NCBI RefSeq assembly: GCF_054482595.1 | Contig: NZ_CM137008.1 | DNA length: 64,000 nucleotides | Strand: one strand, 5' to 3' | Shown: positions 1 to 64,000 of the stretch, one piece after another | Position numbering within the stretch: the stretch's first letter is position 1 | Layout of the letters: every line of letters begins with the position of its first letter | Notes under the pieces: model-generated | Told to the model about the DNA's origin: nothing | What the model saw: only the letters and a program-made list of their open reading frames with translations | The model's database searches: none | Made by a program: the position numbers and the translations under genes

Positions 1-350
1 AATTTGGCGAGAAATTGTTGCACGCCGGAGGTTTGTTTGGCTTTTAACTGACGTTTGTTCTGGGCGGCGATTTCTGCGGCATCCTGTACCGGTGCTTCTC
101 CCAGCAGCTCGCTCATCGCTTTTGCGGCACGATGCGCTTTACCAGGCCCAAAAACGACCTGCACCTGGTCACTGGTCAAAATGACGCCCTTCACGCCTTC
201 CAGCGTTTTGATATCGGGATCAACCAGTGAACTGTCATGTACACCCAGACGCAGGCGCGTCATACAGTTACCACAACTGGCGATATTTCCCGGTCCGCCG
301 ACACGGGTAAGAATGGTGTTCAGAAGTTCACTGCTGATCTCTTTGACCAT
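1..350 (-). CDS. murP: PTS N-acetylmuramic acid-specific EIIBC component, N-terminal part only (C-terminus lies beyond window start)
   Basis: Minus-strand translation from ATG at 350 gives [35 protein letters not shown] with the PTS EIIB cysteine motif; RBS AAGGA upstream; lies 3 nt downstream of murQ stop as in the murQP operon. Confidence 0.85.
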
Positions 351-353
351 GGG

Positions 354-1250
354 TTATTCCTTGTCTAAAACCTGACGAATAAAGCCGCCGTGTTGATCCA
401 GGCGTTTTTTAGCTTCTGCGGCATCGAGATTTTTCAGTACCATCACAATGGCCGTTTTACAGTTGCGCTCGCAGGCAATTAACGCCGCTTCCGCTTGTTC
501 GGCATTACATCCGGTGGCGTTTTTAACAATATTGACCTGGCGCACATGCAGTTTTTCGTTGGTGGCGACCACATCGACCATCAGGTTGCCGAACACTTTG
601 CCAGATTTAATCATCAGCCCGGTGGAGAGCATATTGAGCACCAGTTTCTGCGCTGTACCTGCTTTCATCCGCGAAGAACCGGTAACCACTTCGGCACCTA
701 CAATCGGTGTAATGGCAAACTCTGCGGTGGTTGAAACGGCGCTCCCCGGATTACAGGAAATTCCCACTGTGCGGCAGCCGAGCTGGCGTGCGTATTCCAG
801 TCCGGCAATTACATACGGCGTGCGACCACTGGCCGCAATGCCAACCACCACATCCTGCGCGGTTAAGCCGATGTTTTTCAGGTCGTTAACACCACCTTCC
901 CGGCTATCTTCAGCGCCTTCCACCGCGTGCTGAATGGCATATTCGCCTCCAGCAATCAAACCAACCACCAAACCCGGTTTCACGCCATAGGTGGGCGGAC
1001 ATTCGCTGGCATCCAGAATCCCCAGACGACCGGATGTTCCCGCACCGAGATAAATCAGACGACCGCCGCCGCTGACCTGGGCGTGGATAACATCGATCGC
1101 CGCGGCGATATCCGGCAGTACGCGCTCAACGGCGAGTGGTACAGTTTTATCTTCATCGTTGATAATCCGGCACATTTCCAGCGTTGATACGCGGTCAATT
1201 TCAGCCGAGGCGGCGTTCGAGCCTTCGGTAATCATCTTTTCAAGTTGCAT
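354..1250 (-). CDS. murQ: N-acetylmuramic acid 6-phosphate etherase (SIS domain)
   Basis: 298-aa ORF; sequence and length match MurQ as recalled; divergent from murR. Confidence 0.93.
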
Positions 1251-1413
1251 CGGTGGTGACCTTACTATTTACGATCAAATAATTGCAGATGTATGGAATC
1301 ATATATCCCGAATTGACAGACTTAAAGGAATCATTGAGTCTACACTCGCAGAGTGTGAAGAGCGTCATAAGAACTTAAGCGGAATTTTTGCTGCCAGCCC
1401 AGGAGAGTGGAAG

Positions 1414-2271
1414 ATGTTGTACCTGACGAAAATACGCAATGCGGAAAGTGAATTTACCGAGAACGAGCAAAAAATTGCTGACTTTCTGCGGGCCAACGTG
1501 AGTGAGCTGAAATCCGTCTCTTCGCGCAAGATGGCGAAACAGCTCGGCATCAGCCAGTCGAGTATTGTGAAGTTTGCCCAGAAGCTCGGCGCACAAGGAT
1601 TTACTGAATTGCGTATGGCGTTAATAGGCGAATACAGTGCCAGCCGGGAGAAAACGAATGCCACTGCGCTGCACCTGCACAGTTCGATTACCAGTGATGA
1701 TTCGCTGGAAGTGATTGCCCGCAAACTGAATCGCGAAAAAGAGCTGGCGCTGGAGCAAACCTGCACGTTGTTCGACTACGCGCGGCTGCAAAAAATCATT
1801 GAGGTCATCAGTAAAGCACCGTTTATCCAGATAACGGGCCTGGGCGGATCGGCGCTGGTGGGGCGCGATCTGTCGTTCAAACTGATGAAAATTGGCTATC
1901 GCGTGGCCTGCGAAGCCGACACGCACGTACAAGCCACCGTTTCCCAGGCGTTGAAAAAAGGCGATGTACAAATCGCTATCTCTTACAGCGGCAGTAAAAA
2001 AGAGATTGTCTTGTGCGCAGAAGCGGCACGAAAGCAGGGGGCAACGGTGATTGCCATTACTTCTCTGGCTGACTCTCCGCTGCGGCGGCTGGCGCATTTC
2101 ACGCTCGATACCGTTTCCGGTGAAACCGAATGGCGTAGCTCGTCGATGTCTACCCGCACGGCGCAAAATTCTGTTACCGATTTACTGTTTGTTGGTCTTG
2201 TGCAACTCAATGATGTGGAGTCATTGAAAATGATTCAGCGCAGCAGTGAGCTAACACAACGCCTGAAATGA
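1414..2271 (+). CDS. murR: RpiR/MurR-family HTH transcriptional repressor of murQP
   Basis: 285 aa from internal ATG at 1414 (MLYLTKIRN...), HTH plus SIS domain; ORF-track N-terminal extension rejected. Confidence 0.9.
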
Positions 2272-2399
2272 TGCATAAAGCAGCGACTGGATTGAGATTT
2301 TCCTGAATTAGTGAGCTGATCCGCAGCAATATTTTGTTTATCCTGTATTTTCAGAGGGAATGGAGTGTAACGCTCTGTATTAACAAGGAGAGCATTAAA

Positions 2400-3191
2400 A
2401 TGGGTAAACTCACGGGCAAGACAGCACTGATTACGGGCGCATTGCAGGGAATTGGCGAAGGAATTGCCAGAACTTTTGCGCGTCATGGCGCAAACCTAAT
2501 CTTGCTGGATATCTCCCCTGAGATCGAAAAGCTGGCGGACGAACTGTGTGGTCGTGGTCATCGCTGTACGGCGGTTGTCGCCGATGTGCGTGACCCGGCG
2601 TCGGTAGCCGCAGCTATCAAACGCGCGAAGGAAAAAGAAGGGCGCATTGATATCCTGGTGAATAACGCAGGCGTTTGTCGTCTGGGCAGTTTCCTCGATA
2701 TGAGCGATGACGATCGCGATTTCCATATTGACATCAATATTAAAGGCGTATGGAACGTCACGAAGGCGGTGCTGCCGGAGATGATTGCCCGCAAAGATGG
2801 TCGCATTGTGATGATGTCTTCGGTCACTGGCGATATGGTGGCCGATCCGGGTGAAACGGCGTACGCCTTAACGAAAGCGGCGATTGTTGGCCTGACAAAA
2901 TCGCTGGCGGTGGAGTATGCGCAGTCTGGTATTCGCGTTAACGCCATATGCCCTGGATACGTTCGCACACCAATGGCGGAAAGCATTGCCCGCCAGTCGA
3001 ACCCGGAAGATCCAGAGTCAGTGCTGACTGAAATGGCAAAAGCAATCCCGCTGCGTCGCCTCGCCGATCCGCTGGAAGTCGGCGAACTGGCGGCCTTCCT
3101 CGCATCGGATGAATCCAGCTATTTAACCGGTACACAGAATGTGATTGATGGCGGCAGCACACTGCCGGAGACGGTTAGCGTCGGTATCTGA
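2400..3191 (+). CDS. ucpA: Short-chain dehydrogenase/reductase (oxidoreductase UcpA)
   Basis: 263 aa from ATG at 2400; TGxxxGIG Rossmann motif (TGALQGIGEGIA) and YxxxK-type SDR fold; position between murR and cysP. Confidence 0.9.
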   Translation: MGKLTGKTALITGALQGIGEGIARTFARHGANLILLDISPEIEKLADELCGRGHRCTAVVADVRDPASVAAAIKRAKEKEGRIDILVNNAGVCRLGSFLDMSDDDRDFHIDINIKGVWNVTKAVLPEMIARKDGRIVMMSSVTGDMVADPGETAYALTKAAIVGLTKSLAVEYAQSGIRVNAICPGYVRTPMAESIARQSNPEDPESVLTEMAKAIPLRRLADPLEVGELAAFLASDESSYLTGTQNVIDGGSTLPETVSVGI

Positions 3192-3204
3192 TTCACCTCT
3201 GTTT

Positions 3205-3240
3205 CCTCCCTGCATGTGTGGGGAGGATTTCGTCTTATTC
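3205..3240 (+). terminator. Putative intrinsic terminator downstream of ucpA
   Basis: Inverted repeat cctccc-N9-ggggagg followed by a T-rich tract. Confidence 0.4.
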
Positions 3241-3348
3241 CCTTTTCAACTTCCAAATCACCAAACGGTATATAAAACCGTTACTCCTTTCACGTCCGTT
3301 ATAAATATGATGGCTATTAGAAAGTCATTAAATTTATAAGGGTGCGCA

Positions 3349-4365
3349 ATGGCCGTTAACTTACTGAAAAAGAACTCACTCGCGCTGGTCGCTTCTCTGC
3401 TGCTGGCGGGCCATGTACAGGCAACGGAACTGCTGAACAGTTCTTATGACGTCTCCCGCGAGCTGTTTGCCGCCCTGAACCCGCCGTTTGAACAGCAATG
3501 GGCCAAAGATAACGGCGGCGACAAACTGACGATAAAACAATCTCATGCCGGGTCATCAAAACAGGCGCTGGCAATTTTGCAGGGCTTAAAAGCCGACGTT
3601 GTCACTTATAACCAGGTGACCGACGTACAAATTCTGCACGATAAAGGCAAGCTTATCCCGGCGGACTGGCAGTCGCGCCTGCCGAATAATAGCTCGCCGT
3701 TCTACTCCACCATGGGCTTCCTGGTGCGTAAGGGCAACCCGAAGAATATCCACGACTGGAACGACCTGGTGCGCTCCGACGTGAAACTGATTTTCCCGAA
3801 CCCGAAAACGTCGGGTAACGCGCGTTATACCTATCTGGCGGCATGGGGCGCAGCGGATAAAGCTGACGGTGGCGACAAAGCCAAAACCGAACAGTTTATG
3901 ACCCAGTTCCTGAAAAACGTTGAAGTGTTCGATACTGGCGGTCGTGGCGCGACCACCACTTTTGCCGAGCGCGGCCTGGGCGATGTGCTGATCAGCTTCG
4001 AGTCGGAAGTGAACAACATCCGCAAACAGTATGAAGCGCAGGGCTTTGAAGTGGTGATTCCGAAAACCAACATTCTGGCGGAATTCCCGGTGGCGTGGGT
4101 CGATAAAAACGTGCAGGCCAACGGTACGGAAAAAGCAGCAAAAGCCTACCTGAACTGGCTCTACAGCCCGCAGGCGCAAACCATCATCACCGACTATTAC
4201 TACCGCGTGAATAACCCGGAAGTCATGGACAAACTGAAAGATAAATTCCCGCAGACCGAGCTGTTCCGCGTGGAAGACAAATTTGGCTCCTGGCCGGAAG
4301 TGATGAAAACCCACTTCACCAGCGGCGGCGAGTTAGACAAGCTGTTAGCGGCGGGGCGTAATTAA
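3349..4365 (+). CDS. cysP: Thiosulfate/sulfate-binding periplasmic protein
   Basis: 338 aa with signal peptide; first gene of cysPUWA(M) cluster. Confidence 0.95.
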
Positions 4366-5198
4366 TGTTTGCAGTTTCTTCAAGACGCGTGCTGCCGGGC
4401 TTTACCTTAAGCCTCGGCACCAGTCTGCTGTTTGTTTGCCTGATTTTGCTGCTGCCGCTTTCCGCGCTGGTGATGCAGCTTTCTGAGATGAGCTGGGCGC
4501 AGTACTGGGAAGTGATCACCAACCCGCAGGTGGTCGCGGCCTACAAAGTGACGCTGCTGTCGGCGTTTGTGGCATCAATTTTTAACGGCGTTTTCGGCCT
4601 GCTGATGGCGTGGATTTTAACCCGTTATCGCTTTCCGGGCCGCACGCTGCTTGATGCGCTGATGGATTTACCCTTTGCGCTGCCAACGGCAGTCGCCGGT
4701 TTAACGCTGGCCTCGCTCTTTTCTGTAAACGGTTTTTACGGTGAATGGCTGGCGAAGTTTGATATCAAAGTCACCTATACATGGCTGGGGATTGCGGTGG
4801 CGATGGCCTTTACTAGCATTCCGTTTGTGGTACGTACCGTGCAGCCGGTGCTGGAAGAGTTAGGCCCGGAATATGAAGAAGCGGCGGAAACGCTTGGTGC
4901 AACGCGCTGGCAGAGTTTCTGCAAAGTGGTGCTGCCGGAACTTTCTCCGGCGCTGGTGGCGGGCGTGGCGTTGTCGTTTACCCGTAGTCTTGGTGAGTTT
5001 GGCGCGGTGATATTTATCGCCGGGAACATCGCCTGGAAGACGGAAGTGACGTCGCTGATGATTTTTGTGCGCTTGCAGGAGTTTGATTACCCGGCGGCGA
5101 GCGCGATTGCTTCGGTGATCCTCGCGGCATCCCTGATACTGCTGTTCTCAATTAACACTCTGCAAAGTCGCTTTGGTCGGCGTGTGGTAGGTCATTAA
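4365..5198 (+). CDS. cysU: Sulfate/thiosulfate ABC transporter permease
   Basis: 277 aa multi-TM permease; start overlaps cysP stop (translational coupling). Confidence 0.95.
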   Translation: MFAVSSRRVLPGFTLSLGTSLLFVCLILLLPLSALVMQLSEMSWAQYWEVITNPQVVAAYKVTLLSAFVASIFNGVFGLLMAWILTRYRFPGRTLLDALMDLPFALPTAVAGLTLASLFSVNGFYGEWLAKFDIKVTYTWLGIAVAMAFTSIPFVVRTVQPVLEELGPEYEEAAETLGATRWQSFCKVVLPELSPALVAGVALSFTRSLGEFGAVIFIAGNIAWKTEVTSLMIFVRLQEFDYPAASAIASVILAASLILLFSINTLQSRFGRRVVGH

Positions 5199-6073
5199 TG
5201 GCGGAAGTTACCCAATTGAAGCGTTATGACGCGCGCCCGATTAACTGGGGCAAATGGTTTCTGATTGGCATCGGGATGCTGGTATCGGCGTTCATCCTGC
5301 TGGTGCCGATGATTTACATCTTCGTGCAGGCATTCAGCAAGGGGCTGATGCCGGTTTTACAGAATCTGGCCGATCCGGACATGCTGCACGCGATTTGGCT
5401 GACGGTGATGATCGCGCTGATTGCCGTACCGGTAAACCTGGTGTTCGGCATTCTGCTGGCCTGGCTGGTGACGCGCTTTAACTTCCCTGGACGCCAGTTA
5501 CTGCTGACGCTACTGGACATTCCGTTTGCCGTATCGCCGGTGGTTGCCGGTCTGGTGTATCTGCTGTTCTACGGCTCTAACGGCCCGCTGGGCGGCTGGC
5601 TGGATGAACATAATCTGCAAATTATGTTCTCCTGGCCGGGAATGGTGCTGGTCACCATCTTTGTGACGTGTCCGTTTGTGGTGCGCGAGCTGGTGCCGGT
5701 GATGTTAAGCCAGGGCAGCCAGGAAGACGAAGCGGCGATTTTGCTTGGCGCGTCTGGCTGGCAGATGTTTCGCCGCGTCACATTGCCGAACATTCGCTGG
5801 GCGCTGCTTTATGGCGTGGTGTTGACCAACGCCCGCGCAATTGGCGAGTTTGGCGCGGTGTCGGTGGTTTCCGGCTCGATTCGCGGCGAAACCCTGTCGC
5901 TGCCGTTACAGATTGAATTGCTGGAGCAGGACTACAACACCGTCGGCTCCTTTACCGCTGCGGCGCTGTTAACGCTGATGGCGATTATCACCCTGTTTTT
6001 AAAAAGTATGTTGCAGTGGCGCCTGGAGAATCAGGAAAAACGCGCACAGCAGGAGGAACATCATGAGCATTGA
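5198..6073 (+). CDS. cysW: Sulfate/thiosulfate ABC transporter permease
   Basis: 291 aa permease; start overlaps cysU stop. Confidence 0.95.
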
Positions 6074-7160
6074 GATTGCCAATATTAAGAAGTCGTTTGG
6101 TCGCACCCAGGTGCTGAACGATATCTCACTGGATATTCCTTCAGGTCAGATGGTCGCGTTGCTGGGGCCGTCCGGTTCCGGGAAAACCACGCTGCTGCGC
6201 ATTATCGCTGGGCTGGAGCATCAAACCAGCGGGCATATTCGCTTCCACGGCACCGACGTGAGCCGCCTGCACGCACGTGATCGTAAAGTCGGTTTCGTGT
6301 TCCAGCATTACGCGCTGTTCCGCCATATGACGGTGTTCGACAATATCGCTTTTGGCCTGACGGTGCTGCCGCGTCGCGAGCGCCCGAATGCCGCAGCCAT
6401 CAAAGCGAAAGTGACAAAATTGCTGGAAATGGTGCAGCTTGCCCATCTGGCGGATCGTTATCCGGCGCAGCTTTCCGGCGGCCAGAAACAGCGTGTGGCG
6501 CTGGCGCGCGCGCTGGCTGTGGAACCGCAAATTCTGCTGCTTGATGAACCGTTTGGCGCGTTGGATGCGCAGGTGCGTAAAGAGCTGCGTCGCTGGCTGC
6601 GTCAACTCCATGAAGAGCTGAAATTCACCAGCGTGTTCGTGACCCATGACCAGGAAGAAGCGACCGAAGTAGCTGATCGTGTAGTGGTGATGAGCCAGGG
6701 CAATATCGAGCAGGCTGATGCGCCGGACCAGGTATGGCGCGAACCAGCGACCCGTTTTGTACTCGAATTTATGGGCGAAGTGAACCGCCTGCAGGGAACC
6801 ATTCGCGGCGGGCAGTTCCATGTTGGCGCACATCGCTGGCCGCTGGGCTACACACCTGCGTATCAGGGGCCGGTGGATCTCTTCCTGCGCCCGTGGGAAG
6901 TGGATATCAGCCGCCGTACCAGTCTCGATTCGCCGCTGCCGGTACAGGTACTGGAAGCCAGCCCGAAAGGTCACTACACCCAATTAGTGGTGCAGCCGCT
7001 GGGGTGGTACAACGAACCGCTGACGGTCGTGATGCATGGCGACGATGCCCCGCAGCGTGGCGAGCGTTTATTCGTTGGTCTGCAACATGCGCGGCTGTAT
7101 AACGGCGACGAGCGTATCGAAACCCGAGATGAGGAACTTGCTCTCGCACAAAGCGCCTGA
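6063..7160 (+). CDS. cysA: Sulfate/thiosulfate ABC transporter ATP-binding protein
   Basis: 365 aa; Walker [13 protein letters not shown] signature LSGGQKQR; overlaps cysW by 11 nt. Confidence 0.95.
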
Positions 7161-7181
7161 TAGGTTGAGTGAATGTTAAAC

Positions 7182-7214
7182 GCCCGGAGGCGCTTCCCGC
7201 GATCCGGGCTTTTT
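7182..7214 (+). terminator. Terminator-like hairpin in cysA-cysM intergenic region
   Basis: gcccgga ... tccgggc stem followed by ttttt. Confidence 0.35.
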
Positions 7215-7237
7215 AATGGCAAGGTTTGTAACCTGTA

Positions 7238-7270
7238 GGCCTGATAAGACGCGCAAGCGTCGCATCAGGC
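7238..7270. repeat. REP (repetitive extragenic palindromic) element
   Basis: ggcctgataagacgcgcaagcgtcgcatcaggc, a typical E. coli REP palindrome; a near-identical copy at 29203..29234. Confidence 0.8.
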
Positions 7271-7293
7271 AACACCACGTATGGACAGAGATC

Positions 7294-8205
7294 GTGAGTA
7301 CATTAGAACAAACAATAGGCAATACGCCTCTGGTGAAGTTGCAGCGAATGGGGCCGAATAACGGCAGTGAAGTGTGGTTAAAACTGGAAGGCAATAACCC
7401 GGCCGGTTCGGTGAAAGATCGTGCGGCGCTTTCGATGATCGTCGAGGCGGAAAAGCGCGGGGAAATTAAACCGGGTGATGTGTTAATCGAAGCCACCAGT
7501 GGTAACACCGGCATTGCGCTGGCAATGATTGCCGCGCTTAAAGGCTATCGCATGAAATTGCTGATGCCCGACAACATGAGCCAGGAACGCCGTGCGGCGA
7601 TGCGTGCTTATGGTGCGGAACTGATTCTTGTCACCAAAGAGCAGGGCATGGAAGGTGCGCGCGATCTGGCGCTGGAGATGGCGAATCGTGGCGAAGGAAA
7701 GCTGCTCGATCAGTTCAATAATCCCGATAACCCTTATGCGCATTACACCACCACCGGGCCGGAAATCTGGCAGCAAACCGGCGGGCGCATCACTCATTTT
7801 GTCTCCAGCATGGGGACGACCGGCACTATCACCGGCGTTTCACGCTTTATGCGCGAACAATCCAAACCGGTAACGATTGTCGGCCTACAGCCGGAAGAGG
7901 GCAGCAGCATTCCCGGCATTCGCCGCTGGCCTGCGGAGTATATGCCGGGGATTTTCAACGCTTCGCTGGTGGATGAGGTGCTGGATATTCATCAGCGCGA
8001 TGCGGAAAACACCATGCGCGAACTGGCGGTGCGGGAAGGAATATTCTGTGGCGTCAGCTCCGGCGGCGCGGTTGCCGGAGCACTGCGGGTGGCAAAAGCT
8101 AACCCTGACGCGGTGGTGGTGGCGATCATCTGCGATCGTGGCGATCGCTACCTTTCTACCGGGGTGTTTGGGGAAGAGCATTTTAGCCAGGGGGCGGGGA
8201 TTTAA
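7294..8205 (+). CDS. cysM: Cysteine synthase B (O-acetylserine sulfhydrylase B)
   Basis: 303 aa from GTG at 7294 (VSTLEQTIGNTPLVKL...), PLP-dependent fold; ORF-track extension across the REP rejected. Confidence 0.92.
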   Translation: MSTLEQTIGNTPLVKLQRMGPNNGSEVWLKLEGNNPAGSVKDRAALSMIVEAEKRGEIKPGDVLIEATSGNTGIALAMIAALKGYRMKLLMPDNMSQERRAAMRAYGAELILVTKEQGMEGARDLALEMANRGEGKLLDQFNNPDNPYAHYTTTGPEIWQQTGGRITHFVSSMGTTGTITGVSRFMREQSKPVTIVGLQPEEGSSIPGIRRWPAEYMPGIFNASLVDEVLDIHQRDAENTMRELAVREGIFCGVSSGGAVAGALRVAKANPDAVVVAIICDRGDRYLSTGVFGEEHFSQGAGI

Positions 8206-8207
8206 GA

Positions 8208-8576
8208 TTATTGCGCAGGCACTGTTTTATCCGTCTGCGCAATTAACGCATGTAAAAAAGGCTGTGCATTCTCATCGCTCTTACCGGGCATCTTCACGAT
8301 ATACGGCTTCCCGGTAATCGATGATGACGAAGCAACCTTATCAATAAACTGCTCGGCAGTGTTAATGCGGTTACGGGTATTGCCGAGCTTCAGACGCAGA
8401 TGAGAAACCGCTTCATCGCAGGTATGTTCATCACCGTTGCGCACAAATATCAAATCCTTTTTCTGTGCTAATCCCTCCAGCATGGCGTTGATGCGGGCTT
8501 CTTCATGGGCAGTTAACTTCGCGTAAGCGGGGAGTGTCATTAGTAGTGTAATGACCAGACAAATGATTTTCTTCAT
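8208..8576 (-). CDS. yfeK: Secreted/lipoprotein-like protein YfeK (DUF5329-type)
   Basis: 122-aa ORF with signal peptide, matches YfeK as recalled; divergent from pdxK; its stop lies 2 nt from the cysM stop. Confidence 0.8.
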
Positions 8577-8601
8577 TGAATTACCTTATCCTTGTTTTGT
8601 G

Positions 8602-8667
<66 letters not shown>

Positions 8668-8680
8668 GAGAAAAAATTAA

Positions 8681-9532
8681 ATGAGTAGTTTGTTGTTGTT
8701 TAACGATAAGAGCAGGGCACTGCAGGCGGATATCGTCGCCGTGCAGTCGCAGGTAGTGTACGGCAGCGTAGGCAACAGCATTGCGGTGCCTGCTATCAAA
8801 CAGAACGGTCTGAATGTCTTTGCCGTGCCGACGGTATTGCTGAGCAATACGCCGCATTATGACACTTTCTACGGTGGTGCGATTCCGGACGAATGGTTTA
8901 GCGGCTATTTGCGTGCGCTTCAGGAGCGTGATGCGCTGCGCCAACTTCGAGCTGTAACCACGGGCTATATGGGAACGGCATCGCAAATCAAAATCCTTGC
9001 CGAGTGGCTGACTGCGCTACGCAAAGACCATCCTGACCTATTGATCATGGTCGATCCGGTGATTGGCGATATTGATAGCGGAATTTATGTCAAACCTGAC
9101 CTTCCCGAGGCGTATCGACAATATTTACTGCCACTAGCGCAGGGAATTACCCCCAATATCTTTGAGCTGGAAATCCTGACCGGTAAAAATTGCCGCGATC
9201 TCGACAGTGCCATTGCTGCCGCAAAAAGTCTGCTTTCAGACACATTAAAATGGGTGGTGATTACCAGCGCCTCCGGTAATGAAGAAAATCAGGAGATGCA
9301 GGTGGTGGTGGTCAGTGCCGACAGCGTGAATGTCATTTCCCATTCACGGGTAAAAACCGACCTTAAAGGGACTGGCGACCTGTTTTGTGCTCAGCTCATC
9401 AGTGGCTTGCTGAAAGGGAAGGCGTTAACCGATGCAGTGCACCGAGCGGGGTTGCGCGTACTGGAAGTGATGCGCTACACCCAGCAGCATGAGAGCGATG
9501 AATTGATTTTGCCGCCGCTGGCGGAAGCATAA
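8681..9532 (+). CDS. pdxK: Pyridoxal/pyridoxine/pyridoxamine kinase
   Basis: 283 aa, ribokinase-like fold; matches PdxK. Confidence 0.93.
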
Positions 9533-9560
9533 AAAAATGGCGCCGATGGGCGCCATTTTT
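9533..9560. terminator. Bidirectional intrinsic terminator between convergent pdxK and crr
   Basis: aaaaaaatggcgcc-gatg-ggcgccattttt perfect hairpin flanked by A and T runs. Confidence 0.8.
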
Positions 9561-9574
9561 CACTGCGGCAAGAA

Positions 9575-10084
9575 TTACTTCTTGATGCGGATAACCGGGG
9601 TTTCACCCACGGTTACGCTACCGGACAGTTTGATCAGTTCTTTGATTTCGTCCATGTTGGAGATAACAACCGGAGTCAGGGTAGACTTGGCTTTCTCTTC
9701 CAGCAGCGGCAGATCAAATTCAATGACAGTATCGCCAACTTTCACGCGCTGACCTTCTTCAGCAATACGCTTGAAGCCTTCGCCTTTCAGTTCAACGGTG
9801 TCGATACCGAAGTGGACGAACAGTTCAACGCCGCTATCAGATTCGATAGAGAATGCGTGGTTGGTTTCAAAGATTTTACCAATGGTGCCGTCTACAGGCG
9901 CGACCATTTTGTTACCCGTTGGTTTGATAGCAATACCATCACCAACGATTTTTTCCGCAAAAACGACATCCGGCACGTCTTCGATATTGACGATCTCGCC
10001 AGAGAGCGGAGCAATGATCTCAATAGTTCCGGTATCCTTCTTGTCGTCGGAAACCAGAGATTTCAGTTTATCGAACAAACCCAT
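9575..10084 (-). CDS. crr: PTS glucose-specific EIIA component (EIIA-Glc)
   Basis: 169 aa, sequence matches Crr. Confidence 0.97.
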
Positions 10085-10124
10085 GATCTTCTCCTAAGCA
10101 GTAAATTGGGCCGCATCTCGTGGA

Positions 10125-11852
10125 TTAGCAGATTGTTTTTTCTTCAATGAACTTGTTAACCAGCGTCATTAACTCGTCCGTTGTCGGTTGAGCAAGAGCC
10201 TGCTCTGCTAACACCTTCGCATCTTCGAAGTTCGTGTTACGGATAATCTTCTTAATGCGCGGGATAGAAATGGCGCTCATAGAGAATTCGTCCAGACCCA
10301 TCCCCAGCAACAGAAGTGTAGCACGTTCATCGCCAGCAAGCTCACCACACATGCCAGTCCATTTGCCTTCAGCATGAGAAGCATCAATAACTTGCTTGAT
10401 CAAGTTCAGCACGGACGGTGACATTGGCTGGTAAAGGTGTGAAATCATATCATTACCACGGTCAACTGCCAGAGTGTACTGCGTTAAATCATTGGTGCCG
10501 ATACTAAAGAAATCAACTTCTTTGGCTAAATGACGTGCAATTGTTGCGGCAGCCGGTGTTTCCACCATTACGCCGATTTCAATTGACTCGTCAAACGCTT
10601 TACCTTCGTCGCGCAGTTCCTGTTTGTAGATTTCGATCTCTTTGCGCAGTGCACGCACTTCTTCAACAGAGATGATCATCGGGAACATAATGCGCAATTT
10701 ACCGAAAGCCGAGGCACGCAGGATAGCGCGGAGCTGATCGCGCAGGATCTCTTTACGATCCATCGCGATACGGATAGCGCGCCAGCCGAGGAACGGGTTC
10801 TCTTCTTTCGGGAAGTTCATGTATGGCAGCTCTTTGTCGCCGCCGATGTCCATGGTACGAACGATAACCGCCTGCGAGCCACACGCTTCAGCCACTGCTT
10901 TGTAAGCAGCAAACTGTTCTTCTTCAGTGGGCAGCGCGTCGCGGTCCATGAACAGGAACTCAGTACGATACAGACCAACGCCTTCAGCGCCGTTACGCTC
11001 TGCACCTTCAACGTCACGAACCGTACCAATGTTAGCGCATACTTCTACCTGGTGACCGTCCAGCGTAATAGCTGGCAGATCTTTCAGTTTAGCAAGCTCT
11101 GCTTTTTCAGAAGCCACTTGCTCCTGAACAGCGCGCATTTTATCAATAACTTCGTTGGTTGGATTGACGTAAACCTGATTATTTACGGCATCCAGAATCA
11201 GATAGTCGTCATTTTTCACCTGAGAGGTGACGCTACCGGTACCCACGATAGCAGGCAGTTCCAGAGAACGCGCCATGATAGAGGTGTGGGAAGTACGGCC
11301 ACCCGCGTCGGTGATGAAACCCAGCACCTTCTTCAGGTTCAGCTGTGCGGTTTCGGACGGCGTCAGGTCAGCGGCAACCAGAATGACTTCATCCTGAATG
11401 GCGCTCAGGTCGATAATCTTCAGGCCCAGGATGTTGCGCAGCAGGCGCTTACCGATATCACGTACGTCAGCCGCACGTTCTTTCAGGTATTCATCATCCA
11501 GCTCTTCCAGGGCAGAAGCCTGACCTTCGATAACTTCATGAGCAGCTGCGTCAGCTGTCATGTGTTTATCTTTAATCAGGGCTATGATTTCCTGCTCCAG
11601 CTCCTCATCTTCGAGCAGCATAATATGCCCTTCAAAGATGGCTTCTTTTTCTTCACCGAACGTTTCACCAGCTTTCGTTTTGATCGTTTCCAGCTGGGCT
11701 GATGCCTTGGCACGACCGCTCAGAAAACGTTCAACTTCCTGATCAACCTGGTCGGCAGAAATTTTTTTCCGGTCAATGACAATTTCGTCTTCTTTCAGAA
11801 GCAGAGCTTTACCGAAAGCGATACCCGGGGATGCTAAAATGCCTGAAATCAT
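10125..11852 (-). CDS. ptsI: PTS phosphoenolpyruvate-protein phosphotransferase (Enzyme I)
   Basis: 575 aa; matches Enzyme I. Confidence 0.97.
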
Positions 11853-11896
11853 AACCCTACCTTACTTGTGACTGATTTTTAAAAGAACCCGGGAAA

Positions 11897-12154
11897 TTAC
11901 TCGAGTTCCGCCATCAGTTTAACCAGATGTTCAACCGCTTTCTGCTCGTCTTCGCCTTCTGCGGAGATAGTCACAACGGTACCTTGAGTCAGGCCCAGAG
12001 TCTGCAGTTTAAACAGGCTTTTCGCGCTGGCGCTTTTGCCGTTGGAAGTCACAGTAATTTCAGAAGTGAAGCCCTTAGCTTCTTTTACAAACTGGGCAGC
12101 AGGGCGGGTGTGCAGACCGTTCGGAGCGGTAATGGTAACTTCTTGCTGGAACAT
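11897..12154 (-). CDS. ptsH: PTS phosphocarrier protein HPr
   Basis: 85 aa [22 protein letters not shown]..., active-site His15 context. Confidence 0.97.
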
Positions 12155-12486
12155 TGTATTTCCCCAACTTATAGGTTTAGTGTTGTGGAACTAAAGTCTA
12201 GCCTGGCGGTTCGACTTTAGCCTGTATTGTTAGCGCCAGTTTTTAACAGACGCGACGCACGAAGAGCGCAATACAGTCCATTGCTGGCGGGTGTTGACCG
12301 CTGACGTTTCGTACGTCATTAAACATTATGCCGCTAAAGGAAGAATTGAACCAAATCATAAAATCGATTCAGCTTTGGCTTTTCCTGTAACGATTAATTT
12401 CGCGCATCAAAATAATTAGTCTGGTTAAATACCAGTTCCGACAGGCTGAATCAATGCCAGGAGGGGCGAAAGTTTGAAGCAGGCCA

Positions 12487-12515
12487 CAAAAAAGCACCTA
12501 AAAAGGTGCTTTTTT
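12487..12515. terminator. Intrinsic terminator downstream of cysK (bidirectional hairpin)
   Basis: aaaaaagcacc-taaaaa-ggtgctttttt. Confidence 0.75.
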
Positions 12516-12537
12516 ACGCATTTTTAACAAGCTGGCA

Positions 12538-13509
12538 TTACTGTTGCAATTCTTTCTCAGTGAAGAGATCGGCAAACAATGCGGTGCTTAAATAACGCTC
12601 ACCCGATGATGGTAGAATAACCACAATATTCTTGTTGGTAAAGCTTTCATCTTCTTGTAGTTTCAACGCCGCGGCAACAGCTGCTCCAGAAGAGATACCT
12701 GCAAGAATACCTTCTTCTTCCATTAGACGACGGGCGGTAGAAATGGCTTCTTCATTGGTGATGCCAATGACTTTATCGACCAGCTTGAGATCGAGGTTAG
12801 CCGGGATAAAACCAGCGCCAATACCCTGAATTTTATGCGGGCCAGGTTTAATCTCTTCACCTGCCAGCGCCTGGGCGATAACTGGAGAATCGGTTGGCTC
12901 AACGGCGACAGAGATAAGATCGGTCTTACCTTTGGTGCCTTTAATGTAGCGGCTGACGCCAGTCAGCGTACCGCCAGTCCCAACGCCAGCAATAAATACA
13001 TCAACCTGACCGTCGGTATCTTCCCAGATCTCCGGACCGGTGGTTTTTTCGTGAATTTCAGGGTTTGCCGGATTGCTGAATTGTTGCAGCAGCAGGTATT
13101 TCTCTGGATTGCTGGCGACAATTTCTTCTGCTTTTTGGATTGCGCCTTTCATGCCTTTAGCACCTTCGGTCAGCACCAGGTTTGCACCTAACGCTTTCAG
13201 CAGCTTGCGGCGTTCAATACTCATGGTTTCTGGCATGGTCAGGGTGAGTTTGTAACCGCGAGCGGCAGCTACATAGGCCAGTGCAATCCCGGTATTACCG
13301 CTGGTCGGTTCAACCAGTTCAACGCCTGGTTTCAGCACGCCGCGCTTTTCGGCATCCCAAATCATGTTGGCACCGATACGGCACTTAACGCTGAAGCTGG
13401 GGTTACGAGATTCCACCTTCGCCAGAATGCGTCCGTTACCGATGCGATTCAGGCGAACCAGCGGCGTGTGACCGATAGTCAGCGAGTTATCTTCAAAAAT
13501 CTTACTCAT
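12538..13509 (-). CDS. cysK: Cysteine synthase A (O-acetylserine sulfhydrylase A)
   Basis: 323 aa; matches CysK. Confidence 0.97.
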
Positions 13510-13693
13510 GGCCTGTCCTTAACTGTATGAAATTGGGATACAACAGGTAGCATACCCGCTCAGAGAATATGCGGAAGTAAGGATTTAGCATATCTATATA
13601 CAGAAGGGAAATAATGACATGCAAGATGGAATAAGGGGCGGCATAAGCTACCCCTGTTTCACACAAACGGTTTACAAAATAACCGGTAGATTG

Positions 13694-14455
13694 TTACCGC
13701 CACATCGCGTGTTTATCGCGATAGCAATCGACCCACATCGCCGTCGCGCCACAAACGGCAACGGGCATGATGAACAGATTAAGCAGCGGGATCATCGTAA
13801 ACAGGCTGGTTAAAGCACCAAACTGCATATTGGTGATTTTGCGTGTGCGCAGGGCGGTGCGCATCTCTTTAAACGGCACTTTGTGGTTATCGAAGGGGTA
13901 ATCGCAATACTGGATGGCTAACATCCAGGCGCTAAACAGGAACCACAGTACCGGCGCGACGGTTTGCCCAATACCAGGGATGAAGTAAAGAATTAGTAAT
14001 ACAATTGCGCGTGGCAGATACCAGGCAAATTTTTGCCATTCGCGTTTCATGATTCGCGGCACATCTTTCATGATACCGAAAATCCCGGTATCTGGCGGTG
14101 TAGCGCCAGTCAATCGTGCTTCCAGTTGTTCAGCCAATAAACCGTTGAACGGAGCGGCAATCCAGTTAGCAATCGTGGAGAAGAAATAGCCAAACACTAA
14201 CAGCACAGAGATGACAGCCAGAGGCCACAACAGATAGCTCAGCCATTGTAACCAGTCCGGAACATAACTCATGAGAGTCGGGATCCAGACATCGAGTTGC
14301 GTAAAGAGCCACCAGAATGCGCCCCCCATCAACAAAATATTGACCAGCAGCGGTAAAATAACGAAACGCCGAATCCCAGGTTGCGAGACGAGCTTCCAGC
14401 CTTGCGCAAAATAGTAAAAACCGCTGCGTGGGGCAGATGTGAATGATGAAACCAT
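13694..14455 (-). CDS. cysZ: Sulfate transporter CysZ
   Basis: 253 aa multi-TM protein; matches CysZ. Confidence 0.93.
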
Positions 14456-14684
14456 AATCAGGATGAGCTCCTTTTGACCAATCCCAGGAAAATTGTGCGT
14501 ATTTTACCGGGTAATTGCGCAATGGACAGTTAGGATATGTTCGAAAAAACAGCAAAAAGCACGATTTCATCTATCTTTGTGCTGTGAAAGTTAATAGTGC
14601 ACTTGCACTTGAGGTAATCGGCAAATACTCTTAGTGAGTAAATGTTTGCCGTGGTGGCAAGGTGTTAGAACAACAGAGAATATA

Positions 14685-15683
14685 ATGATGCAGGATTTGC
14701 GTCTGATATTAATCATTGTTGGCGCGATCGCCATAATCGCTTTACTGGTACATGGTTTCTGGACCAGCCGTAAAGAACGATCTTCTATGTTCCGCGATCG
14801 GCCATTAAAACGAATGAAGTCAAAACGTGACGACGATTCTTATGACGAGGATGTCGAAGATGATGAGGGCGTTGGTGAGGTTCGTGTTCACCGCGTGAAT
14901 CATGCCCCGGCTAACGCCCAGGAGCATGAGGCTGCTCGTCCGTCGCCGCAACACCAGTACCAACCGCCTTATGCGTCTGCGCAGCCGCGTCAACCGATCC
15001 AGCAGCCGCCTGAAGCGCAGGTACCGCCGCAACATGCTCCGCGTCCAGCGCAGCCGGTGCAGCAACCCGTGCAGCAGCCTGCCTATCAGCCGCAACCTGA
15101 ACAGCCGTTGCAGCAGCCAGTTTCGCCACAGGTCGCGCCAGCGCCGCAGCCAGTGCATTCAGCACCGCAACCGGCACAACAGGCTTTCCAGCCTGCAGAA
15201 CCCGTAGCGGCACCACAGCCTGAGCCTGTAGCGGAACCGGCTCCAGTTATGGATAAACCGAAGCGCAAAGAAGCGGTGATTATCATGAACGTCGCGGCGC
15301 ATCACGGTAGCGAGCTAAACGGTGAACTGCTTCTTAACAGCATTCAACAAGCGGGCTTCATTTTTGGCGATATGAATATTTACCATCGTCATCTTAGCCC
15401 GGATGGCAGCGGCCCGGCGTTATTCAGCCTGGCGAATATGGTGAAACCGGGAACCTTTGATCCTGAAATGAAGGATTTCACTACTCCGGGCGTCACTATC
15501 TTTATGCAGGTACCGTCTTACGGTGACGAGCTGCAGAACTTCAAGCTGATGCTGCAATCTGCGCAGCATATTGCCGATGAAGTGGGCGGTGTCGTGCTTG
15601 ACGATCAGCGCCGTATGATGACTCCGCAGAAATTGCGCGAGTACCAGGACATCATCCGCGAAGTTAAAGACGCCAACGCCTGA
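14685..15683 (+). CDS. zipA: Cell division protein ZipA (FtsZ membrane anchor)
   Basis: Starts [21 protein letters not shown] (N-terminal TM), long P/Q-rich linker, C-terminal FtsZ-binding domain; start taken at 14685, not the ORF-track 14634. Confidence 0.92.
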
Positions 15684-15714
15684 TACACTTAAGGCAAATT
15701 AACTCCTCTTCGAA

Positions 15715-15736
15715 CCCCCGCTTGTCGGGGGTTTTT
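15715..15736 (+). terminator. Intrinsic terminator after zipA
   Basis: cccccg-cttgt-cggggg followed by ttttt. Confidence 0.75.
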
Positions 15737-15744
15737 AGCATTGA

Positions 15745-17769
<2,025 letters not shown>

Positions 17770-17770
17770 G

Positions 17771-17989
17771 ATGGAAAAAGAGCAGCTGATTGAAATAGCC
17801 AATACGATAATGCCGTTTGGCAAATACAAAGGGCGTCGCTTAATCGACCTGCCGGAGGAGTATCTGCTGTGGTTTGCCCGCAAAGATGAGTTTCCGGCAG
17901 GGAAGCTCGGTGAGCTAATGCAAATCACGCTGCTGATTAAAACCGAGGGGCTGACGCAACTGGTCCAGCCCCTGAAGCGTCCGCTTTAA
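17771..17989 (+). CDS. ypeB: Small DUF3820-family protein YpeB
   Basis: 72 aa from ATG at 17771, 1 nt after ligA stop: MEKEQLIEIANTIMPFGKYKGRRLIDLPEEYLLWFARKDEFP... Confidence 0.8.
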   Translation: MEKEQLIEIANTIMPFGKYKGRRLIDLPEEYLLWFARKDEFPAGKLGELMQITLLIKTEGLTQLVQPLKRPL

Positions 17990-18984
17990 GCTTTATCGGT
18001 GCTGCTTTCCTGCTGCGCCTGTAACTGTTCGGTCTGGCGTTTGTATCGACGCGCCAGCACCGCACAGACCATCAATTGGATCTGATGGAAAATCATCAGG
18101 GGCAGCACCATCATACCGATCACCGATGTGGGGAACAGAATGTTTGCCATCGGGATGCCATTTGCCAGACTCTTTTTCGAACCACAAAAGACGATAGTAA
18201 TTTCATCTGCCTTATTGAAGCCCAGTCGGCGTGCCATAAAGACGTTAACTACAATCACGATAGCCAGAAGAACGCAGCTGACCACCACGATAAACAGCAA
18301 TGATCCCCAGCCAACTTTATGCCAGATACCATTAACGACGGCTTCGCTGAACGCTGTATAAACCACCAACAGAATGGACGTCTGGTCAGTTTTCGCAATC
18401 CATTTTTTATTGCGCGACACCCAGTCACCAATCCACGGCCGGGAAAGATGCCCCAACACAAACGGCAGCAGCAGTTGCAGCATAATTTTACCGACCTGCT
18501 CAAGGCTGCCCCCTGCACCGTGAACATTCATCACCAGACCAACCAGCAATGGTGAAAGGAAAATCCCCAGCAGGCTGGATGCTGACGCAGAACAAACCGC
18601 CGCCGCGACGTTACCGCCCGCCATTGACGTGAAGGCGATTGCAGACTGCACGGTAGCCGGGAGAATGCACAAGTAGAGAAAACCGGAGTAGAGCATCGGG
18701 TCGACATTTACCGGTTTCCACCAGGCAAACAGTACACCCAGAATCGGAAACAGCACGAAGGTGCTGCACATTACCCACAAATGCAGTCGCCAGTGACCAC
18801 CGCCAGCAATAATCGCCTCACGCGACAACTTCGCGCCGTGCATAAAGAACAGCAGGGCAATAGCTGCGGTGGTCAGATTTTCAAAGAAGGGGACGAAATC
18901 GCCTCTGGCCGGAAAGAAAGAGGCCAGCAACACCACCGTGATCAGGGTTAAGGTGAAAGGATCGAGGATACGAAAAAGTTTCAT
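17986..18984 (-). CDS. yfeH: Putative bile acid/sodium symporter-family inner membrane transporter
   Basis: 332 aa polytopic membrane protein; matches YfeH. Confidence 0.9.
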   Translation of the reverse strand: MKLFRILDPFTLTLITVVLLASFFPARGDFVPFFENLTTAAIALLFFMHGAKLSREAIIAGGGHWRLHLWVMCSTFVLFPILGVLFAWWKPVNVDPMLYSGFLYLCILPATVQSAIAFTSMAGGNVAAAVCSASASSLLGIFLSPLLVGLVMNVHGAGGSLEQVGKIMLQLLLPFVLGHLSRPWIGDWVSRNKKWIAKTDQTSILLVVYTAFSEAVVNGIWHKVGWGSLLFIVVVSCVLLAIVIVVNVFMARRLGFNKADEITIVFCGSKKSLANGIPMANILFPTSVIGMMVLPLMIFHQIQLMVCAVLARRYKRQTEQLQAQQESSTDKA

Positions 18985-19073
18985 AAAGACTCCAGATGAT
19001 CGATGGTTCTATTGTGCTTCTTCCAGTTTGAGAAATAAAATTGATTTATTGCATCCATTCATGAAGAAAACAG

Positions 19074-20000
19074 ATGAATTATTCTTTAAAACAATTAAAG
19101 GTTTTCGTCACAGTAGCGCAGGAGAAAAGTTTTAGTCGTGCAGGAGAGCGTATCGGCCTGAGCCAGTCGGCAGTAAGTCACAGTGTGAAGGAGCTGGAAA
19201 ATCATACTGGTGTTCGCCTGCTGGACAGAACCACGCGTGAAGTGGTGCTTACAGATGCAGGGCAGCAGTTGGCTTTGCGTCTTGAGCGACTGCTGGATGA
19301 ACTTAACAGCACGTTGCGCGATACCGGGCGTATGGGGCAACAACTGAGCGGAAAAGTTCGGGTCGCTGCCAGCCAGACCATTTCCGCGCATCTTATTCCG
19401 CAATGCATTGCTGAAAGCCATCGCCGCTATCCAGATATTCAGTTTGTCCTGCACGATCGTCCGCAGCAGTGGGTGATGGAAAGTATTCGCCAGGGAGATG
19501 TCGACTTTGGCATCGTCATCGATCCAGGCCCAGTGGGCGATCTGCAATGTGAAGCGATTCTTTCCGAGCCTTTCTTTCTGCTTTGCCATCGGGATAGCGC
19601 TTTGGCCGCGGAAGATTATGTACCCTGGCAGGCATTACAGGGAGCGAAATTGGTGTTGCAGGATTACGCGTCAGGCAGCCGACCGCTGATTGACGCAGCG
19701 CTGGCGCGCAATGGTATTCAGGCGAATATTGTGCAGGAGATTGGACATCCGGCGACGCTATTCCCGATGGTAGCCGCAGGCATCGGCATCAGTATTCTTC
19801 CCGCACTGGCGCTACCATTGCCTGAAGGTAGCCCGCTGGTGGTAAAGCGCATTACGCCGGTTGTTGAACGCCAGTTGATGCTGGTGCGCAGGAAGAACCG
19901 TTCACTTTCCACCGCCGCTGAAGCGTTATGGGACGTGGTACGAGACCAGGGCAATGCGCTAATGGCTGGGCGGGAAGGGGATCCGTTGTATCAGATATAG
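19074..20000 (+). CDS. yfeR: LysR-family transcriptional regulator
   Basis: 308 aa; N-terminal HTH ([32 protein letters not shown]); divergent from yfeH. Confidence 0.9.
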
Positions 20001-20332
20001 ATATCGATATGAGTCGTTTTTTCAACAGGATTTAGAAGGGATACATTCAGAGACAAACGCTGCTCTTTTTCCTGCGCCTTTTCTGCCTGCTGTCTCTGCA
20101 ACTGCGCCAGTTGTGTTTCCAGTAGGGTGATTTGCTGTTGAATCAATTCGGCCTGTTTTTGTTTGTCTTCAGCACTGCCGCTAGTGTCTACAATCTCTTT
20201 AATTTGTTGAGTGAGTTTGATGATTTGCTGACTTATCCGCGCGATTTGTGAAGCAACATCGCTACCTTGTGATGCCATGTTACTACTCTGTGTTTGTATG
20301 GAAGGAATTGAAGTTGAAGAGATAGTGGCCAT
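19991..20332 (-). CDS. FlxA-like coiled-coil protein (Q/L-rich heptad region), hypothetical
   Basis: 113-aa ORF with GAGGA RBS 7 nt upstream of ATG; S/T-rich N-terminus, coiled-coil core ([13 protein letters not shown]...[25 protein letters not shown]), hydrophobic C-terminus IDIYI; resemblance to prophage FlxA is from memory; 3' end overlaps yfeR by 10 nt. Confidence 0.6.
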
Positions 20333-20408
20333 TGTTCAGTCCTCGTCACTGTACGAGGTAATATCGGTAGAAGAACAAGGAACTTGAGAAGAAAAATCAA
20401 TCTTACAA

Positions 20409-20469
20409 ATCGCAGATAGCAAAAAAGCGCCTTTAGGGCGCTTTTTTACATTGGTGGGTCGTGCAGGAT
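20409..20469 (-). repeat. Distal copy of a 61-bp direct repeat: lysV 3'-terminal 18 nt plus downstream terminator (att-like scar)
   Basis: Identical to 20565..20625; contains tRNA-Lys 3' end (revcomp ATCCTGCACGACCCACCA) and the hairpin aaaagcgccctaaaggcgctttttt. Confidence 0.85.
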
Positions 20470-20564
20470 GACTCGCTTCGCTCGCCCTTCGGGCCGTCGC
20501 CGCGAGCGGCTCCGTTGTTTCGCTGCGCTCAACTCGAACCTGCTGCAGGTTCGAATCTTTGAGT

Positions 20565-20625
20565 ATCGCAGATAGCAAAAAAGCGCCTTTAGGGCGCTTT
20601 TTTACATTGGTGGGTCGTGCAGGAT
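20565..20625 (-). repeat. Proximal copy of the 61-bp direct repeat (overlaps the 3' end of intact lysV and its terminator)
   Basis: Exact 61/61 match to 20409..20469. Confidence 0.85.
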
Positions 20626-20683
20626 TCGAACCTGCGACCAATTGATTAAAAGTCAACTGCTCTACCAACTGAGCTAACGACCC
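20608..20683 (-). tRNA. lysV: tRNA-Lys (anticodon UUU)
   Basis: Reverse complement reads GGGTCGTTAGCTCAGTTGGTAGAGCAGTTGACTTTTAATCAATTGGTCGCAGGTTCGAATCCTGCACGACCCACCA. Confidence 0.97.
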
Positions 20684-20687
20684 GAAG

Positions 20688-20763
20688 TGGTGGGTGATGA
20701 CGGGATCGAACCGCCGACCCCCTCCTTGTAAGGGAGGTGCTCTCCCAGCTGAGCTAATCACCC
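20688..20763 (-). tRNA. valY: tRNA-Val (anticodon UAC)
   Basis: Reverse complement reads GGGTGATTAGCTCAGCTGGGAGAGCACCTCCCTTACAAGGAGGGGGTCGGCGGTTCGATCCCGTCATCACCCACCA; 4-nt spacer to lysV. Confidence 0.97.
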
Positions 20764-20809
20764 ACTTCGGTACTTCACATTGTTACAAGAAATTTAGCTG
20801 GCGAGAAAG

Positions 20810-20885
20810 TGGTGGGTGATGACGGGATCGAACCGCCGACCCCCTCCTTGTAAGGGAGGTGCTCTCCCAGCTGAGCTAATCACCC
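20810..20885 (-). tRNA. valX: tRNA-Val (anticodon UAC)
   Basis: Identical 76-nt tRNA-Val copy. Confidence 0.97.
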
Positions 20886-20929
20886 ACTTCTCAATTTCTT
20901 GCTACACGGCGGAGACTACATAAAGTAGT

Positions 20930-21005
20930 TGGTGGGTGATGACGGGATCGAACCGCCGACCCCCTCCTTGTAAGGGAGGTGCTCTCCCAGCTGAGCTAAT
21001 CACCC
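20930..21005 (-). tRNA. valU: tRNA-Val (anticodon UAC)
   Basis: Identical 76-nt tRNA-Val copy; first gene of the tRNA operon. Confidence 0.97.
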
Positions 21006-21022
21006 CCGCTGTGTGGAGTCGC

Positions 21023-21050
21023 ATTATAGGGAGAGTTCAAAATGAGTCAA
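21023..21050 (-). promoter_or_regulatory. Candidate sigma70 promoter of the valU-valX-valY-lysV tRNA operon
   Basis: On minus strand TTGACT (21050..21045), 16-nt spacer, TATAAT (21028..21023), then a GC-rich discriminator before the tRNA 5' end. Confidence 0.55.
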
Positions 21051-21263
21051 CGCATTTTCTAAAGAAATTGTTCGTTCGTCGTAAATTTAAGCAAGATGAT
21101 CGCAAAACAGACCGTGTTGCGCAATTTGTCAACGAAAACAATAATGCGTAAGGTAGAAACCCGAACTACATTGAGGAATCAGGCGGGAGTGATAGAATAT
21201 CGCCCACTCAATTTTTCCAGGATTTGCCGGTTGTCGGCATCTTTCTAAACGTAAGGCCATTTC

Positions 21264-22679
21264 ATGAAAATCAAAACTCGCTTCGCGCCAAGCCCAACAG
21301 GCTATCTGCACGTTGGCGGCGCGCGTACTGCTCTTTACTCCTGGCTTTTTGCACGTAACCACGGCGGTGAGTTCGTGCTGCGTATTGAAGACACCGATCT
21401 TGAGCGTTCCACGCCGGAAGCTATCGAAGCCATTATGGATGGCATGAACTGGCTGAGCCTGGAGTGGGATGAAGGTCCGTACTACCAGACCAAACGTTTT
21501 GATCGCTACAACGCAGTGATCGATCAGATGCTGGAGGAGGGCACTGCTTATAAATGCTATTGCTCTAAAGAGCGCCTGGAAGCGCTGCGCGAAGAACAAA
21601 TGGCGAAAGGTGAGAAGCCGCGTTATGACGGTCGCTGCCGCCACAGTCATGAGCATCACGCTGATGATGAGCCGTGTGTCGTACGTTTTGCTAACCCGCA
21701 GGAAGGTTCTGTTGTTTTTGACGATCAGATCCGTGGTCCGATCGAGTTCAGCAACCAGGAGCTGGATGATCTGATTATCCGCCGTACCGATGGTTCCCCA
21801 ACCTATAACTTCTGTGTGGTTGTCGATGACTGGGATATGGAAATCACCCACGTTATCCGTGGCGAAGACCATATCAACAACACGCCACGCCAGATCAACA
21901 TTCTTAAAGCCCTGAAAGCGCCGGTACCGGTTTACGCGCACGTTTCTATGATCAACGGCGATGACGGCAAAAAACTGTCCAAACGTCACGGGGCAGTCAG
22001 CGTAATGCAGTATCGTGATGACGGTTATTTGCCCGAAGCACTGCTGAACTATCTGGTGCGTCTGGGCTGGTCCCACGGCGATCAGGAAATCTTCACTCGT
22101 GAAGAGATGATCAAATACTTCACTCTGAATGCCGTCAGCAAATCTGCCAGTGCGTTCAACACCGACAAGTTGCTGTGGCTGAACCATCACTACATTAATG
22201 CGCTGCCGCCGGAGTATGTTGCTACTCACTTACAGTGGCACATTGAGCAGGAAAATATCGATACCCGTAACGGCCCGCAGCTGGCTGATCTGGTGAAACT
22301 GCTGGGCGAACGCTGCAAGACGCTGAAAGAGATGGCACAGAGCTGCCGTTATTTCTACGAAGATTTTGCTGAGTTCGATGCCGATGCCGCGAAAAAACAT
22401 CTGCGTCCGGTAGCGCGTCAGCCGCTGGAAGTAGTTCGTGACAAACTGGCCGCGATTACTGACTGGACAGCTGAAAACGTTCATCACGCTATTCAGGCGA
22501 CGGCGGATGAGCTGGAAGTGGGTATGGGTAAAGTTGGTATGCCGCTGCGTGTCGCCGTAACCGGTGCGGGGCAGTCTCCGGCACTGGATGTTACCGTTCA
22601 CGCAATCGGTAAGACACGTAGCATTGAGCGTATCAACAAAGCGCTGGCCTTTATTGCTGAACGCGAAAACCAGCAGTAA
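21264..22679 (+). CDS. gltX: Glutamyl-tRNA synthetase
   Basis: 471 aa; class I HIGH motif ([13 protein letters not shown]) and KMSKS variant KLSKR. Confidence 0.97.
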
Positions 22680-22697
22680 TTAGCGTGTAAAAAGATA

Positions 22698-22728
22698 AAC
22701 GGCAGGAGATAATATCCTGCCGTTTTTT
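22698..22728. terminator. Intrinsic terminator between convergent gltX and yfeD
   Basis: aacggcagga-gataatat-cctgccgtt followed by tttt. Confidence 0.75.
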
Positions 22729-22730
22729 AT

Positions 22731-23123
22731 TTATGCTGATTCGTCAATATCGAGACGGGCGAGGAAATTGCGAATTCCTTCACGTGACAAAAATTGCGCG
22801 ACTTTTTCCTGCTCAATGTCTGTCATATTATCTATCGCGTTGATGATTTGTCGATACGCCGGGGCGCGTGCTCCAGGAGCGTATTCAGCAATTCTCTCTT
22901 CAGCTTCCATCAACATTGGTGTGTTATGGAACGCAGGCGTGTTCTGAATAAACTCGCAAACTTGCGTATCGACCAGAATAAGTCTGGCACGACCGCCTTT
23001 CACGCCGGGAAATTTTTCCGTTTTCCAGCCTTTTTCTCTGATCCAACGGTTAACAGTTTGTTTAGCCACACCGAGGCATTCAGCCAGTTCTTCGGTGGTC
23101 ATTTTATTGCGTAATCTTTTCAT
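22731..23123 (-). CDS. yfeD: DUF1323-family putative DNA-binding protein
   Basis: 130 aa; matches YfeD; paralogous to adjacent yfeC (shared ...QTVNRWIREKGW... / ...QTINKWVRKEGW... motif). Confidence 0.85.
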   Translation of the reverse strand: MKRLRNKMTTEELAECLGVAKQTVNRWIREKGWKTEKFPGVKGGRARLILVDTQVCEFIQNTPAFHNTPMLMEAEERIAEYAPGARAPAYRQIINAIDNMTDIEQEKVAQFLSREGIRNFLARLDIDESA

Positions 23124-23124
23124 A

Positions 23125-23469
23125 TTATTTGCTATCGCGAATCCCTAAGCGTTGTAACAATCCGATAATCCCTTCCCGCAGAAGCAAGGATGTAAACTGT
23201 TTTTGTTCAACTGGCGTCATCTCTTTCGCCAGTGTCACCAGCAATACTTCAAGCGGCGCATCACCAGAAAGGGCAGGCGCTTCTCCCTGACCTTCTGGAC
23301 GTTCAGCATTACGAATATATTCACGAACCTGTTCATTGACGTGAACCAGTCGGGCTTTGCCACCCTGGACGCCTGGTTTTGGTGACGTCGTCCAGCCTTC
23401 CTTGCGTACCCATTTATTAATGGTCTGGCGGCTATAGCCGGTCAGTCTGGCAAGTTCATCTGGCGTCAT
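23125..23469 (-). CDS. yfeC: DUF1323-family putative DNA-binding protein
   Basis: ORF runs to 23484 (119 aa); 114-aa form from second ATG (MTPDELARL...) preferred from recalled length; start uncertain. Confidence 0.8.
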   Translation of the reverse strand: MTPDELARLTGYSRQTINKWVRKEGWTTSPKPGVQGGKARLVHVNEQVREYIRNAERPEGQGEAPALSGDAPLEVLLVTLAKEMTPVEQKQFTSLLLREGIIGLLQRLGIRDSK

Positions 23470-23643
23470 CCTCTCCTTGAACATAACAATTCCCTGAATG
23501 TATGTGGGTCTATTAGTAGTTCATTTTATAGCACCACTTTACAGGAAACCGTGACATGAATAACTACTGAATGCGAGCGGTTTTCCAAAATTGTTCATTT
23601 GCCTGATTTTTCAGCGATTGAAACTACACGTTGCAATTTGCCG

Positions 23644-23672
23644 TTGACACATTCGGGCGGAATTCATATGAT
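23644..23672 (+). promoter_or_regulatory. Candidate sigma70 promoter for the tRNA-Ala pair
   Basis: TTGACA (23644..23649), 17-nt spacer, TATGAT (23667..23672), then GC-rich discriminator gccgcccg. Confidence 0.55.
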
Positions 23673-23704
23673 GCCGCCCGTCAACTCGACAAGCTTTACG
23701 TGAC

Positions 23705-23780
<76 letters not shown>

Positions 23781-23819
23781 AATTTTGCACCCAGCAAATT
23801 TGGTACGTAAACGCATCGT

Positions 23820-23895
<76 letters not shown>

Positions 23896-23904
23896 AATTT
23901 CCAA

Positions 23905-23930
23905 CCCTCGCTGCAAAGCGGGGGTTTTTT
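23905..23930 (+). terminator. Intrinsic terminator after the tRNA-Ala pair
   Basis: ccctcgc-tgcaaa-gcggggg followed by tttttt. Confidence 0.7.
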
Positions 23931-24102
23931 GTCTCTGCTTTTTGCCGCTTTTGTAATACAGTCTACGTCCGGGTTAGCGCCGCCTGGTGAAAGCATCATT
24001 GGATGAAAAATCGGCAACAGGCTGGCCCTTGTTTGCTTCGCGATGCGAATAAACTTATTATTTGTGTGCCTGAAAACCCCGATCAGTGAGAGTAGTGTAC
24101 TC

Positions 24103-26292
24103 ATGTTTGTGGAGCATAACCTGATAAAAAATATCAAGATATTCACACTAGCGTTTACGCTCACCGTGGTACTTATTCAGCTTTCCCGTTTTATTTCGCC
24201 ACTTGCCATTATCCATTCCAGTTATATCTTTCTGGCGTGGATGCCACTGTGCGTAATGCTGTCAATCTTGTTTATCTTTGGCTGGCGCGGTGTCGTTCCC
24301 GTTTTATGCGGGATGTTTTGCACCAATCTGTGGAACTTTCATCTCTCTTTTTTACAGACTGCGGTCATGCTCAGCAGCCAGACGTTTGTCGTGTTATGTG
24401 CCTGCGCAATATTACGCTGGCAGCTGGGGACGCGTTGGCGTTATGGATTGACCAGCCGATATGTCTGGCAACGTCTGTTCTGGCTTGGTTTGGTGACGCC
24501 GATCGGCATCAAATGCAGCATGTATCTTGTGGGGAGCTTCTTTGATTTCCCGCTAAAGATATCCACCTTTTTCGGCGATGCGGATGCCATTTTCACGGTC
24601 GTTGATTTGCTAAGCCTTTTCACCGCGGTGCTGATTTACAACATGCTTTTCTACTATCTCACTCGCATGATTGTAAGTCCCCACTTTGCGCAGATATTGT
24701 GGCGCAGGGATATCGCTCCGTCGTTGGGCAAAGAGAAACGCGCATTTACCTTAAGCTGGCTGGCAGCGTTAAGCGTGCTGCTACTTCTGTTGTGCACACC
24801 TTATGAAAACGACTTTATTGCCGGTTACCTGGTACCCGTTTTCTTCATCATCTTTACCCTCGGGGTCGGTAAGCTTCGCTATCCGTTTTTAAATCTCACC
24901 TGGGCTGTTTCAACGCTTTGCCTGCTGAATTACAACCAGAACTTTTTGCAAGGGGTGGAAACCGAATATTCGCTGGCATTTATTCTTGCGGTGCTGATTT
25001 CCTTTAGCGTTTGCCTGCTCTATATGGTGCGCATTTATCATCGCAGTGAATGGCTTAATCGCCGCTGGCATTTGCAGGCGCTGACCGATCCGTTAACGCT
25101 CCTGCCCAACTTTCGTGCGTTGGAACAAGCGCCGGAGCAAGAGGCGGGCAAGAGTTTTTGCTGCCTGCGCATTGATAATCTTGAGTTTATGAGTCGTCAT
25201 TACGGGTTAATGATGCGCGTTCACTGTATCCGATCAATTTACCGTACGCTGCTGCCGTTGATGCAGGAAAACGAAAAGTTGTATCAATTGCCGGGTAGTG
25301 AACTGCTGTTAGTGCTGAGCGGGCCGGAAACGGAAGGGCGACTCCAGCATATGGTTAACATCCTGAATAGTCGGCAAATTCACTGGAACAATACCGGGCT
25401 GGATATGGGCTATGGTGCTGCCTGGGGGCGTTTTGATGGAAATCAGGAAACCCTGCAACCCTTGTTGGGGCAGTTAAGCTGGCTGGCGGAGCAATCCTGC
25501 GCACATCATCATGTGCTGGCGCTGGATAGCCGAGAGGAGATGGTTTCCGGGCAGACCACTAAACAGGTGCTATTGCTGAATACCATTCGCACGGCGTTAG
25601 ATCAGGGTGATTTGCTGCTCTACGCCCAGCCAATTCGCAACAAAGAGGGTGAAGGTTATGATGAGATCCTCGCGCGACTGAAATATGACGGCGGCATTAT
25701 GACCCCGGATAAGTTTCTGCCCCTTATTGCTCAGTTTAATCTTAGCGCGCGTTTTGATTTGCAAGTGCTGGAATCCTTGTTGAAGTGGCTGGCAACACAC
25801 CCTTGCGACAAAAAAGGCCCGCGCTTTTCAGTTAATTTAATGCCGCTCACGCTGCTGCAAAAGAATATTGCCGGGCGGATTATTCGTCTATTTAAGCGTT
25901 ATCACATCTCCCCGCAGGCGGTCATTCTTGAGATCACCGAGGAGCAGGCGTTTTCTAACGCAGAAAGCAGCATGTACAACATCGAGCAGCTGCATAAGTT
26001 TGGTTTCCGGATTGCGATTGATGACTTTGGCACCGGCTATGCCAACTACGAACGGTTAAAGCGTTTGCAGGCTGATATCATCAAAATTGATGGCGTCTTT
26101 GTGAAAGATATTGTCACGAATACGCTGGATGCGATGATTGTGAGATCAATTACCGATCTGGCGAAAGCGAAGTCATTGAGTGTGGTCGCGGAGTTTGTCG
26201 AGACGCAACAGCAGCAGGCGTTATTGCATAAGCTCGGGGTGCAATATCTGCAGGGGTATTTGATTGGTCGCCCGCAGCCATTAGCTGATTAA
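24103..26292 (+). CDS. pdeA: Membrane-anchored c-di-GMP phosphodiesterase (degenerate GGDEF plus EAL domains)
   Basis: 729 aa from ATG at 24103 (MFVEHNLIKN...); N-terminal multi-TM sensor domain, C-terminal EAL domain (QPIRNKEGE...EITEEQ); formerly yfeA. Confidence 0.9.
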   Translation: MFVEHNLIKNIKIFTLAFTLTVVLIQLSRFISPLAIIHSSYIFLAWMPLCVMLSILFIFGWRGVVPVLCGMFCTNLWNFHLSFLQTAVMLSSQTFVVLCACAILRWQLGTRWRYGLTSRYVWQRLFWLGLVTPIGIKCSMYLVGSFFDFPLKISTFFGDADAIFTVVDLLSLFTAVLIYNMLFYYLTRMIVSPHFAQILWRRDIAPSLGKEKRAFTLSWLAALSVLLLLLCTPYENDFIAGYLVPVFFIIFTLGVGKLRYPFLNLTWAVSTLCLLNYNQNFLQGVETEYSLAFILAVLISFSVCLLYMVRIYHRSEWLNRRWHLQALTDPLTLLPNFRALEQAPEQEAGKSFCCLRIDNLEFMSRHYGLMMRVHCIRSIYRTLLPLMQENEKLYQLPGSELLLVLSGPETEGRLQHMVNILNSRQIHWNNTGLDMGYGAAWGRFDGNQETLQPLLGQLSWLAEQSCAHHHVLALDSREEMVSGQTTKQVLLLNTIRTALDQGDLLLYAQPIRNKEGEGYDEILARLKYDGGIMTPDKFLPLIAQFNLSARFDLQVLESLLKWLATHPCDKKGPRFSVNLMPLTLLQKNIAGRIIRLFKRYHISPQAVILEITEEQAFSNAESSMYNIEQLHKFGFRIAIDDFGTGYANYERLKRLQADIIKIDGVFVKDIVTNTLDAMIVRSITDLAKAKSLSVVAEFVETQQQQALLHKLGVQYLQGYLIGRPQPLAD

Positions 26293-26300
26293 CAGGCGTA

Positions 26301-26331
26301 AAAAAACCGGGGAATTATCCCCGGCTTTTTT
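26301..26331. terminator. Bidirectional intrinsic terminator between convergent pdeA and nupC
   Basis: aaaaaaccgggg-aattat-ccccggctttttt. Confidence 0.8.
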
Positions 26332-26341
26332 ATGTATGGTC

Positions 26342-27544
26342 TTACAGCACCAGTGCTGCGATTGACGCAGACAGCACACTCACCAGGGTAGAGCCGTAAA
26401 CCAGTTTCAGACCGAAGCGAGAAACCACATTACCTTGCTCTTCATTCAGGCCTTTAACTGCACCTGCAATAATTCCGATTGAAGAGAAGTTAGCGAAGGA
26501 AACCAGGAACACAGAGATGATGCCTTCAGCACGCGGAGAGAGCGTGGAAGCAATTTTCTGCAGATCCATCATCGCAACGAACTCGTTAGAAACCAGTTTG
26601 GTCGCCATGATACTGCCCACTTGCAGTGCTTCGCTGGACGGAACACCCATCACCCATGCAATCGGATAGAAGATGTAGCCCAGGATGCCCTGGAAGGAGA
26701 TGCTGTAGCCAAACCAGCCAGTCACGGTGGCAAACAGTGCGTTCAGCGCGGCGATCAGGGCGATGAAGCCAATCAGCATTGCGGCAACGATAATGGCAAC
26801 TTTGAAACCTGCCAGAATGTATTCACCCAGCATTTCGAAGAAGCTCTGACCTTCGTGCAGGTTGGACATCTGAATGTTTTCTTCACTGGCATCAACACGG
26901 TAAGGGTTGATCAGCGACAGCACGATAAAGGTGCTGAACATGTTCAGTACCAGCGCCGCAACGACATATTTCGGCTCCAGCATGGTCATGTATGCACCAA
27001 CGATGGACATAGATACGGTGGACATCGCCGTTGCTGCCATGGTGTACATACGATTGCGGGAGATTTTGCCGAGGATATCTTTATAGGCAATAAAGTTTTC
27101 AGACTGACCCAGAATCAGAGAGCTGACGGCGTTAAAGGATTCCAGTTTGCCCATGCCGTTGACTTTGGAGAGCAGGAAACCAATTGCGCGGATAATCACC
27201 GGCAACACGCGAATGTGCTGGAGAATACCGATCAGTGCAGAGATAAAGACGATTGGGCACAGCACTTTCAGGAAGAAGAATGCCAGGCCTTGATCATTCA
27301 TGCTACCAAAGACGAAGTTAGTCCCTTCGTTGGCAAATCCGAGCAGTTTTTCGAACATTTCGGAGAAGCCTTTCACGAAGCCTAAACCAACGTCGGAGTT
27401 CAGGAAGAACCACGCCAGTAACACTTCGATAACAAGCAGTTGAATAACATAACGGATACGAATTTTTTTGCGGTCGCTGCTTACCAGCAGTGCGAGAATC
27501 GCAACAACGGCAAGTGCCAGTACAAAATGAAGGACGCGGTCCAT
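26342..27544 (-). CDS. nupC: Nucleoside:H+ symporter (CNT family)
   Basis: 400 aa from internal ATG ([20 protein letters not shown]...); ORF-track extension rejected. Confidence 0.93.
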
Positions 27545-27812
27545 ATTTGCTCCAAATATGAGGCAGGTTAAATTTCCGTGCACATTCTATGTAACATGGT
27601 TAAGGAAAACGAGATCTGACACACACTATAATGACGTCCTGTGACAAGCTTCAAAAATAGTGAGCTGTCATACATTTCTGCTATGTTGTGTATGGAAGCT
27701 GAAAGTTATGTAAATGTGCTAACATTAAACATAACCATAACATTCAAGTCATCAATCTTTTCGTAGTCATAATCCTGGTCTATCAGAGAAATCACCACAA
27801 CCCATTTAAATG

Positions 27813-27830
27813 AATTTGATAATCATTCTC
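27813..27830 (+). promoter_or_regulatory. Fur box in mntH promoter
   Basis: aatttgataatcattctc resembles the Fur consensus GATAATGATAATCATTATC. Confidence 0.6.
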
Positions 27831-27845
27831 GTTTGGCATAGCATG

Positions 27846-27867
27846 AAACATAGCAAAGGCTATGTTT
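27846..27867 (+). promoter_or_regulatory. MntR operator palindrome upstream of mntH
   Basis: aaacatagc-aaag-gctatgttt perfect inverted repeat 13 nt upstream of the mntH start. Confidence 0.65.
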
Positions 27868-27870
27868 TAG

Positions 27871-29118
<1,248 letters not shown>

Positions 29119-29145
29119 TTGAATGAGCGTCGCATCTGGCACTAT

Positions 29146-29234
<89 letters not shown>

Positions 29235-29258
29235 ATTGTGCTCCATTGGCGAATGTGT

Positions 29259-29585
29259 TTAATGGCGGTGTCCATGTCCGCGGCCTTTTCCGCGATGATC
29301 GTCACGATCGCGCCAGCCTTCACGATAGCCACGCTCATATGCTTTACGCTTATCCCAGCCACGATGGTAGCCATTATCATGACGCCACCAGCGGTTTTTA
29401 CGCCATTCATAATTGCGATGCCAGTAGTCACGGTCGCGCCAGTGACCACCGTCCCAGTAATTACCGTAATGATCGCGATCGCCAATTTGTAATTTGATTG
29501 ATGGCAGTAGGGTGATTTCGCCTGCGTTTGCTGCAAGCGGGGTAAATGCCATCAGGGCGGCCGCCAGAAACAGTGACCTGAACAT
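29259..29585 (-). CDS. ypeC: DUF2502-family periplasmic protein
   Basis: 108 aa with signal peptide and a W/R/D/H-rich low-complexity body; matches YpeC. Confidence 0.8.
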
Positions 29586-29699
29586 TGTTATTCTCCTTCA
29601 CGATCGAAGCCGTCAGCGGCCTGTTAACGCAATATTACGGGGAGGTAAAGCCCCGTATCATCGCCATAACTCTTAAATCATAAAGGAGAGCATTTTTTG

Positions 29700-30956
29700 C
29701 TAAACGTTATCGTGGGGGGGCTGTTGCTTCGGACGATTGACCATCATCATCGGCTTACCTGCTAATAACAGCCATGCCGGAAGCATGACGATACAGAGCA
29801 GCGGTAGCAATGTGGTATTGGGTACAACGACTGCCGCCATAAAAAGGCTTAACCAGCCATCGCGTGTTACCACCAGCACGATGCCGAGAATAGCGCAGGA
29901 AACGGTTATTGCCGCTGGAACGGCGGGGACGTGCTCATGCAGCATCAACCCTAATGCCACGCCGACGAACACTGCCGGGAAAATTCGTCCACCGCGAAAG
30001 CCACTGGCGGCAGCAACGACCAGGGCGGTCAGTTTAATCACCGCCAGCAAAAAGTAATCGCTGGTGCTGAAAGCCTGATTTGCCACCATCTGCTGCATCT
30101 CATCCAGCCCTTTAAACAGCGAAACTGGTCCACCAATAACCCCCAGAATACCGAGAATAAATCCGCCAATACCCAGCACGAGCACCGGATTTTTCATTTG
30201 ATGCATCATCGCGTGCAACCGTGGTAAGCACCATACGGCGACCATCCCTGCTGCGATGGCAATCGCCGCGACAATTGCACCGCTGAGAATATCGGTCATT
30301 TCCATCTGTCCGTAATGCGCAATGGGCAGTGAAAAATGGGGATGGAAAAATAATCCGGTAGTAAGTGCACCAGCTGCTGCCGCCATTAACGGCGCAAAAA
30401 GACGATCCCATAGCGGAACTTCACTACTGCCATTTAAGGTTTGCGAAAATATCAACGCCGCCGCAGCAGGTGTACCAAACAGCGCGCCGATGGTTCCGGC
30501 AGAGGCTAAAATAGTCCACTCCATTCGGTTGACGCGCGGTAACAGACGAGCGCCAATGGCAACCGCAAGGGCGATATTGACGGTCATGATCGGATGTTCC
30601 GGCCCCAGGCTGACGCCGCCAGCAAGACCGAGAATTAATGCTACGATAAGTCCTGGTAGCGCAGAGGGCGGAACCGGTGCGCCGATCAGCGGTTCACAGG
30701 CGGGGTCTGGTCCGGCATGACCCTGGCTGAAACGGATAACCAACCCCACCGCAATACCCGTTAGCGTTAATACACCGATGATCCAGAGGGGTGAATCCTG
30801 GGCTATCCCCAGAGTTCCCGGCAGTCGTTGCCAGAGCAAATTCTGTAATACCGAGGCGATTTTCATCACCACAATCAGAATAAGACTGGACGCAATCCCA
30901 ATTGCCACGGCGGGGAGCGATAATAACAACATGGTTCTGGCTCGCGGATGGAGCAT
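29700..30956 (-). CDS. yfeO: Putative ion channel / transporter (ClC-like) inner membrane protein
   Basis: 418 aa polytopic membrane protein; matches YfeO. Confidence 0.88.
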
Positions 30957-31159
30957 GTTCTATTCCTTATGCGGGGTCAGATACTTAGTTTGCCCAGCTT
31001 GCAAAAAGGCATCGCTGCAATTGGTGCTGAAACGATAAAGTAATTGTGTGACCCAGATCGATATTTACAGGGAGCCTGCCTTTCCGGCGTTGTTGTTATG
31101 CCCCCAGGTATTTACAGTGTGAGAAAGAATTATTTTGACTTTAGCGGAGCAGTTGAAGA

Positions 31160-32125
31160 ATGACAAAGTATGCATTAGTCGGTGATGTGGGCGGCACCAA
31201 CGCACGTCTTGCTCTGTGTGATATTGCCAGTGGTGAAATCTCGCAGGCTAAGACCTATTCAGGGCTTGATTACCCCAGCCTCGAAGCGGTCATTCGCGTT
31301 TATCTTGAAGAACATAAGGTCGAGGTGAAAGACGGCTGTATTGCCATCGCTTGCCCAATTACCGGTGACTGGGTGGCAATGACCAACCATACCTGGGCGT
31401 TCTCAATTGCCGAAATGAAAAAGAATCTCGGTTTTAGCCATCTGGAAATTATTAACGATTTTACCGCTGTATCGATGGCGATCCCGATGCTGAAAAAAGA
31501 GCATCTGATTCAGTTTGGTGGCGCAGAGCCGATAGAAGGTAAGCCTATTGCGGTTTACGGTGCCGGAACGGGGCTTGGGGTTGCGCATCTGGTCCATGTC
31601 GATAAGCGTTGGGTAAGCTTGCCGGGCGAAGGCGGTCACGTTGATTTTGCGCCGAATAGTGAAGAAGAGGCCATTATCCTCGAAATATTGCGTGCGGAAA
31701 TTGGTCATGTTTCGGCGGAACGCGTGCTTTCTGGCCCAGGGCTGGTGAATTTGTATCGCGCAATTGTGAAAGCTGACAACCGCCTGCCAGAAAATCTCAA
31801 GCCAAAAGATATTACCGAACGCGCGCTGGCTGACAGCTGCACCGATTGCCGCCGTGCGTTGTCGCTGTTTTGCGTCATTATGGGCCGTTTTGGCGGCAAT
31901 CTGGCGCTCAATCTCGGGACATTTGGGGGCGTGTTTATTGCGGGCGGTATCGTGCCGCGCTTCCTTGAGTTCTTCAAAGCCTCTGGTTTCCGTGCCGCAT
32001 TTGAAGATAAAGGGCGCTTTAAAGAATATGTCCATGATATTCCGGTGTATCTCATCGTCCATGACAATCCGGGGCTTCTCGGTTCCGGTGCACATTTACG
32101 CCAGACCTTAGGTCACATTCTGTAA
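31160..32125 (+). CDS. glk: Glucokinase
   Basis: 321 aa; [22 protein letters not shown]-binding N-terminus; matches Glk. Confidence 0.97.
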
Positions 32126-32137
32126 ATCCTTCCTGTT

Positions 32138-32170
32138 ATATCGGGAGGTAACTCTCCCGATAATCTTTTA
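32138..32170 (+). terminator. Intrinsic terminator after glk
   Basis: tatcgggag-gtaact-ctcccgata followed by a T-rich tract. Confidence 0.6.
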
Positions 32171-32344
32171 AATCATACAGTTAATTCAATTTTTCTTTGT
32201 GTCCCCCTCACAAGGCCGACCTGCGTCACACTTCCGTACAGCGGGATTAATTCTCCAGTAAATGCATTATTTGTCTGGTAACGGCGATTTGTTTTGCACG
32301 TTCATAATTTCACTCGTCAACTATCACTGAACGAGGAATTAACG

Positions 32345-32671
32345 ATGAGTAAGAAACTAATTGCCTTATGTGCCTGCCCAATGGGCCTGGCTCACACCTT
32401 TATGGCCGCTCAGGCGCTGGAAGAAGCAGCGGTAGAAGCCGGTTATGAAGTGAAAATTGAAACCCAGGGCGCGGACGGTATCCAGAATCGCCTGACGGCG
32501 CAGGATATCGCCGAAGCGACCATCATCATCCACTCCGTGGCAGTTACCCCGGAAGATAACGAACGTTTCGAATCACGCGACGTTTATGAAATCACTTTGC
32601 AGGACGCAATTAAAAACGCTGCGGGCATCATCAAAGAAATCGAAGAGATGATTGCCTCTGAACAACAGTAA
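32345..32671 (+). CDS. fryB: PTS fructose-like EIIB component
   Basis: 108 aa from ATG at 32345 (MSKKLIALCACPMGLAHTFMAA...), EIIB-Fru-type cysteine. Confidence 0.88.
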   Translation: MSKKLIALCACPMGLAHTFMAAQALEEAAVEAGYEVKIETQGADGIQNRLTAQDIAEATIIIHSVAVTPEDNERFESRDVYEITLQDAIKNAAGIIKEIEEMIASEQQ

Positions 32672-32692
32672 TATTCGACAGGGATAATTGTT

Positions 32693-33940
32693 ATGGCCAT
32701 TAAAAAACGCAGTGCAACCGTTGTGCCTGGCGCATCCGGTGCGGCAGCGGCAGTTAAGAATCCGCAGGCCTCTAAAAGCAGCTTCTGGGGTGAACTCCCG
32801 CAGCATGTGATGTCAGGGATTTCACGCATGGTGCCGACCTTAATTATGGGCGGTGTGATCCTCGCTTTCAGCCAGCTGATTGCTTATAGCTGGCTTAAAA
32901 TTCCTGCTGAGATCGGCATCATGGATGCTCTTAATAGCGGGAAATTCTCCGGTTTCGACCTCTCCTTACTGAAATTTGCCTGGTTGTCGCAGTCCTTCGG
33001 CGGCGTGTTGTTTGGTTTTGCCATTCCGATGTTTGCTGCTTTTGTGGCGAACTCTATCGGTGGCAAACTGGCGTTTCCGGCTGGTTTTATCGGCGGCTTG
33101 ATGTCTACCCAGCCGACGCAACTGCTGAACTTCGATCCCAGCACTATGCAATGGGCGACCTCTTCGCCGGTGCCGTCCACCTTTATTGGTGCGCTGATTA
33201 TTTCTATCGTTGCCGGTTACCTTGTGAAATGGATGAACCAGAAAATCCAGTTACCGGATTTCCTGTTAGCGTTCAAAACCACATTTTTGCTACCGATTCT
33301 TTCCGCTATTTTTGTCATGCTGGCGATGTACTACGTCATCACACCATTTGGTGGCTGGATCAACGGCGGTATCCGTACCGTGCTGACTGCCGCAGGTGAG
33401 AAGGGCGCGCTGATGTACGCAATGGGGATCGCCGCGGCGACAGCAATCGACCTTGGTGGCCCGATCAACAAAGCCGCAGGTTTTGTTGCCTTCAGCTTTA
33501 CCACTGACCACGTATTACCGGTCACCGCACGTTCTATCGCTATCGTTATTCCGCCGATTGGTCTGGGTCTGGCGACCATTATTGACCGTCGTTTAACCGG
33601 CAAACGCCTGTTCAACGCACAACTTTATCCGCAGGGTAAGACCGCGATGTTCCTTGCCTTTATGGGGATTAGTGAGGGTGCAATTCCGTTTGCACTGGAA
33701 AGCCCCATCACCGCCATTCCGTCGTATATGGTTGGCGCGATTGTCGGCTCAACCGCCGCTGTCTGGCTGGGCGCAGTGCAATGGTTCCCGGAATCCGCTA
33801 TCTGGGCATGGCCACTGGTCACTAACCTCGGCGTCTACATGGCGGGGATCGCGCTGGGGGCAGTCATAACTGCGCTGATGGTGGTGTTCCTGCGTCTGAT
33901 GATGTTCCGTAAAGGCAAATTGTTAATCGATAGCCTGTAA
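32693..33940 (+). CDS. fryC: PTS fructose-like EIIC permease
   Basis: 415 aa polytopic permease; matches FryC. Confidence 0.9.
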
Positions 33941-33954
33941 GAAGGAAAATCCAG

Positions 33955-35040
33955 ATGACATTACTCGCTTCGCTGCGCGACTGGCTTAAGGCGCAACAAC
34001 TGGATGCAGTGCTTCTCTCATCACGGCAGAACAAACAGCCGCATCTGGGGATCTCCACCGGATCTGGTTATGTGGTGATTAGCCGAGAAAGTGCGCACAT
34101 TCTGGTGGATTCGCGATATTACGCGGATGTGGAAGCCCGCACGCAAGGCTACCAGCTGCATTTGCTTGACGCGACGCACACGCTTGCAACCATCGCCAGG
34201 CAAATCATTGCCGATGAGCAGTTGCAAACGCTCGGTTTTGAAGGCCAGCAGGTGAGTTGGGAAACCGCGCACCGCTGGCAGTCTGAACTCAATGCGAAAC
34301 TGGTTAGCGCCACGCCGGATGTGCTGCGGCAAATCAAAACGCCAGAGGAGGTGGAGAAAATCCGCCTTGCCAGTGGGATTGCCGATCGCGGTGCAGAGCA
34401 TATTCGCCGCTTTATTCAGGCGGGGATGAGCGAGCGCGAGATTGCCGCTGAACTGGAGTGGTTTATGCGCCAGCAGGGCGCAGAAAAAACCTCTTTTGAC
34501 ACCATTGTCGCCAGTGGCTGGCGTGGGGCGCTGCCGCACGGCAAAGCCAGCGACAAGATTGTTGCAGCGGGCGAGTTTGTCACTCTCGATTTCGGTGCGC
34601 TGTATCAGGGCTACTGCTCTGATATGACGCGCACCTTGCTGGTGAATGGCGAAGGGGTGAGCGCCGAATCTCATCCGCTGTTTAACGTCTATCAGATTGT
34701 TTTGCAGGCACAGCTCGCAGCAATCTCTGCAATTCGCCCCGGCGTGCGCTGCCAGCAGGTTGACGACGCCGCGCGTCGGGTGATTACCGAGGCAGGATTT
34801 GGCGACTATTTTGGTCACAACACCGGTCATGCTATTGGCATTGAAGTACACGAAGATCCGCGCTTTTCACCGCGGGATACCACGACGCTACAGCCAGGCA
34901 TGTTACTGACCGTGGAGCCGGGGATTTATTTGCCAGGGCAAGGGGGCGTGCGCATCGAGGATGTTGTGCTGGTCACCCCGCAAGGCGCAGAAGTGCTCTA
35001 CGCCATGCCGAAAACAGTGTTGCTCACGGGAGAGGCATAA
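33955..35040 (+). CDS. ypdF: Xaa-Pro aminopeptidase (M24 family)
   Basis: 361 aa; M24 metal-binding His/Glu motifs ([13 protein letters not shown]); matches YpdF. Confidence 0.9.
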
Positions 35041-36077
35041 TGGATTTATCGCTATTAAAAGCGTTGAGCGAGGCAGATGCGATCGCCTCCTCGGAACAGG
35101 AAGTGCGGCAGATCCTGCTGGAAGAAGCGGATCGCCTGCAAAAAGAAGTGCGATTTGATGGTCTGGGATCGGTGCTGATCCGCCTCAATGAATCGACAGG
35201 TCCGAAAGTGATGATCTGTGCGCATATGGACGAAGTTGGATTTATGGTGCGCAGTATCTCCCGCGAAGGGGCGATTGATGTGCTGCCGGTTGGCAATGTA
35301 CGCATGGCTGCCCGCCAGCTGCAGCCGGTGCGCATCACCACCCGTGAAGAGTGCAAAATTCCAGGCCTGCTTGACGGCGACCGGCAGGGGAATGATGTCA
35401 GCGCCATGCGCGTGGATATTGGCGCGCGCTCGTATGACGAAGTGATGCAGGCGGGAATTCGTCCAGGCGATCGCGTCACGTTCGATACCACTTTTCAGGT
35501 TCTCCCTCACCAGCGGGTGATGGGGAAAGCCTTTGATGATCGCCTCGGTTGCTATCTGCTGGTGACGTTACTACGTGAGCTGCACGACGCCGAACTGCCT
35601 GCGGAAGTGTGGCTGGTGGCAAGTTCCAGCGAAGAGGTGGGATTACGCGGCGGGCAAACTGCCACCCGCGCGGTGTCGCCGGACGTCGCCATTGTGCTTG
35701 ATACCGCCTGCTGGGCGAAAAACTTTGATTATGGCGCGGCTAACCATCGCCAGATTGGTAACGGGCCGATGCTGGTGTTAAGCGACAAGTCGCTGATTGC
35801 GCCGCCAAAACTTACCGCCTGGGTCGAAACCGTGGCGGCAGAAATTGGCGTGCCGTTGCAGGCAGATATGTTCAGCAACGGCGGCACGGACGGCGGGGCG
35901 GTGCACTTAACCGGCACCGGCGTGCCCACAGTGGTGATGGGGCCAGCAACCCGCCATGGACATTGCGCCGCATCGATTGCCGATTGCCGCGACATTTTGC
36001 AGATGCAGCAACTTTTATCTGCCCTTATTCAACGTCTTACGCGTGAGACGGTTGTTCAACTGACGGATTTCAGATGA
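35040..36077 (+). CDS. ypdE: M42-family aminopeptidase
   Basis: 345 aa; start overlaps ypdF stop; matches YpdE. Confidence 0.9.
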
Positions 36078-36101
36078 TCTCCTGATTAACCCGGAGCGGT
36101 T

Positions 36102-38597
36102 ATGCTAACGATTCAATTTCTCTGTCCTTTGCCTAACGGTCTTCATGCCCGTCCGGCGTGGGAACTTAAAGAACAGTGCAGCCAGTGGCAAAGCGAAATC
36201 ACCTTCATCAACCATCGCCAGAACGCAAAGGCCGATGCCAAAAGCTCGCTGGCGCTGATTGGCACCGGCACCTTATTTAATGACAGTTGCAGCCTGAACA
36301 TTAGCGGCAGCGATGAAGAGCAGGCGCGGCGCGTGCTGGAAGAGTACATCCAGGTGTGCTTTATTGACAGCGACAGCGTTCAGCCAACGCAGGCAGAACT
36401 GACGGCGCATCCGCTGCCGCGTTCATTAAGCCGCCTTAACCCGGATTTACTGTACGGCAATGTGCTGGCAAGCGGCGTCGGCGTGGGTACGCTGACCCTG
36501 TTACAAAGCGACAGCCTCGACAGTTATCGGGCAATCCCCGCCAGTGCGCAAGACTCCACCCGGCTGGAGCACAGCCTGGCAACGCTTGCCGAGCAACTGA
36601 ACCAGCAATTGCGTGAGCGTGACGGCGAAAGCAAAACTATCCTCAGCGCCCATTTGTCGCTGATTCAGGATGATGAGTTCGCGGGCAATATCCGTCGCCT
36701 GATGACAGAACAGCATCAGGGGCTGGGGGCGGCGATCATCAGCAATATGGAGCAGGTTTGCGCCAAACTTTCTGCTTCTGCCAGCGATTATCTGCGCGAA
36801 CGTGTTAGCGACATTCGCGATATTAGCGAACAGTTGCTGCATATTACCTGGCCGGAACTGAAGCCGCGCAACAATCTGGTGCTGGAAAAACCGACTATTC
36901 TGGTGGCCGAGGATTTAGCCCCAAGCCAGTTTTTAAGCCTGGATTTAAAAAATCTTGCGGGCATGATTCTGGAGAAAACCGGGCGCACCTCGCATACCCT
37001 GATTCTGGCCCGCGCCTCGGCGATCCCGGTACTGAGCGGCCTGCCGCTGGATGCGATTGCCCGTTATGCCGGGCAACCTGCAGTGCTTGACGCCCAGTGC
37101 GGCGTGCTGGCGATTAACCCGAATGACGCGGTGAGCGGTTATTATCAGGTCGCGCAGACGCTGGCGGATAAACGCCAAAAACAACAGGCGCAGGCTGCCG
37201 CGCAGCTGGCTTATTCCCGTGATAACAAGCGTATTGATATCGCGGCGAATATTGGCACCGCTCTGGAAGCGCCTGGCGCGTTTGCCAACGGCGCGGAAGG
37301 CGTCGGGCTGTTCCGTACCGAAATGCTCTATATGGATCGCGACAGCGCGCCGGACGAGCAGGAGCAATTTGAAGCCTACCAGCAGGTGCTACTGGCAGCG
37401 GGCGACAAGCCGATTATCTTCCGCACAATGGACATCGGAGGCGATAAAAGCATTCCTTATCTGAATATTCCCCAGGAAGAGAACCCGTTCCTCGGCTATC
37501 GCGCGGTACGTATTTACCCGGAATTTGCTGGCCTGTTCCGCACTCAACTGCGGGCCATTTTGCGCGCAGCCAGTTTCGGCAACGCCCAGTTGATGATCCC
37601 AATGGTCCACAGTCTCGATCAGATCTTATGGGTGAAGGGCGAGATCCAGAAGGCGATCGTTGAGCTTAAGCGCGATGGTTTGCGTCACGCAGAAACGATC
37701 CCTCTGGGGATCATGGTGGAAGTACCGTCGGTGTGCTACATCATCGATCACTTCTGCGATGAGGTCGATTTCTTCAGTATCGGCTCCAACGATATGACCC
37801 AGTATCTGTATGCGGTCGATCGTAATAACCCGCGCGTATCGCCGCTATATAACCCGATTACGCCATCGTTCCTGCGCATGTTGCAGCAAATAGTTACCAC
37901 TGCGCATCAGCGGGGCAAATGGGTAGGCATTTGCGGTGAACTGGGCGGTGAAAGCCGTTATCTGTCGCTACTGCTTGGGCTGGGCCTGGATGAGCTGAGT
38001 ATGAGTAGCCCGCGCATTCCGGCGGTGAAAAGCCAGCTTCGTCAACTGGATAGCGAGGCGTGTCGGGAACTGGCACGTCAGGCGTGTGAATGTCGCAGCG
38101 CGCAGGAAATTGAAGCGTTACTCACCGCCTTTACGCCGGAAGAAGACGTTCGCCCACTGCTGGCGCTGGAGAATATCTTCGTTGATCAGGCCTTTAGCAA
38201 TAAAGAGCAGGCGATCCAGTTCCTGTGCGGTAACCTCGGCGTTAACGGGCGCACTGAACATCCGTTCGAGCTGGAAGAGGATGTCTGGCAGCGGGAAGAG
38301 ATTGTCACCACTGGCGTTGGTTTTGGCGTGGCGATCCCGCACACCAAATCTCAGTGGATCCGTCATTCCAGTATCAGCATTGCCCGGCTGGCGAAACCGG
38401 TTGACTGGCAGTCAGAAATGGGCGAAGTCGAACTGGTGATCATGCTGACGCTGGGTGCTAACGAAGGGATGAATCATGTGAAAGTCTTCTCGCAGCTGGC
38501 GCGTAAACTGGTGAATAAAAACTTCCGCCAGTCGTTGTTTGCCGCGCAAGATGCACAAAGTATCCTGACGCTGCTGGAAACAGAATTAACCTTCTGA
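36102..38597 (+). CDS. fryA: PTS multiphosphoryl transfer protein (HPr-like, Enzyme I-like and EIIA-Fru-like domains)
   Basis: 831 aa; N-terminal HPr-like (LPNGLHARPA), central EI-like (GGRTSHTLILARA; PEP-utilising), C-terminal EIIA; matches FryA. Confidence 0.9.
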   Translation: MLTIQFLCPLPNGLHARPAWELKEQCSQWQSEITFINHRQNAKADAKSSLALIGTGTLFNDSCSLNISGSDEEQARRVLEEYIQVCFIDSDSVQPTQAELTAHPLPRSLSRLNPDLLYGNVLASGVGVGTLTLLQSDSLDSYRAIPASAQDSTRLEHSLATLAEQLNQQLRERDGESKTILSAHLSLIQDDEFAGNIRRLMTEQHQGLGAAIISNMEQVCAKLSASASDYLRERVSDIRDISEQLLHITWPELKPRNNLVLEKPTILVAEDLAPSQFLSLDLKNLAGMILEKTGRTSHTLILARASAIPVLSGLPLDAIARYAGQPAVLDAQCGVLAINPNDAVSGYYQVAQTLADKRQKQQAQAAAQLAYSRDNKRIDIAANIGTALEAPGAFANGAEGVGLFRTEMLYMDRDSAPDEQEQFEAYQQVLLAAGDKPIIFRTMDIGGDKSIPYLNIPQEENPFLGYRAVRIYPEFAGLFRTQLRAILRAASFGNAQLMIPMVHSLDQILWVKGEIQKAIVELKRDGLRHAETIPLGIMVEVPSVCYIIDHFCDEVDFFSIGSNDMTQYLYAVDRNNPRVSPLYNPITPSFLRMLQQIVTTAHQRGKWVGICGELGGESRYLSLLLGLGLDELSMSSPRIPAVKSQLRQLDSEACRELARQACECRSAQEIEALLTAFTPEEDVRPLLALENIFVDQAFSNKEQAIQFLCGNLGVNGRTEHPFELEEDVWQREEIVTTGVGFGVAIPHTKSQWIRHSSISIARLAKPVDWQSEMGEVELVIMLTLGANEGMNHVKVFSQLARKLVNKNFRQSLFAAQDAQSILTLLETELTF

Positions 38598-38599
38598 CG

Positions 38600-39457
38600 T
38601 TAGCCCTGAAAACGGGCGCTGTACTCTCCCGGCGTCAGACCAAACTGACGCCGGAAAACGCGACAAAAATAGTCGCTATCCGGAAAACCGCAACGCTGTG
38701 CCACTTCATGAATTGACAGATGATATTTCTGCAAAATCATCCTCGCCTTCGCCATTCGCACCCAACGCACATATTCGATAAAACGCATTGTTCCATGCTG
38801 AGCAAACAGTTTTGACAGATGATTGGGCGTGATATTAAAAAACTGTGCCACGCTCTCGCGGGTGAGCTGCTGGGCATAATTATCCTGAACCCAGTTACAA
38901 ATGCTGTGATAGAGAAAATCGCCGCGCGGCTGCGAATTGCCCGGTGGCATATTCACCACGTTGCGGCAAAGATGCAGCAAACTTAACACCAGTGGCTGAA
39001 TGATATTCTGCTCCAGCGGCGAACGGCTAAGATGGGTGAGGGCGGTAAGTATCGCTTCACCTTCACCGCGTTGCAGGCTGGGAAGCTGGATCTGGCGAGC
39101 AGGATGCAACAACGACGTGGTGCGGCTATCGTAAAACGATAACCCAAGCCAGGTCGGTGCGAACACCAGACTTAACAGCATCACCGGTTTGTTGTTGATC
39201 GGTAAATTAGCCGCGCGCGCCGGAATAAACAGCATTTCTCCTTCCACCAAACGTTGCTGCTTTGCTTCCAGCAGATTGCCGTATTCGCCGCGCAGCACGA
39301 TATCCAGACGGGGAAAATCAATACATAAACTGCCCACCGGCAACGAGGCAGGCTGGCTGGCAAACCAGACGCGCCCCAGTAGTTGCGGGTTAAGCACCAG
39401 GCCGCTGAACAGATCGGCGAAAAATTGTTGATCGGCGGGCAAGCCTGGTGCTTTCAT
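38600..39457 (-). CDS. ypdC: AraC-family transcriptional regulator
   Basis: 285 aa; C-terminal AraC HTH; matches YpdC. Confidence 0.88.
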   Translation of the reverse strand: MKAPGLPADQQFFADLFSGLVLNPQLLGRVWFASQPASLPVGSLCIDFPRLDIVLRGEYGNLLEAKQQRLVEGEMLFIPARAANLPINNKPVMLLSLVFAPTWLGLSFYDSRTTSLLHPARQIQLPSLQRGEGEAILTALTHLSRSPLEQNIIQPLVLSLLHLCRNVVNMPPGNSQPRGDFLYHSICNWVQDNYAQQLTRESVAQFFNITPNHLSKLFAQHGTMRFIEYVRWVRMAKARMILQKYHLSIHEVAQRCGFPDSDYFCRVFRRQFGLTPGEYSARFQG

Positions 39458-39469
39458 GAAAGTTCCCGA

Positions 39470-40222
39470 TTAAAGATGCATTAACTGGCGAAATTCTTTT
39501 ACTTTGCTGCGGCTGACTGGCACTTCAAAATCCAGATCTTTCAGCCGCAGAATATAGGTGTTATTAAACCACGGTTCGATTTCGCGGATTTTGTTCAGAT
39601 TGACACAAAATGAGCGATGGCAGCGGAAAAAATGCGACGGCGGCAGTTTGCTGCAAAATTCGGTAATGTTCATCGGCATTACGTAGGATTCACGCCGCGT
39701 ATAGACAAAGGTCATTTTCTCGTGCGCTTCGGCGTAATAGATATCGTTAATTGGCGTGACGATTATTCGCTCATCTTTCACCAGATTAATGGTGTCATTC
39801 TCACGCGTTACCGTCGCGGCAGGCGTGCTGCTGGTCTGCTGTTGTTGCCAGGCCGCTTCCAGTTTTTGCAGCATCCCGGTAATGCGTGACTCCTGATACG
39901 GTTTGAGAATGTAGTCAAACGCCTCCAGTTCAAACGCTTCTACCGCATGTTCTTTCCACGCGGTGATGAACACAATAAACGGTTTATGGGCGAACTGGCT
40001 GATGTTTTGCGCCAGCAACACACCATCCAGCGACGGAATATTGATATCCAGAAAAATGGCGTCGACGCGGTTATGCTGCAAAAACTTCAACACGTCCAGA
40101 CCGTCGTCAAAGGTGCCGACAATCTCCATCTGGCTGTGCTCTTTAATTAGCCAGCTCAGTTCCTGTTGTGCCAGGAATTCGTCTTCAACAATGATGACTT
40201 TCACAATATCACTCCGGCTCAA
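39470..40222 (-). CDS. ypdB: LytTR-family two-component response regulator
   Basis: Receiver domain plus LytTR DNA-binding domain; ORF-track start 40222 (250 aa), alternative GTG at 40204 would give the 244-aa form I recall. Confidence 0.88.
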
Positions 40223-41916
40223 AGCAATAACGTAGCCTGTGAGGCGACTGGGGTGCGTTGGTTAGGAATGTAAAACGCAATTTCCGTTCCTGGTTCCAGG
40301 CGGCGGATATGCAGCCCCTCGCCATACAATAACTTCACGCGATGATGGACATTCAGCAGGCCAATTTTATTGCCCGGCATTTCATTCGCTTCGACCCGCT
40401 CAATCACCTTTGGATCGATGCCGTGCCCGGTATCCCGCACGGCAATGCGTACCCGATTGCCGCACTCTGCAACGCTGATGGTGACAACGCCTTTACCTTT
40501 GCAAGGCTGGATACCGTGGACAATGGCATTCTCCACCAACGGCTGGATCAGCAGGCTGGGAATGCAGCAATTCACCTCTTCATCAATATCATAGATAACC
40601 GTCAGCTTGTCGCCAAAGCGGGCCTGCTCAATGGCAATATAGTCTTTAATTTGATACAGCTCTTTTTTGATATCGATTTGCTCATCGTCTTTTAATTCAA
40701 TGTTATAGCGCAGATAACGCGACAGATTAAAGATCAGCTGGCGAGCAGTATCCGGATTCAGACGGATTGACGATGAAATAGCGTTCAAAGCGTTAAACAG
40801 GAAATGGGGATTAATTTTGCTTTGCAGGGCGCGAAGCTCTGCCTTATTTGCCATTTCACGTAGCTGCTCGGCGCGTGAAACCTCCAGTTGCGTGGAGATG
40901 ATTTGCGACAGACCAACCGCCATTTCCTGTAATGACGAGGTTATCTGATGCGCGTGGCAGTAGTAAATTTTCAGCGTTCCGGTCACAACGCCTTTCTCCC
41001 ACAATGGGATCACCAGCATGGAATGAATCTCTGGTGTGCGGTGGGCTTCATCATTGTTTTTAATGATGATTTTTCCGTAATTCATCGCCTGACGGGTAGT
41101 CGGGCTAATGAAGTCATCGCCATTCTGATAGTTATGTTCACCCACGCCAACATAGGCCAGCACATGATCGGTATTGGTAATCGCCACCGCATCGGCGTGA
41201 ATGTCATCGCGAATAATTTCACAAACTTTGCGTAATGACTCGCTATTGACATGGCGAAACAGAGGTAGCGTTTTGTTGGCGATATCCAGCGCCAACTTGG
41301 CCTGCCGCGCGGCGCTGGCCTCTTTTTCGCCCTCAACGCTTTGCACCAGAAGCACAATAAAGCCGATACAGACGCTGCCGAGGATCATTGGAATCCCGAT
41401 TTTAGAGACGATATCGATCCCCAACGCGGTAGTTGGTGCCCAGACAATCACCAGAATCATGGTCAACGTTTCACACAACATGCCGCCGAGAATACCGACG
41501 CGCCAGCGCTGTGCTTTGGGGATTTTCAGGTTGATCCAGCCCGATATACAACCAGCCAGAATGCTGGTGATAAAGCAGGGGATCGCCGTCACGCCACCGA
41601 TATCAATTAAATAACGATGAATACCCGCAATCACGCCGGTAATGATGCCCACCCACGGGCCAAACAGAATCCCGCCGGACATCACCGCGATAATACGTAC
41701 GTTCACCAGCGAGCCTTCTACGGGAACGCCGGACCAGGTGCTGAAGAGGGCGAACAGAGAGAAAATGGCGGTAACGGCGAGCAACTCTTTCGGTGAGTGT
41801 GCCGACTTGTGCAACAGTTCGCGAAACAGGCGGATACGGATGAGAAAGAACAGGCAGATAAGCATTAACGCTGCCCGATCGAAGACCGCCAGCAGCATGT
41901 TGAATATTTCGTGCAC
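40219..41916 (-). CDS. ypdA: LytS-type sensor histidine kinase (5TM-GAF-HK)
   Basis: 565 aa; N-terminal multi-TM, C-terminal His-kinase ([10 protein letters not shown]) and ATPase motifs; stop overlaps ypdB start. Confidence 0.9.
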
Positions 41917-42292
41917 GGGTGACTCTGAATAAGGATTAAACCTCTATGATAGGTAACCTGAAGGCTGATGACCAGCAGGCCGTTTTTGAGGAAAAACCAC
42001 AATTTTAAAAGGGGATTGATAGATAAATGGTGTATTAGCAATGCATCTCTTGATAATGCACTTCTGGTTGGTAAATTTATTGAAATTATTATGTTAATAA
42101 AATGAGTGGTAATTTTCTTGTTAGCGCAGATAATTTTCCTGTTTTTAAAGCAGAGTTCCTCATTTAACGTCATTAATAAAAATGTTCTAAAACGCTGGAC
42201 AGACAGAAATTAATCAGGCTATTTTCAAAACAGCCACCATCGTGGCAGCGTCGCTCGGACGGTCCGGGCGCTAACGTTAATCTGAGGAAATT

Positions 42293-43531
42293 ATGGCTGA
42301 CACTCGCCCTGAACGTCGCTTTACGCGCATTGATCGTCTCCCGCCCTATGTTTTTAACATTACCGCTGAACTGAAAATGGCTGCGCGTCGGCGCGGCGAA
42401 GATATTATCGATTTCAGTATGGGTAACCCGGACGGTGCGACTCCGCCGCATATCGTCGAAAAATTATGTACTGTGGCCCAGCGCCCGGACACGCATGGTT
42501 ACTCCACTTCACGCGGTATTCCGCGGCTACGTCGCGCCATTTCCCGCTGGTATCAGGATCGCTACGACGTTGAAATCGACCCGGAATCAGAAGCCATCGT
42601 CACTATTGGTTCGAAAGAGGGCCTGGCGCATCTGATGCTGGCGACACTGGATCACGGTGACACAGTGCTGGTGCCGAATCCAAGTTACCCCATTCATATT
42701 TACGGCGCGGTGATTGCCGGGGCTCAGGTACGCTCAGTGCCGCTGGTGGAAGGTGTCGATTTCTTCAACGAACTGGAGCGCGCCATTCGTGAAAGTTATC
42801 CGAAACCGAAGATGATGATCCTCGGCTTCCCGTCGAACCCAACCGCGCAATGCGTGGAACTGGAGTTCTTCGAAAAGGTTGTGGCGCTGGCGAAACGCTA
42901 CGATGTGCTGGTGGTCCATGACCTGGCCTATGCCGATATCGTCTACGATGGCTGGAAAGCGCCGTCAATCATGCAGGTGCCGGGTGCACGCGATGTGGCG
43001 GTCGAGTTCTTTACGCTGTCGAAAAGCTACAACATGGCGGGCTGGCGTATCGGCTTTATGGTTGGCAACAAAACGCTGGTCAGCGCCCTGGCACGTATTA
43101 AAAGCTATCACGATTACGGCACCTTTACGCCGTTGCAGGTGGCGGCGATTGCGGCACTCGAGGGCGATCAACAGTGCGTGCGCGACATTGCCGAACAGTA
43201 CAAACGCCGCCGTGATGTATTGGTTAAAGGGCTGCATGAAGCGGGCTGGATGGTCGAAATGCCGAAGGCTTCGATGTATGTCTGGGCGAAAATACCGGAA
43301 CCGTATGCTGCCATGGGCTCGCTGGAATTTGCCAAGAAATTGCTTAACGAAGCGAAGGTCTGTGTCTCTCCGGGGATTGGCTTTGGCGACTATGGTGATA
43401 CGCATGTGCGCTTTGCACTGATTGAAAACCGCGACCGTATTCGTCAGGCGATTCGTGGGATTAAAGCGATGTTCCGTGCCGACGGTTTACTACCCGCCAG
43501 CAGCAAACATATTCACGAAAACGCGGAATAA
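42293..43531 (+). CDS. alaC: Glutamate-pyruvate aminotransferase (class I PLP aminotransferase)
   Basis: 412 aa; PLP lysine context [10 protein letters not shown]; matches AlaC (YfdZ). Confidence 0.93.
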
Positions 43532-43550
43532 ACACCGACCTCAGAAATGC

Positions 43551-43580
43551 AAACAGGAGCCTGATGGCTCCTGTTTTTCA
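43551..43580. terminator. Bidirectional terminator between alaC and ypdK
   Basis: aaacaggagc-ctgatg-gctcctgttt followed by ttca. Confidence 0.7.
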
Positions 43581-43595
43581 TTGCACAGTTTGCTT

Positions 43596-43667
43596 TTAGA
43601 TCATCAGGGCAAAAGTACCGGCCCAAACGATGACCATAAAAGAAATGCCCATAAAGAAATATTTCAC
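43596..43667 (-). CDS. ypdK: Small hydrophobic membrane protein (23 aa)
   Basis: Manual translation: GTG-initiated MKYFFMGISFMVIVWAGTFALMI, stop TAA; not in the supplied ORF track (too short); matches the small protein YpdK as recalled. Confidence 0.5.
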   Translation of the reverse strand: MKYFFMGISFMVIVWAGTFALMI

Positions 43668-44022
43668 TTTACATCTCTCCGCGTAATTGCTGTTACGCCT
43701 GAATGACTTCATTACACCTGATACAGTGAGTTGACACCGGGCAAAACGACCTTAAAAGTCCTGTATTTTACCGTGGGCATCACCCCAGAATTCTGAGCTA
43801 AACTGCTCGAGACGGCGCTAATGTACGCCTAAAACTGAAACGAGACAAGAGGCATTTTCTTATTTACTTTTAGTAACTTACAGGTGTCTCATATCGGCGA
43901 CAGTTTAATTTCTGACGGTAATAATTAGATATTCAGCGAAGGAAAAAACCTTAAGAAAAAAGCCATAAAAACCATGAGGTTATTATGGCTTATGTGAGGA
44001 GGTAAAGAGTCAGAGCAGTTTG

Positions 44023-44943
44023 TTAAATGTATAACGACGATTCTCCCACCGGGCGCGTTTTAAAGCGACGGTGGATCCAGAGGTACTGCTCCGGTGCGCG
44101 CATGATTTCTTTCTCGATAATCTTGTTCATATAGGCAGCGGCTTGATTTTCATCTGTCGGGTAGCCTTCCATCTCTGGGGTGATGAACAAACGATATCCG
44201 CTGTAATCCGCTTTTCTTACCATCGTTACGGTCAACATGGCTGCGCCAGAGAGACGGGAGAGAACATAGGTGCCATTGGTTGTGGCGACATTTTCTACCG
44301 CAAAGAACGGCGCGAAGGAGCTGCCTTTACGACCATAATCCTGATCGGGAGCAAACCATACCGCTTCACCTTTCTTCAGTGCACTGACAATGCCGCGCAG
44401 ATTATTTCTGCCGATCATCGCTTTGTTAGAGCGCATGCGACCACGGGTCTGCACCCATTCCATCAGCTGATTATTATGTGGACGATAGGTAGCCATCATT
44501 GGCTGACAAAGTCCCATCACGCGGCCGCCCAGTTCCAGCGACATAAAATGGACGCCGACAACCATTACGCCGCGATTTTGCATTTGTGCGCGTTTAAGGT
44601 TATCCAGCCCTTCAACATCAAACCATTTACGTACGCGACTGTCGGGCCAGAACCACGCCATGCCGGTTTCTACCAGCGCCATGCCGAGTGAACGAAAGTT
44701 TTCGGCAATCATCTTCTCGCGTTCTTCCGCAGAATGCTGCGGGAAGCAAAGTTCCAGGTTTTTACGGGCGATAGATTCACGCCGTTTCAGGAATGGTCGC
44801 GCCATTGCGCCAATACGCGTGCCGAGAAAGCAGAGAACAGGATAAGGAAGCTGTACCCAAAGCCAGAGTACACCAAGCCCAAACCATGTGAGCCAGTAGC
44901 GAGGATGTAGAAACTCGCGGGAAAATTTGCATTGTGGAAACAT
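44023..44943 (-). CDS. lpxP: Lipid A palmitoleoyltransferase (cold-induced LpxL paralogue)
   Basis: 306 aa from internal ATG (MFPQCKFSREFLHPRYWLTW...); matches LpxP. Confidence 0.9.
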   Translation of the reverse strand: MFPQCKFSREFLHPRYWLTWFGLGVLWLWVQLPYPVLCFLGTRIGAMARPFLKRRESIARKNLELCFPQHSAEEREKMIAENFRSLGMALVETGMAWFWPDSRVRKWFDVEGLDNLKRAQMQNRGVMVVGVHFMSLELGGRVMGLCQPMMATYRPHNNQLMEWVQTRGRMRSNKAMIGRNNLRGIVSALKKGEAVWFAPDQDYGRKGSSFAPFFAVENVATTNGTYVLSRLSGAAMLTVTMVRKADYSGYRLFITPEMEGYPTDENQAAAYMNKIIEKEIMRAPEQYLWIHRRFKTRPVGESSLYI

Positions 44944-45295
44944 AGTTACCTTCTGTAGATACGAATTGTTGTATCGCAGAAGATTCCATGTCGACAGCGG
45001 TACACTCAATTGGTTGGGCCATCATGTACGACAATGGTTCCTGTAAAGAGTGTAAAGACTAGTCAGGACATAACCACGAGGAGCATGAATGCGGTGGCTC
45101 TACTTTATCACTGGCTGACTGCTTTCAGCTACTGATTATTAATCGTGCAAAGTAAATATTTTTCCGTACATAACAGTCTTGCATTTAACATACTGTTTTC
45201 ATTGATGCTTAGCAAAAATTGCCAGAGGTTAAGGATTGTCTTACTATTAAAGTGACTGAAGTTACAGGTTTTTTAGCGCGGCAGGAGGTTGAGCT

Positions 45296-45538
45296 ATGAT
45301 TTATTTATGGATGTTTCTCGCCCTGTGTATTGTCTGCGTAAGCGGCTACATCGGTCAGGTACTGAACGTGGTATCGGCGGTCTCTTCTTTCTTCGGCATG
45401 GTGATCCTCGCTGCACTCATTTATTACTTCACCATGTGGTTAACAGGCGGTAATGAACTGGTGACGGGGATATTTATGTTTCTTGCCCCGGCTTGTGGCT
45501 TGATGATTCGCTTTATGGTGGGGTATGGCAGGCGGTAG
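45296..45538 (+). CDS. yfdY: Small DUF2545 inner membrane protein
   Basis: 80 aa, two TM helices; matches YfdY. Confidence 0.8.
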   Translation: MIYLWMFLALCIVCVSGYIGQVLNVVSAVSSFFGMVILAALIYYFTMWLTGGNELVTGIFMFLAPACGLMIRFMVGYGRR

Positions 45539-45614
45539 TGGGTCAGGATGGCTCATTTGGGCAGGTGTTCACATCAGCATCAGACATGATTGCTCACCTG
45601 CCATGTGACAGACG

Positions 45615-45890
45615 CTATCGCACAGGATGAATAAGATAACTCGCCTTTGTCGGATAAGTGGGCGTGGTTTCTTCTGTGAGGTTTAATGGTGGCGCATCTT
45701 CTCTCATCTTAAACAAAATCGCCTGTGATGGCTGAAATTTTGTAGAGTGAGTTGTCGTCATCGCTGACGTTTTTTCCGTCTCTTTATAGCTCGCCTCACT
45801 ACCACCACCAGAAATAGAAAATGCAAAAACATTGCATGCCATAATAGAGACCAATAAAAATAAGCTAAAAAGCATTAAGTTTACTTTCAT
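45615..45890 (-). CDS. ypdI: Small lipoprotein YpdI
   Basis: 91 aa with lipoprotein signal (LLVSIMAC); matches YpdI. Confidence 0.8.
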   Translation of the reverse strand: MKVNLMLFSLFLLVSIMACNVFAFSISGGGSEASYKETEKTSAMTTTHSTKFQPSQAILFKMREDAPPLNLTEETTPTYPTKASYLIHPVR

Positions 45891-46032
45891 AGAAAGTTAT
45901 CCTGAAAATGGTTCACTGAAAACCTACGACGTTATGGCTGTATTTACATATAATTAATCAGTATTTACATCGATATAATAAATGACATCTCTTTGTGGTA
46001 TATAAGAATAGTTCTCTGTGACAGGAAGCAGA

Positions 46033-46050
46033 TTCCTACAACTGTAAGAT
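46033..46050 (+). promoter_or_regulatory. EvgA box upstream of yfdX
   Basis: TTCCTACA-AC-TGTAAGAT, 17/18 match to the EvgA 18-bp inverted-repeat consensus TTCYTACA-N2-TGTARGAA; a second half-site-like copy at 46073..46090. Confidence 0.6.
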
Positions 46051-46185
46051 TAAAATACTTCTTGCGATAATAACTACAAGTGTAAGATAACCCTTTCAAA
46101 ATGACCGTTGCTCTCTGATTTCTCATTTCATGCTCACCCAATATGATGGCGGCGTTTTCTAAAACTGTTAAAGAATGAGGTAAGT

Positions 46186-46818
46186 ATGAAACGTTTAATT
46201 ATGGCTACGATGGTCACAGCTATTCTGGCATCTTCAACTGTATGGGCTGCTGATAATGCACCGGTAGCGGCACAACAGCAAACTCAGCAAGTTCAGCAAA
46301 CCCAGAAAACGGCAGCAGCAGAGCGTATCTCTGAACAAGGTTTATATGCGATGCGTGACGTGCAGGTAGCGCGCCTGGCTCTGTTTCATGGCGATCCGGA
46401 AAAGGCAAAAGAACTGACCAATGAAGCTTCCGCTTTGTTGTCAGATGACAGTACCGAATGGGCAAAGTTCGCTAAGCCAGGTAAAAAGACCAATCTCAAT
46501 GATGACCAATATATTGTCATTAATGCATCTGTCGGAATTTCTGAGAGTTATGTAGCGACACCCGAAAAAGAAGCCGCGATAAAAATTGCCAATGAAAAAA
46601 TGGCGAAAGGGGATAAAAAGGGCGCAATGGAAGAGCTTCGCCTGGCCGGTGTTGGTGTAATGGAAAACCAATATCTGATGCCGCTTAAACAGACTCGTAA
46701 TGCACTTGCTGATGCGCAGAAACTGCTTGATAAAAAGCAATACTACGAGGCAAACCTGGCGCTTAAAGGTGCGGAAGATGGAATCATCGTCGATAGCGAA
46801 GCACTGTTTGTGAACTAA
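46186..46818 (+). CDS. yfdX: EvgA-regulated periplasmic protein YfdX
   Basis: 210 aa with signal peptide; matches YfdX. Confidence 0.9.
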
Positions 46819-46872
46819 TGCTGACTGGCAGTATATTGAGGTAAAGGATTTAACTCCCTCCAGACGACAATT

Positions 46873-46909
46873 TTTTATGACCACAATACGACAGGTTGTG
46901 GTCATAAAA
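46873..46909. terminator. 14-bp perfect inverted repeat (hairpin) downstream of yfdX
   Basis: ttttatgaccacaa-tacgacagg-ttgtggtcataaaa; could be a terminator or a protein-binding palindrome. Confidence 0.4.
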
Positions 46910-47061
46910 TTATTTGGCGCTCGCTGTTCTATAAACTCGCATTTTATATTCCTCAAAGTAAACCGCAATAATCCCGTGTCATCACAAATCATTTAATATG
47001 TTATATTTTATGGTACGCTTTAAAAAGCGTAATCATACCCTTACTTGTAAATCACCGGCGC

Positions 47062-47079
47062 TTCTTACAGTTGTAAGAA
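47062..47079 (+). promoter_or_regulatory. Perfect EvgA-box palindrome upstream of frc
   Basis: TTCTTACA-GT-TGTAAGAA, 18/18 symmetric match to the EvgA consensus, about 250 bp upstream of the frc start. Confidence 0.55.
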
Positions 47080-47329
47080 TAACATCACAAATGTCGCGAC
47101 TCTCTCTGATTACCACGAACCAATATTTATCATATTCTTCTTTTCGTCCTCACTACTTACCATGCAGAAAGGAATTGGAAGTAGCGATGAAATGATTTTC
47201 AGCACTTGATACAGGAATGTAAAAATATCGAGTGCAGCTACGACGATATTTTGCGGATTATTTATAGAGGCGTTATGCCTTAAATAAACGCTAAATTAAC
47301 ACATATTTAATTAACTAATAGGTATTGCT

Positions 47330-48580
47330 ATGTCAACTCCACTTCAAGGAATTAAAGTTCTCGATTTCACCGGTGTGCAATCTGGCCCATCTTGTACTCA
47401 AATGCTGGCCTGGTTTGGCGCTGACGTTATTAAAATTGAACGTCCCGGCGTTGGTGACGTAACGCGTCACCAGCTGCGAGATATTCCTGATATCGATGCG
47501 CTTTACTTCACCATGCTTAACAGTAACAAACGTTCTATTGAGTTAAATACCAAAACAGCGGAAGGCAAAGAGGTAATGGAAAAGCTGATCCGCGAAGCTG
47601 ATATCTTAGTCGAGAACTTTCATCCAGGGGCCATTGATCACATGGGTTTCACCTGGGAGCATATTCAAGAAATCAATCCACGTCTGATTTTTGGTTCGAT
47701 CAAAGGGTTTGATGAGTGTTCGCCTTATGTGAATGTAAAAGCCTATGAAAACGTTGCTCAGGCAGCGGGTGGCGCGGCATCCACTACGGGTTTTTGGGAC
47801 GGTCCGCCGCTGGTAAGCGCTGCAGCGTTGGGTGACAGCAACACCGGAATGCATTTACTGATCGGTTTACTTGCTGCTTTGCTGCATCGCGAAAAAACGG
47901 GGCGTGGGCAACGAGTCACCATGTCAATGCAGGATGCCGTATTGAACCTTTGCCGCGTGAAATTACGCGACCAGCAGCGTCTCGATAAATTGGGTTATCT
48001 GGAAGAATACCCGCAGTATCCGAATGGCACATTTGGTGATGCAGTTCCCCGCGGAGGTAATGCGGGTGGTGGCGGTCAGCCTGGCTGGATCCTGAAATGT
48101 AAAGGTTGGGAAACCGATCCTAACGCCTATATTTATTTCACTATTCAGGAGCAAAACTGGGAAAACACCTGCAAAGCCATCGGCAAACCAGATTGGATTA
48201 CCGATCCGGCATACAGTACAGCCCATGCCCGACAGCCACATATTTTCGATATTTTTGCTGAAATCGAAAAATACACTGTCACTATTGATAAACATGAAGC
48301 GGTGGCCTATTTGACTCAATTTGATATTCCTTGTGCACCGGTTTTAAGTATGAAAGAAATTTCACTTGATCCCTCTTTGCGCCAAAGTGGCAGTGTTGTC
48401 GAAGTGGAACAACCGTTGCGTGGAAAATATCTGACAGTTGGTTGTCCAATGAAATTCTCTGCCTTTACGCCAGATATTAAAGCTGCGCCGCTATTAGGTG
48501 AACATACCGCTGCTGTATTGCAGGAGCTGGGTTATAGCGACGATGAAATTGCTGCAATGAAGCAAAACCACGCCATCTGA
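47330..48580 (+). CDS. frc: Formyl-CoA:oxalate CoA-transferase (family III CoA transferase)
   Basis: 416 aa; matches Frc (YfdW). Confidence 0.95.
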
Positions 48581-48633
48581 TATTAACGGGGGCTTCTGGC
48601 TCCCAATTTATAAAAATTTCGAGGTTATTAATC

Positions 48634-50328
48634 ATGTCAGATCAACTTCAAATGACAGATGGTATGCATATCATCGTTGAAGCATTAAAACAGAATAATA
48701 TTGACACTATTTATGGTGTTGTAGGTATTCCTGTGACGGATATGGCGCGCCATGCCCAGGCGGAAGGCATTCGTTATATTGGTTTTCGTCATGAGCAGTC
48801 GGCAGGCTATGCCGCTGCGGCAAGCGGTTTTCTTACCCAAAAACCAGGGATCTGCCTGACAGTGTCTGCGCCAGGATTCCTCAATGGTTTGACCGCATTG
48901 GCCAACGCAACGGTAAATGGTTTTCCGATGATCATGATTAGCGGCTCCAGCGACCGCGCGATCGTCGACCTACAGCAAGGTGATTATGAAGAGCTGGACC
49001 AAATGAATGCGGCAAAACCGTATGCCAAAGCAGCATTTCGCGTTAATCAGCCGCAGGATCTTGGCATTGCATTGGCACGCGCTATCCGGGTCTCAGTATC
49101 GGGTCGCCCTGGCGGAGTTTATCTTGATTTGCCAGCAAATGTCCTGGCCGCGACGATGGAAAAAGACGAAGCGTTAACCACGATTGTAAAAGTTGAAAAT
49201 CCGTCGCCAGCATTATTGCCATGCCCGAAGTCAGTCACTAGCGCAATTTCGCTTTTAGCAAAAGCTGAACGGCCATTAATTATCCTTGGCAAAGGCGCGG
49301 CGTATTCACAAGCTGACGAACAGCTTCGTGAATTTATTGAAAGTGCCCAGATTCCATTCCTGCCAATGTCTATGGCGAAAGGGATCCTCGAAGATACGCA
49401 TCCACTTTCTGCGGCAGCTGCGCGTTCGTTTGCCCTGGCAAATGCTGACGTTGTCATGCTTGTTGGTGCACGACTGAATTGGTTACTGGCACACGGTAAA
49501 AAAGGATGGGCGGCAGATACACAGTTTATTCAACTGGATATTGAACCGCAGGAAATTGACAGCAACCGCCCCATTGCTGTGCCAGTCGTTGGCGATATTG
49601 CATCCAGTATGCAAGGTATGCTGGCAGAACTGAAACAAAACACATTTACGACTCCACTGGTATGGCGCGATATTTTAAATATCCACAAGCAGCAAAATGC
49701 ACAAAAAATGCATGAAAAATTGAGTACAGATACCCAACCATTAAATTACTTTAATGCATTGAGTGCTGTGCGCGATGTATTGCGTGAGAACCAGGATATT
49801 TATTTAGTTAATGAAGGGGCAAATACCCTGGATAATGCACGAAATATTATTGATATGTATAAACCACGTCGTCGTCTGGATTGTGGCACCTGGGGTGTCA
49901 TGGGCATCGGTATGGGCTATGCCATCGGTGCTAGCGTGACTTCTGGTTCTCCGGTTGTCGCCATTGAAGGTGATAGTGCTTTTGGTTTCAGTGGGATGGA
50001 AATTGAAACGATTTGTCGATATAACCTGCCGGTGACAATCGTTATTTTTAATAATGGCGGCATCTACAGAGGAGACGGTGTTGATCTCAGTGGCGCTGGT
50101 GCACCATCACCAACGGATCTGTTGCACCATGCAAGGTATGACAAATTAATGGATGCGTTTCGTGGCGTTGGCTATAACGTCACCACGACAGATGAACTTC
50201 GTCATGCTTTAACCACCGGTATTCAGTCGCGCAAACCGACCATTATTAACGTGGTCATCGACCCTGCAGCAGGAACTGAAAGTGGCCATATTACCAAACT
50301 GAACCCAAAACAAGTCGCTGGTAATTAA
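48634..50328 (+). CDS. oxc: Oxalyl-CoA decarboxylase (ThDP-dependent)
   Basis: 564 aa; ThDP-binding motif GDSAFGFSGMEIETICRYNLP; matches Oxc (YfdU). Confidence 0.95.
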   Translation: MSDQLQMTDGMHIIVEALKQNNIDTIYGVVGIPVTDMARHAQAEGIRYIGFRHEQSAGYAAAASGFLTQKPGICLTVSAPGFLNGLTALANATVNGFPMIMISGSSDRAIVDLQQGDYEELDQMNAAKPYAKAAFRVNQPQDLGIALARAIRVSVSGRPGGVYLDLPANVLAATMEKDEALTTIVKVENPSPALLPCPKSVTSAISLLAKAERPLIILGKGAAYSQADEQLREFIESAQIPFLPMSMAKGILEDTHPLSAAAARSFALANADVVMLVGARLNWLLAHGKKGWAADTQFIQLDIEPQEIDSNRPIAVPVVGDIASSMQGMLAELKQNTFTTPLVWRDILNIHKQQNAQKMHEKLSTDTQPLNYFNALSAVRDVLRENQDIYLVNEGANTLDNARNIIDMYKPRRRLDCGTWGVMGIGMGYAIGASVTSGSPVVAIEGDSAFGFSGMEIETICRYNLPVTIVIFNNGGIYRGDGVDLSGAGAPSPTDLLHHARYDKLMDAFRGVGYNVTTTDELRHALTTGIQSRKPTIINVVIDPAAGTESGHITKLNPKQVAGN

Positions 50329-50397
50329 ATACTGACATCGTCTCCTCTTGCCAACTCATTATGCGATGGTGAGGGGACCCTTATCGGAAATACTATT

Positions 50398-51342
50398 ATG
50401 CTAACATTTTTTATTGGCGATTTATTGCCTATTATCGTAATCATGCTGTTGGGTTATTTTAGCGGCAGACGAGAAACATTTTCAGAAGATCAAGCTCGGG
50501 CATTTAATAAACTGGTATTAAACTACGCGCTTCCTGCGGCTCTATTTGTATCTATTACCCGGGCAAACAGGGAAATGATTTTTGCGGACACTCGTCTGAC
50601 CCTTGTATCACTTGTGGTTATTGTCGGATGTTTCTTTTTCTCCTGGTTCGGTTGCTACAAATTTTTTAAACGTACTCATGCAGAAGCAGCTGTATGTGCA
50701 TTAATTGCAGGTTCACCTACTATTGGATTCCTGGGATTTGCAGTTCTCGATCCTATTTATGGTGATTCCGTATCAACAGGTTTAGTGGTAGCAATTATTT
50801 CTATTATTGTTAACGCAATTACTATTCCTATTGGTCTGTATTTGCTGAATCCTTCCTCAGGAGCGGATGGTAAGAAGAATAGTAATCTGAGCGCATTAAT
50901 TTCTGCGGCAAAGGAGCCTGTAGTATGGGCACCTGTTCTGGCAACGATCCTGGTGCTGGTTGGGGTAAAAATTCCGGCAGCATGGGACCCAACCTTTAAT
51001 CTGATTGCGAAGGCTAACTCAGGGGTAGCGGTATTCGCTGCGGGGTTGACTCTGGCTGCACATAAATTCGAGTTCAGTGCCGAAATTGCTTATAACACCT
51101 TCCTGAAGCTGATTCTGATGCCACTGGCGCTGCTTCTTGTTGGTATGGCATGTCATCTGAACAGCGAACATCTGCAGATGATGGTACTGGCAGGCGCATT
51201 ACCGCCGGCATTCTCCGGAATCATTATTGCCAGCCGGTTTAATGTCTACACCCGCACTGGTACAGCGTCATTGGCTGTGAGCGTACTGGGTTTTGTCGTC
51301 ACGGCTCCCTTGTGGATTTATGTCAGTCGACTGGTTTCATAA
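50398..51342 (+). CDS. yfdV: AEC-family putative transporter
   Basis: 314 aa polytopic membrane protein; matches YfdV. Confidence 0.9.
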
Positions 51343-51370
51343 TTAATCATGTTATTGATTTTACATAAAT

Positions 51371-51401
51371 GCCGAAGTGTCTTTTCACCTTCGGCTTTTT
51401 T
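51371..51401 (+). terminator. Terminator/attenuator-like hairpin between yfdV and yfdE
   Basis: gccgaag-N11-cttcggc followed by tttttt, ending 15 nt upstream of the yfdE start. Confidence 0.45.
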
Positions 51402-51415
51402 CAAGGCATAAGCAA

Positions 51416-52561
51416 ATGACAAATAATGAAAGCAAAGGGCCGTTTGAAGGCTTATTAGTTATCGATATGACACATGTCCTTAATGGACCTTTCGGAACTC
51501 AACTTCTTTGTAATATGGGCGCAAGGGTAATTAAAGTTGAGCCACCAGGTCATGGTGATGATACCCGCACATTTGGTCCCTATGTGGATGGACAGTCACT
51601 CTATTACAGTTTTATTAATCATGGTAAAGAGAGTGTGGTTCTTGATTTAAAGAATGATCACGATAAAAGTATATTTATAAATATGCTTAAACAAGCTGAT
51701 GTATTAGCTGAGAATTTTCGCCCAGGTACAATGGAAAAACTGGGGTTTTCATGGGAAAGGTTACAAGAAATCAACCCGCGCCTCATATATGCTTCATCGT
51801 CAGGTTTCGGACATACCGGTCCGCTAAAAGATGCTCCTGCCTACGATACCATCATTCAGGCAATGAGCGGGATAATGATGGAAACAGGGTACCCTGATGC
51901 TCCGCCAGTGCGTGTTGGTACCTCTCTTGCGGATCTATGCGGCGGTGTTTATTTATTCAGCGGAATAGTGAGTGCACTTTATGGCCGCGAAAAGAGCCAA
52001 AGAGGGGCGCATGTCGATATAGCGATGTTTGATGCCACGCTGAGTTTTCTGGAGCATGGTCTGATGGCATATATTGCGACAGGGAAGTCACCACAACGCC
52101 TGGGAAATCGCCATCCCTACATGGCACCTTTTGATGTTTTCGATACTCAGGATAAGCCGATTACGATTTGTTGTGGTAATGACAAGCTTTTTTCTGCGTT
52201 ATGCCAGGCACTGGAGCTTACGGAACTGGTTAATGATCCCAGATTTAGCAGCAATATTTTACGCGTACAAAACCAGGCTATTCTTAAACAATATATTGAG
52301 CGGACGTTAAAAACGCAGGCAGCTGAAGTTTGGTTAGCCAAAATACATGAAGTCGGTGTGCCCGTCGCGCCGTTATTAAGTGTGGCTGAGGCCATTAATT
52401 TGCCACAAACTCAGGCGAGAAATATGTTGATTGAAGCCGGGGGAATAATGATGCCGGGTAATCCGATAAAAATCAGTGGCTGCGCGGACCCGCATGTTAT
52501 GCCGGGAGCGGCAACGCTCGACCAGCATGGGGAGCAAATTCGCCAGGAGTTCTCATCATAA
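51416..52561 (+). CDS. yfdE: Acetyl-CoA:oxalate CoA-transferase (family III CoA transferase)
   Basis: 381 aa from internal ATG (MTNNESKGPFEGLLVIDMTH...); paralogous to frc. Confidence 0.9.
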   Translation: MTNNESKGPFEGLLVIDMTHVLNGPFGTQLLCNMGARVIKVEPPGHGDDTRTFGPYVDGQSLYYSFINHGKESVVLDLKNDHDKSIFINMLKQADVLAENFRPGTMEKLGFSWERLQEINPRLIYASSSGFGHTGPLKDAPAYDTIIQAMSGIMMETGYPDAPPVRVGTSLADLCGGVYLFSGIVSALYGREKSQRGAHVDIAMFDATLSFLEHGLMAYIATGKSPQRLGNRHPYMAPFDVFDTQDKPITICCGNDKLFSALCQALELTELVNDPRFSSNILRVQNQAILKQYIERTLKTQAAEVWLAKIHEVGVPVAPLLSVAEAINLPQTQARNMLIEAGGIMMPGNPIKISGCADPHVMPGAATLDQHGEQIRQEFSS

Positions 52562-52582
52562 ATGTAAGATGTGCTGGTAAAT

Positions 52583-52610
52583 AGCTCCCACATTTGAACA
52601 TTGTGGGAGC
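52583..52610. terminator. Hairpin between convergent yfdE and evgS
   Basis: agctcccaca-tttgaacat-tgtgggagc. Confidence 0.4.
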
Positions 52611-52616
52611 CGCTAT

Positions 52617-55600
52617 TTAGTCATTTTGCTGACAGAAAACAGCAATCTCCTGGTCCAGCTCTGCAATGTGTTCTTTTACAGAGTTCAGCAACTGAAGAAT
52701 TTCAGGCTTACTGTCATCTGAAACAGGTGTTATTTCTAACTGATGGCTAATATTAATCAACTTTTGCAAATTCAGGATGTTAGCCGCACCGTGGATGCGA
52801 TGAATACATTGATGGAAAGTTCTGTTATCGCCAGCTTCTAGTGCATGAAACGCAGCGGGTAGATCTTTATGCGTTTCATGCTGGAAAGTCATGAGAATCT
52901 CCTGCATCAGTTGTAGATCGTTCGCCGTATTATTTTTCAGGGCTTCGATATCAAGGTGGCGATACTGAGGTGCAATATGCGCAACCTGGTGTAACTGACT
53001 TAAATGTGTTTTCAGTACATCCAGGGTCAACGGTTTGAACAAACATAAGTTCATGCCGCAATTTAACCCTTTTTCACGTTCGTTAGCCTGTGCGTTGGCT
53101 GTAAGCCCCCAGATGGGTAAGGAAGAATTTTGCTCACGGAGTTTGCGAGTCAACTCAAAACCATCCATATTCGGCATATTAACGTCAGTAATAAGCAGAT
53201 CATAATGTTGCATACTGACTTTGTGTAGCGCTTGCACACCATCAGTGGCTTCATCAACATCATATCCTAATAGATTTAGCTGGCGTTTGAGTAATAGCCT
53301 GTTGGTCGGATGATCATCCGCGATTAATATGCTCAACTTTTCAGGTAGTGTGATGGGTTGTTCTGCTTTTGCCTCGACAGTCGCCACTTGTTGGATAATT
53401 TCTACCGGGATTGTGATCGTAAATGTTGTTCCTATGCCTGGATGACTTTCTAATGACAAATCACCCTGCATGTTTTTAATTAATTCTTTGCAGATCATTA
53501 AGCCTAAACCAGAACCTGTTTGCTGACGACCTGCACTTGTTTGGCTATAGCGTTTAAACAGTTGTTGTTGTTCTTCCTGCGATAATCCACTTCCAGAATC
53601 CATAATCGTCATTTTGATTACAGCGTGGTTGTCATCAATGTGAACCAGGGAGGTCGTAATTTTTACTGCCCCCTCGGTGGTAAATTTGAGAGCATTACTC
53701 AGTAAATTTGATAAGACCTGCTTAAACGCCTGAGGGTCGATCTTAACCAGGTAATGTTCAGGAAACGTACTGCTGCAACTTAATGCGATCGATTTGCTTG
53801 CAGCAATCGCACCGAAAGAGTGACAAGTGTTCTGGACTAAAGTAGGGATATCGACCCATTGTGGTTGAAGTTGATAGTTACCCGATTCAATTTTGTCGAC
53901 ATCAAGGATTTCACCAATTAAGCCGAGGAGTGATTGTCCGGTGGCGTAGGCAAGTGAAATCGCCTCCACCCGTTGCTCCTTGCTAAGACCAGAACCCGAC
54001 AGAAGTTCCAGGAAGCCCATAATGGAGCTTATTGGTGTTCTTATTTCGTGACTCATTGTTGCCAGAAACTGACTTTTTGCGACAGTTGCATTGATCGCTT
54101 TATTTCTCTCTACTTCGAGTGCATGAATTAAATCACGCGTCTCGGTAATATCTTGCCAACCACAAATATAAACAGCATGATCGCTGGCTGGCAGATTGCA
54201 TAATGTATGCCAGTGATTAATGCATCTTTTCTCGATGCCATTATCAATTTCAAATACCTGTGTGTATATTGTTCGATTTTCTTTCGTTTCTGCTGTGACT
54301 TCATGCGCATTAGAAAAAACATCTTTAAAGGGTGATTCACTGTTTTCTAATGGCAACATTGCATTTTTGTAGTAATCAGCAGTGAAATAATGTTCAAATG
54401 CACTATTGTGACTAATGACATTACCTTGCCAGTTTACAACATAAGTTGGATTCGGTAAGGAGTCCGAGAGCGCTTTCCGGAATGATATTTGGTTTTCTAA
54501 ATCACCCTGAATGACTTTACGACGACGAACTGAGCGTAACAGGTAGAATCCCCATAAAAGGCTACTGCCAACTAATAAAACGGATAATGTCGTAACAATA
54601 TAAAATTGCTCGCTATAGAGGTCCCATGTGTCAATGGTCACATTGGGCATTTTAATCCATTTTTCGGTCAGGCGCAGAACTTCGCTTGGGGGGATTGCAT
54701 TCAGTGCTTTATTAATAATATCCTTAAGTTCCGGTTCTCCGCGAGGAAAAGCGAACGAAAGCGATGCATTCGGAACGCCGGGAATAAGAAAATGATACAG
54801 TTCATTAGGATAGTAATGGTCGATCATGTAACGCGAATTTAACTGTGTCGCGACCAGAGCATCAAGTTCGCCTTCCTTGACCTTGTGAAATGCAGCGCTG
54901 GCGTTATCGACTTTTATCCACTCTACCTCCGGATACATCTCTTTTAATTGCGAATGAAGCTCATAATAATATGGAATGGCAACTTTCATTCCTTTTTTTA
55001 ATGTTTGTTCACTGTCAGGCGCTTTTTGCATGACAAAAACGTAAGGCGTTGTTATGAAGGCTTCAGCAAATAAAACATTATTTTCTCTATCTTCACTATA
55101 AATAGCACCGGGTAATATATCCCATCCGCCGGGATTCAGCTGTGTTCCAGCATGGATATTGTGTGAAACGGTGATCGGAGAAAAATTTAAACCTGTTTGC
55201 AAAGTAATAATATTAAGAATATCCCCCATAACGCCCCGAACCGAGCCATTTTCATCCGTCATAGAATAGGGAGGGGAGTAAGGATTTTCCAGCACCTTTA
55301 AATCGGGATGCTGCTTAATCCATTGTTTTTCATGTTCAGTGAGTTCTAATGGTTTGTTCAGAAAGGCCAGGTTTCCTGTATCAAGCCAATTTTGTGATAC
55401 TTCATAGCGAACTTCATTTGTCAAAGCATCAACAAATCGATTGAGTACTTCATTAAGAACGACAGATTCTTTTCTGGTCAAGAAAAAATTATATTGACGC
55501 GGTGAGTTATAATATTTCACTACATTTAAGGAGTGAGTGAAATAGCGGGAAATCATACTGCTGGTAATGATGTTACTACCAATAAAGTAATCATTCTGTC

Positions 55601-56210
55601 CGGCTGAGACGGATGCTAATGCCTGATATAAATTTGTAAAAGAGATAATTGTTGCTTTTGGAAATGATTGATGAATTACCTCGTCAGGGGGATAATTTGC
55701 TACTCGAGCAATATTTACTGGTTTTGATGAGGTAAGCGGTCGCATTGAATCGTGAAGGGTGGTGACCAGCGCCGGAAAGGTAATTATCAGTGGTTTGGTT
55801 GCAGCAATGTCATCATTAAGAGGCGGCGAAGCAACTAAATGTGATAACACTATATCGACTTCACCTTCTTCCAGCGCGTCCATTGCTTTTTGATGATCGG
55901 CGTATTCCCGGAGTGTTAATTTGATATTTAACGCTCTTTTTAAAAGATTTAAATAATCAGCATTAATACCACGCACCCGTTGCTGCGAATCGGTATGCAA
56001 CAACGTAGCCGTTTGGGACTTGTGTACTGCAATCACAAGATTTTTTTTGCTCGCTAACCAACGTAATTCCTTGTTGCTCAGACGTAGTGGATCAAGTGTG
56101 ACACGGTTGTTACTACTGATGCCACGATATTCGATGTAATCTTCGTCTGCGAAACTTATGGTCGACCAAAGACCACAACAGAGAAGAAAAATATAGGGTA
56201 AAAACTTCAT
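52617..56210 (-). CDS. evgS: Hybrid sensor histidine kinase EvgS (two periplasmic binding domains, PAS, HK, receiver, HPt)
   Basis: 1197 aa; H-box SHEIRTPISSIMG, receiver ILIADDHPTNRLLL; matches EvgS. Confidence 0.95.
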   Translation of the reverse strand: MKFLPYIFLLCCGLWSTISFADEDYIEYRGISSNNRVTLDPLRLSNKELRWLASKKNLVIAVHKSQTATLLHTDSQQRVRGINADYLNLLKRALNIKLTLREYADHQKAMDALEEGEVDIVLSHLVASPPLNDDIAATKPLIITFPALVTTLHDSMRPLTSSKPVNIARVANYPPDEVIHQSFPKATIISFTNLYQALASVSAGQNDYFIGSNIITSSMISRYFTHSLNVVKYYNSPRQYNFFLTRKESVVLNEVLNRFVDALTNEVRYEVSQNWLDTGNLAFLNKPLELTEHEKQWIKQHPDLKVLENPYSPPYSMTDENGSVRGVMGDILNIITLQTGLNFSPITVSHNIHAGTQLNPGGWDILPGAIYSEDRENNVLFAEAFITTPYVFVMQKAPDSEQTLKKGMKVAIPYYYELHSQLKEMYPEVEWIKVDNASAAFHKVKEGELDALVATQLNSRYMIDHYYPNELYHFLIPGVPNASLSFAFPRGEPELKDIINKALNAIPPSEVLRLTEKWIKMPNVTIDTWDLYSEQFYIVTTLSVLLVGSSLLWGFYLLRSVRRRKVIQGDLENQISFRKALSDSLPNPTYVVNWQGNVISHNSAFEHYFTADYYKNAMLPLENSESPFKDVFSNAHEVTAETKENRTIYTQVFEIDNGIEKRCINHWHTLCNLPASDHAVYICGWQDITETRDLIHALEVERNKAINATVAKSQFLATMSHEIRTPISSIMGFLELLSGSGLSKEQRVEAISLAYATGQSLLGLIGEILDVDKIESGNYQLQPQWVDIPTLVQNTCHSFGAIAASKSIALSCSSTFPEHYLVKIDPQAFKQVLSNLLSNALKFTTEGAVKITTSLVHIDDNHAVIKMTIMDSGSGLSQEEQQQLFKRYSQTSAGRQQTGSGLGLMICKELIKNMQGDLSLESHPGIGTTFTITIPVEIIQQVATVEAKAEQPITLPEKLSILIADDHPTNRLLLKRQLNLLGYDVDEATDGVQALHKVSMQHYDLLITDVNMPNMDGFELTRKLREQNSSLPIWGLTANAQANEREKGLNCGMNLCLFKPLTLDVLKTHLSQLHQVAHIAPQYRHLDIEALKNNTANDLQLMQEILMTFQHETHKDLPAAFHALEAGDNRTFHQCIHRIHGAANILNLQKLINISHQLEITPVSDDSKPEILQLLNSVKEHIAELDQEIAVFCQQND

Positions 56211-56214
56211 GTGG

Positions 56215-56829
56215 TTAGCCGATTTTGTTACGTTGTGCGAATGTGTAAAGATCCATCAGTGATTTACATTCTAATTTTTCCATCAGGCGACTTTTATAAG
56301 TGCTGACAGTTTTGTTGCTGATGAACATTTTTTCAGCAATGTCATTATTATCCTTGCCATCAAGAATATAGCGCATGACACTAATTTCTTGTTTCGATAA
56401 GGAGTCGAGTTTTTGCTGGTCGGACGTTAAACTTCCAACAAACCGGTTGAGAGAGAAGGGGAAATAGCAGTAGCCATTTTTTGCAGCTTCAATAGCCGCA
56501 ATGATATTGTTCATGCCTTCTTTTTTACTCACGAAACCATTAGCGCCAGCATCAGCACAATGTTTCCCGTAAAAATGGTCATTTTTAGCGGAGACGATAA
56601 TAATAATTCCGCTATATTGGCGCTTCCTCAGCGTTTCTAACACCTGGATACCGTTAACTCCGGGGATATCGACATCAATGATGACGATATCAGGCTTAAG
56701 TGTTTCCACCCGCTGAACGGCACTTCCGCCTTCAGTCAACTCTGCTAAGATTTCAATATCGTTTTTGATCAATAAATTACGAATTGCTGCGATAGCAAGA
56801 GGATGGTCATCAATAATTATTGCGTTCAT
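56215..56829 (-). CDS. evgA: Response regulator EvgA (NarL/FixJ family)
   Basis: 204 aa; MNAIIIDDHPLAIAAIRNLL receiver plus LuxR-type HTH. Confidence 0.95.
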   Translation of the reverse strand: MNAIIIDDHPLAIAAIRNLLIKNDIEILAELTEGGSAVQRVETLKPDIVIIDVDIPGVNGIQVLETLRKRQYSGIIIIVSAKNDHFYGKHCADAGANGFVSKKEGMNNIIAAIEAAKNGYCYFPFSLNRFVGSLTSDQQKLDSLSKQEISVMRYILDGKDNNDIAEKMFISNKTVSTYKSRLMEKLECKSLMDLYTFAQRNKIG

Positions 56830-57053
56830 AGATTATTCCCTTTGCAATGAAGCATCTCCCTTCTCCCTGTAGTAATACAGACATAAGGCATCATCTCATT
56901 TTCTCAATAAAAATAAGAAAATTTGAGCTTCCTTTAAGATAATTCGACAAGTATACCATATAAATAGTCGGCATATATGAAATGTCAACAATAAAATCAG
57001 GGATTGTACCGATGATTTATAGTTTCACATTAGCACTATAAGTCTTCTCACTA

Positions 57054-57071
57054 ATCCTACAGGCGTAAGAA
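57054..57071 (+). promoter_or_regulatory. EvgA box in the evgA-emrK divergent intergenic region
   Basis: ATCCTACA-GG-CGTAAGAA, 16/18 match to the EvgA consensus. Confidence 0.55.
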
Positions 57072-57244
57072 TTGTATTGCAAAAGCCACGGTTTAGTCCT
57101 CTGTTGTTTTTTTTGCACCTCATTTAAATTAGGCCTCCAACGTTCCTGGGATAATGTGCAACACATGCACTGTGTTTGATATGAAGAATGAATACTCTTT
57201 TCATTCAATTCATAAATTTCATCTATGCGAAATGAGAGATAAAA

Positions 57245-58408
57245 GTGGAACAGATTAATTCAAATAAAAAACATTCTAACAGAAGAAAATACTTTTCTTT
57301 ATTGGCGGTAGTTTTATTTATTGCGTTTTCAGGTGCCTATGCCTATTGGTCAATGGAATTAGAAGACATGATTAGTACAGATGACGCCTATGTCACGGGG
57401 AATGCAGATCCAATTTCTGCACAAGTCTCAGGTAGTGTCACTGTCGTTAATCATAAAGATACGAACTACGTTCGACAAGGTGACATTTTAGTTTCACTGG
57501 ATAAAACTGATGCCACTATCGCACTCAATAAAGCTAAAAATAATCTGGCAAATATTGTTCGGCAAACGAATAAACTGTACTTACAGGATAAACAATACAG
57601 TGCCGAAGTCGCTTCAGCACGTATTCAGTATCAACAATCTTTAGAAGATTATAACCGTCGTGTGCCTTTAGCGAAGCAGGGGGTTATTTCAAAAGAAACG
57701 CTGGAGCATACCAAAGATACGTTAATAAGTAGCAAAGCGGCATTGAATGCCGCTATCCAGGCTTATAAAGCGAATAAAGCTTTAGTAATGAACACACCAT
57801 TAAACCGTCAGCCACAAGTCGTGGAAGCGGCGGATGCAACCAAAGAAGCCTGGTTGGCGCTTAAACGTACGGATATTAAGAGTCCGGTTACCGGCTATAT
57901 TGCCCAGAGAAGTGTTCAGGTCGGCGAAACAGTGAGCCCCGGACAATCGTTAATGGCTGTCGTACCGGCACGTCAAATGTGGGTTAATGCCAACTTTAAA
58001 GAAACACAACTCACGGATGTACGGATTGGTCAATCGGTCAATATTATCAGCGATCTTTATGGTGAAAATGTTGTGTTTCATGGTCGGGTGACAGGGATCA
58101 ATATGGGAACCGGCAATGCGTTCTCCTTATTACCTGCACAAAATGCGACAGGGAACTGGATCAAAATCGTTCAGCGTGTACCGGTTGAAGTTTCTCTTGA
58201 TCCAAAAGAACTCATGGAACACCCCTTGCGCATTGGTTTATCGATGACTGCAACTATTGATACGAAGGACGAAGACATTGCTGAGATGCCTGATCTGGCT
58301 TCAACCGTGACCTCCATGCCTGCTTATACCAGTAAGGCTTTAGTTATCGATACCAGTCCGATAGAAAAAGAAATTAGCAACATTATTTCGCATAATGGAC
58401 AACTTTAA
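57245..58408 (+). CDS. emrK: Multidrug efflux membrane fusion protein (EmrA paralogue)
   Basis: 387 aa; N-terminal TM anchor then coiled-coil/HlyD fold; matches EmrK. Confidence 0.93.
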   Translation: MEQINSNKKHSNRRKYFSLLAVVLFIAFSGAYAYWSMELEDMISTDDAYVTGNADPISAQVSGSVTVVNHKDTNYVRQGDILVSLDKTDATIALNKAKNNLANIVRQTNKLYLQDKQYSAEVASARIQYQQSLEDYNRRVPLAKQGVISKETLEHTKDTLISSKAALNAAIQAYKANKALVMNTPLNRQPQVVEAADATKEAWLALKRTDIKSPVTGYIAQRSVQVGETVSPGQSLMAVVPARQMWVNANFKETQLTDVRIGQSVNIISDLYGENVVFHGRVTGINMGTGNAFSLLPAQNATGNWIKIVQRVPVEVSLDPKELMEHPLRIGLSMTATIDTKDEDIAEMPDLASTVTSMPAYTSKALVIDTSPIEKEISNIISHNGQL

Positions 58409-59946
58409 TGGCAATCACTAAATCAACTCCGGCACCATTAACCGGTGGGACGTTATGGTGCGTCACTATTGCATTGTCATTAGCGACGTTTATGCAAATG
58501 TTGGATTCCACTATTTCTAACGTCGCAATACCGACAATATCTGGCTTTCTGGGAGCGTCAACAGACGAAGGCACCTGGGTTATCACCTCGTTTGGCGTAG
58601 CAAATGCCATTGCGATCCCTGTTACCGGCAGGCTGGCACAAAGAATAGGCGAATTAAGGTTATTTTTACTTTCAGTCACTTTTTTTTCGCTGTCTTCCTT
58701 AATGTGTAGTTTATCGACCAATCTTGATGTTCTGATATTTTTTAGAGTCGTTCAGGGGTTAATGGCGGGGCCGTTAATTCCACTGTCACAGAGTTTATTA
58801 TTAAGGAATTATCCACCAGAAAAAAGGACATTTGCTCTGGCATTATGGTCAATGACCGTGATTATCGCTCCGATATGTGGGCCGATATTGGGCGGCTATA
58901 TTTGTGATAACTTTAGCTGGGGTTGGATATTTTTAATCAATGTCCCTATGGGGATTATCGTCCTGACATTATGCTTAACCTTACTTAAAGGAAGAGAAAC
59001 TGAGACTTCACCGGTCAAAATGAATCTACCAGGACTGACCCTGTTAGTGCTCGGTGTTGGTGGCTTGCAAATTATGCTTGATAAAGGGCGCGATCTGGAT
59101 TGGTTCAACTCGAGTACAATAATAATATTAACAGTAGTATCAGTTATTTCTCTGATCTCTTTAGTTATTTGGGAGTCGACCTCAGAGAACCCGATTCTTG
59201 ATCTCAGTTTGTTTAAGTCCCGTAATTTCACCATTGGTATAGTGAGTATCACATGCGCGTATTTATTTTACTCTGGAGCGATCGTCCTTATGCCGCAGTT
59301 ACTCCAGGAAACGATGGGGTATAATGCGATATGGGCCGGACTTGCTTATGCGCCCATCGGCATCATGCCACTATTAATTTCACCTTTGATAGGACGTTAT
59401 GGCAACAAAATAGACATGCGGTTGTTAGTGACATTTAGTTTTTTGATGTATGCGGTTTGCTATTACTGGCGTTCTGTGACATTTATGCCAACGATTGATT
59501 TTACAGGCATCATTTTGCCACAGTTTTTCCAGGGATTCGCCGTTGCCTGTTTCTTTTTACCCTTAACAACGATTTCGTTTTCAGGGTTGCCAGATAATAA
59601 ATTTGCCAATGCCTCGAGTATGAGTAATTTTTTTCGTACCTTGTCAGGATCAGTTGGTACGTCGTTGACAATGACGCTGTGGGGACGACGCGAATCGTTA
59701 CACCATAGTCAGTTGACAGCAACCATCGATCAATTTAACCCCGTGTTTAATTCATCGTCACAAATTATGGATAAATACTATGGTTCGCTTTCAGGAGTTC
59801 TTAATGAAATTAATAATGAAATAACCCAGCAGTCACTTTCTATTTCTGCAAATGAGATTTTCCGTATGGCGGCTATTGCTTTTATCTTACTTACGGTTTT
59901 GGTGTGGTTTGCGAAACCGCCGTTTACAGCGAAAGGCGTTGGGTGA
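58408..59946 (+). CDS. emrY: MFS multidrug efflux pump (EmrB paralogue, 14-TM)
   Basis: 512 aa; start overlaps emrK stop; matches EmrY. Confidence 0.93.
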   Translation: MAITKSTPAPLTGGTLWCVTIALSLATFMQMLDSTISNVAIPTISGFLGASTDEGTWVITSFGVANAIAIPVTGRLAQRIGELRLFLLSVTFFSLSSLMCSLSTNLDVLIFFRVVQGLMAGPLIPLSQSLLLRNYPPEKRTFALALWSMTVIIAPICGPILGGYICDNFSWGWIFLINVPMGIIVLTLCLTLLKGRETETSPVKMNLPGLTLLVLGVGGLQIMLDKGRDLDWFNSSTIIILTVVSVISLISLVIWESTSENPILDLSLFKSRNFTIGIVSITCAYLFYSGAIVLMPQLLQETMGYNAIWAGLAYAPIGIMPLLISPLIGRYGNKIDMRLLVTFSFLMYAVCYYWRSVTFMPTIDFTGIILPQFFQGFAVACFFLPLTTISFSGLPDNKFANASSMSNFFRTLSGSVGTSLTMTLWGRRESLHHSQLTATIDQFNPVFNSSSQIMDKYYGSLSGVLNEINNEITQQSLSISANEIFRMAAIAFILLTVLVWFAKPPFTAKGVG

Positions 59947-60053
59947 TGGTAAAAGCAGGGGGTTATAGCGGGTAAGACCGGGGATCTTAAGTCTGCGCCA
60001 TCGGCAGCATCGCTCACCCAGGGAAAGGATTGCGATGCTGCGTTGAAACGTTA

Positions 60054-61382
60054 TTAACGGCCTTTTGCCAGATATTGATTCATCTCTTCTTCCGGCACCA
60101 TTCCACCTCCCGTCGCCCACACCAGATGAGTGGTATTACGCAGTTGTTCTGCGCTGAAACCGTGCATCTGTTGGTAACTTACTGATGCACACACGCGCTG
60201 AGGTCCGGTCATACCCGCCAGTGCCGAAGGTTCAAGACGAATACCTTCTTCCTGCGCCAGCCAGCCAAGCATGTCATACATGGTTTGATCGCTAAGGGTA
60301 TAGAAGCCATCCAGCAGACGCTCCATTGCCCGCCCGACAAAGCCTGATGCGCGACCAACTGCAAGGCCATCCGCTGCGGTAAGGTTGTCGATACCAATAT
60401 CCTGAACAGAAATCTGATCGTGTAATCCTGTATGGATGCCTAACAGCATACAAGGGGAGTGCGTTGGTTCGGCAAAAAAGCAGTGAACATGATCGCCAAA
60501 CGCCAGTTTAAGTCCGAATGCGACGCCACCAGGACCACCGCCAACACCACACGGCAGATAGACAAACAGAGGGTTATCAGCATCGACGATACGGCCTTGC
60601 TGGGCAAATTGCGCTTTAAGACGCTGGCCAGCGACGGAATACCCAAGGAACAACGTGCGGGAATTTTCGTCATCAATAAAGAAACAGTTCGGGTCAGACT
60701 GCGCTGCTTTACGTCCTTCCTCGACGGCAACACCATAATCTTGCTCATATTCCACGACCGTAACGCCATGGCTGCGCAGTTTCGCTTTTTTCCATGCCCG
60801 GGCATCAGCAGACATATGCACTGTCACCTTAAAGCCAATGCGGGCGCTCATAATGCCGATTGATAACCCCAGATTTCCGGTTGAGCCCACAGCAATGCTG
60901 TATTGGCTAAAGAACTGTTTAAACTCCGGAGAAAGCAGTTTGCTGTAGTCATCATCAAGCGTCAGCAACCCCGCTTCCAGAGCCAGTTTTTCTGCGTGTG
61001 CCAGAACTTCATAAATCCCGCCGCGTGCTTTTATGGAGCCGGAAATGGGCAAATGGCTATCTTTTTTCAGTAACAGTTGCCCGCTGATCGGTTGTTGATA
61101 TTCCTTTTCCAGCCGTTTTTGCATAGCCGGAATGGCAACCAGTTCTGATTCAATAATCCCCCCAGTAGCAGCAGTTTCAGGAAATGCTTTTGCCAGATAG
61201 GGTGCAAAACGGGATAAGCGCGCATGGGCGTCCTGAACATCCTGTTCGGTCAGGCCAACATAAGGTAAACCTTCAGCCAATGAGGTCGTGCCAGGATTAA
61301 ACCAGGTGGTTTCTTTAAGAGCAACCAGATCCTTTACCAACGGATACTGGGCGATGAGCGAGTTCATTTTAGCGTTTTCCAT
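60054..61382 (-). CDS. dsdA: D-serine dehydratase (PLP-dependent)
   Basis: 442 aa; PLP lysine context SGSIKARGG; matches DsdA. Confidence 0.95.
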
Positions 61383-61399
61383 AGTACGTCTCTTTGCGC

Positions 61400-61630
61400 T
61401 TAGATGATAAATGACAGCAGGAATGTGCCCGCCAGAGCGACGACTGAAGCGATAAATGTCGCTGTCGTATAGTATTTAAATGTTTCATTGAGCGTAGCGC
61501 CGCAATATTGCTTCACCAGCCAGAAAAGCGAGTCCGTAACGATCGTGCAGCCAATTGCGCCTGAACCGATAGCAATCGCAATAATTTCCGGGCTGATGTC
61601 GGGATACAGCGGCAGCACAATGATCCATAT
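61400..61630 (-). pseudogene. dsdX: 5'-truncated remnant of D-serine permease dsdX (GntP family), C-terminal ~75 codons only
   Basis: Minus-strand frame reads ...[76 protein letters not shown] then stop 17 nt upstream of dsdA; frame closes with a stop at 61631..61633, and unrelated sequence follows; a full dsdX would be ~445 codons. Confidence 0.7.
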
Positions 61631-61848
61631 TTATATTTTCTTCTCCAGGTTGGCGATGCCAGTTGGCATGTTTTTCTTACTTGCCTATATGGTTACTCGT
61701 TGGCGAGAACAGAGGCGGAATTGGGGACAATTGGCCGGGAATTATTGTTATTTTTTATTGTATTGCCGTGTCAGGTGATAGGGCGTTGGATCTCGCCAGT
61801 GACGTCTGTTTCTGCTACAGTGCCCGTTTTACGACAAACGGCTTGGGT

Positions 61849-62844
61849 ATGGCTTCATTAAAGGATGTCGCACGCCTGGCGGGAGTGTCGATGATGACAG
61901 TCTCCCGGGTGATGCATAATGCAGAATCTGTGCGTCCTGCAACGCGTGACCGCGTATTGCAGGCAATCCAGACCCTGAATTATGTTCCTGATCTTTCCGC
62001 CCGTAAGATGCGCGCTCAAGGACGTAAGCCGTCGACTCTCGCCGTGCTGGCGCAGGACACTGCTACCACTCCTTTCTCTGTTGATATTCTGCTTGCCATT
62101 GAGCAAACCGCCAGCGAGTTCGGCTGGAATAGTTTTTTAATCAATATTTTTTCTGAAGATGACGCTGCCCGCGCGGCACGTCAGCTGCTTGCTCACCGTC
62201 CGGATGGCATTATCTATACTACAATGGGGCTGCGACATATCACGCTGCCTGAGTCTCTGTATGGTGAAAATATTGTATTGGCGAACTGTGTGGCGGATGA
62301 CCCAGCGTTACCCAGTTATATCCCTGATGATTACACTGCACAATATGAATCAACACAGCATTTGCTCGCGGCGGGCTATCGTCAACCGTTATGCTTCTGG
62401 CTACCGGAAAGTGCGTTGGCAACAGGGTATCGTCGGCAGGGATTTGAGCAGGCCTGGCGTGATGCTGGACGAGATCTGGCTGAGGTGAAACAATTTCACA
62501 TGGCAACAGGTGATGATCACTACACCGATCTCGCAAGTTTACTCAATGACCACTTCAAATCGGGCAAACCAGATTTTGATGTTCTGATATGTGGTAACGA
62601 TCGCGCAGCCTTTGTGGCTTATCAGGTTCTCCTGGCGAAGGGGGTACGTATCCCGCAGGATGTCGCCGTAATGGGCTTTGATAATCTGGTTGGCGTCGGG
62701 CATCTGTTTTTACCGCCGCTGACCACAATTCAGCTTCCACATGACATTATCGGGCGGGAAGCTGCATTGCATATTATTGAAGGTCGTGAAGGGGGAAGTG
62801 TGACGCGGATCCCTTGCCCGCTGTTGATCCGTTGTTCCACCTGA
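61849..62844 (+). CDS. cscR: LacI-family sucrose operon repressor
   Basis: 331 aa from internal ATG at 61849 (MASLKDVARLAGVSMMTVSRVMHN..., LacI HTH) plus periplasmic-binding-like sugar domain; matches CscR. Confidence 0.88.
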   Translation: MASLKDVARLAGVSMMTVSRVMHNAESVRPATRDRVLQAIQTLNYVPDLSARKMRAQGRKPSTLAVLAQDTATTPFSVDILLAIEQTASEFGWNSFLINIFSEDDAARAARQLLAHRPDGIIYTTMGLRHITLPESLYGENIVLANCVADDPALPSYIPDDYTAQYESTQHLLAAGYRQPLCFWLPESALATGYRRQGFEQAWRDAGRDLAEVKQFHMATGDDHYTDLASLLNDHFKSGKPDFDVLICGNDRAAFVAYQVLLAKGVRIPQDVAVMGFDNLVGVGHLFLPPLTTIQLPHDIIGREAALHIIEGREGGSVTRIPCPLLIRCST

Positions 62845-62851
62845 TATTATG

Positions 62852-64000
62852 CTAACCCAGTTGCCAGAGTGCTCCATGTTGCACCACAGCCACTCCGTGG
62901 GAGGCATAAAGCGACAGTTCCCGTTCTTCTGGCTGCGGATAGATTCGACTACTCATCACCGCTTCCCCGTCGTTAATAAATACTTCCACGGATGATGTAT
63001 CGATAAATATCCTTAGGGCGAGCGTCTCACCCTGCGGGAGGAGAATACTACGGTAGCCGTCTAAATTCTCGTGTGGGTAATACCGCCACAAAACAAGTCG
63101 CTCAGATTGGTTATCAATATACAGCCGCATTCCAGTGCCGAGCTGTAATCCGTAATGTTCGGCATCACTGTTCTTCAGCGCCCACTGCAACTGAATCTCA
63201 ACTGCTTGCGCGTTTTCCTGCAAAACATATTTATTGCTGATTGTGCGGGGAGAGATAGATTGATGCTGCTGGCGTAACGACTCAGCTTCGTGTACCGGGC
63301 GTTGTAGGAGTTTGCCATTGCTCTCTGATAGCTCACGCGCCAGCGTCATGCAGCCTGCCCAGCCTTCACGTTTTGAGGGCATTGGCGATTCCCACATATC
63401 CATCCAGCCGATAACAATACGCCGACCATCCTTCGCTAAAAAGCTTTGTGGTGCATAAAAGTCATGCCCGTTATCAAGTTCAGTAAAATGCCCGGATTGT
63501 GCAAAAAGTCGTCCTGGCGACCACATTCCGGGTATTACGCCACTTTGAAAGCGATTTCGATAACTGTATCCCTCGGCATTCATTCCCTGCGGGGAAAACA
63601 TCAGATAATGCTGATCGCCAAGGCTGAAAAAGTCCGGACATTCCCACATATAGCTTTCACCCGCATCAGCGTGGGCCAGTACGCGATCGAAAGTCCATTC
63701 ACGTAATGAACTGCCGCGATAAAGCAGGATCTGCCCCGTGTTGCCTGGGTCTTTCGCCCCGACTACCATCCACCATGAGTCGGCTTCACGCCACACTTTA
63801 GGATCGCGGAAGTGCATGATTCCTTCTGGTGGAGTGAGGATCACACCCTGTTTCTCGAAATGAATACCATCCCGACTGGTAGCCAGACATTGTACTTCGC
63901 GAATTGCATCGTCATTACCTGCACCATCGAGCCAGACGTGTCCGGTGTAGATAAGTGAGAGGACACCATTGTCATCGACAGCACTACCTGAAAAACACCC
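62852..64000 (-). CDS. cscA: Sucrose-6-phosphate hydrolase / invertase (GH32), C-terminal part; N-terminus beyond window end
   Basis: Frame open from window edge to stop at 62852; GH32 motifs FRDPKV and WECPD; edge translation ...DGCFSGSAVDDNGVLSLIYTGHVW... matches CscA. Confidence 0.88.
   Translation of the reverse strand, partial: GCFSGSAVDDNGVLSLIYTGHVWLDGAGNDDAIREVQCLATSRDGIHFEKQGVILTPPEGIMHFRDPKVWREADSWWMVVGAKDPGNTGQILLYRGSSLREWTFDRVLAHADAGESYMWECPDFFSLGDQHYLMFSPQGMNAEGYSYRNRFQSGVIPGMWSPGRLFAQSGHFTELDNGHDFYAPQSFLAKDGRRIVIGWMDMWESPMPSKREGWAGCMTLARELSESNGKLLQRPVHEAESLRQQHQSISPRTISNKYVLQENAQAVEIQLQWALKNSDAEHYGLQLGTGMRLYIDNQSERLVLWRYYPHENLDGYRSILLPQGETLALRIFIDTSSVEVFINDGEAVMSSRIYPQPEERELSLYASHGVAVVQHGALWQLG

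What the first reader, a model, noticed from the sequence alone, without database searches (positions are those of the whole stretch)
51343..51415. Terminator-like hairpin inside the oxalate operon just before yfdE
A GC stem (gccgaag/cttcggc) followed by six T residues sits between yfdV and yfdE, ending 15 nt before the yfdE start. If yfdE is cotranscribed with frc-oxc-yfdV, this would act as an attenuator or partial terminator, lowering yfdE expression relative to the upstream genes.
Basis: seen in the sequence. Interest (0 to 1): 0.3.

Follow-up and report, generated by a model that had tools for sequence, protein, structure and literature searches.

The report
Leaky terminator before yfdE gene
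The hairpin is real and is most likely an ordinary, leaky transcription stop signal that lets only a minority of oxalate-operon transcripts continue into the last gene, yfdE; this kind of element is well known.

Summary
The window is E. coli chromosome. The 73-nt yfdV–yfdE spacer (51343-51415) holds a 9-bp stem with one bulge (51371-51395, 7 contiguous GC-rich pairs) directly followed by T6 (51396-51401). The T tract ends 14 nt before the yfdE ATG. The hairpin folds at -12.4 kcal/mol (z = -4.8) and stays formed in every upstream context tested. It is single-copy.

- **Chance:** only 8 sites of this quality occur in the 128 kb of both strands. Six of the other seven sit at known transcription-unit ends.
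- **Conservation:** the 40-nt core is identical in 5284 of 5426 complete E. coli genomes. Its stem is unchanged in a diverged Escherichia, and a Yersinia copy keeps the hairpin through two compensatory pair changes.
- **Expression:** in an evgS-constitutive mutant, published log2 inductions are frc 8.37, oxc 6.59, yfdV 6.16 and yfdE 3.57, a roughly 6-fold step at this junction.
- **Alternatives:** I found no competing antiterminator structure, no plausible yfdE promoter and no Rfam match.

The best reading is a constitutive, leaky Rho-independent terminator inside the operon, a new instance of a well-known kind. Direct 3'-end mapping is still missing, because the operon is silent in the datasets I could reach. 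Interest is low.

The parts
50398..51342 (+). yfdV, a transporter gene and the last gene before the hairpin. Its stop codon TAA is at 51340-51342.
   Evidence: ORF list; RefSeq annotation of matching E. coli records.
51343..51370 (+). AT-rich spacer between the yfdV stop and the hairpin. It ends in ATAAAT, a partial A tract. This is the most variable part of the spacer in E. coli.
   Evidence: Sequence. Sampled variants fall here. The full 73-nt spacer is identical in 4690 records against 5284 for the 40-nt core.
51371..51379 (+). 5' arm of the terminator hairpin, GCCGAAGTG.
   Evidence: Pair probability about 0.94 in all contexts tested.
51380..51385 (+). Hairpin loop, TCTTTT.
51386..51395 (+). 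3' arm of the hairpin, CA(C)CTTCGGC, with C51388 bulged.
   Evidence: The stem is invariant in the sampled E. coli variants and in Escherichia SCPM-O-B-8794.
51396..51401 (+). T6 tract (U tract in the RNA), immediately after the closing G-C pair. This is the predicted release site.
   Evidence: It is T7 in L010 and A+T8 in Yersinia. One E. coli genome has T5.
51403..51418 (+). yfdE translation start region: AAGG Shine-Dalgarno-like motif at 51403-51406 and ATG at 51416-51418. It lies downstream of the hairpin and is not sequestered by it.
51416..52561 (+). yfdE (acetyl-CoA:oxalate CoA-transferase, 381 aa), the gene reached only by read-through.
   Evidence: Function from PMC3720670.
52584..52610 (.). 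Hairpin in the convergent yfdE-evgS spacer (GCTCCCACA...TGTGGGAGC). Its U tracts are poor in both directions. It is the likely, non-canonical, end of the operon.

Best explanation
This is a constitutive, leaky Rho-independent (intrinsic) terminator at the 3' end of yfdV, inside the EvgA-activated frc-oxc-yfdV-yfdE transcription unit.

RNA polymerase coming from the frc promoter transcribes the hairpin and then the U6 tract. The hairpin folds in the exit channel while the weak rU:dA hybrid is in the active site. Most complexes release there, giving a frc-oxc-yfdV mRNA whose 3' end is also protected by the hairpin. A minority, roughly one in six if the microarray step is taken at face value, read through and make the yfdE message. 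YfdE is then translated from its own AAGG/ATG, which begins 2 nt after the U tract.

**Shown here:** the structure, its statistical rarity, its conservation, the absence of a competing structure or a nearby promoter, and the published expression step.

**Inferred:** that the step is caused by termination, and the efficiency of about 80%.

A plausible rationale comes from the proposed role of YfdE as a 'priming' accessory enzyme (PMC3720670), which would be needed in smaller amounts than Frc and Oxc. Limiting strong induced transcription from running antisense into the convergent evgS gene is a further, speculative, benefit.
For: **Anatomy.** The stem has 9 bp, 7 of them contiguous and 5 of those G-C. 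The loop is 6 nt and U6 starts directly after the closing G-C. The energy is -12.4 kcal/mol, z = -4.8.

**Specificity of the class.** Of the 7 other sites in the window that meet the same criterion, 6 lie at transcription-unit ends. These are the ends of gltX, the alaXW tRNAs, pdeA/nupC (both strands), lpxP and crr/pdxK. Real count is 8 against 3.3 +/- 1.5 in shuffles.

**Conservation.**
- The 40-nt core is 100% identical in 5284 of 5426 complete E. coli genomes. By contrast, only 210 of 5407 records reach 99% identity or more over the surrounding 1 kb.
- None of the sampled variants touches the stem.
- In Escherichia SCPM-O-B-8794, third codon positions of yfdV differ by 22% and the spacer by 16%. 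The 14 stem bases are nevertheless unchanged and the T tract is longer.
- Yersinia vastinensis has ACCGAAGTA/TACTTCGGT plus T8. Two pairs are changed on both sides and the bulge is removed.

**Robustness.** Stem pair probability is about 0.94 with 30-400 nt of upstream context. No complementary stretch longer than 6 nt lies nearby.

**Expression.**
- Log2 induction in the evgS-constitutive mutant is frc 8.37, yfdX 6.97, oxc 6.59, yfdV 6.16 and yfdE 3.57 (PMC4283999 supplement).
- At pH 5.8, the Ribo-seq top 20 contains yfdX 4.89, frc 4.78, yfdV 4.40 and oxc 4.28. yfdE is absent, so it lies below 3.33 (PMC10746267).

**Read-through is needed.** The literature treats yfdE as co-expressed in yfdXWUVE/yfdWUVE (PMC3720670). 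The consensus scan reports no sigma-70-like site on the + strand between 48674 and 51398. The one at 51398-51427 overlaps the start codon. No yfdE-sense transcription start is listed in the dRNA-seq table of PMC7815308.
Against: No direct 3'-end or read-through measurement exists in the material I could reach. The Term-seq tables either do not list the operon or are not held as text.

Fold changes are not absolute levels. A higher basal yfdE signal, probe effects or faster decay of the distal segment could produce part of the step.

The microarray also shows a 1.8 log2 step between frc and oxc, where the hairpin has no U tract. So not every step needs a canonical terminator.

In most other Enterobacterales, the hairpin at this junction lacks a good U tract. 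The feature conserved across genera is therefore the stem-loop, not the terminator as such.

The hairpin energy and the T6 length are at the weak end of the terminators found in this window.
Confidence: 0.7

Rival explanations
1. The hairpin is mainly an mRNA-stability or processing element. It acts as an intercistronic stem-loop that blocks 3'-to-5' exonucleases after endonucleolytic cleavage. The frc-oxc-yfdV segment would then outlive the yfdE segment, with little actual termination.
For: All three intercistronic spacers of the operon carry a strong stem-loop, in E. coli and in 8 other Enterobacterales loci. At the yfdV-yfdE junction most other genera have unrelated hairpins without a usable U tract. 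The feature conserved across genera is therefore a hairpin, not a terminator. The microarray gradient also steps down at frc-oxc, where there is no U tract.
Against: In Escherichia and Yersinia vastinensis the hairpin is followed by 6-8 uninterrupted U directly at the stem base. That is the defining signal for release and is not needed for a decay barrier. The T tract itself is conserved in about 97% of E. coli genomes. The two roles are not exclusive, because a terminator hairpin also protects the 3' end it creates.
Confidence: 0.12
2. The hairpin is an efficient terminator that ends a frc-oxc-yfdV operon. yfdE is then a separate unit with its own promoter.
For: The terminator anatomy is canonical. 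yfdE responds much less to EvgS activation than the upstream genes.
Against: Only 14 nt separate the T tract from the ATG. No promoter-like site precedes it on the + strand; the nearest overlaps the start codon. No yfdE-sense start site appears in the dRNA-seq list of PMC7815308. yfdE is still induced about 12-fold (3.57 log2) by EvgS activation, as expected for read-through. The literature treats it as part of the operon.
Confidence: 0.07
3. This is a regulated attenuator. Either an alternative antiterminator fold sets read-through, or ribosomes do so by translating the 20-codon ORF at 51349-51411, which crosses the hairpin.
For: An ATG 7 nt after the yfdV stop opens an ORF that runs through the hairpin. 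In E. coli it stops 4 nt before the yfdE ATG. Equivalent ATGs exist in the SCPM-O-B-8794 and Yersinia spacers.
Against: No competing structure exists: stem probability is about 0.94 in all contexts and there is no nearby complement. The ORF has no Shine-Dalgarno sequence. Its frame and peptide are not conserved between the three related spacers, and no such ORF exists in the other genera. A 20-codon open frame has a chance probability of about 0.2 in sequence this AT-rich (my estimate).
Confidence: 0.03
4. The terminator hairpin is the 3' end of a small regulatory RNA derived from the yfdV 3' UTR, for example an Hfq-binding one.
For: An AU-rich stretch followed by a terminator hairpin with a U6 tail resembles the Hfq-binding module of 3'-UTR-derived sRNAs (my own knowledge). 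The spacer core is more conserved than the neighbouring coding DNA.
Against: No Rfam family matches, even at E <= 10. The 28 nt upstream of the hairpin are the most variable part of the spacer, which is the opposite of what a seed region would show. No transcript or interaction data were found.
Confidence: 0.03
5. This is a chance inverted repeat next to a T run, with no function.
For: Shuffled sequence gives about 3.3 such sites per 128 kb. One of the 8 real hits, on the - strand in fryC, looks like chance.
Against: About 0.002 such sites are expected in this spacer and strand. The placement is 29 nt after a stop codon. The stem and T tract are conserved while the flanking spacer drifts, and Yersinia shows compensatory changes. 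The expression step coincides with the site.
Confidence: 0.04

Closest known systems
Canonical E. coli Rho-independent (intrinsic) terminators, such as those at the gltX, crr and lpxP ends in this same window
   Same: GC-rich stem closed by G-C, a short loop, and an uninterrupted U tract starting at the stem base. It lies just downstream of a stop codon, is unidirectional and is single-copy.
   Different: It lies between two genes described as one operon, and only 14 nt before the next start codon. It is slightly weaker than the others in the window: -11.2 kcal/mol against -12.7 to -14.2, with T6 only.
Intra-operon partial terminators that set unequal gene doses. From my own knowledge, not tested here: rplL-rpoB, rpsU-dnaG T1, rpsO-pnp t1, glnA-glnL.
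   Same: A fixed leaky terminator between cistrons, so the distal gene receives a set fraction of the transcripts. The expression step at the junction fits this.
   Different: Termination efficiency and read-through have not been measured for this site. No factor dependence is known.
Intercistronic stem-loop mRNA stabilisers. From my own knowledge: REP elements in malE-malF, and the Rhodobacter puf operon hairpins.
   Same: A stable hairpin downstream of the more abundant cistrons. Hairpins sit at all three junctions of this operon in many genera.
   Different: It is not a REP or other repeat family member, being single-copy per genome. It also carries a canonical U tract, which a decay barrier does not need.
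Leader or riboswitch transcription attenuators (trp, his, pyrBI type)
   Same: A terminator hairpin placed upstream of a coding region.
   Different: It has no alternative antiterminator fold, no conserved leader peptide and no Rfam match. It follows a gene rather than a promoter.

Membership tests
Rho-independent (intrinsic) terminator | Stable GC-rich stem-loop (about 5-14 bp, loop 3-8 nt) | tested here: met
   The stem has 9 bp with one bulge, the loop is 6 nt, and the energy is -12.4 kcal/mol at z = -4.8.
Rho-independent (intrinsic) terminator | U-rich tract starting within 0-2 nt of the stem base | tested here: met
   U6 at 51396-51401 directly follows the closing G-C pair. It is T7 or T8 in the related Escherichia and Yersinia spacers.
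Rho-independent (intrinsic) terminator | Located downstream of a coding region on the sense strand, with the hairpin free of ribosomes | tested here: met
   The hairpin starts 29 nt after the yfdV stop codon. A terminating ribosome would not reach it; this last point is inference.
Rho-independent (intrinsic) terminator | Transcript 3' ends map to the U tract, and release occurs with RNA polymerase alone | not testable with these tools
   No 3'-end data for this operon were found in reachable datasets.
Intra-operon partial terminator | Upstream and downstream genes are co-transcribed from one promoter | tested here: inconclusive
   The literature calls yfdXWUVE/yfdWUVE one EvgA-activated unit (PMC3720670). 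yfdE is co-induced and no promoter-like site precedes it. No transcript mapping was seen.
Intra-operon partial terminator | A drop in the abundance of the downstream gene at the site, with residual read-through | tested here: met
   Log2 induction is 6.16 for yfdV and 3.57 for yfdE. yfdE is absent from the Ribo-seq top 20 that contains the four upstream genes. This evidence is indirect, because it rests on fold changes.
Regulated transcription attenuator (leader peptide or riboswitch) | Mutually exclusive antiterminator structure or sensing element | tested here: not met
   Stem probability is about 0.94 in all contexts and no complementary segment lies nearby. There is no Rfam hit. The ORF crossing the hairpin is not conserved.
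REP/BIME-type repeated extragenic palindrome | Many copies per genome of a shared consensus | tested here: not met
   The median is one place per genome among 5314-5380 genomes.
3'-UTR-derived Hfq sRNA | A discrete small transcript with a conserved seed upstream of the terminator | tested here: inconclusive
   The region upstream of the hairpin is the least conserved part of the spacer. There is no Rfam match. No transcript data were available.

The most novel reading that the evidence does not exclude
The frc-oxc-yfdV-yfdE operon may be 'punctuated' throughout. Each of its three intercistronic spacers carries a stem-loop that is kept by position, though not by sequence, across Enterobacterales. 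Together these would set a fixed expression ratio of the four proteins. In that scheme the Escherichia/Yersinia lineage upgraded the last stem-loop to a true terminator, so that the priming enzyme YfdE is made in small amounts and induced transcription does not run antisense into the convergent sensor gene evgS. A more exotic variant would have read-through coupled to translation of the short ORF at 51349-51411.
Probability: 0.12. Interest if true: 0.4.

Novelty: new member of a known kind. Interest (0 to 1): 0.2.

Why it matters
The finding would refine the operon map of a well-studied acid and oxalate response locus. The 'yfdXWUVE operon' would become a strongly expressed frc-oxc-yfdV core plus a read-through-dependent yfdE. 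This explains why yfdE responds about 6-fold less to EvgS/EvgA activation. It also fits the proposal that YfdE is only a priming enzyme.

There is a practical use for anyone engineering or quantifying this pathway: deleting the hairpin should raise YfdE. The finding does not open a new question in transcription biology, because leaky internal terminators are common.

Tried and rejected
- **Rfam.** A scan of 45000-53000 at E <= 10 found nothing at the site.
- **The tool's terminator scan.** It missed the site because of the bulge, so I replaced it with my own scan.
- **Term-seq and 3'-end supplements.**
  - The PMC7815308 tables list no 3' end in the operon.
  - The PMC12207403 supplements hold no mention of the genes.
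  - The supplements of PMC6061677, PMC9023263, PMC4161252 and PMC12259150 are not held as text.
  - The operon is probably silent in the standard media used.
- **Full-text searches.** Searches for yfdV/yfdE plus 'terminator', and for the older gene names, found no paper describing this hairpin.
- **Papers not held.** Masuda and Church 2002 and Fontenot 2013 are not held. The PRECISE-1K supplement is not held.
- **Antiterminator search.** None found.
- **uORF hypothesis.** Not conserved.
- **Repeat-family hypothesis.** The element is single-copy.
- **Own-promoter hypothesis.** No candidate promoter.
- **Role on the minus strand.** The hairpin also folds there, but the tail AUUUAUGUAAAAUC is poor.
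- **MAFFT alignment.** Aligning the E. coli, SCPM-O-B-8794 and Yersinia spacers misaligned the Yersinia hairpin. The compensatory changes were therefore read directly, and no formal covariation statistic was attempted with three sequences.
- **The SCPM-O-B-8794 spacer variant.** It was not found in any of the 5426 complete E. coli genomes.

Full report
**What is there.** The window is E. coli chromosome. A 1-kb piece around the finding is 100% identical to strain XH990 and is present in 5405 of 5426 complete E. coli genomes.

RefSeq annotation of matching records gives this gene order:
- yfdX 46186-46818
- frc 47330-48580
- oxc 48634-50328
- yfdV 50398-51342
- yfdE 51416-52561
- evgS, convergent, at 52617-56210

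Read directly, it contains:
- GCCGAAGTG at 51371-51379
- loop TCTTTT at 51380-51385
- CA(C)CTTCGGC at 51386-51395
- TTTTTT at 51396-51401
- CAAGGCATAAGCAA, then the yfdE ATG at 51416

**Is it more than chance?**
- The hairpin folds at -12.4 kcal/mol, z = -4.82, with none of 200 shuffles as stable.
- The built-in consensus scan missed it because of the single bulge.
- I therefore scanned the whole window for hairpins of -10 kcal/mol or better that abut a run of six or more T. Eight sites are found on both strands, against 3.3 +/- 1.5 in 40 dinucleotide-preserving shuffles.
- That is about 0.002 expected in this spacer on this strand.
- With the annotation, six of the other seven hits lie at the ends of known transcription units: gltX, the alaXW tRNA pair, pdeA/nupC (counted on both strands), lpxP and crr/pdxK. 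The criterion therefore picks real terminators.
- The yfdV-yfdE site is the only one inside a unit that the literature describes as one operon.

**Conservation.**
- The element is single-copy per genome, so it is not a REP-like repeat.
- The 40-nt core 51366-51405 is 100% identical in 5284 of 5426 complete genomes.
- The whole 73-nt spacer is identical in 4690 records. Most variation therefore lies in the AT-rich 5' part.
- In seven sampled variant genomes, no change touches the stem. One genome has T5.
- In a diverged Escherichia (strain SCPM-O-B-8794, locus L010), yfdV third codon positions differ by 22% and the spacer by 16%. All 14 bases of the 7-bp stem are nevertheless unchanged and the T tract is T7.
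- Yersinia vastinensis carries a homologous spacer whose hairpin is ACCGAAGTA-CATATT-TACTTCGGT followed by A and T8. Compared with E. coli, two pairs are changed on both sides (G-C to A-T) and the bulge is gone. This is what selection on the structure predicts.

**Wider comparison.**
- I retrieved further Enterobacterales loci with the same frc-oxc-yfdV-yfdE order. They include Winslowiella, two Klebsiella sp., two Erwinia sp. and several unnamed assemblies.
- Most carry a strong hairpin at the yfdV-yfdE junction, but of unrelated sequence and usually without a usable U tract. Two loci have only weak hairpins.
- The frc-oxc and oxc-yfdV spacers also hold a hairpin in every locus. In the E. coli window these are at 48588-48604 and 50340-50378.
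- In Providencia the order is yfdV-frc-yfdE, and the frc-yfdE junction is tight with no hairpin.
- A stem-loop after yfdV is therefore widespread. A canonical terminator there is a feature of the Escherichia/Yersinia-type spacer.
- Control spacers in the same window show that hairpins between co-directional genes are not rare. They occur at zipA-ligA, ucpA-cysP and cysA-cysM, the last of which looks like a REP element (my reading). The tightly coupled ptsH-ptsI-crr spacers have none.

**Is it regulated?** I found no sign of regulation.
- With 30 to 400 nt of upstream context, the stem keeps a mean pair probability of about 0.94. Nothing longer than 6 nt within 370 nt upstream can pair with either arm.
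- Rfam has no match, even at E <= 10.
- A 20-codon ORF (51349-51411) crosses the hairpin. It lacks a Shine-Dalgarno sequence, changes frame and peptide among the three related spacers, and is absent from the other genera.
- The yfdE AAGG/ATG lies downstream of the U tract and is not sequestered.

**Does yfdE depend on read-through?**
- Only 14 nt separate the U tract from the ATG.
- The promoter scan reports nothing on the + strand between 48674 and 51398. The site at 51398-51427 overlaps the start codon.
- The dRNA-seq table of PMC7815308 lists no sense-strand start for yfdE. It lists only an antisense start inside the gene.
- The literature treats yfdE as co-expressed with the upstream genes. 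EvgA boxes lie before yfdX and before frc (PMC3720670, citing Masuda and Church).

**Expression evidence.**
- In an evgS-constitutive mutant, the published log2 inductions are frc 8.37, yfdX 6.97, oxc 6.59, yfdV 6.16 and yfdE 3.57 (PMC4283999 supplement). That is a 2.6 log2, or about 6-fold, step exactly at this junction.
- At pH 5.8, the Ribo-seq top 20 contains yfdX, frc, yfdV and oxc at 4.3-4.9 log2. yfdE is absent, so it lies below 3.33 (PMC10746267 Table 1).
- These are fold changes, not absolute levels, and they do not separate termination from decay. They are what a terminator releasing roughly 80% of polymerases would give.

**What is missing.** No 3'-end mapping of this site could be found. 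The Term-seq tables I could read do not list the operon, probably because it is silent in standard media. Several supplements are not held as text. No paper in the searchable library mentions a terminator between yfdV and yfdE. RefSeq annotates nothing there.

**Verdict.**
The word 'attenuator' should be read as a fixed leak, not a regulated switch.
- Mechanistically this is an ordinary Rho-independent terminator placed inside an operon. Its hairpin probably also stabilises the frc-oxc-yfdV message.
- The likely purpose is a low dose of the accessory 'priming' enzyme YfdE (role proposed in PMC3720670). It may also limit antisense transcription into evgS, since the hairpin at the operon's end (52584-52610) has poor U tracts.
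- It is a new instance of a well-known kind, and of low general interest.

Noticed in passing
window 48588-48604 (frc-oxc spacer) and 50340-50378 (oxc-yfdV spacer); also L046-L054: Both other intercistronic spacers of the operon also carry a strong stem-loop. These are GGGGGCTTCTGGCTCCC at -9.8 kcal/mol and a structure of about -16 kcal/mol; neither has a U tract. Hairpins occur at the same junctions in 8 other Enterobacterales loci. The frc-oxc hairpin shows apparent covariation, for example GAGGAGCC...GGCTCCTC in Winslowiella.
   Followed up: partly
L041 (E. coli ETEC1701, NZ_CP122938.1); insertion point corresponds to window 51401/51402: An IS200C element is inserted exactly after the last T of the terminator's T6 tract. 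It separates the hairpin from yfdE.
   Followed up: partly
window 51349-51411 (+): A 20-codon ORF (MLLILHKCRSVFSPSAFFKA) starts 7 nt after the yfdV stop, runs through the hairpin and ends 4 nt before the yfdE ATG. It has no Shine-Dalgarno sequence and is not conserved in frame or peptide.
   Followed up: yes
window 52584-52610: The convergent yfdE-evgS spacer has a 9-bp hairpin with poor U tracts on both strands. The only canonical terminator in the cluster therefore lies before yfdE, not after it.
   Followed up: partly
window 46873-46909: A long AT-flanked hairpin (TTTTATGACCACAA...TTGTGGTCATAAAA) lies just after yfdX. It looks like a bidirectional terminator and separates yfdX from the frc promoter region.
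   Followed up: no
window 15684-15753 (zipA-ligA spacer): Another terminator-like hairpin lies between two co-directional genes: CCCCCGCTTGTCGGGGG followed by TTTTT.
   Followed up: no
L045 (GCA_045584115.1): This is a close relative, with YfdV 92% identical. yfdE is split into 136- and 228-aa ORFs, and evgS and oxc are fragmented, so these look like pseudogenes. The hairpin and T tract are identical to the window; the spacer differs by one base upstream of them.
   Followed up: no
L004, L005 (Providencia alcalifaciens, P. rustigianii): The gene order is yfdV-frc-yfdE. The frc-yfdE junction is very short and has no hairpin.
   Followed up: partly
window about 52250, minus strand (approximate mapping of K-12 position 2488340): PMC7815308 lists a transcription start antisense to yfdE. 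Such a transcript would run toward the hairpin from the other side, where the fold is kept but the tail is weak.
   Followed up: no
window 57245-58408 and about 61400-61620: In the matching RefSeq record (XH990), emrK is annotated as frameshifted and dsdX as a partial remnant. I did not check these against the window sequence.
   Followed up: no

Follow-up and report, generated by a model that had tools for sequence, protein, structure and literature searches.

An intact dsdA beside a dsdX remnant and the sucrose genes cscR and cscA in Escherichia coli

How does an intact gene for D-serine ammonia-lyase (dsdA) come to stand with no more than a fragment of dsdX and no dsdC beside it, and what level of expression can it be expected to have there? 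The question is raised by the end of a 64,000-nt stretch of DNA (hereafter the window), in which an earlier note had recognized dsdA as an orphan. The orphan dsdA is one face of the csc/dsd dimorphism, a face shown by about half of E. coli and already known: the arrangement has been described since 1979–2002, is typed by routine PCR, and experiments have addressed both the silence and the reactivation of its dsdA. The point of interest that is left is the persistence of the orphan as an intact gene, with or without a role that is independent of DsdC.

Anatomy of the dsdA locus

The dsdA gene (60054–61382, minus strand) starts with ATG and encodes 442 amino acids plus a stop codon. Its product aligns without gaps to DsdA of K-12, with 440 of 442 residues identical (the differences are V316I and A392T), and is a full-length match to the solved structure of the E. 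coli enzyme (PDB 3SS7). Membership of the D-serine ammonia-lyases is indicated by (i) an end-to-end match to the equivalog model TIGR02035/NF002823 (profile positions 1–431 of 431), at 814 bits against a curated cut-off of 368 bits, and (ii) the motif SGSIK(118)AR, including Lys118, the PLP-binding lysine in the structure of E. coli DsdA. The gene is separated from the upstream reading frame by a native spacer of 17 nt (61383–61399, minus strand), the same as in K-12 by alignment and by K-12 coordinates. The earlier note had described dsdA as intact, with a normal start and the usual spacing; that description, including its coordinates, is accurate.

On the other side of dsdA lies core-genome DNA. 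The flanking gene, emrY (58408–59946, plus strand), has the same name and position in K-12 and in XH990, the closest sequenced relative of the window (seven differences, consisting of six mismatches and one gap, over about 63 kb). The neighbourhood upstream of emrY, within the last 12 kb of the window, contains evgS (52617–56210, minus strand), evgA (56215–56829, minus strand) and emrK (57245–58408, plus strand). In the window, emrK is an intact open reading frame of 387 codons; the sole gap between the window and XH990 falls in this gene, which is 1 nt shorter and frameshifted according to the XH990 annotation. Across the full window, Rfam and tRNA scans returned nothing that bears on the dsd/csc locus. 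An ordinary core-genome RNA cluster was seen at 20452–21005 and 23705–23895, comprising an RtT RNA, a tRNA-Lys(UUU), three tRNA-Val(UAC) and two tRNA-Ala(GGC).

Upstream of the spacer lies dsdX' (61400–61618, minus strand), a 219-nt remnant that, by K-12 alignment and the DsdX profile, consists of the last 72 codons of dsdX and the stop codon. It covers only profile positions 374–445 of the 445 in the DsdX model (NF007395, GntP family) and scores 146 bits, against a cut-off of 618 bits; a full-length DsdX permease, of about 445 amino acids and above that cut-off, is not encoded in the window. The earlier note had called the reading frame upstream of dsdA a dsdX remnant with neither a start nor a promoter of its own, and both parts of this claim are borne out. 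An in-frame TAA precedes the first dsdX-derived codon by five codons, ATG is absent, and the sole start-like codon is a GTG that spans the junction, at which no obvious Shine-Dalgarno sequence was seen. The identical sequence in XH990 is annotated by PGAP as a partial pseudogene with a missing N-terminus. With regard to promoters, no sigma-70 consensus promoter was predicted on either strand of 59900–64000, a negative that carries little weight because the same scan also missed the real cscR promoter.

In the alignment with K-12, near-identity extends from dsdA across the 17-nt spacer and dsdX' up to position 61617, and beyond this point the sequences are unrelated. The recombination breakpoint between dsdX' and the foreign DNA lies at 61617–61618 (...GGCAGCA/CAATGATCC..., the slash marking the breakpoint). 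Among 11 csc+ loci picked evenly along the identity ranking (95–100% identity), O157:H7 and O111:H11 among them, the breakpoint is identical to the base in all 11, and the dsdX' remnant measures 219 nt in every one. This uniformity of breakpoint and remnant points to a single ancestral event as the origin of the junction.

The replacing DNA, which the earlier note had left unnamed, is by its sequence the left end of cscRAKB, the sucrose island of the chromosome. It begins with 230 bp of non-coding DNA without a K-12 counterpart (61619–61848), which make up the island end and the region upstream of cscR. The cscR gene itself (61849–62844, plus strand), encoding the LacI-family repressor of the sucrose (csc) genes, lies within a longer open reading frame that starts with TTG; the PGAP start in XH990 maps to 61849. 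Its product matches LacI-family profiles and is labelled 'sucrose operon repressor CscR' in several genomes. Converging on cscR is cscA, encoding sucrose hydrolase (invertase), of which the window holds the 3' 1149 nt (62852–64000, minus strand); the gene is cut by the window end and would, by the XH990 annotation, end at about 64285. The part present matches profile positions 85–447 of 447 in TIGR01322 (scrB_fam), and is co-directional with dsdA. Past the window end, XH990 continues with the remaining part of cscA, followed by cscK, cscB, a small DUF4942 fragment, the tRNA-Arg gene argW, and yfdC.

The resulting order is that of a csc-type argW-dsd region: an intact dsdA beside emrY, then a 3' dsdX fragment, then cscR divergent from dsdX' and convergent with cscA, with cscK, cscB and argW placed through XH990 only. 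As the earlier note had stated, there is no dsdC upstream; by open reading frames and profile matches within the window, the site is occupied by cscR and cscA. With K-12 homology ending at 61617 and no dsdC in the window, the divergent dsdC and DsdC-activated promoter that precede dsdX in a dsdCXA-type locus are missing.

Two small features of the csc part deserve mention. Firstly, the convergent stop codons of cscR and cscA are only 7 nt apart (62845–62851), and no terminator-like hairpin was predicted in this gap on either strand; the short gap and the lack of a predicted terminator suggest that the two transcripts probably overlap in antisense. Secondly, the window lacks 12 bp (CGTTGAGAATAT or CGTCGAGAATAT) at 61783^61784 that are present in O157, O111 and most sampled csc+ genomes. 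The deletion site is flanked by a direct repeat of CGTTG, and the same deletion is carried by XH990 and two further loci (L005 and L006), and occurs in four of 15 csc+ matches sampled across the spread. Since the site lies ~65 nt upstream of the cscR ATG, the deletion could alter cscR expression.

Frequency and exchange of the csc and dsd states

The dsdA-dsdX'-cscR-cscA arrangement is present in 2660 of 5426 complete E. coli genomes, as counted with a 2951-nt query (dsdA, dsdX', cscR and the end of cscA) at a coverage of 80% or more. In the genomes outside these 2660, the query matched in its dsdA and 3' dsdX part only. The alternative content, dsdC and the 5' part of dsdX, was found in 2770 genomes. 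The two sets overlap, by a rough count, in 49–80 genomes (about 2–3% of csc+), and the csc+ and dsdCX+ states are nearly mutually exclusive. The complete-genome search found no dsdC or dsdX on plasmids. A chimeric query, joining the csc part of the window to K-12 dsdC, gave 10 plasmid matches to its csc part, indicating that csc-like genes also reside on mobile replicons.

The dsdA alleles of the sampled loci (L002–L019) group by strain background and not by csc/dsd state. Three csc+ loci have an allele identical to that of K-12; the csc+ allele that diverges most (L003) has its closest counterpart in a dsdCXA+ locus (L019). This clustering suggests that the csc and dsd states have been exchanged between lineages; we infer that the segment has been swapped repeatedly, by homologous recombination between conserved flanks with a crossover near the junction. 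One further locus, E. coli O145 RM8995-C1 (L015, 1750–2267), is of the dsdCXA type and carries a dsdX that is annotated as frameshifted: a different way to lose the pathway for D-serine, in a serogroup with EHEC commonly among its members.

The switch between the two states sets two useful phenotypes, namely sucrose use on the one hand and D-serine tolerance or use on the other. A link with niche preference has been drawn, with gut and LEE-positive pathogens leaning towards csc+, and urinary and meningitis strains towards dsd+. The dimorphism beside argW is credited by PMC4366372, PMC7486766 and PMC13054288 to Jahreis 2002 and Moritz & Welch 2006, and the mutual exclusivity is traced to 1979 by Stephens et al. 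(PMC11251922). In EDL933, csc substitutes for dsdC and part of dsdX, and carriage of LEE and of dsdCXA rarely coincides (PMC4366372). For commensal isolates and isolates from Crohn's disease, a 2026 paper reports that the sucrose and D-serine phenotypes are inverse; its authors typed the locus with a dsdA/cscR/dsdX triplex PCR, and found csc+ isolates to be consistently D-serine-negative (PMC13054288).

Expression and retention of the orphan dsdA

What becomes of dsdA at such a junction has been studied in EHEC. The O157:H7 EDL933 derivative TUV93-0 has a dsdA whose expression is silent or low and does not respond to D-serine, and D-serine is toxic to EHEC and unusable as a carbon source (PMC7486766, PMC13012123, PMC4366372); a 2026 paper describes the EHEC dsdA allele as intact, yet incapable of being upregulated (PMC13012123). 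O'Boyle et al. 2020 showed that deletions spanning cscR or the whole csc locus render dsdA active, such that D-serine is consumed (PMC7486766). With the deletions across cscR, dsdA is reached by read-through from the cscA promoter. In LCV2, a mutant with 1,120 bp deleted across cscR, dsdA expression rose 33-fold above wild type, and a reporter covering cscAp to dsdA gave 2,001 RFU after the deletion versus 63–134 RFU for the wild-type fragment (PMC7486766). According to the same work, dsdA is not directly repressed by CscR, and the authors ascribe its activation mainly to the altered chromosomal context (PMC7486766). Two expectations of the earlier note are upheld by analogy with these strains, which have the same junction: that dsdA would be poorly expressed without DsdC, and that D-serine tolerance would be affected.

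The alternative offered by the earlier note, that a new promoter in the junction region drives dsdA, fares less well. A relaxed scan of the minus strand of the junction returned poor candidates only, such as CTGACA-19-AACAAT at 61774–61744, and sites of this kind were rejected. The promoter-scan negatives agree with the published reporter, in which the wild-type fragment gave low fluorescence only (PMC7486766). A promoter that has been placed near the gene, 'dsdAp', lies 115 bp upstream of the dsdA ATG (PMC7486766); in the window, these 115 bp (61383–61497, inside dsdX') are 100% identical to K-12. A terminator-like site at 61434–61415 (minus strand) was also considered as a barrier made by the rearrangement, and was discarded: it belongs to the native dsdX 3' end, and K-12 has the identical site and co-transcribes dsdXA.

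Taken together, the end of the window is very probably a csc-type allele of the E. coli argW-dsd region, with an intact dsdA whose expression would be low, basal and non-inducible. In a single ancestral recombination, dsdC, the regulatory region between it and dsdX, and the initial 1119 nt of dsdX would have been replaced by cscR-cscA-cscK-cscB, leaving the last 219 nt of dsdX and the complete dsdA. Having lost both the DsdC-activated promoter (dsdXp) and the activator DsdC, dsdA would be confined to a low, non-inducible basal level, probably supplied by a weak promoter ~115 nt upstream of its ATG, in the retained 3' end of dsdX. Since cscA and dsdA are co-directional, a deletion that takes out cscR should reactivate the silent gene by placing dsdA behind the cscA promoter, which CscR represses. 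Observed here are the locus anatomy, its breakpoint, its population frequency and the lack of dsdC in XH990; the silence of dsdA, the toxicity of D-serine and the reactivation come from the published experiments on EHEC (O157:H7), and the source strain is expected to behave alike. By the same analogy, the strain is predicted to be sucrose-positive, to show no growth on D-serine, and to be D-serine-sensitive, with inhibition in minimal medium. Such sensitivity would be mildly notable if the source resembles XH990, given that XH990 is a urine isolate and urine is rich in D-serine.

Could dsdA nevertheless be served from elsewhere, or switched on under particular conditions? A second, full dsdCXA locus would supply DsdC and DsdX in trans, so that D-serine catabolism would be normal and dsdA no orphan at all. 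Some genomes do carry more than one dsd locus: the search returned 198 extra dsdCX places, the 49–80 csc+ genomes with dsdCX have both states, some K1/NMEC strains have two dsd loci, and two copies are reported in NMEC CE10 (PMC7486766). The chimeric query speaks against such a locus here. Its first-ranked match was XH990, at 100% identity and in a single place in the record, which indicates that the XH990 chromosome carries no dsdC at any other place; 38 of the 40 closest csc alleles likewise show a single place, and two show a second place in the record. The search for a second dsdCXA copy that the earlier note had called for thus yields none in XH990, which stands as proxy for the source genome, and the outcome that would have overturned its reading—a functional dsdC and dsdX acting in trans—was seen neither there nor, for dsdC, on any plasmid. 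Given also that both states coincide in so small a share of csc+ genomes, and that even with DsdC in trans the dsdA of the window would lack the DsdC-dependent dsdX promoter, a second locus is highly improbable. Conditional expression, either from a junction promoter or by sucrose-induced read-through from cscA via the antisense strand of cscR, would make D-serine detoxification sucrose-inducible. The layout is compatible with read-through: cscA, dsdX' and dsdA are co-directional, and no intrinsic-terminator-like site was predicted on the minus strand from the cscA stop (62852) to dsdX'. Moreover, loss of cscR makes EHEC D-serine-tolerant and cscR in trans restores sensitivity (PMC7486766), and orphan dsdA shows statistics like those of purifying selection (see below). 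Yet the low GFP output of the wild-type cscAp-dsdA fragment, with activation arising mainly from context (PMC7486766), and the D-serine-negative phenotype of csc+ isolates (PMC13054288) argue against substantial read-through; the ~1.2 kb of untranslated antisense RNA across cscR would likely meet Rho termination and collide with cscR transcription, and the junction has no consensus promoter. We consider expression of this kind quite improbable.

The gene might instead be a functionless relic drifting towards a pseudogene, and intact merely by short time or by re-import of good alleles. Among the 11 distinct csc+ loci sampled, dsdA is full length in 10, and frameshifted in the remaining one, E. 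coli O157 AR-0429 (L004, 405–1732), by loss of 1 nt from a stretch of six G at codon ~74. This frameshift could reflect either a homopolymer sequencing error or real decay of the orphan gene. The occurrence of K-12-identical alleles in csc+ backgrounds, which indicates exchange between contexts, and EHEC's inability to utilize D-serine (PMC7486766) also favour a relic. Against it stand, besides the 10 full-length genes, (i) the mean pairwise dN/dS of dsdA, which comes to 0.064 for the 10 csc+ alleles and to 0.063 for the 8 dsdCXA+ alleles, at a dS of about 0.08–0.10 (about 0.08 among csc+), (ii) the recovery of a fully functional enzyme upon deletion (PMC7486766), and (iii) the raised basal activity of the recA promoter after disruption of dsdA in EHEC, which hints at a residual function (PMC13012123). 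At face value, the constraint on the orphan dsdA equals that on its functional counterpart, and this fits a useless gene poorly unless alleles shuttle between contexts by recombination. We rejected dN/dS as a decisive test of selection: dsdA alleles follow strain background, so most of their divergence accumulated outside the orphan state, and because they move between contexts the ratio cannot separate a gene that is still selected from one that arrived recently. On balance, a functionless relic is unlikely. The converse idea is that selection keeps dsdA in csc+ E. coli for a DsdC-independent role, be it basal removal of endogenous or trace D-serine or expression through sucrose-induced cscA read-through. 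The equally low dN/dS in the two classes hints at such a role, though recombination could give the same result, and we hold the idea to be distinctly doubtful; if true, it would link sucrose availability to D-serine detoxification.

Comparison with known csc and dsd loci

The window shares the order emrY, dsdA, dsdX', cscR, cscA with the csc-type loci of O157:H7 EDL933/TUV93-0 and EC3132. With O157, O111 and other csc+ genomes it shares the base-level breakpoint and an intact dsdA. Over 59950–62900, the window shares 98.5% identity with the O157 csc allele; that allele contains the 12 bp that the window lacks at 61783^61784, so that the regions upstream of cscR are not identical, but this is an allelic detail only.

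Compared with the dsdCXA operon of K-12 and UPEC, the window retains dsdA, the spacer of 17 nt and the terminal 219 nt of dsdX at 98.6–100% identity to K-12, and lacks dsdC, the divergent promoter region between dsdC and dsdX, and the initial 1119 nt of dsdX. With these missing, inducible expression and DsdX-mediated uptake would be lost.

The laboratory-evolved EHEC mutants LCV2 and LCV10B, in which dsdA was reactivated (PMC7486766), set out from the same locus architecture. The window differs from them in that it is undeleted: cscR is complete (61849–62844), the 3' end of cscA is intact, and there is no promoter fusion. These mutants show what the silent dsdA of the window could become.

Follow-up and report, generated by a model that had tools for sequence, protein, structure and literature searches.

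A csc sucrose locus in place of dsdC and most of dsdX, joined at a base-exact breakpoint to the dsdA side of the argW-dsdA interval

In Escherichia coli, the csc genes for sucrose and the dsd genes for D-serine for the most part exclude each other, csc being frequent in phylogroups B1, D and E (PMC11251922). According to the cited literature, nearly all EHEC and LEE-positive strains are of the csc type and sensitive to D-serine, whereas UPEC strains are dsdCXA-type; in EHEC, the cited papers describe both the sensitivity to D-serine and repression of the LEE type 3 secretion system. The locus is typed by a routine triplex PCR with dsdA, dsdX and cscR primers (PMC13054288), and the arrangement and its consequences have already been described (PMC7486766, PMC4366372, PMC3032704, PMC11251922, PMC13054288). 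The exchange of dsdCX for csc is a textbook metabolic trade-off at a recombination hotspot, in which a strain has either sucrose use or D-serine use, and it has been linked to niche choice. All five reports go back to two papers, Jahreis et al. 2002 and Moritz & Welch 2006, and the published descriptions of the arrangement and its consequences include Connolly 2015 and O'Boyle 2020.

The stretch of DNA analysed here (the window, 64,000 nucleotides) ends on its right in what is almost certainly the leftmost part of the csc locus on the chromosome (non-PTS sucrose catabolism), in its standard position between argW and dsdA. This placement follows from the identities of CscR and CscA, from colinearity with the genome of E. 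coli XH990, and from a junction shared with other genomes. The features concerned are:

60054..61382, minus strand: dsdA, D-serine ammonia-lyase (deaminase), 442 amino acids, intact (open reading frame with TIGR02035 and NF002823)
61400..61617, minus strand: dsdX remnant (pseudogene), the last 72 of 445 codons plus the stop codon (NF007395 and tblastn)
Between 61617 and 61618, no strand: breakpoint, ACAGCGGCAGCA joined to CAATGATCC (end of K-12 homology)
61618..61848, plus strand: non-coding csc-side spacer, 231 bp, presumed cscR promoter (alignment)
61849..62844, plus strand: cscR, LacI-family repressor of the csc regulon, 331 amino acids, intact (Pfam domains)
62852..>64000, minus strand: cscA, cytoplasmic GH32 sucrose hydrolase (invertase), codons 96-477 plus the stop codon (scrB_fam)

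A blastn search of the whole window with the K-12 dsdA-dsdX-dsdC segment returned a single match, 60054..61617, at 99.2% identity. The DsdA protein encoded there differs from that of K-12 at 2 amino acids and matches the equivalog model TIGR02035 with 814 bits (cut-off 368) and NF002823 with 776 bits (cut-off 246); emrY adjoins the gene, as it does in K-12. Separated from dsdA by 17 bp, and on the same strand, is the dsdX remnant, which aligns with positions 374-445 of the 445 in the DsdX equivalog NF007395; tblastn with K-12 DsdX likewise aligned residues 374-445, with 98.6% identity. Comparison with K-12 shows that dsdX codons 1-373 and the dsdX-dsdC control region are missing. Of a DsdX/GntP-family permease that is about 445 amino acids at full length, residues 374-445 alone remain, and dsdX' is a pseudogene remnant and not a transporter. 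A first-pass annotation of this DNA had estimated that the last 75 or so codons of dsdX survive; the truncation stands, and the number of codons is 72. Searches with K-12 DsdX and dsdCX found no second dsdX anywhere in the 64-kb window. Neither is dsdC present in the whole 64 kb, where the sole DsdC match is the LysR paralogue yfeR (about 19080..19586), which is 28% identical to DsdC. The dsdA gene is orphaned, having neither its activator DsdC nor the dsdXA promoter.

The point at which the two kinds of DNA meet can be placed to the base. By blastn and megablast, homology with K-12 runs through base 61617, and the csc side starts with 61618. In a direct alignment with K-12 DH1, identity extends up to ...ACAGCGGCAGCA and collapses thereafter, and in a megablast search of 5,426 complete E. 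coli genomes the match of dsdCXA-type genomes, K-12 DH1 among them, stops at 61617. The base change at 61618 converts the internal Met374 codon of dsdX from ATG to GTG, which accounts for the GTG-started ORF of 72 amino acids at 61400..61618 in the mechanical ORF list. The abrupt switch to unrelated DNA that had been noticed in the sequence is therefore real, with K-12 homology ending at 61617 and the csc locus beginning at 61618, and the range of 61616..61635 originally given for the breakpoint does contain the exact join.

To the right of the spacer, CscR has the composition of a LacI-type repressor, with an N-terminal helix-turn-helix (Pfam LacI, residues 3-48, E 2e-21) followed by a sugar-binding domain (Peripla_BP_1, residues 61-329, E 2e-92). 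The cscR product of XH990 is WP_001301925.1, an accession that it has in common with an O157:H7 genome. On the opposite strand is cscA, the stop codons of the two convergent genes being 7 bp apart. The cscA stop codon is at 62852..62854 and the frame is open for 382 codons to the end of the window, with the first 95 codons lying outside; the fragment corresponds to residues 96-477 of the XH990 protein. It scores 353.6 bits against scrB_fam (GH32), and the full-length XH990 CscA scores 477.5 bits (cut-off 356.4). The catalytic motifs RDP (160) and EC (215) are inside the fragment. The nucleophile motif WMNDPNG (36) is beyond the window and is seen only in the full-length XH990 CscA, so that the complete set WMNDPNG/RDP/EC, in a GH32 protein encoded convergently with cscR, is found with WMNDPNG taken from XH990. 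The nearest solved structure to CscA is 7vco (E 2e-174). The NCBIfam label on CscA, 'sucrose-6-phosphate hydrolase', is the name of the family and does not denote the substrate. In genome OHT76-1, RefSeq names the csc orthologues 'sucrose operon repressor CscR', 'sucrose hydrolase', 'fructokinase' and 'sucrose MFS transporter'. The first-pass identification of a LacI-type repressor gene convergent with a GH32 invertase gene that runs off the window agrees with the Pfam and scrB_fam matches, with the frame still open at 64000 and with 100% DNA identity of cscR to XH990; the caveat attached to it, that the two ORFs might fail to match Csc proteins, is removed by the RefSeq names of the orthologues.

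What lies beyond the window can be read from E. coli XH990 (NZ_CP019359.1). This genome is colinear with the window, with 5 mismatches in the first 50 kb, 1 mismatch and 1 single-base indel in the last 11.7 kb, and 100% identity over 61300..64000. Its gene order continues with the 5′ end of cscA (477 amino acids in total), a divergent control region of 215 bp, cscK, cscB, a 153-bp DUF4942 remnant, argW (tRNA-Arg) and yfdC. The XH990 CscK matches a fructokinase equivalog with 505.7 bits (cut-off 450), and CscB matches an oligosaccharide MFS model with 592.8 bits. Given the near-identity of the two genomes, we infer that cscK, cscB and argW follow in the window strain too. With dsdA intact and adjoining emrY, dsdX truncated, dsdC absent and csc genes extending to argW, the region has the organization of a csc-type argW-dsdCXA island (Moritz & Welch 2006). 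In XH990, the palindrome TGTTAACGTTAAC occurs twice in the cscA-cscK spacer, at a distance of 64 bp (12017-12033 and 12081-12097 of the XH990 segment); these positions would fall about 315-395 bp to the right of the window end. According to the summary in PMC11251922, Jahreis et al. reported two palindromic CscR operators, which the XH990 palindromes appear to fit.

With the functions assigned to these proteins in the cited literature, CscB would import sucrose with a proton, CscA would hydrolyse it in the cytoplasm, and CscK would phosphorylate the fructose. CscR would repress the divergent cscA and cscKB promoters through the two palindromic operators in the cscA-cscK spacer. On the other side of the junction, dsdA would be transcriptionally near-silent, because it has neither DsdC nor the dsdXA promoter. 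The phenotype predicted for the strain is therefore slow use of sucrose, together with no use or detoxification of D-serine because of the near-silence expected of dsdA.

The spacer between the breakpoint and cscR has few recognizable features. Alignment shows that 12 bp, CGTCGAGAATTT, present in O157:H7 and A24, are missing between 61783 and 61784, which puts the deletion in the window lineage about 65 bp before the start codon of cscR. A promoter scan of the 231 bp found no consensus sigma-70 site. There is no significant hairpin in the spacer, the one at 61648-61669 being no better than shuffles (z -1.5) and partly deleted in A24. No site resembling a CscR operator occurs above chance in the spacer, near dsdA or anywhere else in the window, in agreement with the report that CscR has no direct action on dsdA (PMC7486766). 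The exact spacer 23-mer ACTCGTTGGCGAGAACAGAGGCG had 0 matches in a genome contig scan for donor context.

The csc genes had initially been regarded as an accessory insertion that also removed dsdC and most of dsdX. The loss is as described; 'replacement', from the 3′ end of argW to dsdX codon 373, is nevertheless a more exact term than 'insertion' in light of the comparison on the argW side. When the argW region of XH990 is set against that of K-12, K-12 homology resumes exactly at the argW 3′ end. From dsdX codon 374 to argW, the window lineage, as seen in XH990, has 5,557 bp (spacer, cscR, cscA, cscK, cscB and remnant), and the equivalent interval in K-12 is about 12.6 kb, made up of the CPS-53 prophage, torI, dsdC and the 5′ 1.1 kb of dsdX. 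A search between the junction and argW for att-like direct repeats of the 3′ end of argW, and for IS or inverted-repeat scars, found none, the only repeats there being the putative CscR operators and short chance pairs. There is also no compositional break, the csc genes having about 50% G+C like their flanks.

The frequency of the arrangement was determined in a database of 5426 complete E. coli genomes. An earlier count at a coverage of at least 80% was inadequate for the junction, because the csc part alone made up 88% of that query; we therefore used a junction-centred query of 200 bp, for which 80% coverage is reachable only by spanning the junction. The junction was spanned in 2669 of the 5426 genomes, and the non-spanning, dsdCX-type genomes matched bases 1-100 of the query only. 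The cscR-cscA pair was present at a coverage of at least 80% in 2662 genomes, and the K-12 segment with the 5′ part of dsdX and dsdC in 2698. Hence 49% of complete genomes are csc-type and 50% dsdCX-type: the two configurations are nearly equal in frequency in E. coli, and nearly all csc loci are at the same junction. It had been proposed from the sequence that csc is strain-variable in E. coli and that K-12 lacks it; the counts bear out the former and the K-12 genome comparison the latter.

Ten csc-type genomes, spread evenly down the identity ranking, were fetched for inspection (O157:H7 Z1766, A24, EC31, STEC367, 537-20, ETEC1747, EC195, OHT76-1, CUVET16-394 and S1-ZIM-01-A), giving 11 lineages with the window; XH990 shows the same features. 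A 219-bp dsdX pseudogene, annotated as 'incomplete; missing N-terminus', is found in all 11. The junction string, ACAGCGGCAGCA followed by CAATGATCC, is also the same in all 11, save for one SNP on the dsdX side in S1-ZIM-01-A. The dsdA gene of A24 has diverged (dS about 0.23), yet this genome has the same junction string. Some csc-type genomes have broken csc genes, an example being the internal stop codon in cscB of EC195.

There are several ways in which such a junction might be explained. An abrupt switch of this kind might in principle be produced by a chimeric assembly, with a true genome that has full dsdCXA at the site, and the first-pass annotation had itself raised the prospect of a full-length dsdX elsewhere. 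Apart from the abruptness nothing speaks for this, and its probability is negligible: the identical junction occurs in one aligned piece in 2669 independent complete genomes, which rules out an assembly artefact, RefSeq annotates the same 219-bp pseudogene in 11 of 11 genomes inspected, and the 64 kb hold no further dsdX or dsdC. It is also very improbable that csc entered the argW hotspot repeatedly and independently, truncating dsdX on each occasion. The argW region is a recognised hotspot for recombination and prophage integration (PMC4366372, PMC11251922), and the argW-proximal side is indeed variable, O157:H7 having extra genes between cscB and argW; the dsdX-side junction, however, is the same to the base in 11 evenly sampled lineages, and about as many genomes span it (2669) as have cscR-cscA (2662). 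A single ancestral event is by a wide margin the best reading, because illegitimate events that were independent of one another would not fall on the same base again. One illegitimate recombination would have joined DNA upstream of cscR to dsdX codon 374 and in the same step eliminated dsdC together with dsdX codons 1-373. The junction would since have been inherited vertically, and probably also moved by homologous recombination of its flanks, into about half of E. coli.

A separate question is whether the orphan dsdA is silent, as reported, or retained for use. Its reading frame is full-length in 11 of 11 csc-type genomes, the protein is identical to that of K-12 in 4 of the 11, and mean pairwise pN/pS is 0.07, or 0.11 without A24. 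The pattern resembles ongoing purifying selection, on a gene that is described as silent in this context. The low ratio, from 11 genomes, could be explained just as well by exchange of alleles with strains of the dsdCXA type or by ancestral polymorphism that the lineages still share. We consider it unlikely that dsdA is still expressed, from a promoter in the 3′ end of dsdX or by read-through from cscA, at a level that gives selectable low-level detoxification of D-serine. The geometry would allow it, with cscA, the dsdX remnant and dsdA co-oriented on the minus strand and cscR antisense between them; a simple scan of that strand from the cscA stop codon to the dsdX remnant found no terminator-like site, and the 115 bp upstream of dsdA, in which its promoter is said to lie (PMC7486766), are identical to K-12. 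Wild-type EHEC with the csc arrangement are nevertheless D-serine sensitive and do not grow on D-serine, and dsdA is activated there only when deletions take out cscR and place cscAp or z3622p nearer to it (PMC7486766, PMC4366372). The fuller proposal, that dsdA is kept by selection and usefully expressed through a dsdX 3′-end promoter or through sucrose-dependent read-through from cscA across the antisense cscR, seems rather improbable to us. If it did hold, detoxification of D-serine would be coupled to the csc locus, and the 12-bp deletion upstream of cscR could shift the balance of expression. A near-silent dsdA is the reading on which the predicted phenotype is based.

The exchange of dsdCX for csc is thus real, common and already explained, and it is already known; for the window it follows that the strain is typed as csc-type, and no new biology follows. 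The modest additions are a base-exact breakpoint, the presence of one junction in about 49% of complete genomes, and an intact orphan dsdA with a low pN/pS.

Finally, we note how the locus compares with described systems. The plasmid- or transposon-borne scr regulon (scrKYABR) is alike in sucrose use and in having a GH32 hydrolase, a fructokinase and a LacI-type repressor, but differs in PTS uptake, in the hydrolysis of sucrose-6-phosphate and in location; plasmid GH32 matches reached only about 72% identity over 24% of the query. With dsdCXA of K-12 and UPEC CFT073, the window has in common dsdA and the final 72 dsdX codons, which lie beside emrY and show 99.2% identity to K-12, whereas it is without dsdC, the control region and dsdX codons 1-373, so that both activator and transporter are gone. 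The csc regulon (cscRAKB) of EC3132, W and O157:H7 EDL933 (Bockmann et al. 1992; Jahreis 2002; Moritz & Welch 2006) is alike in genes, order and orientation: dsdA, dsdX', cscR convergent with cscA, then cscK and cscB toward argW, as in the window and XH990 taken together. The same loss of dsdC and the 5′ part of dsdX is found there, with a junction identical to the base. From the csc locus of O157:H7 the window differs only in allelic detail, being without the 12 bp upstream of cscR, and its lineage, as seen in XH990, has a short cscB-argW interval with the DUF4942 remnant only, where that of O157:H7 is longer.

The dsdA gene has stayed intact next to the acquired csc DNA, and was compared across the csc-type genomes:

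window 60054..61382: dsdA, set against its counterparts in ten other csc-type genomes (loci L004, L005 and L007-L014)

Its reading frame is full length in all 11 genomes, the window included, and in four of them the encoded protein is identical to DsdA of K-12. The mean pairwise pN/pS of the gene among the 11 is low (0.07-0.11), despite the loss of the activator DsdC from csc-type genomes. The dsdA gene of EHEC has been reported to be silent.

Upstream of cscR, the csc side of the junction carries one element resembling a terminator:

61648..61669, + strand: terminator-like hairpin (ATGCCAGTTGGCAT, then a T-run)

The hairpin lies 30 bp from the junction and is oriented toward cscR, and it might represent the end of a gene that formerly preceded cscR in the donor. 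In a shuffled-sequence comparison it was no better than the shuffles (z -1.5), and strain A24 has lost 13 bp of it. A second variable site is found at 61783/61784, about 65 bp 5′ of the cscR ATG (61849), where the window is missing 12 bp (CGTCGAGAATTT, with a CGT repeat flanking). The divergent strain A24 and O157:H7 Z1766 both carry these 12 bp; the short form seen in the window lineage occurs in 4 of the 15 full-length rows in an evenly spread sample of the megablast ranking of complete E. coli genomes.

Four deposited genomes named as Escherichia phages, each of 43-47 kb (ON470594.1, ON470608.1, ON470622.1 and ON470589.1), have cscA at the end of the record, and one of the four also contains cscR and the junction with the dsdX remnant. 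This arrangement suggests argW-region prophages with adjoining host DNA included, either in the record or by packaging, and it fits the "four coliphage genomes" remarked on in PMC11251922.

Three further features lie elsewhere in the window:

57245..58408, + strand: emrK, an intact ORF of 387 codons
20409..21005: tRNA cluster of three tRNA-Val, tRNA-Lys and an RtT-like sRNA repeat
23705..23900: tandem tRNA-Ala pair, with 81-bp exact repeats

The two tRNA loci are ordinary core-genome features of the region. In XH990, the nearest genome, the poly-A run at window position 58373 is one A shorter and emrK is annotated as frameshifted; the discrepancy is either genuine or due to missequencing of the homopolymer in XH990.

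In the csc-type strain EC195, cscB is annotated as a pseudogene with an internal stop; carriage of the csc locus is therefore no guarantee of a sucrose-positive phenotype. Beyond the window, a short remnant of a DUF4942-domain ORF lies between cscB and argW, the tRNA-Arg gene bounding the segment, in all three of the following genomes:

14515..14667, XH990 locus
11527..12671, O157:H7 locus
11514..11720, A24 locus

O157:H7 differs in having a recombinase-family gene and further ORFs in the same interval. The csc segment thus varies on the side nearest argW, whereas its junction with dsdX is fixed.
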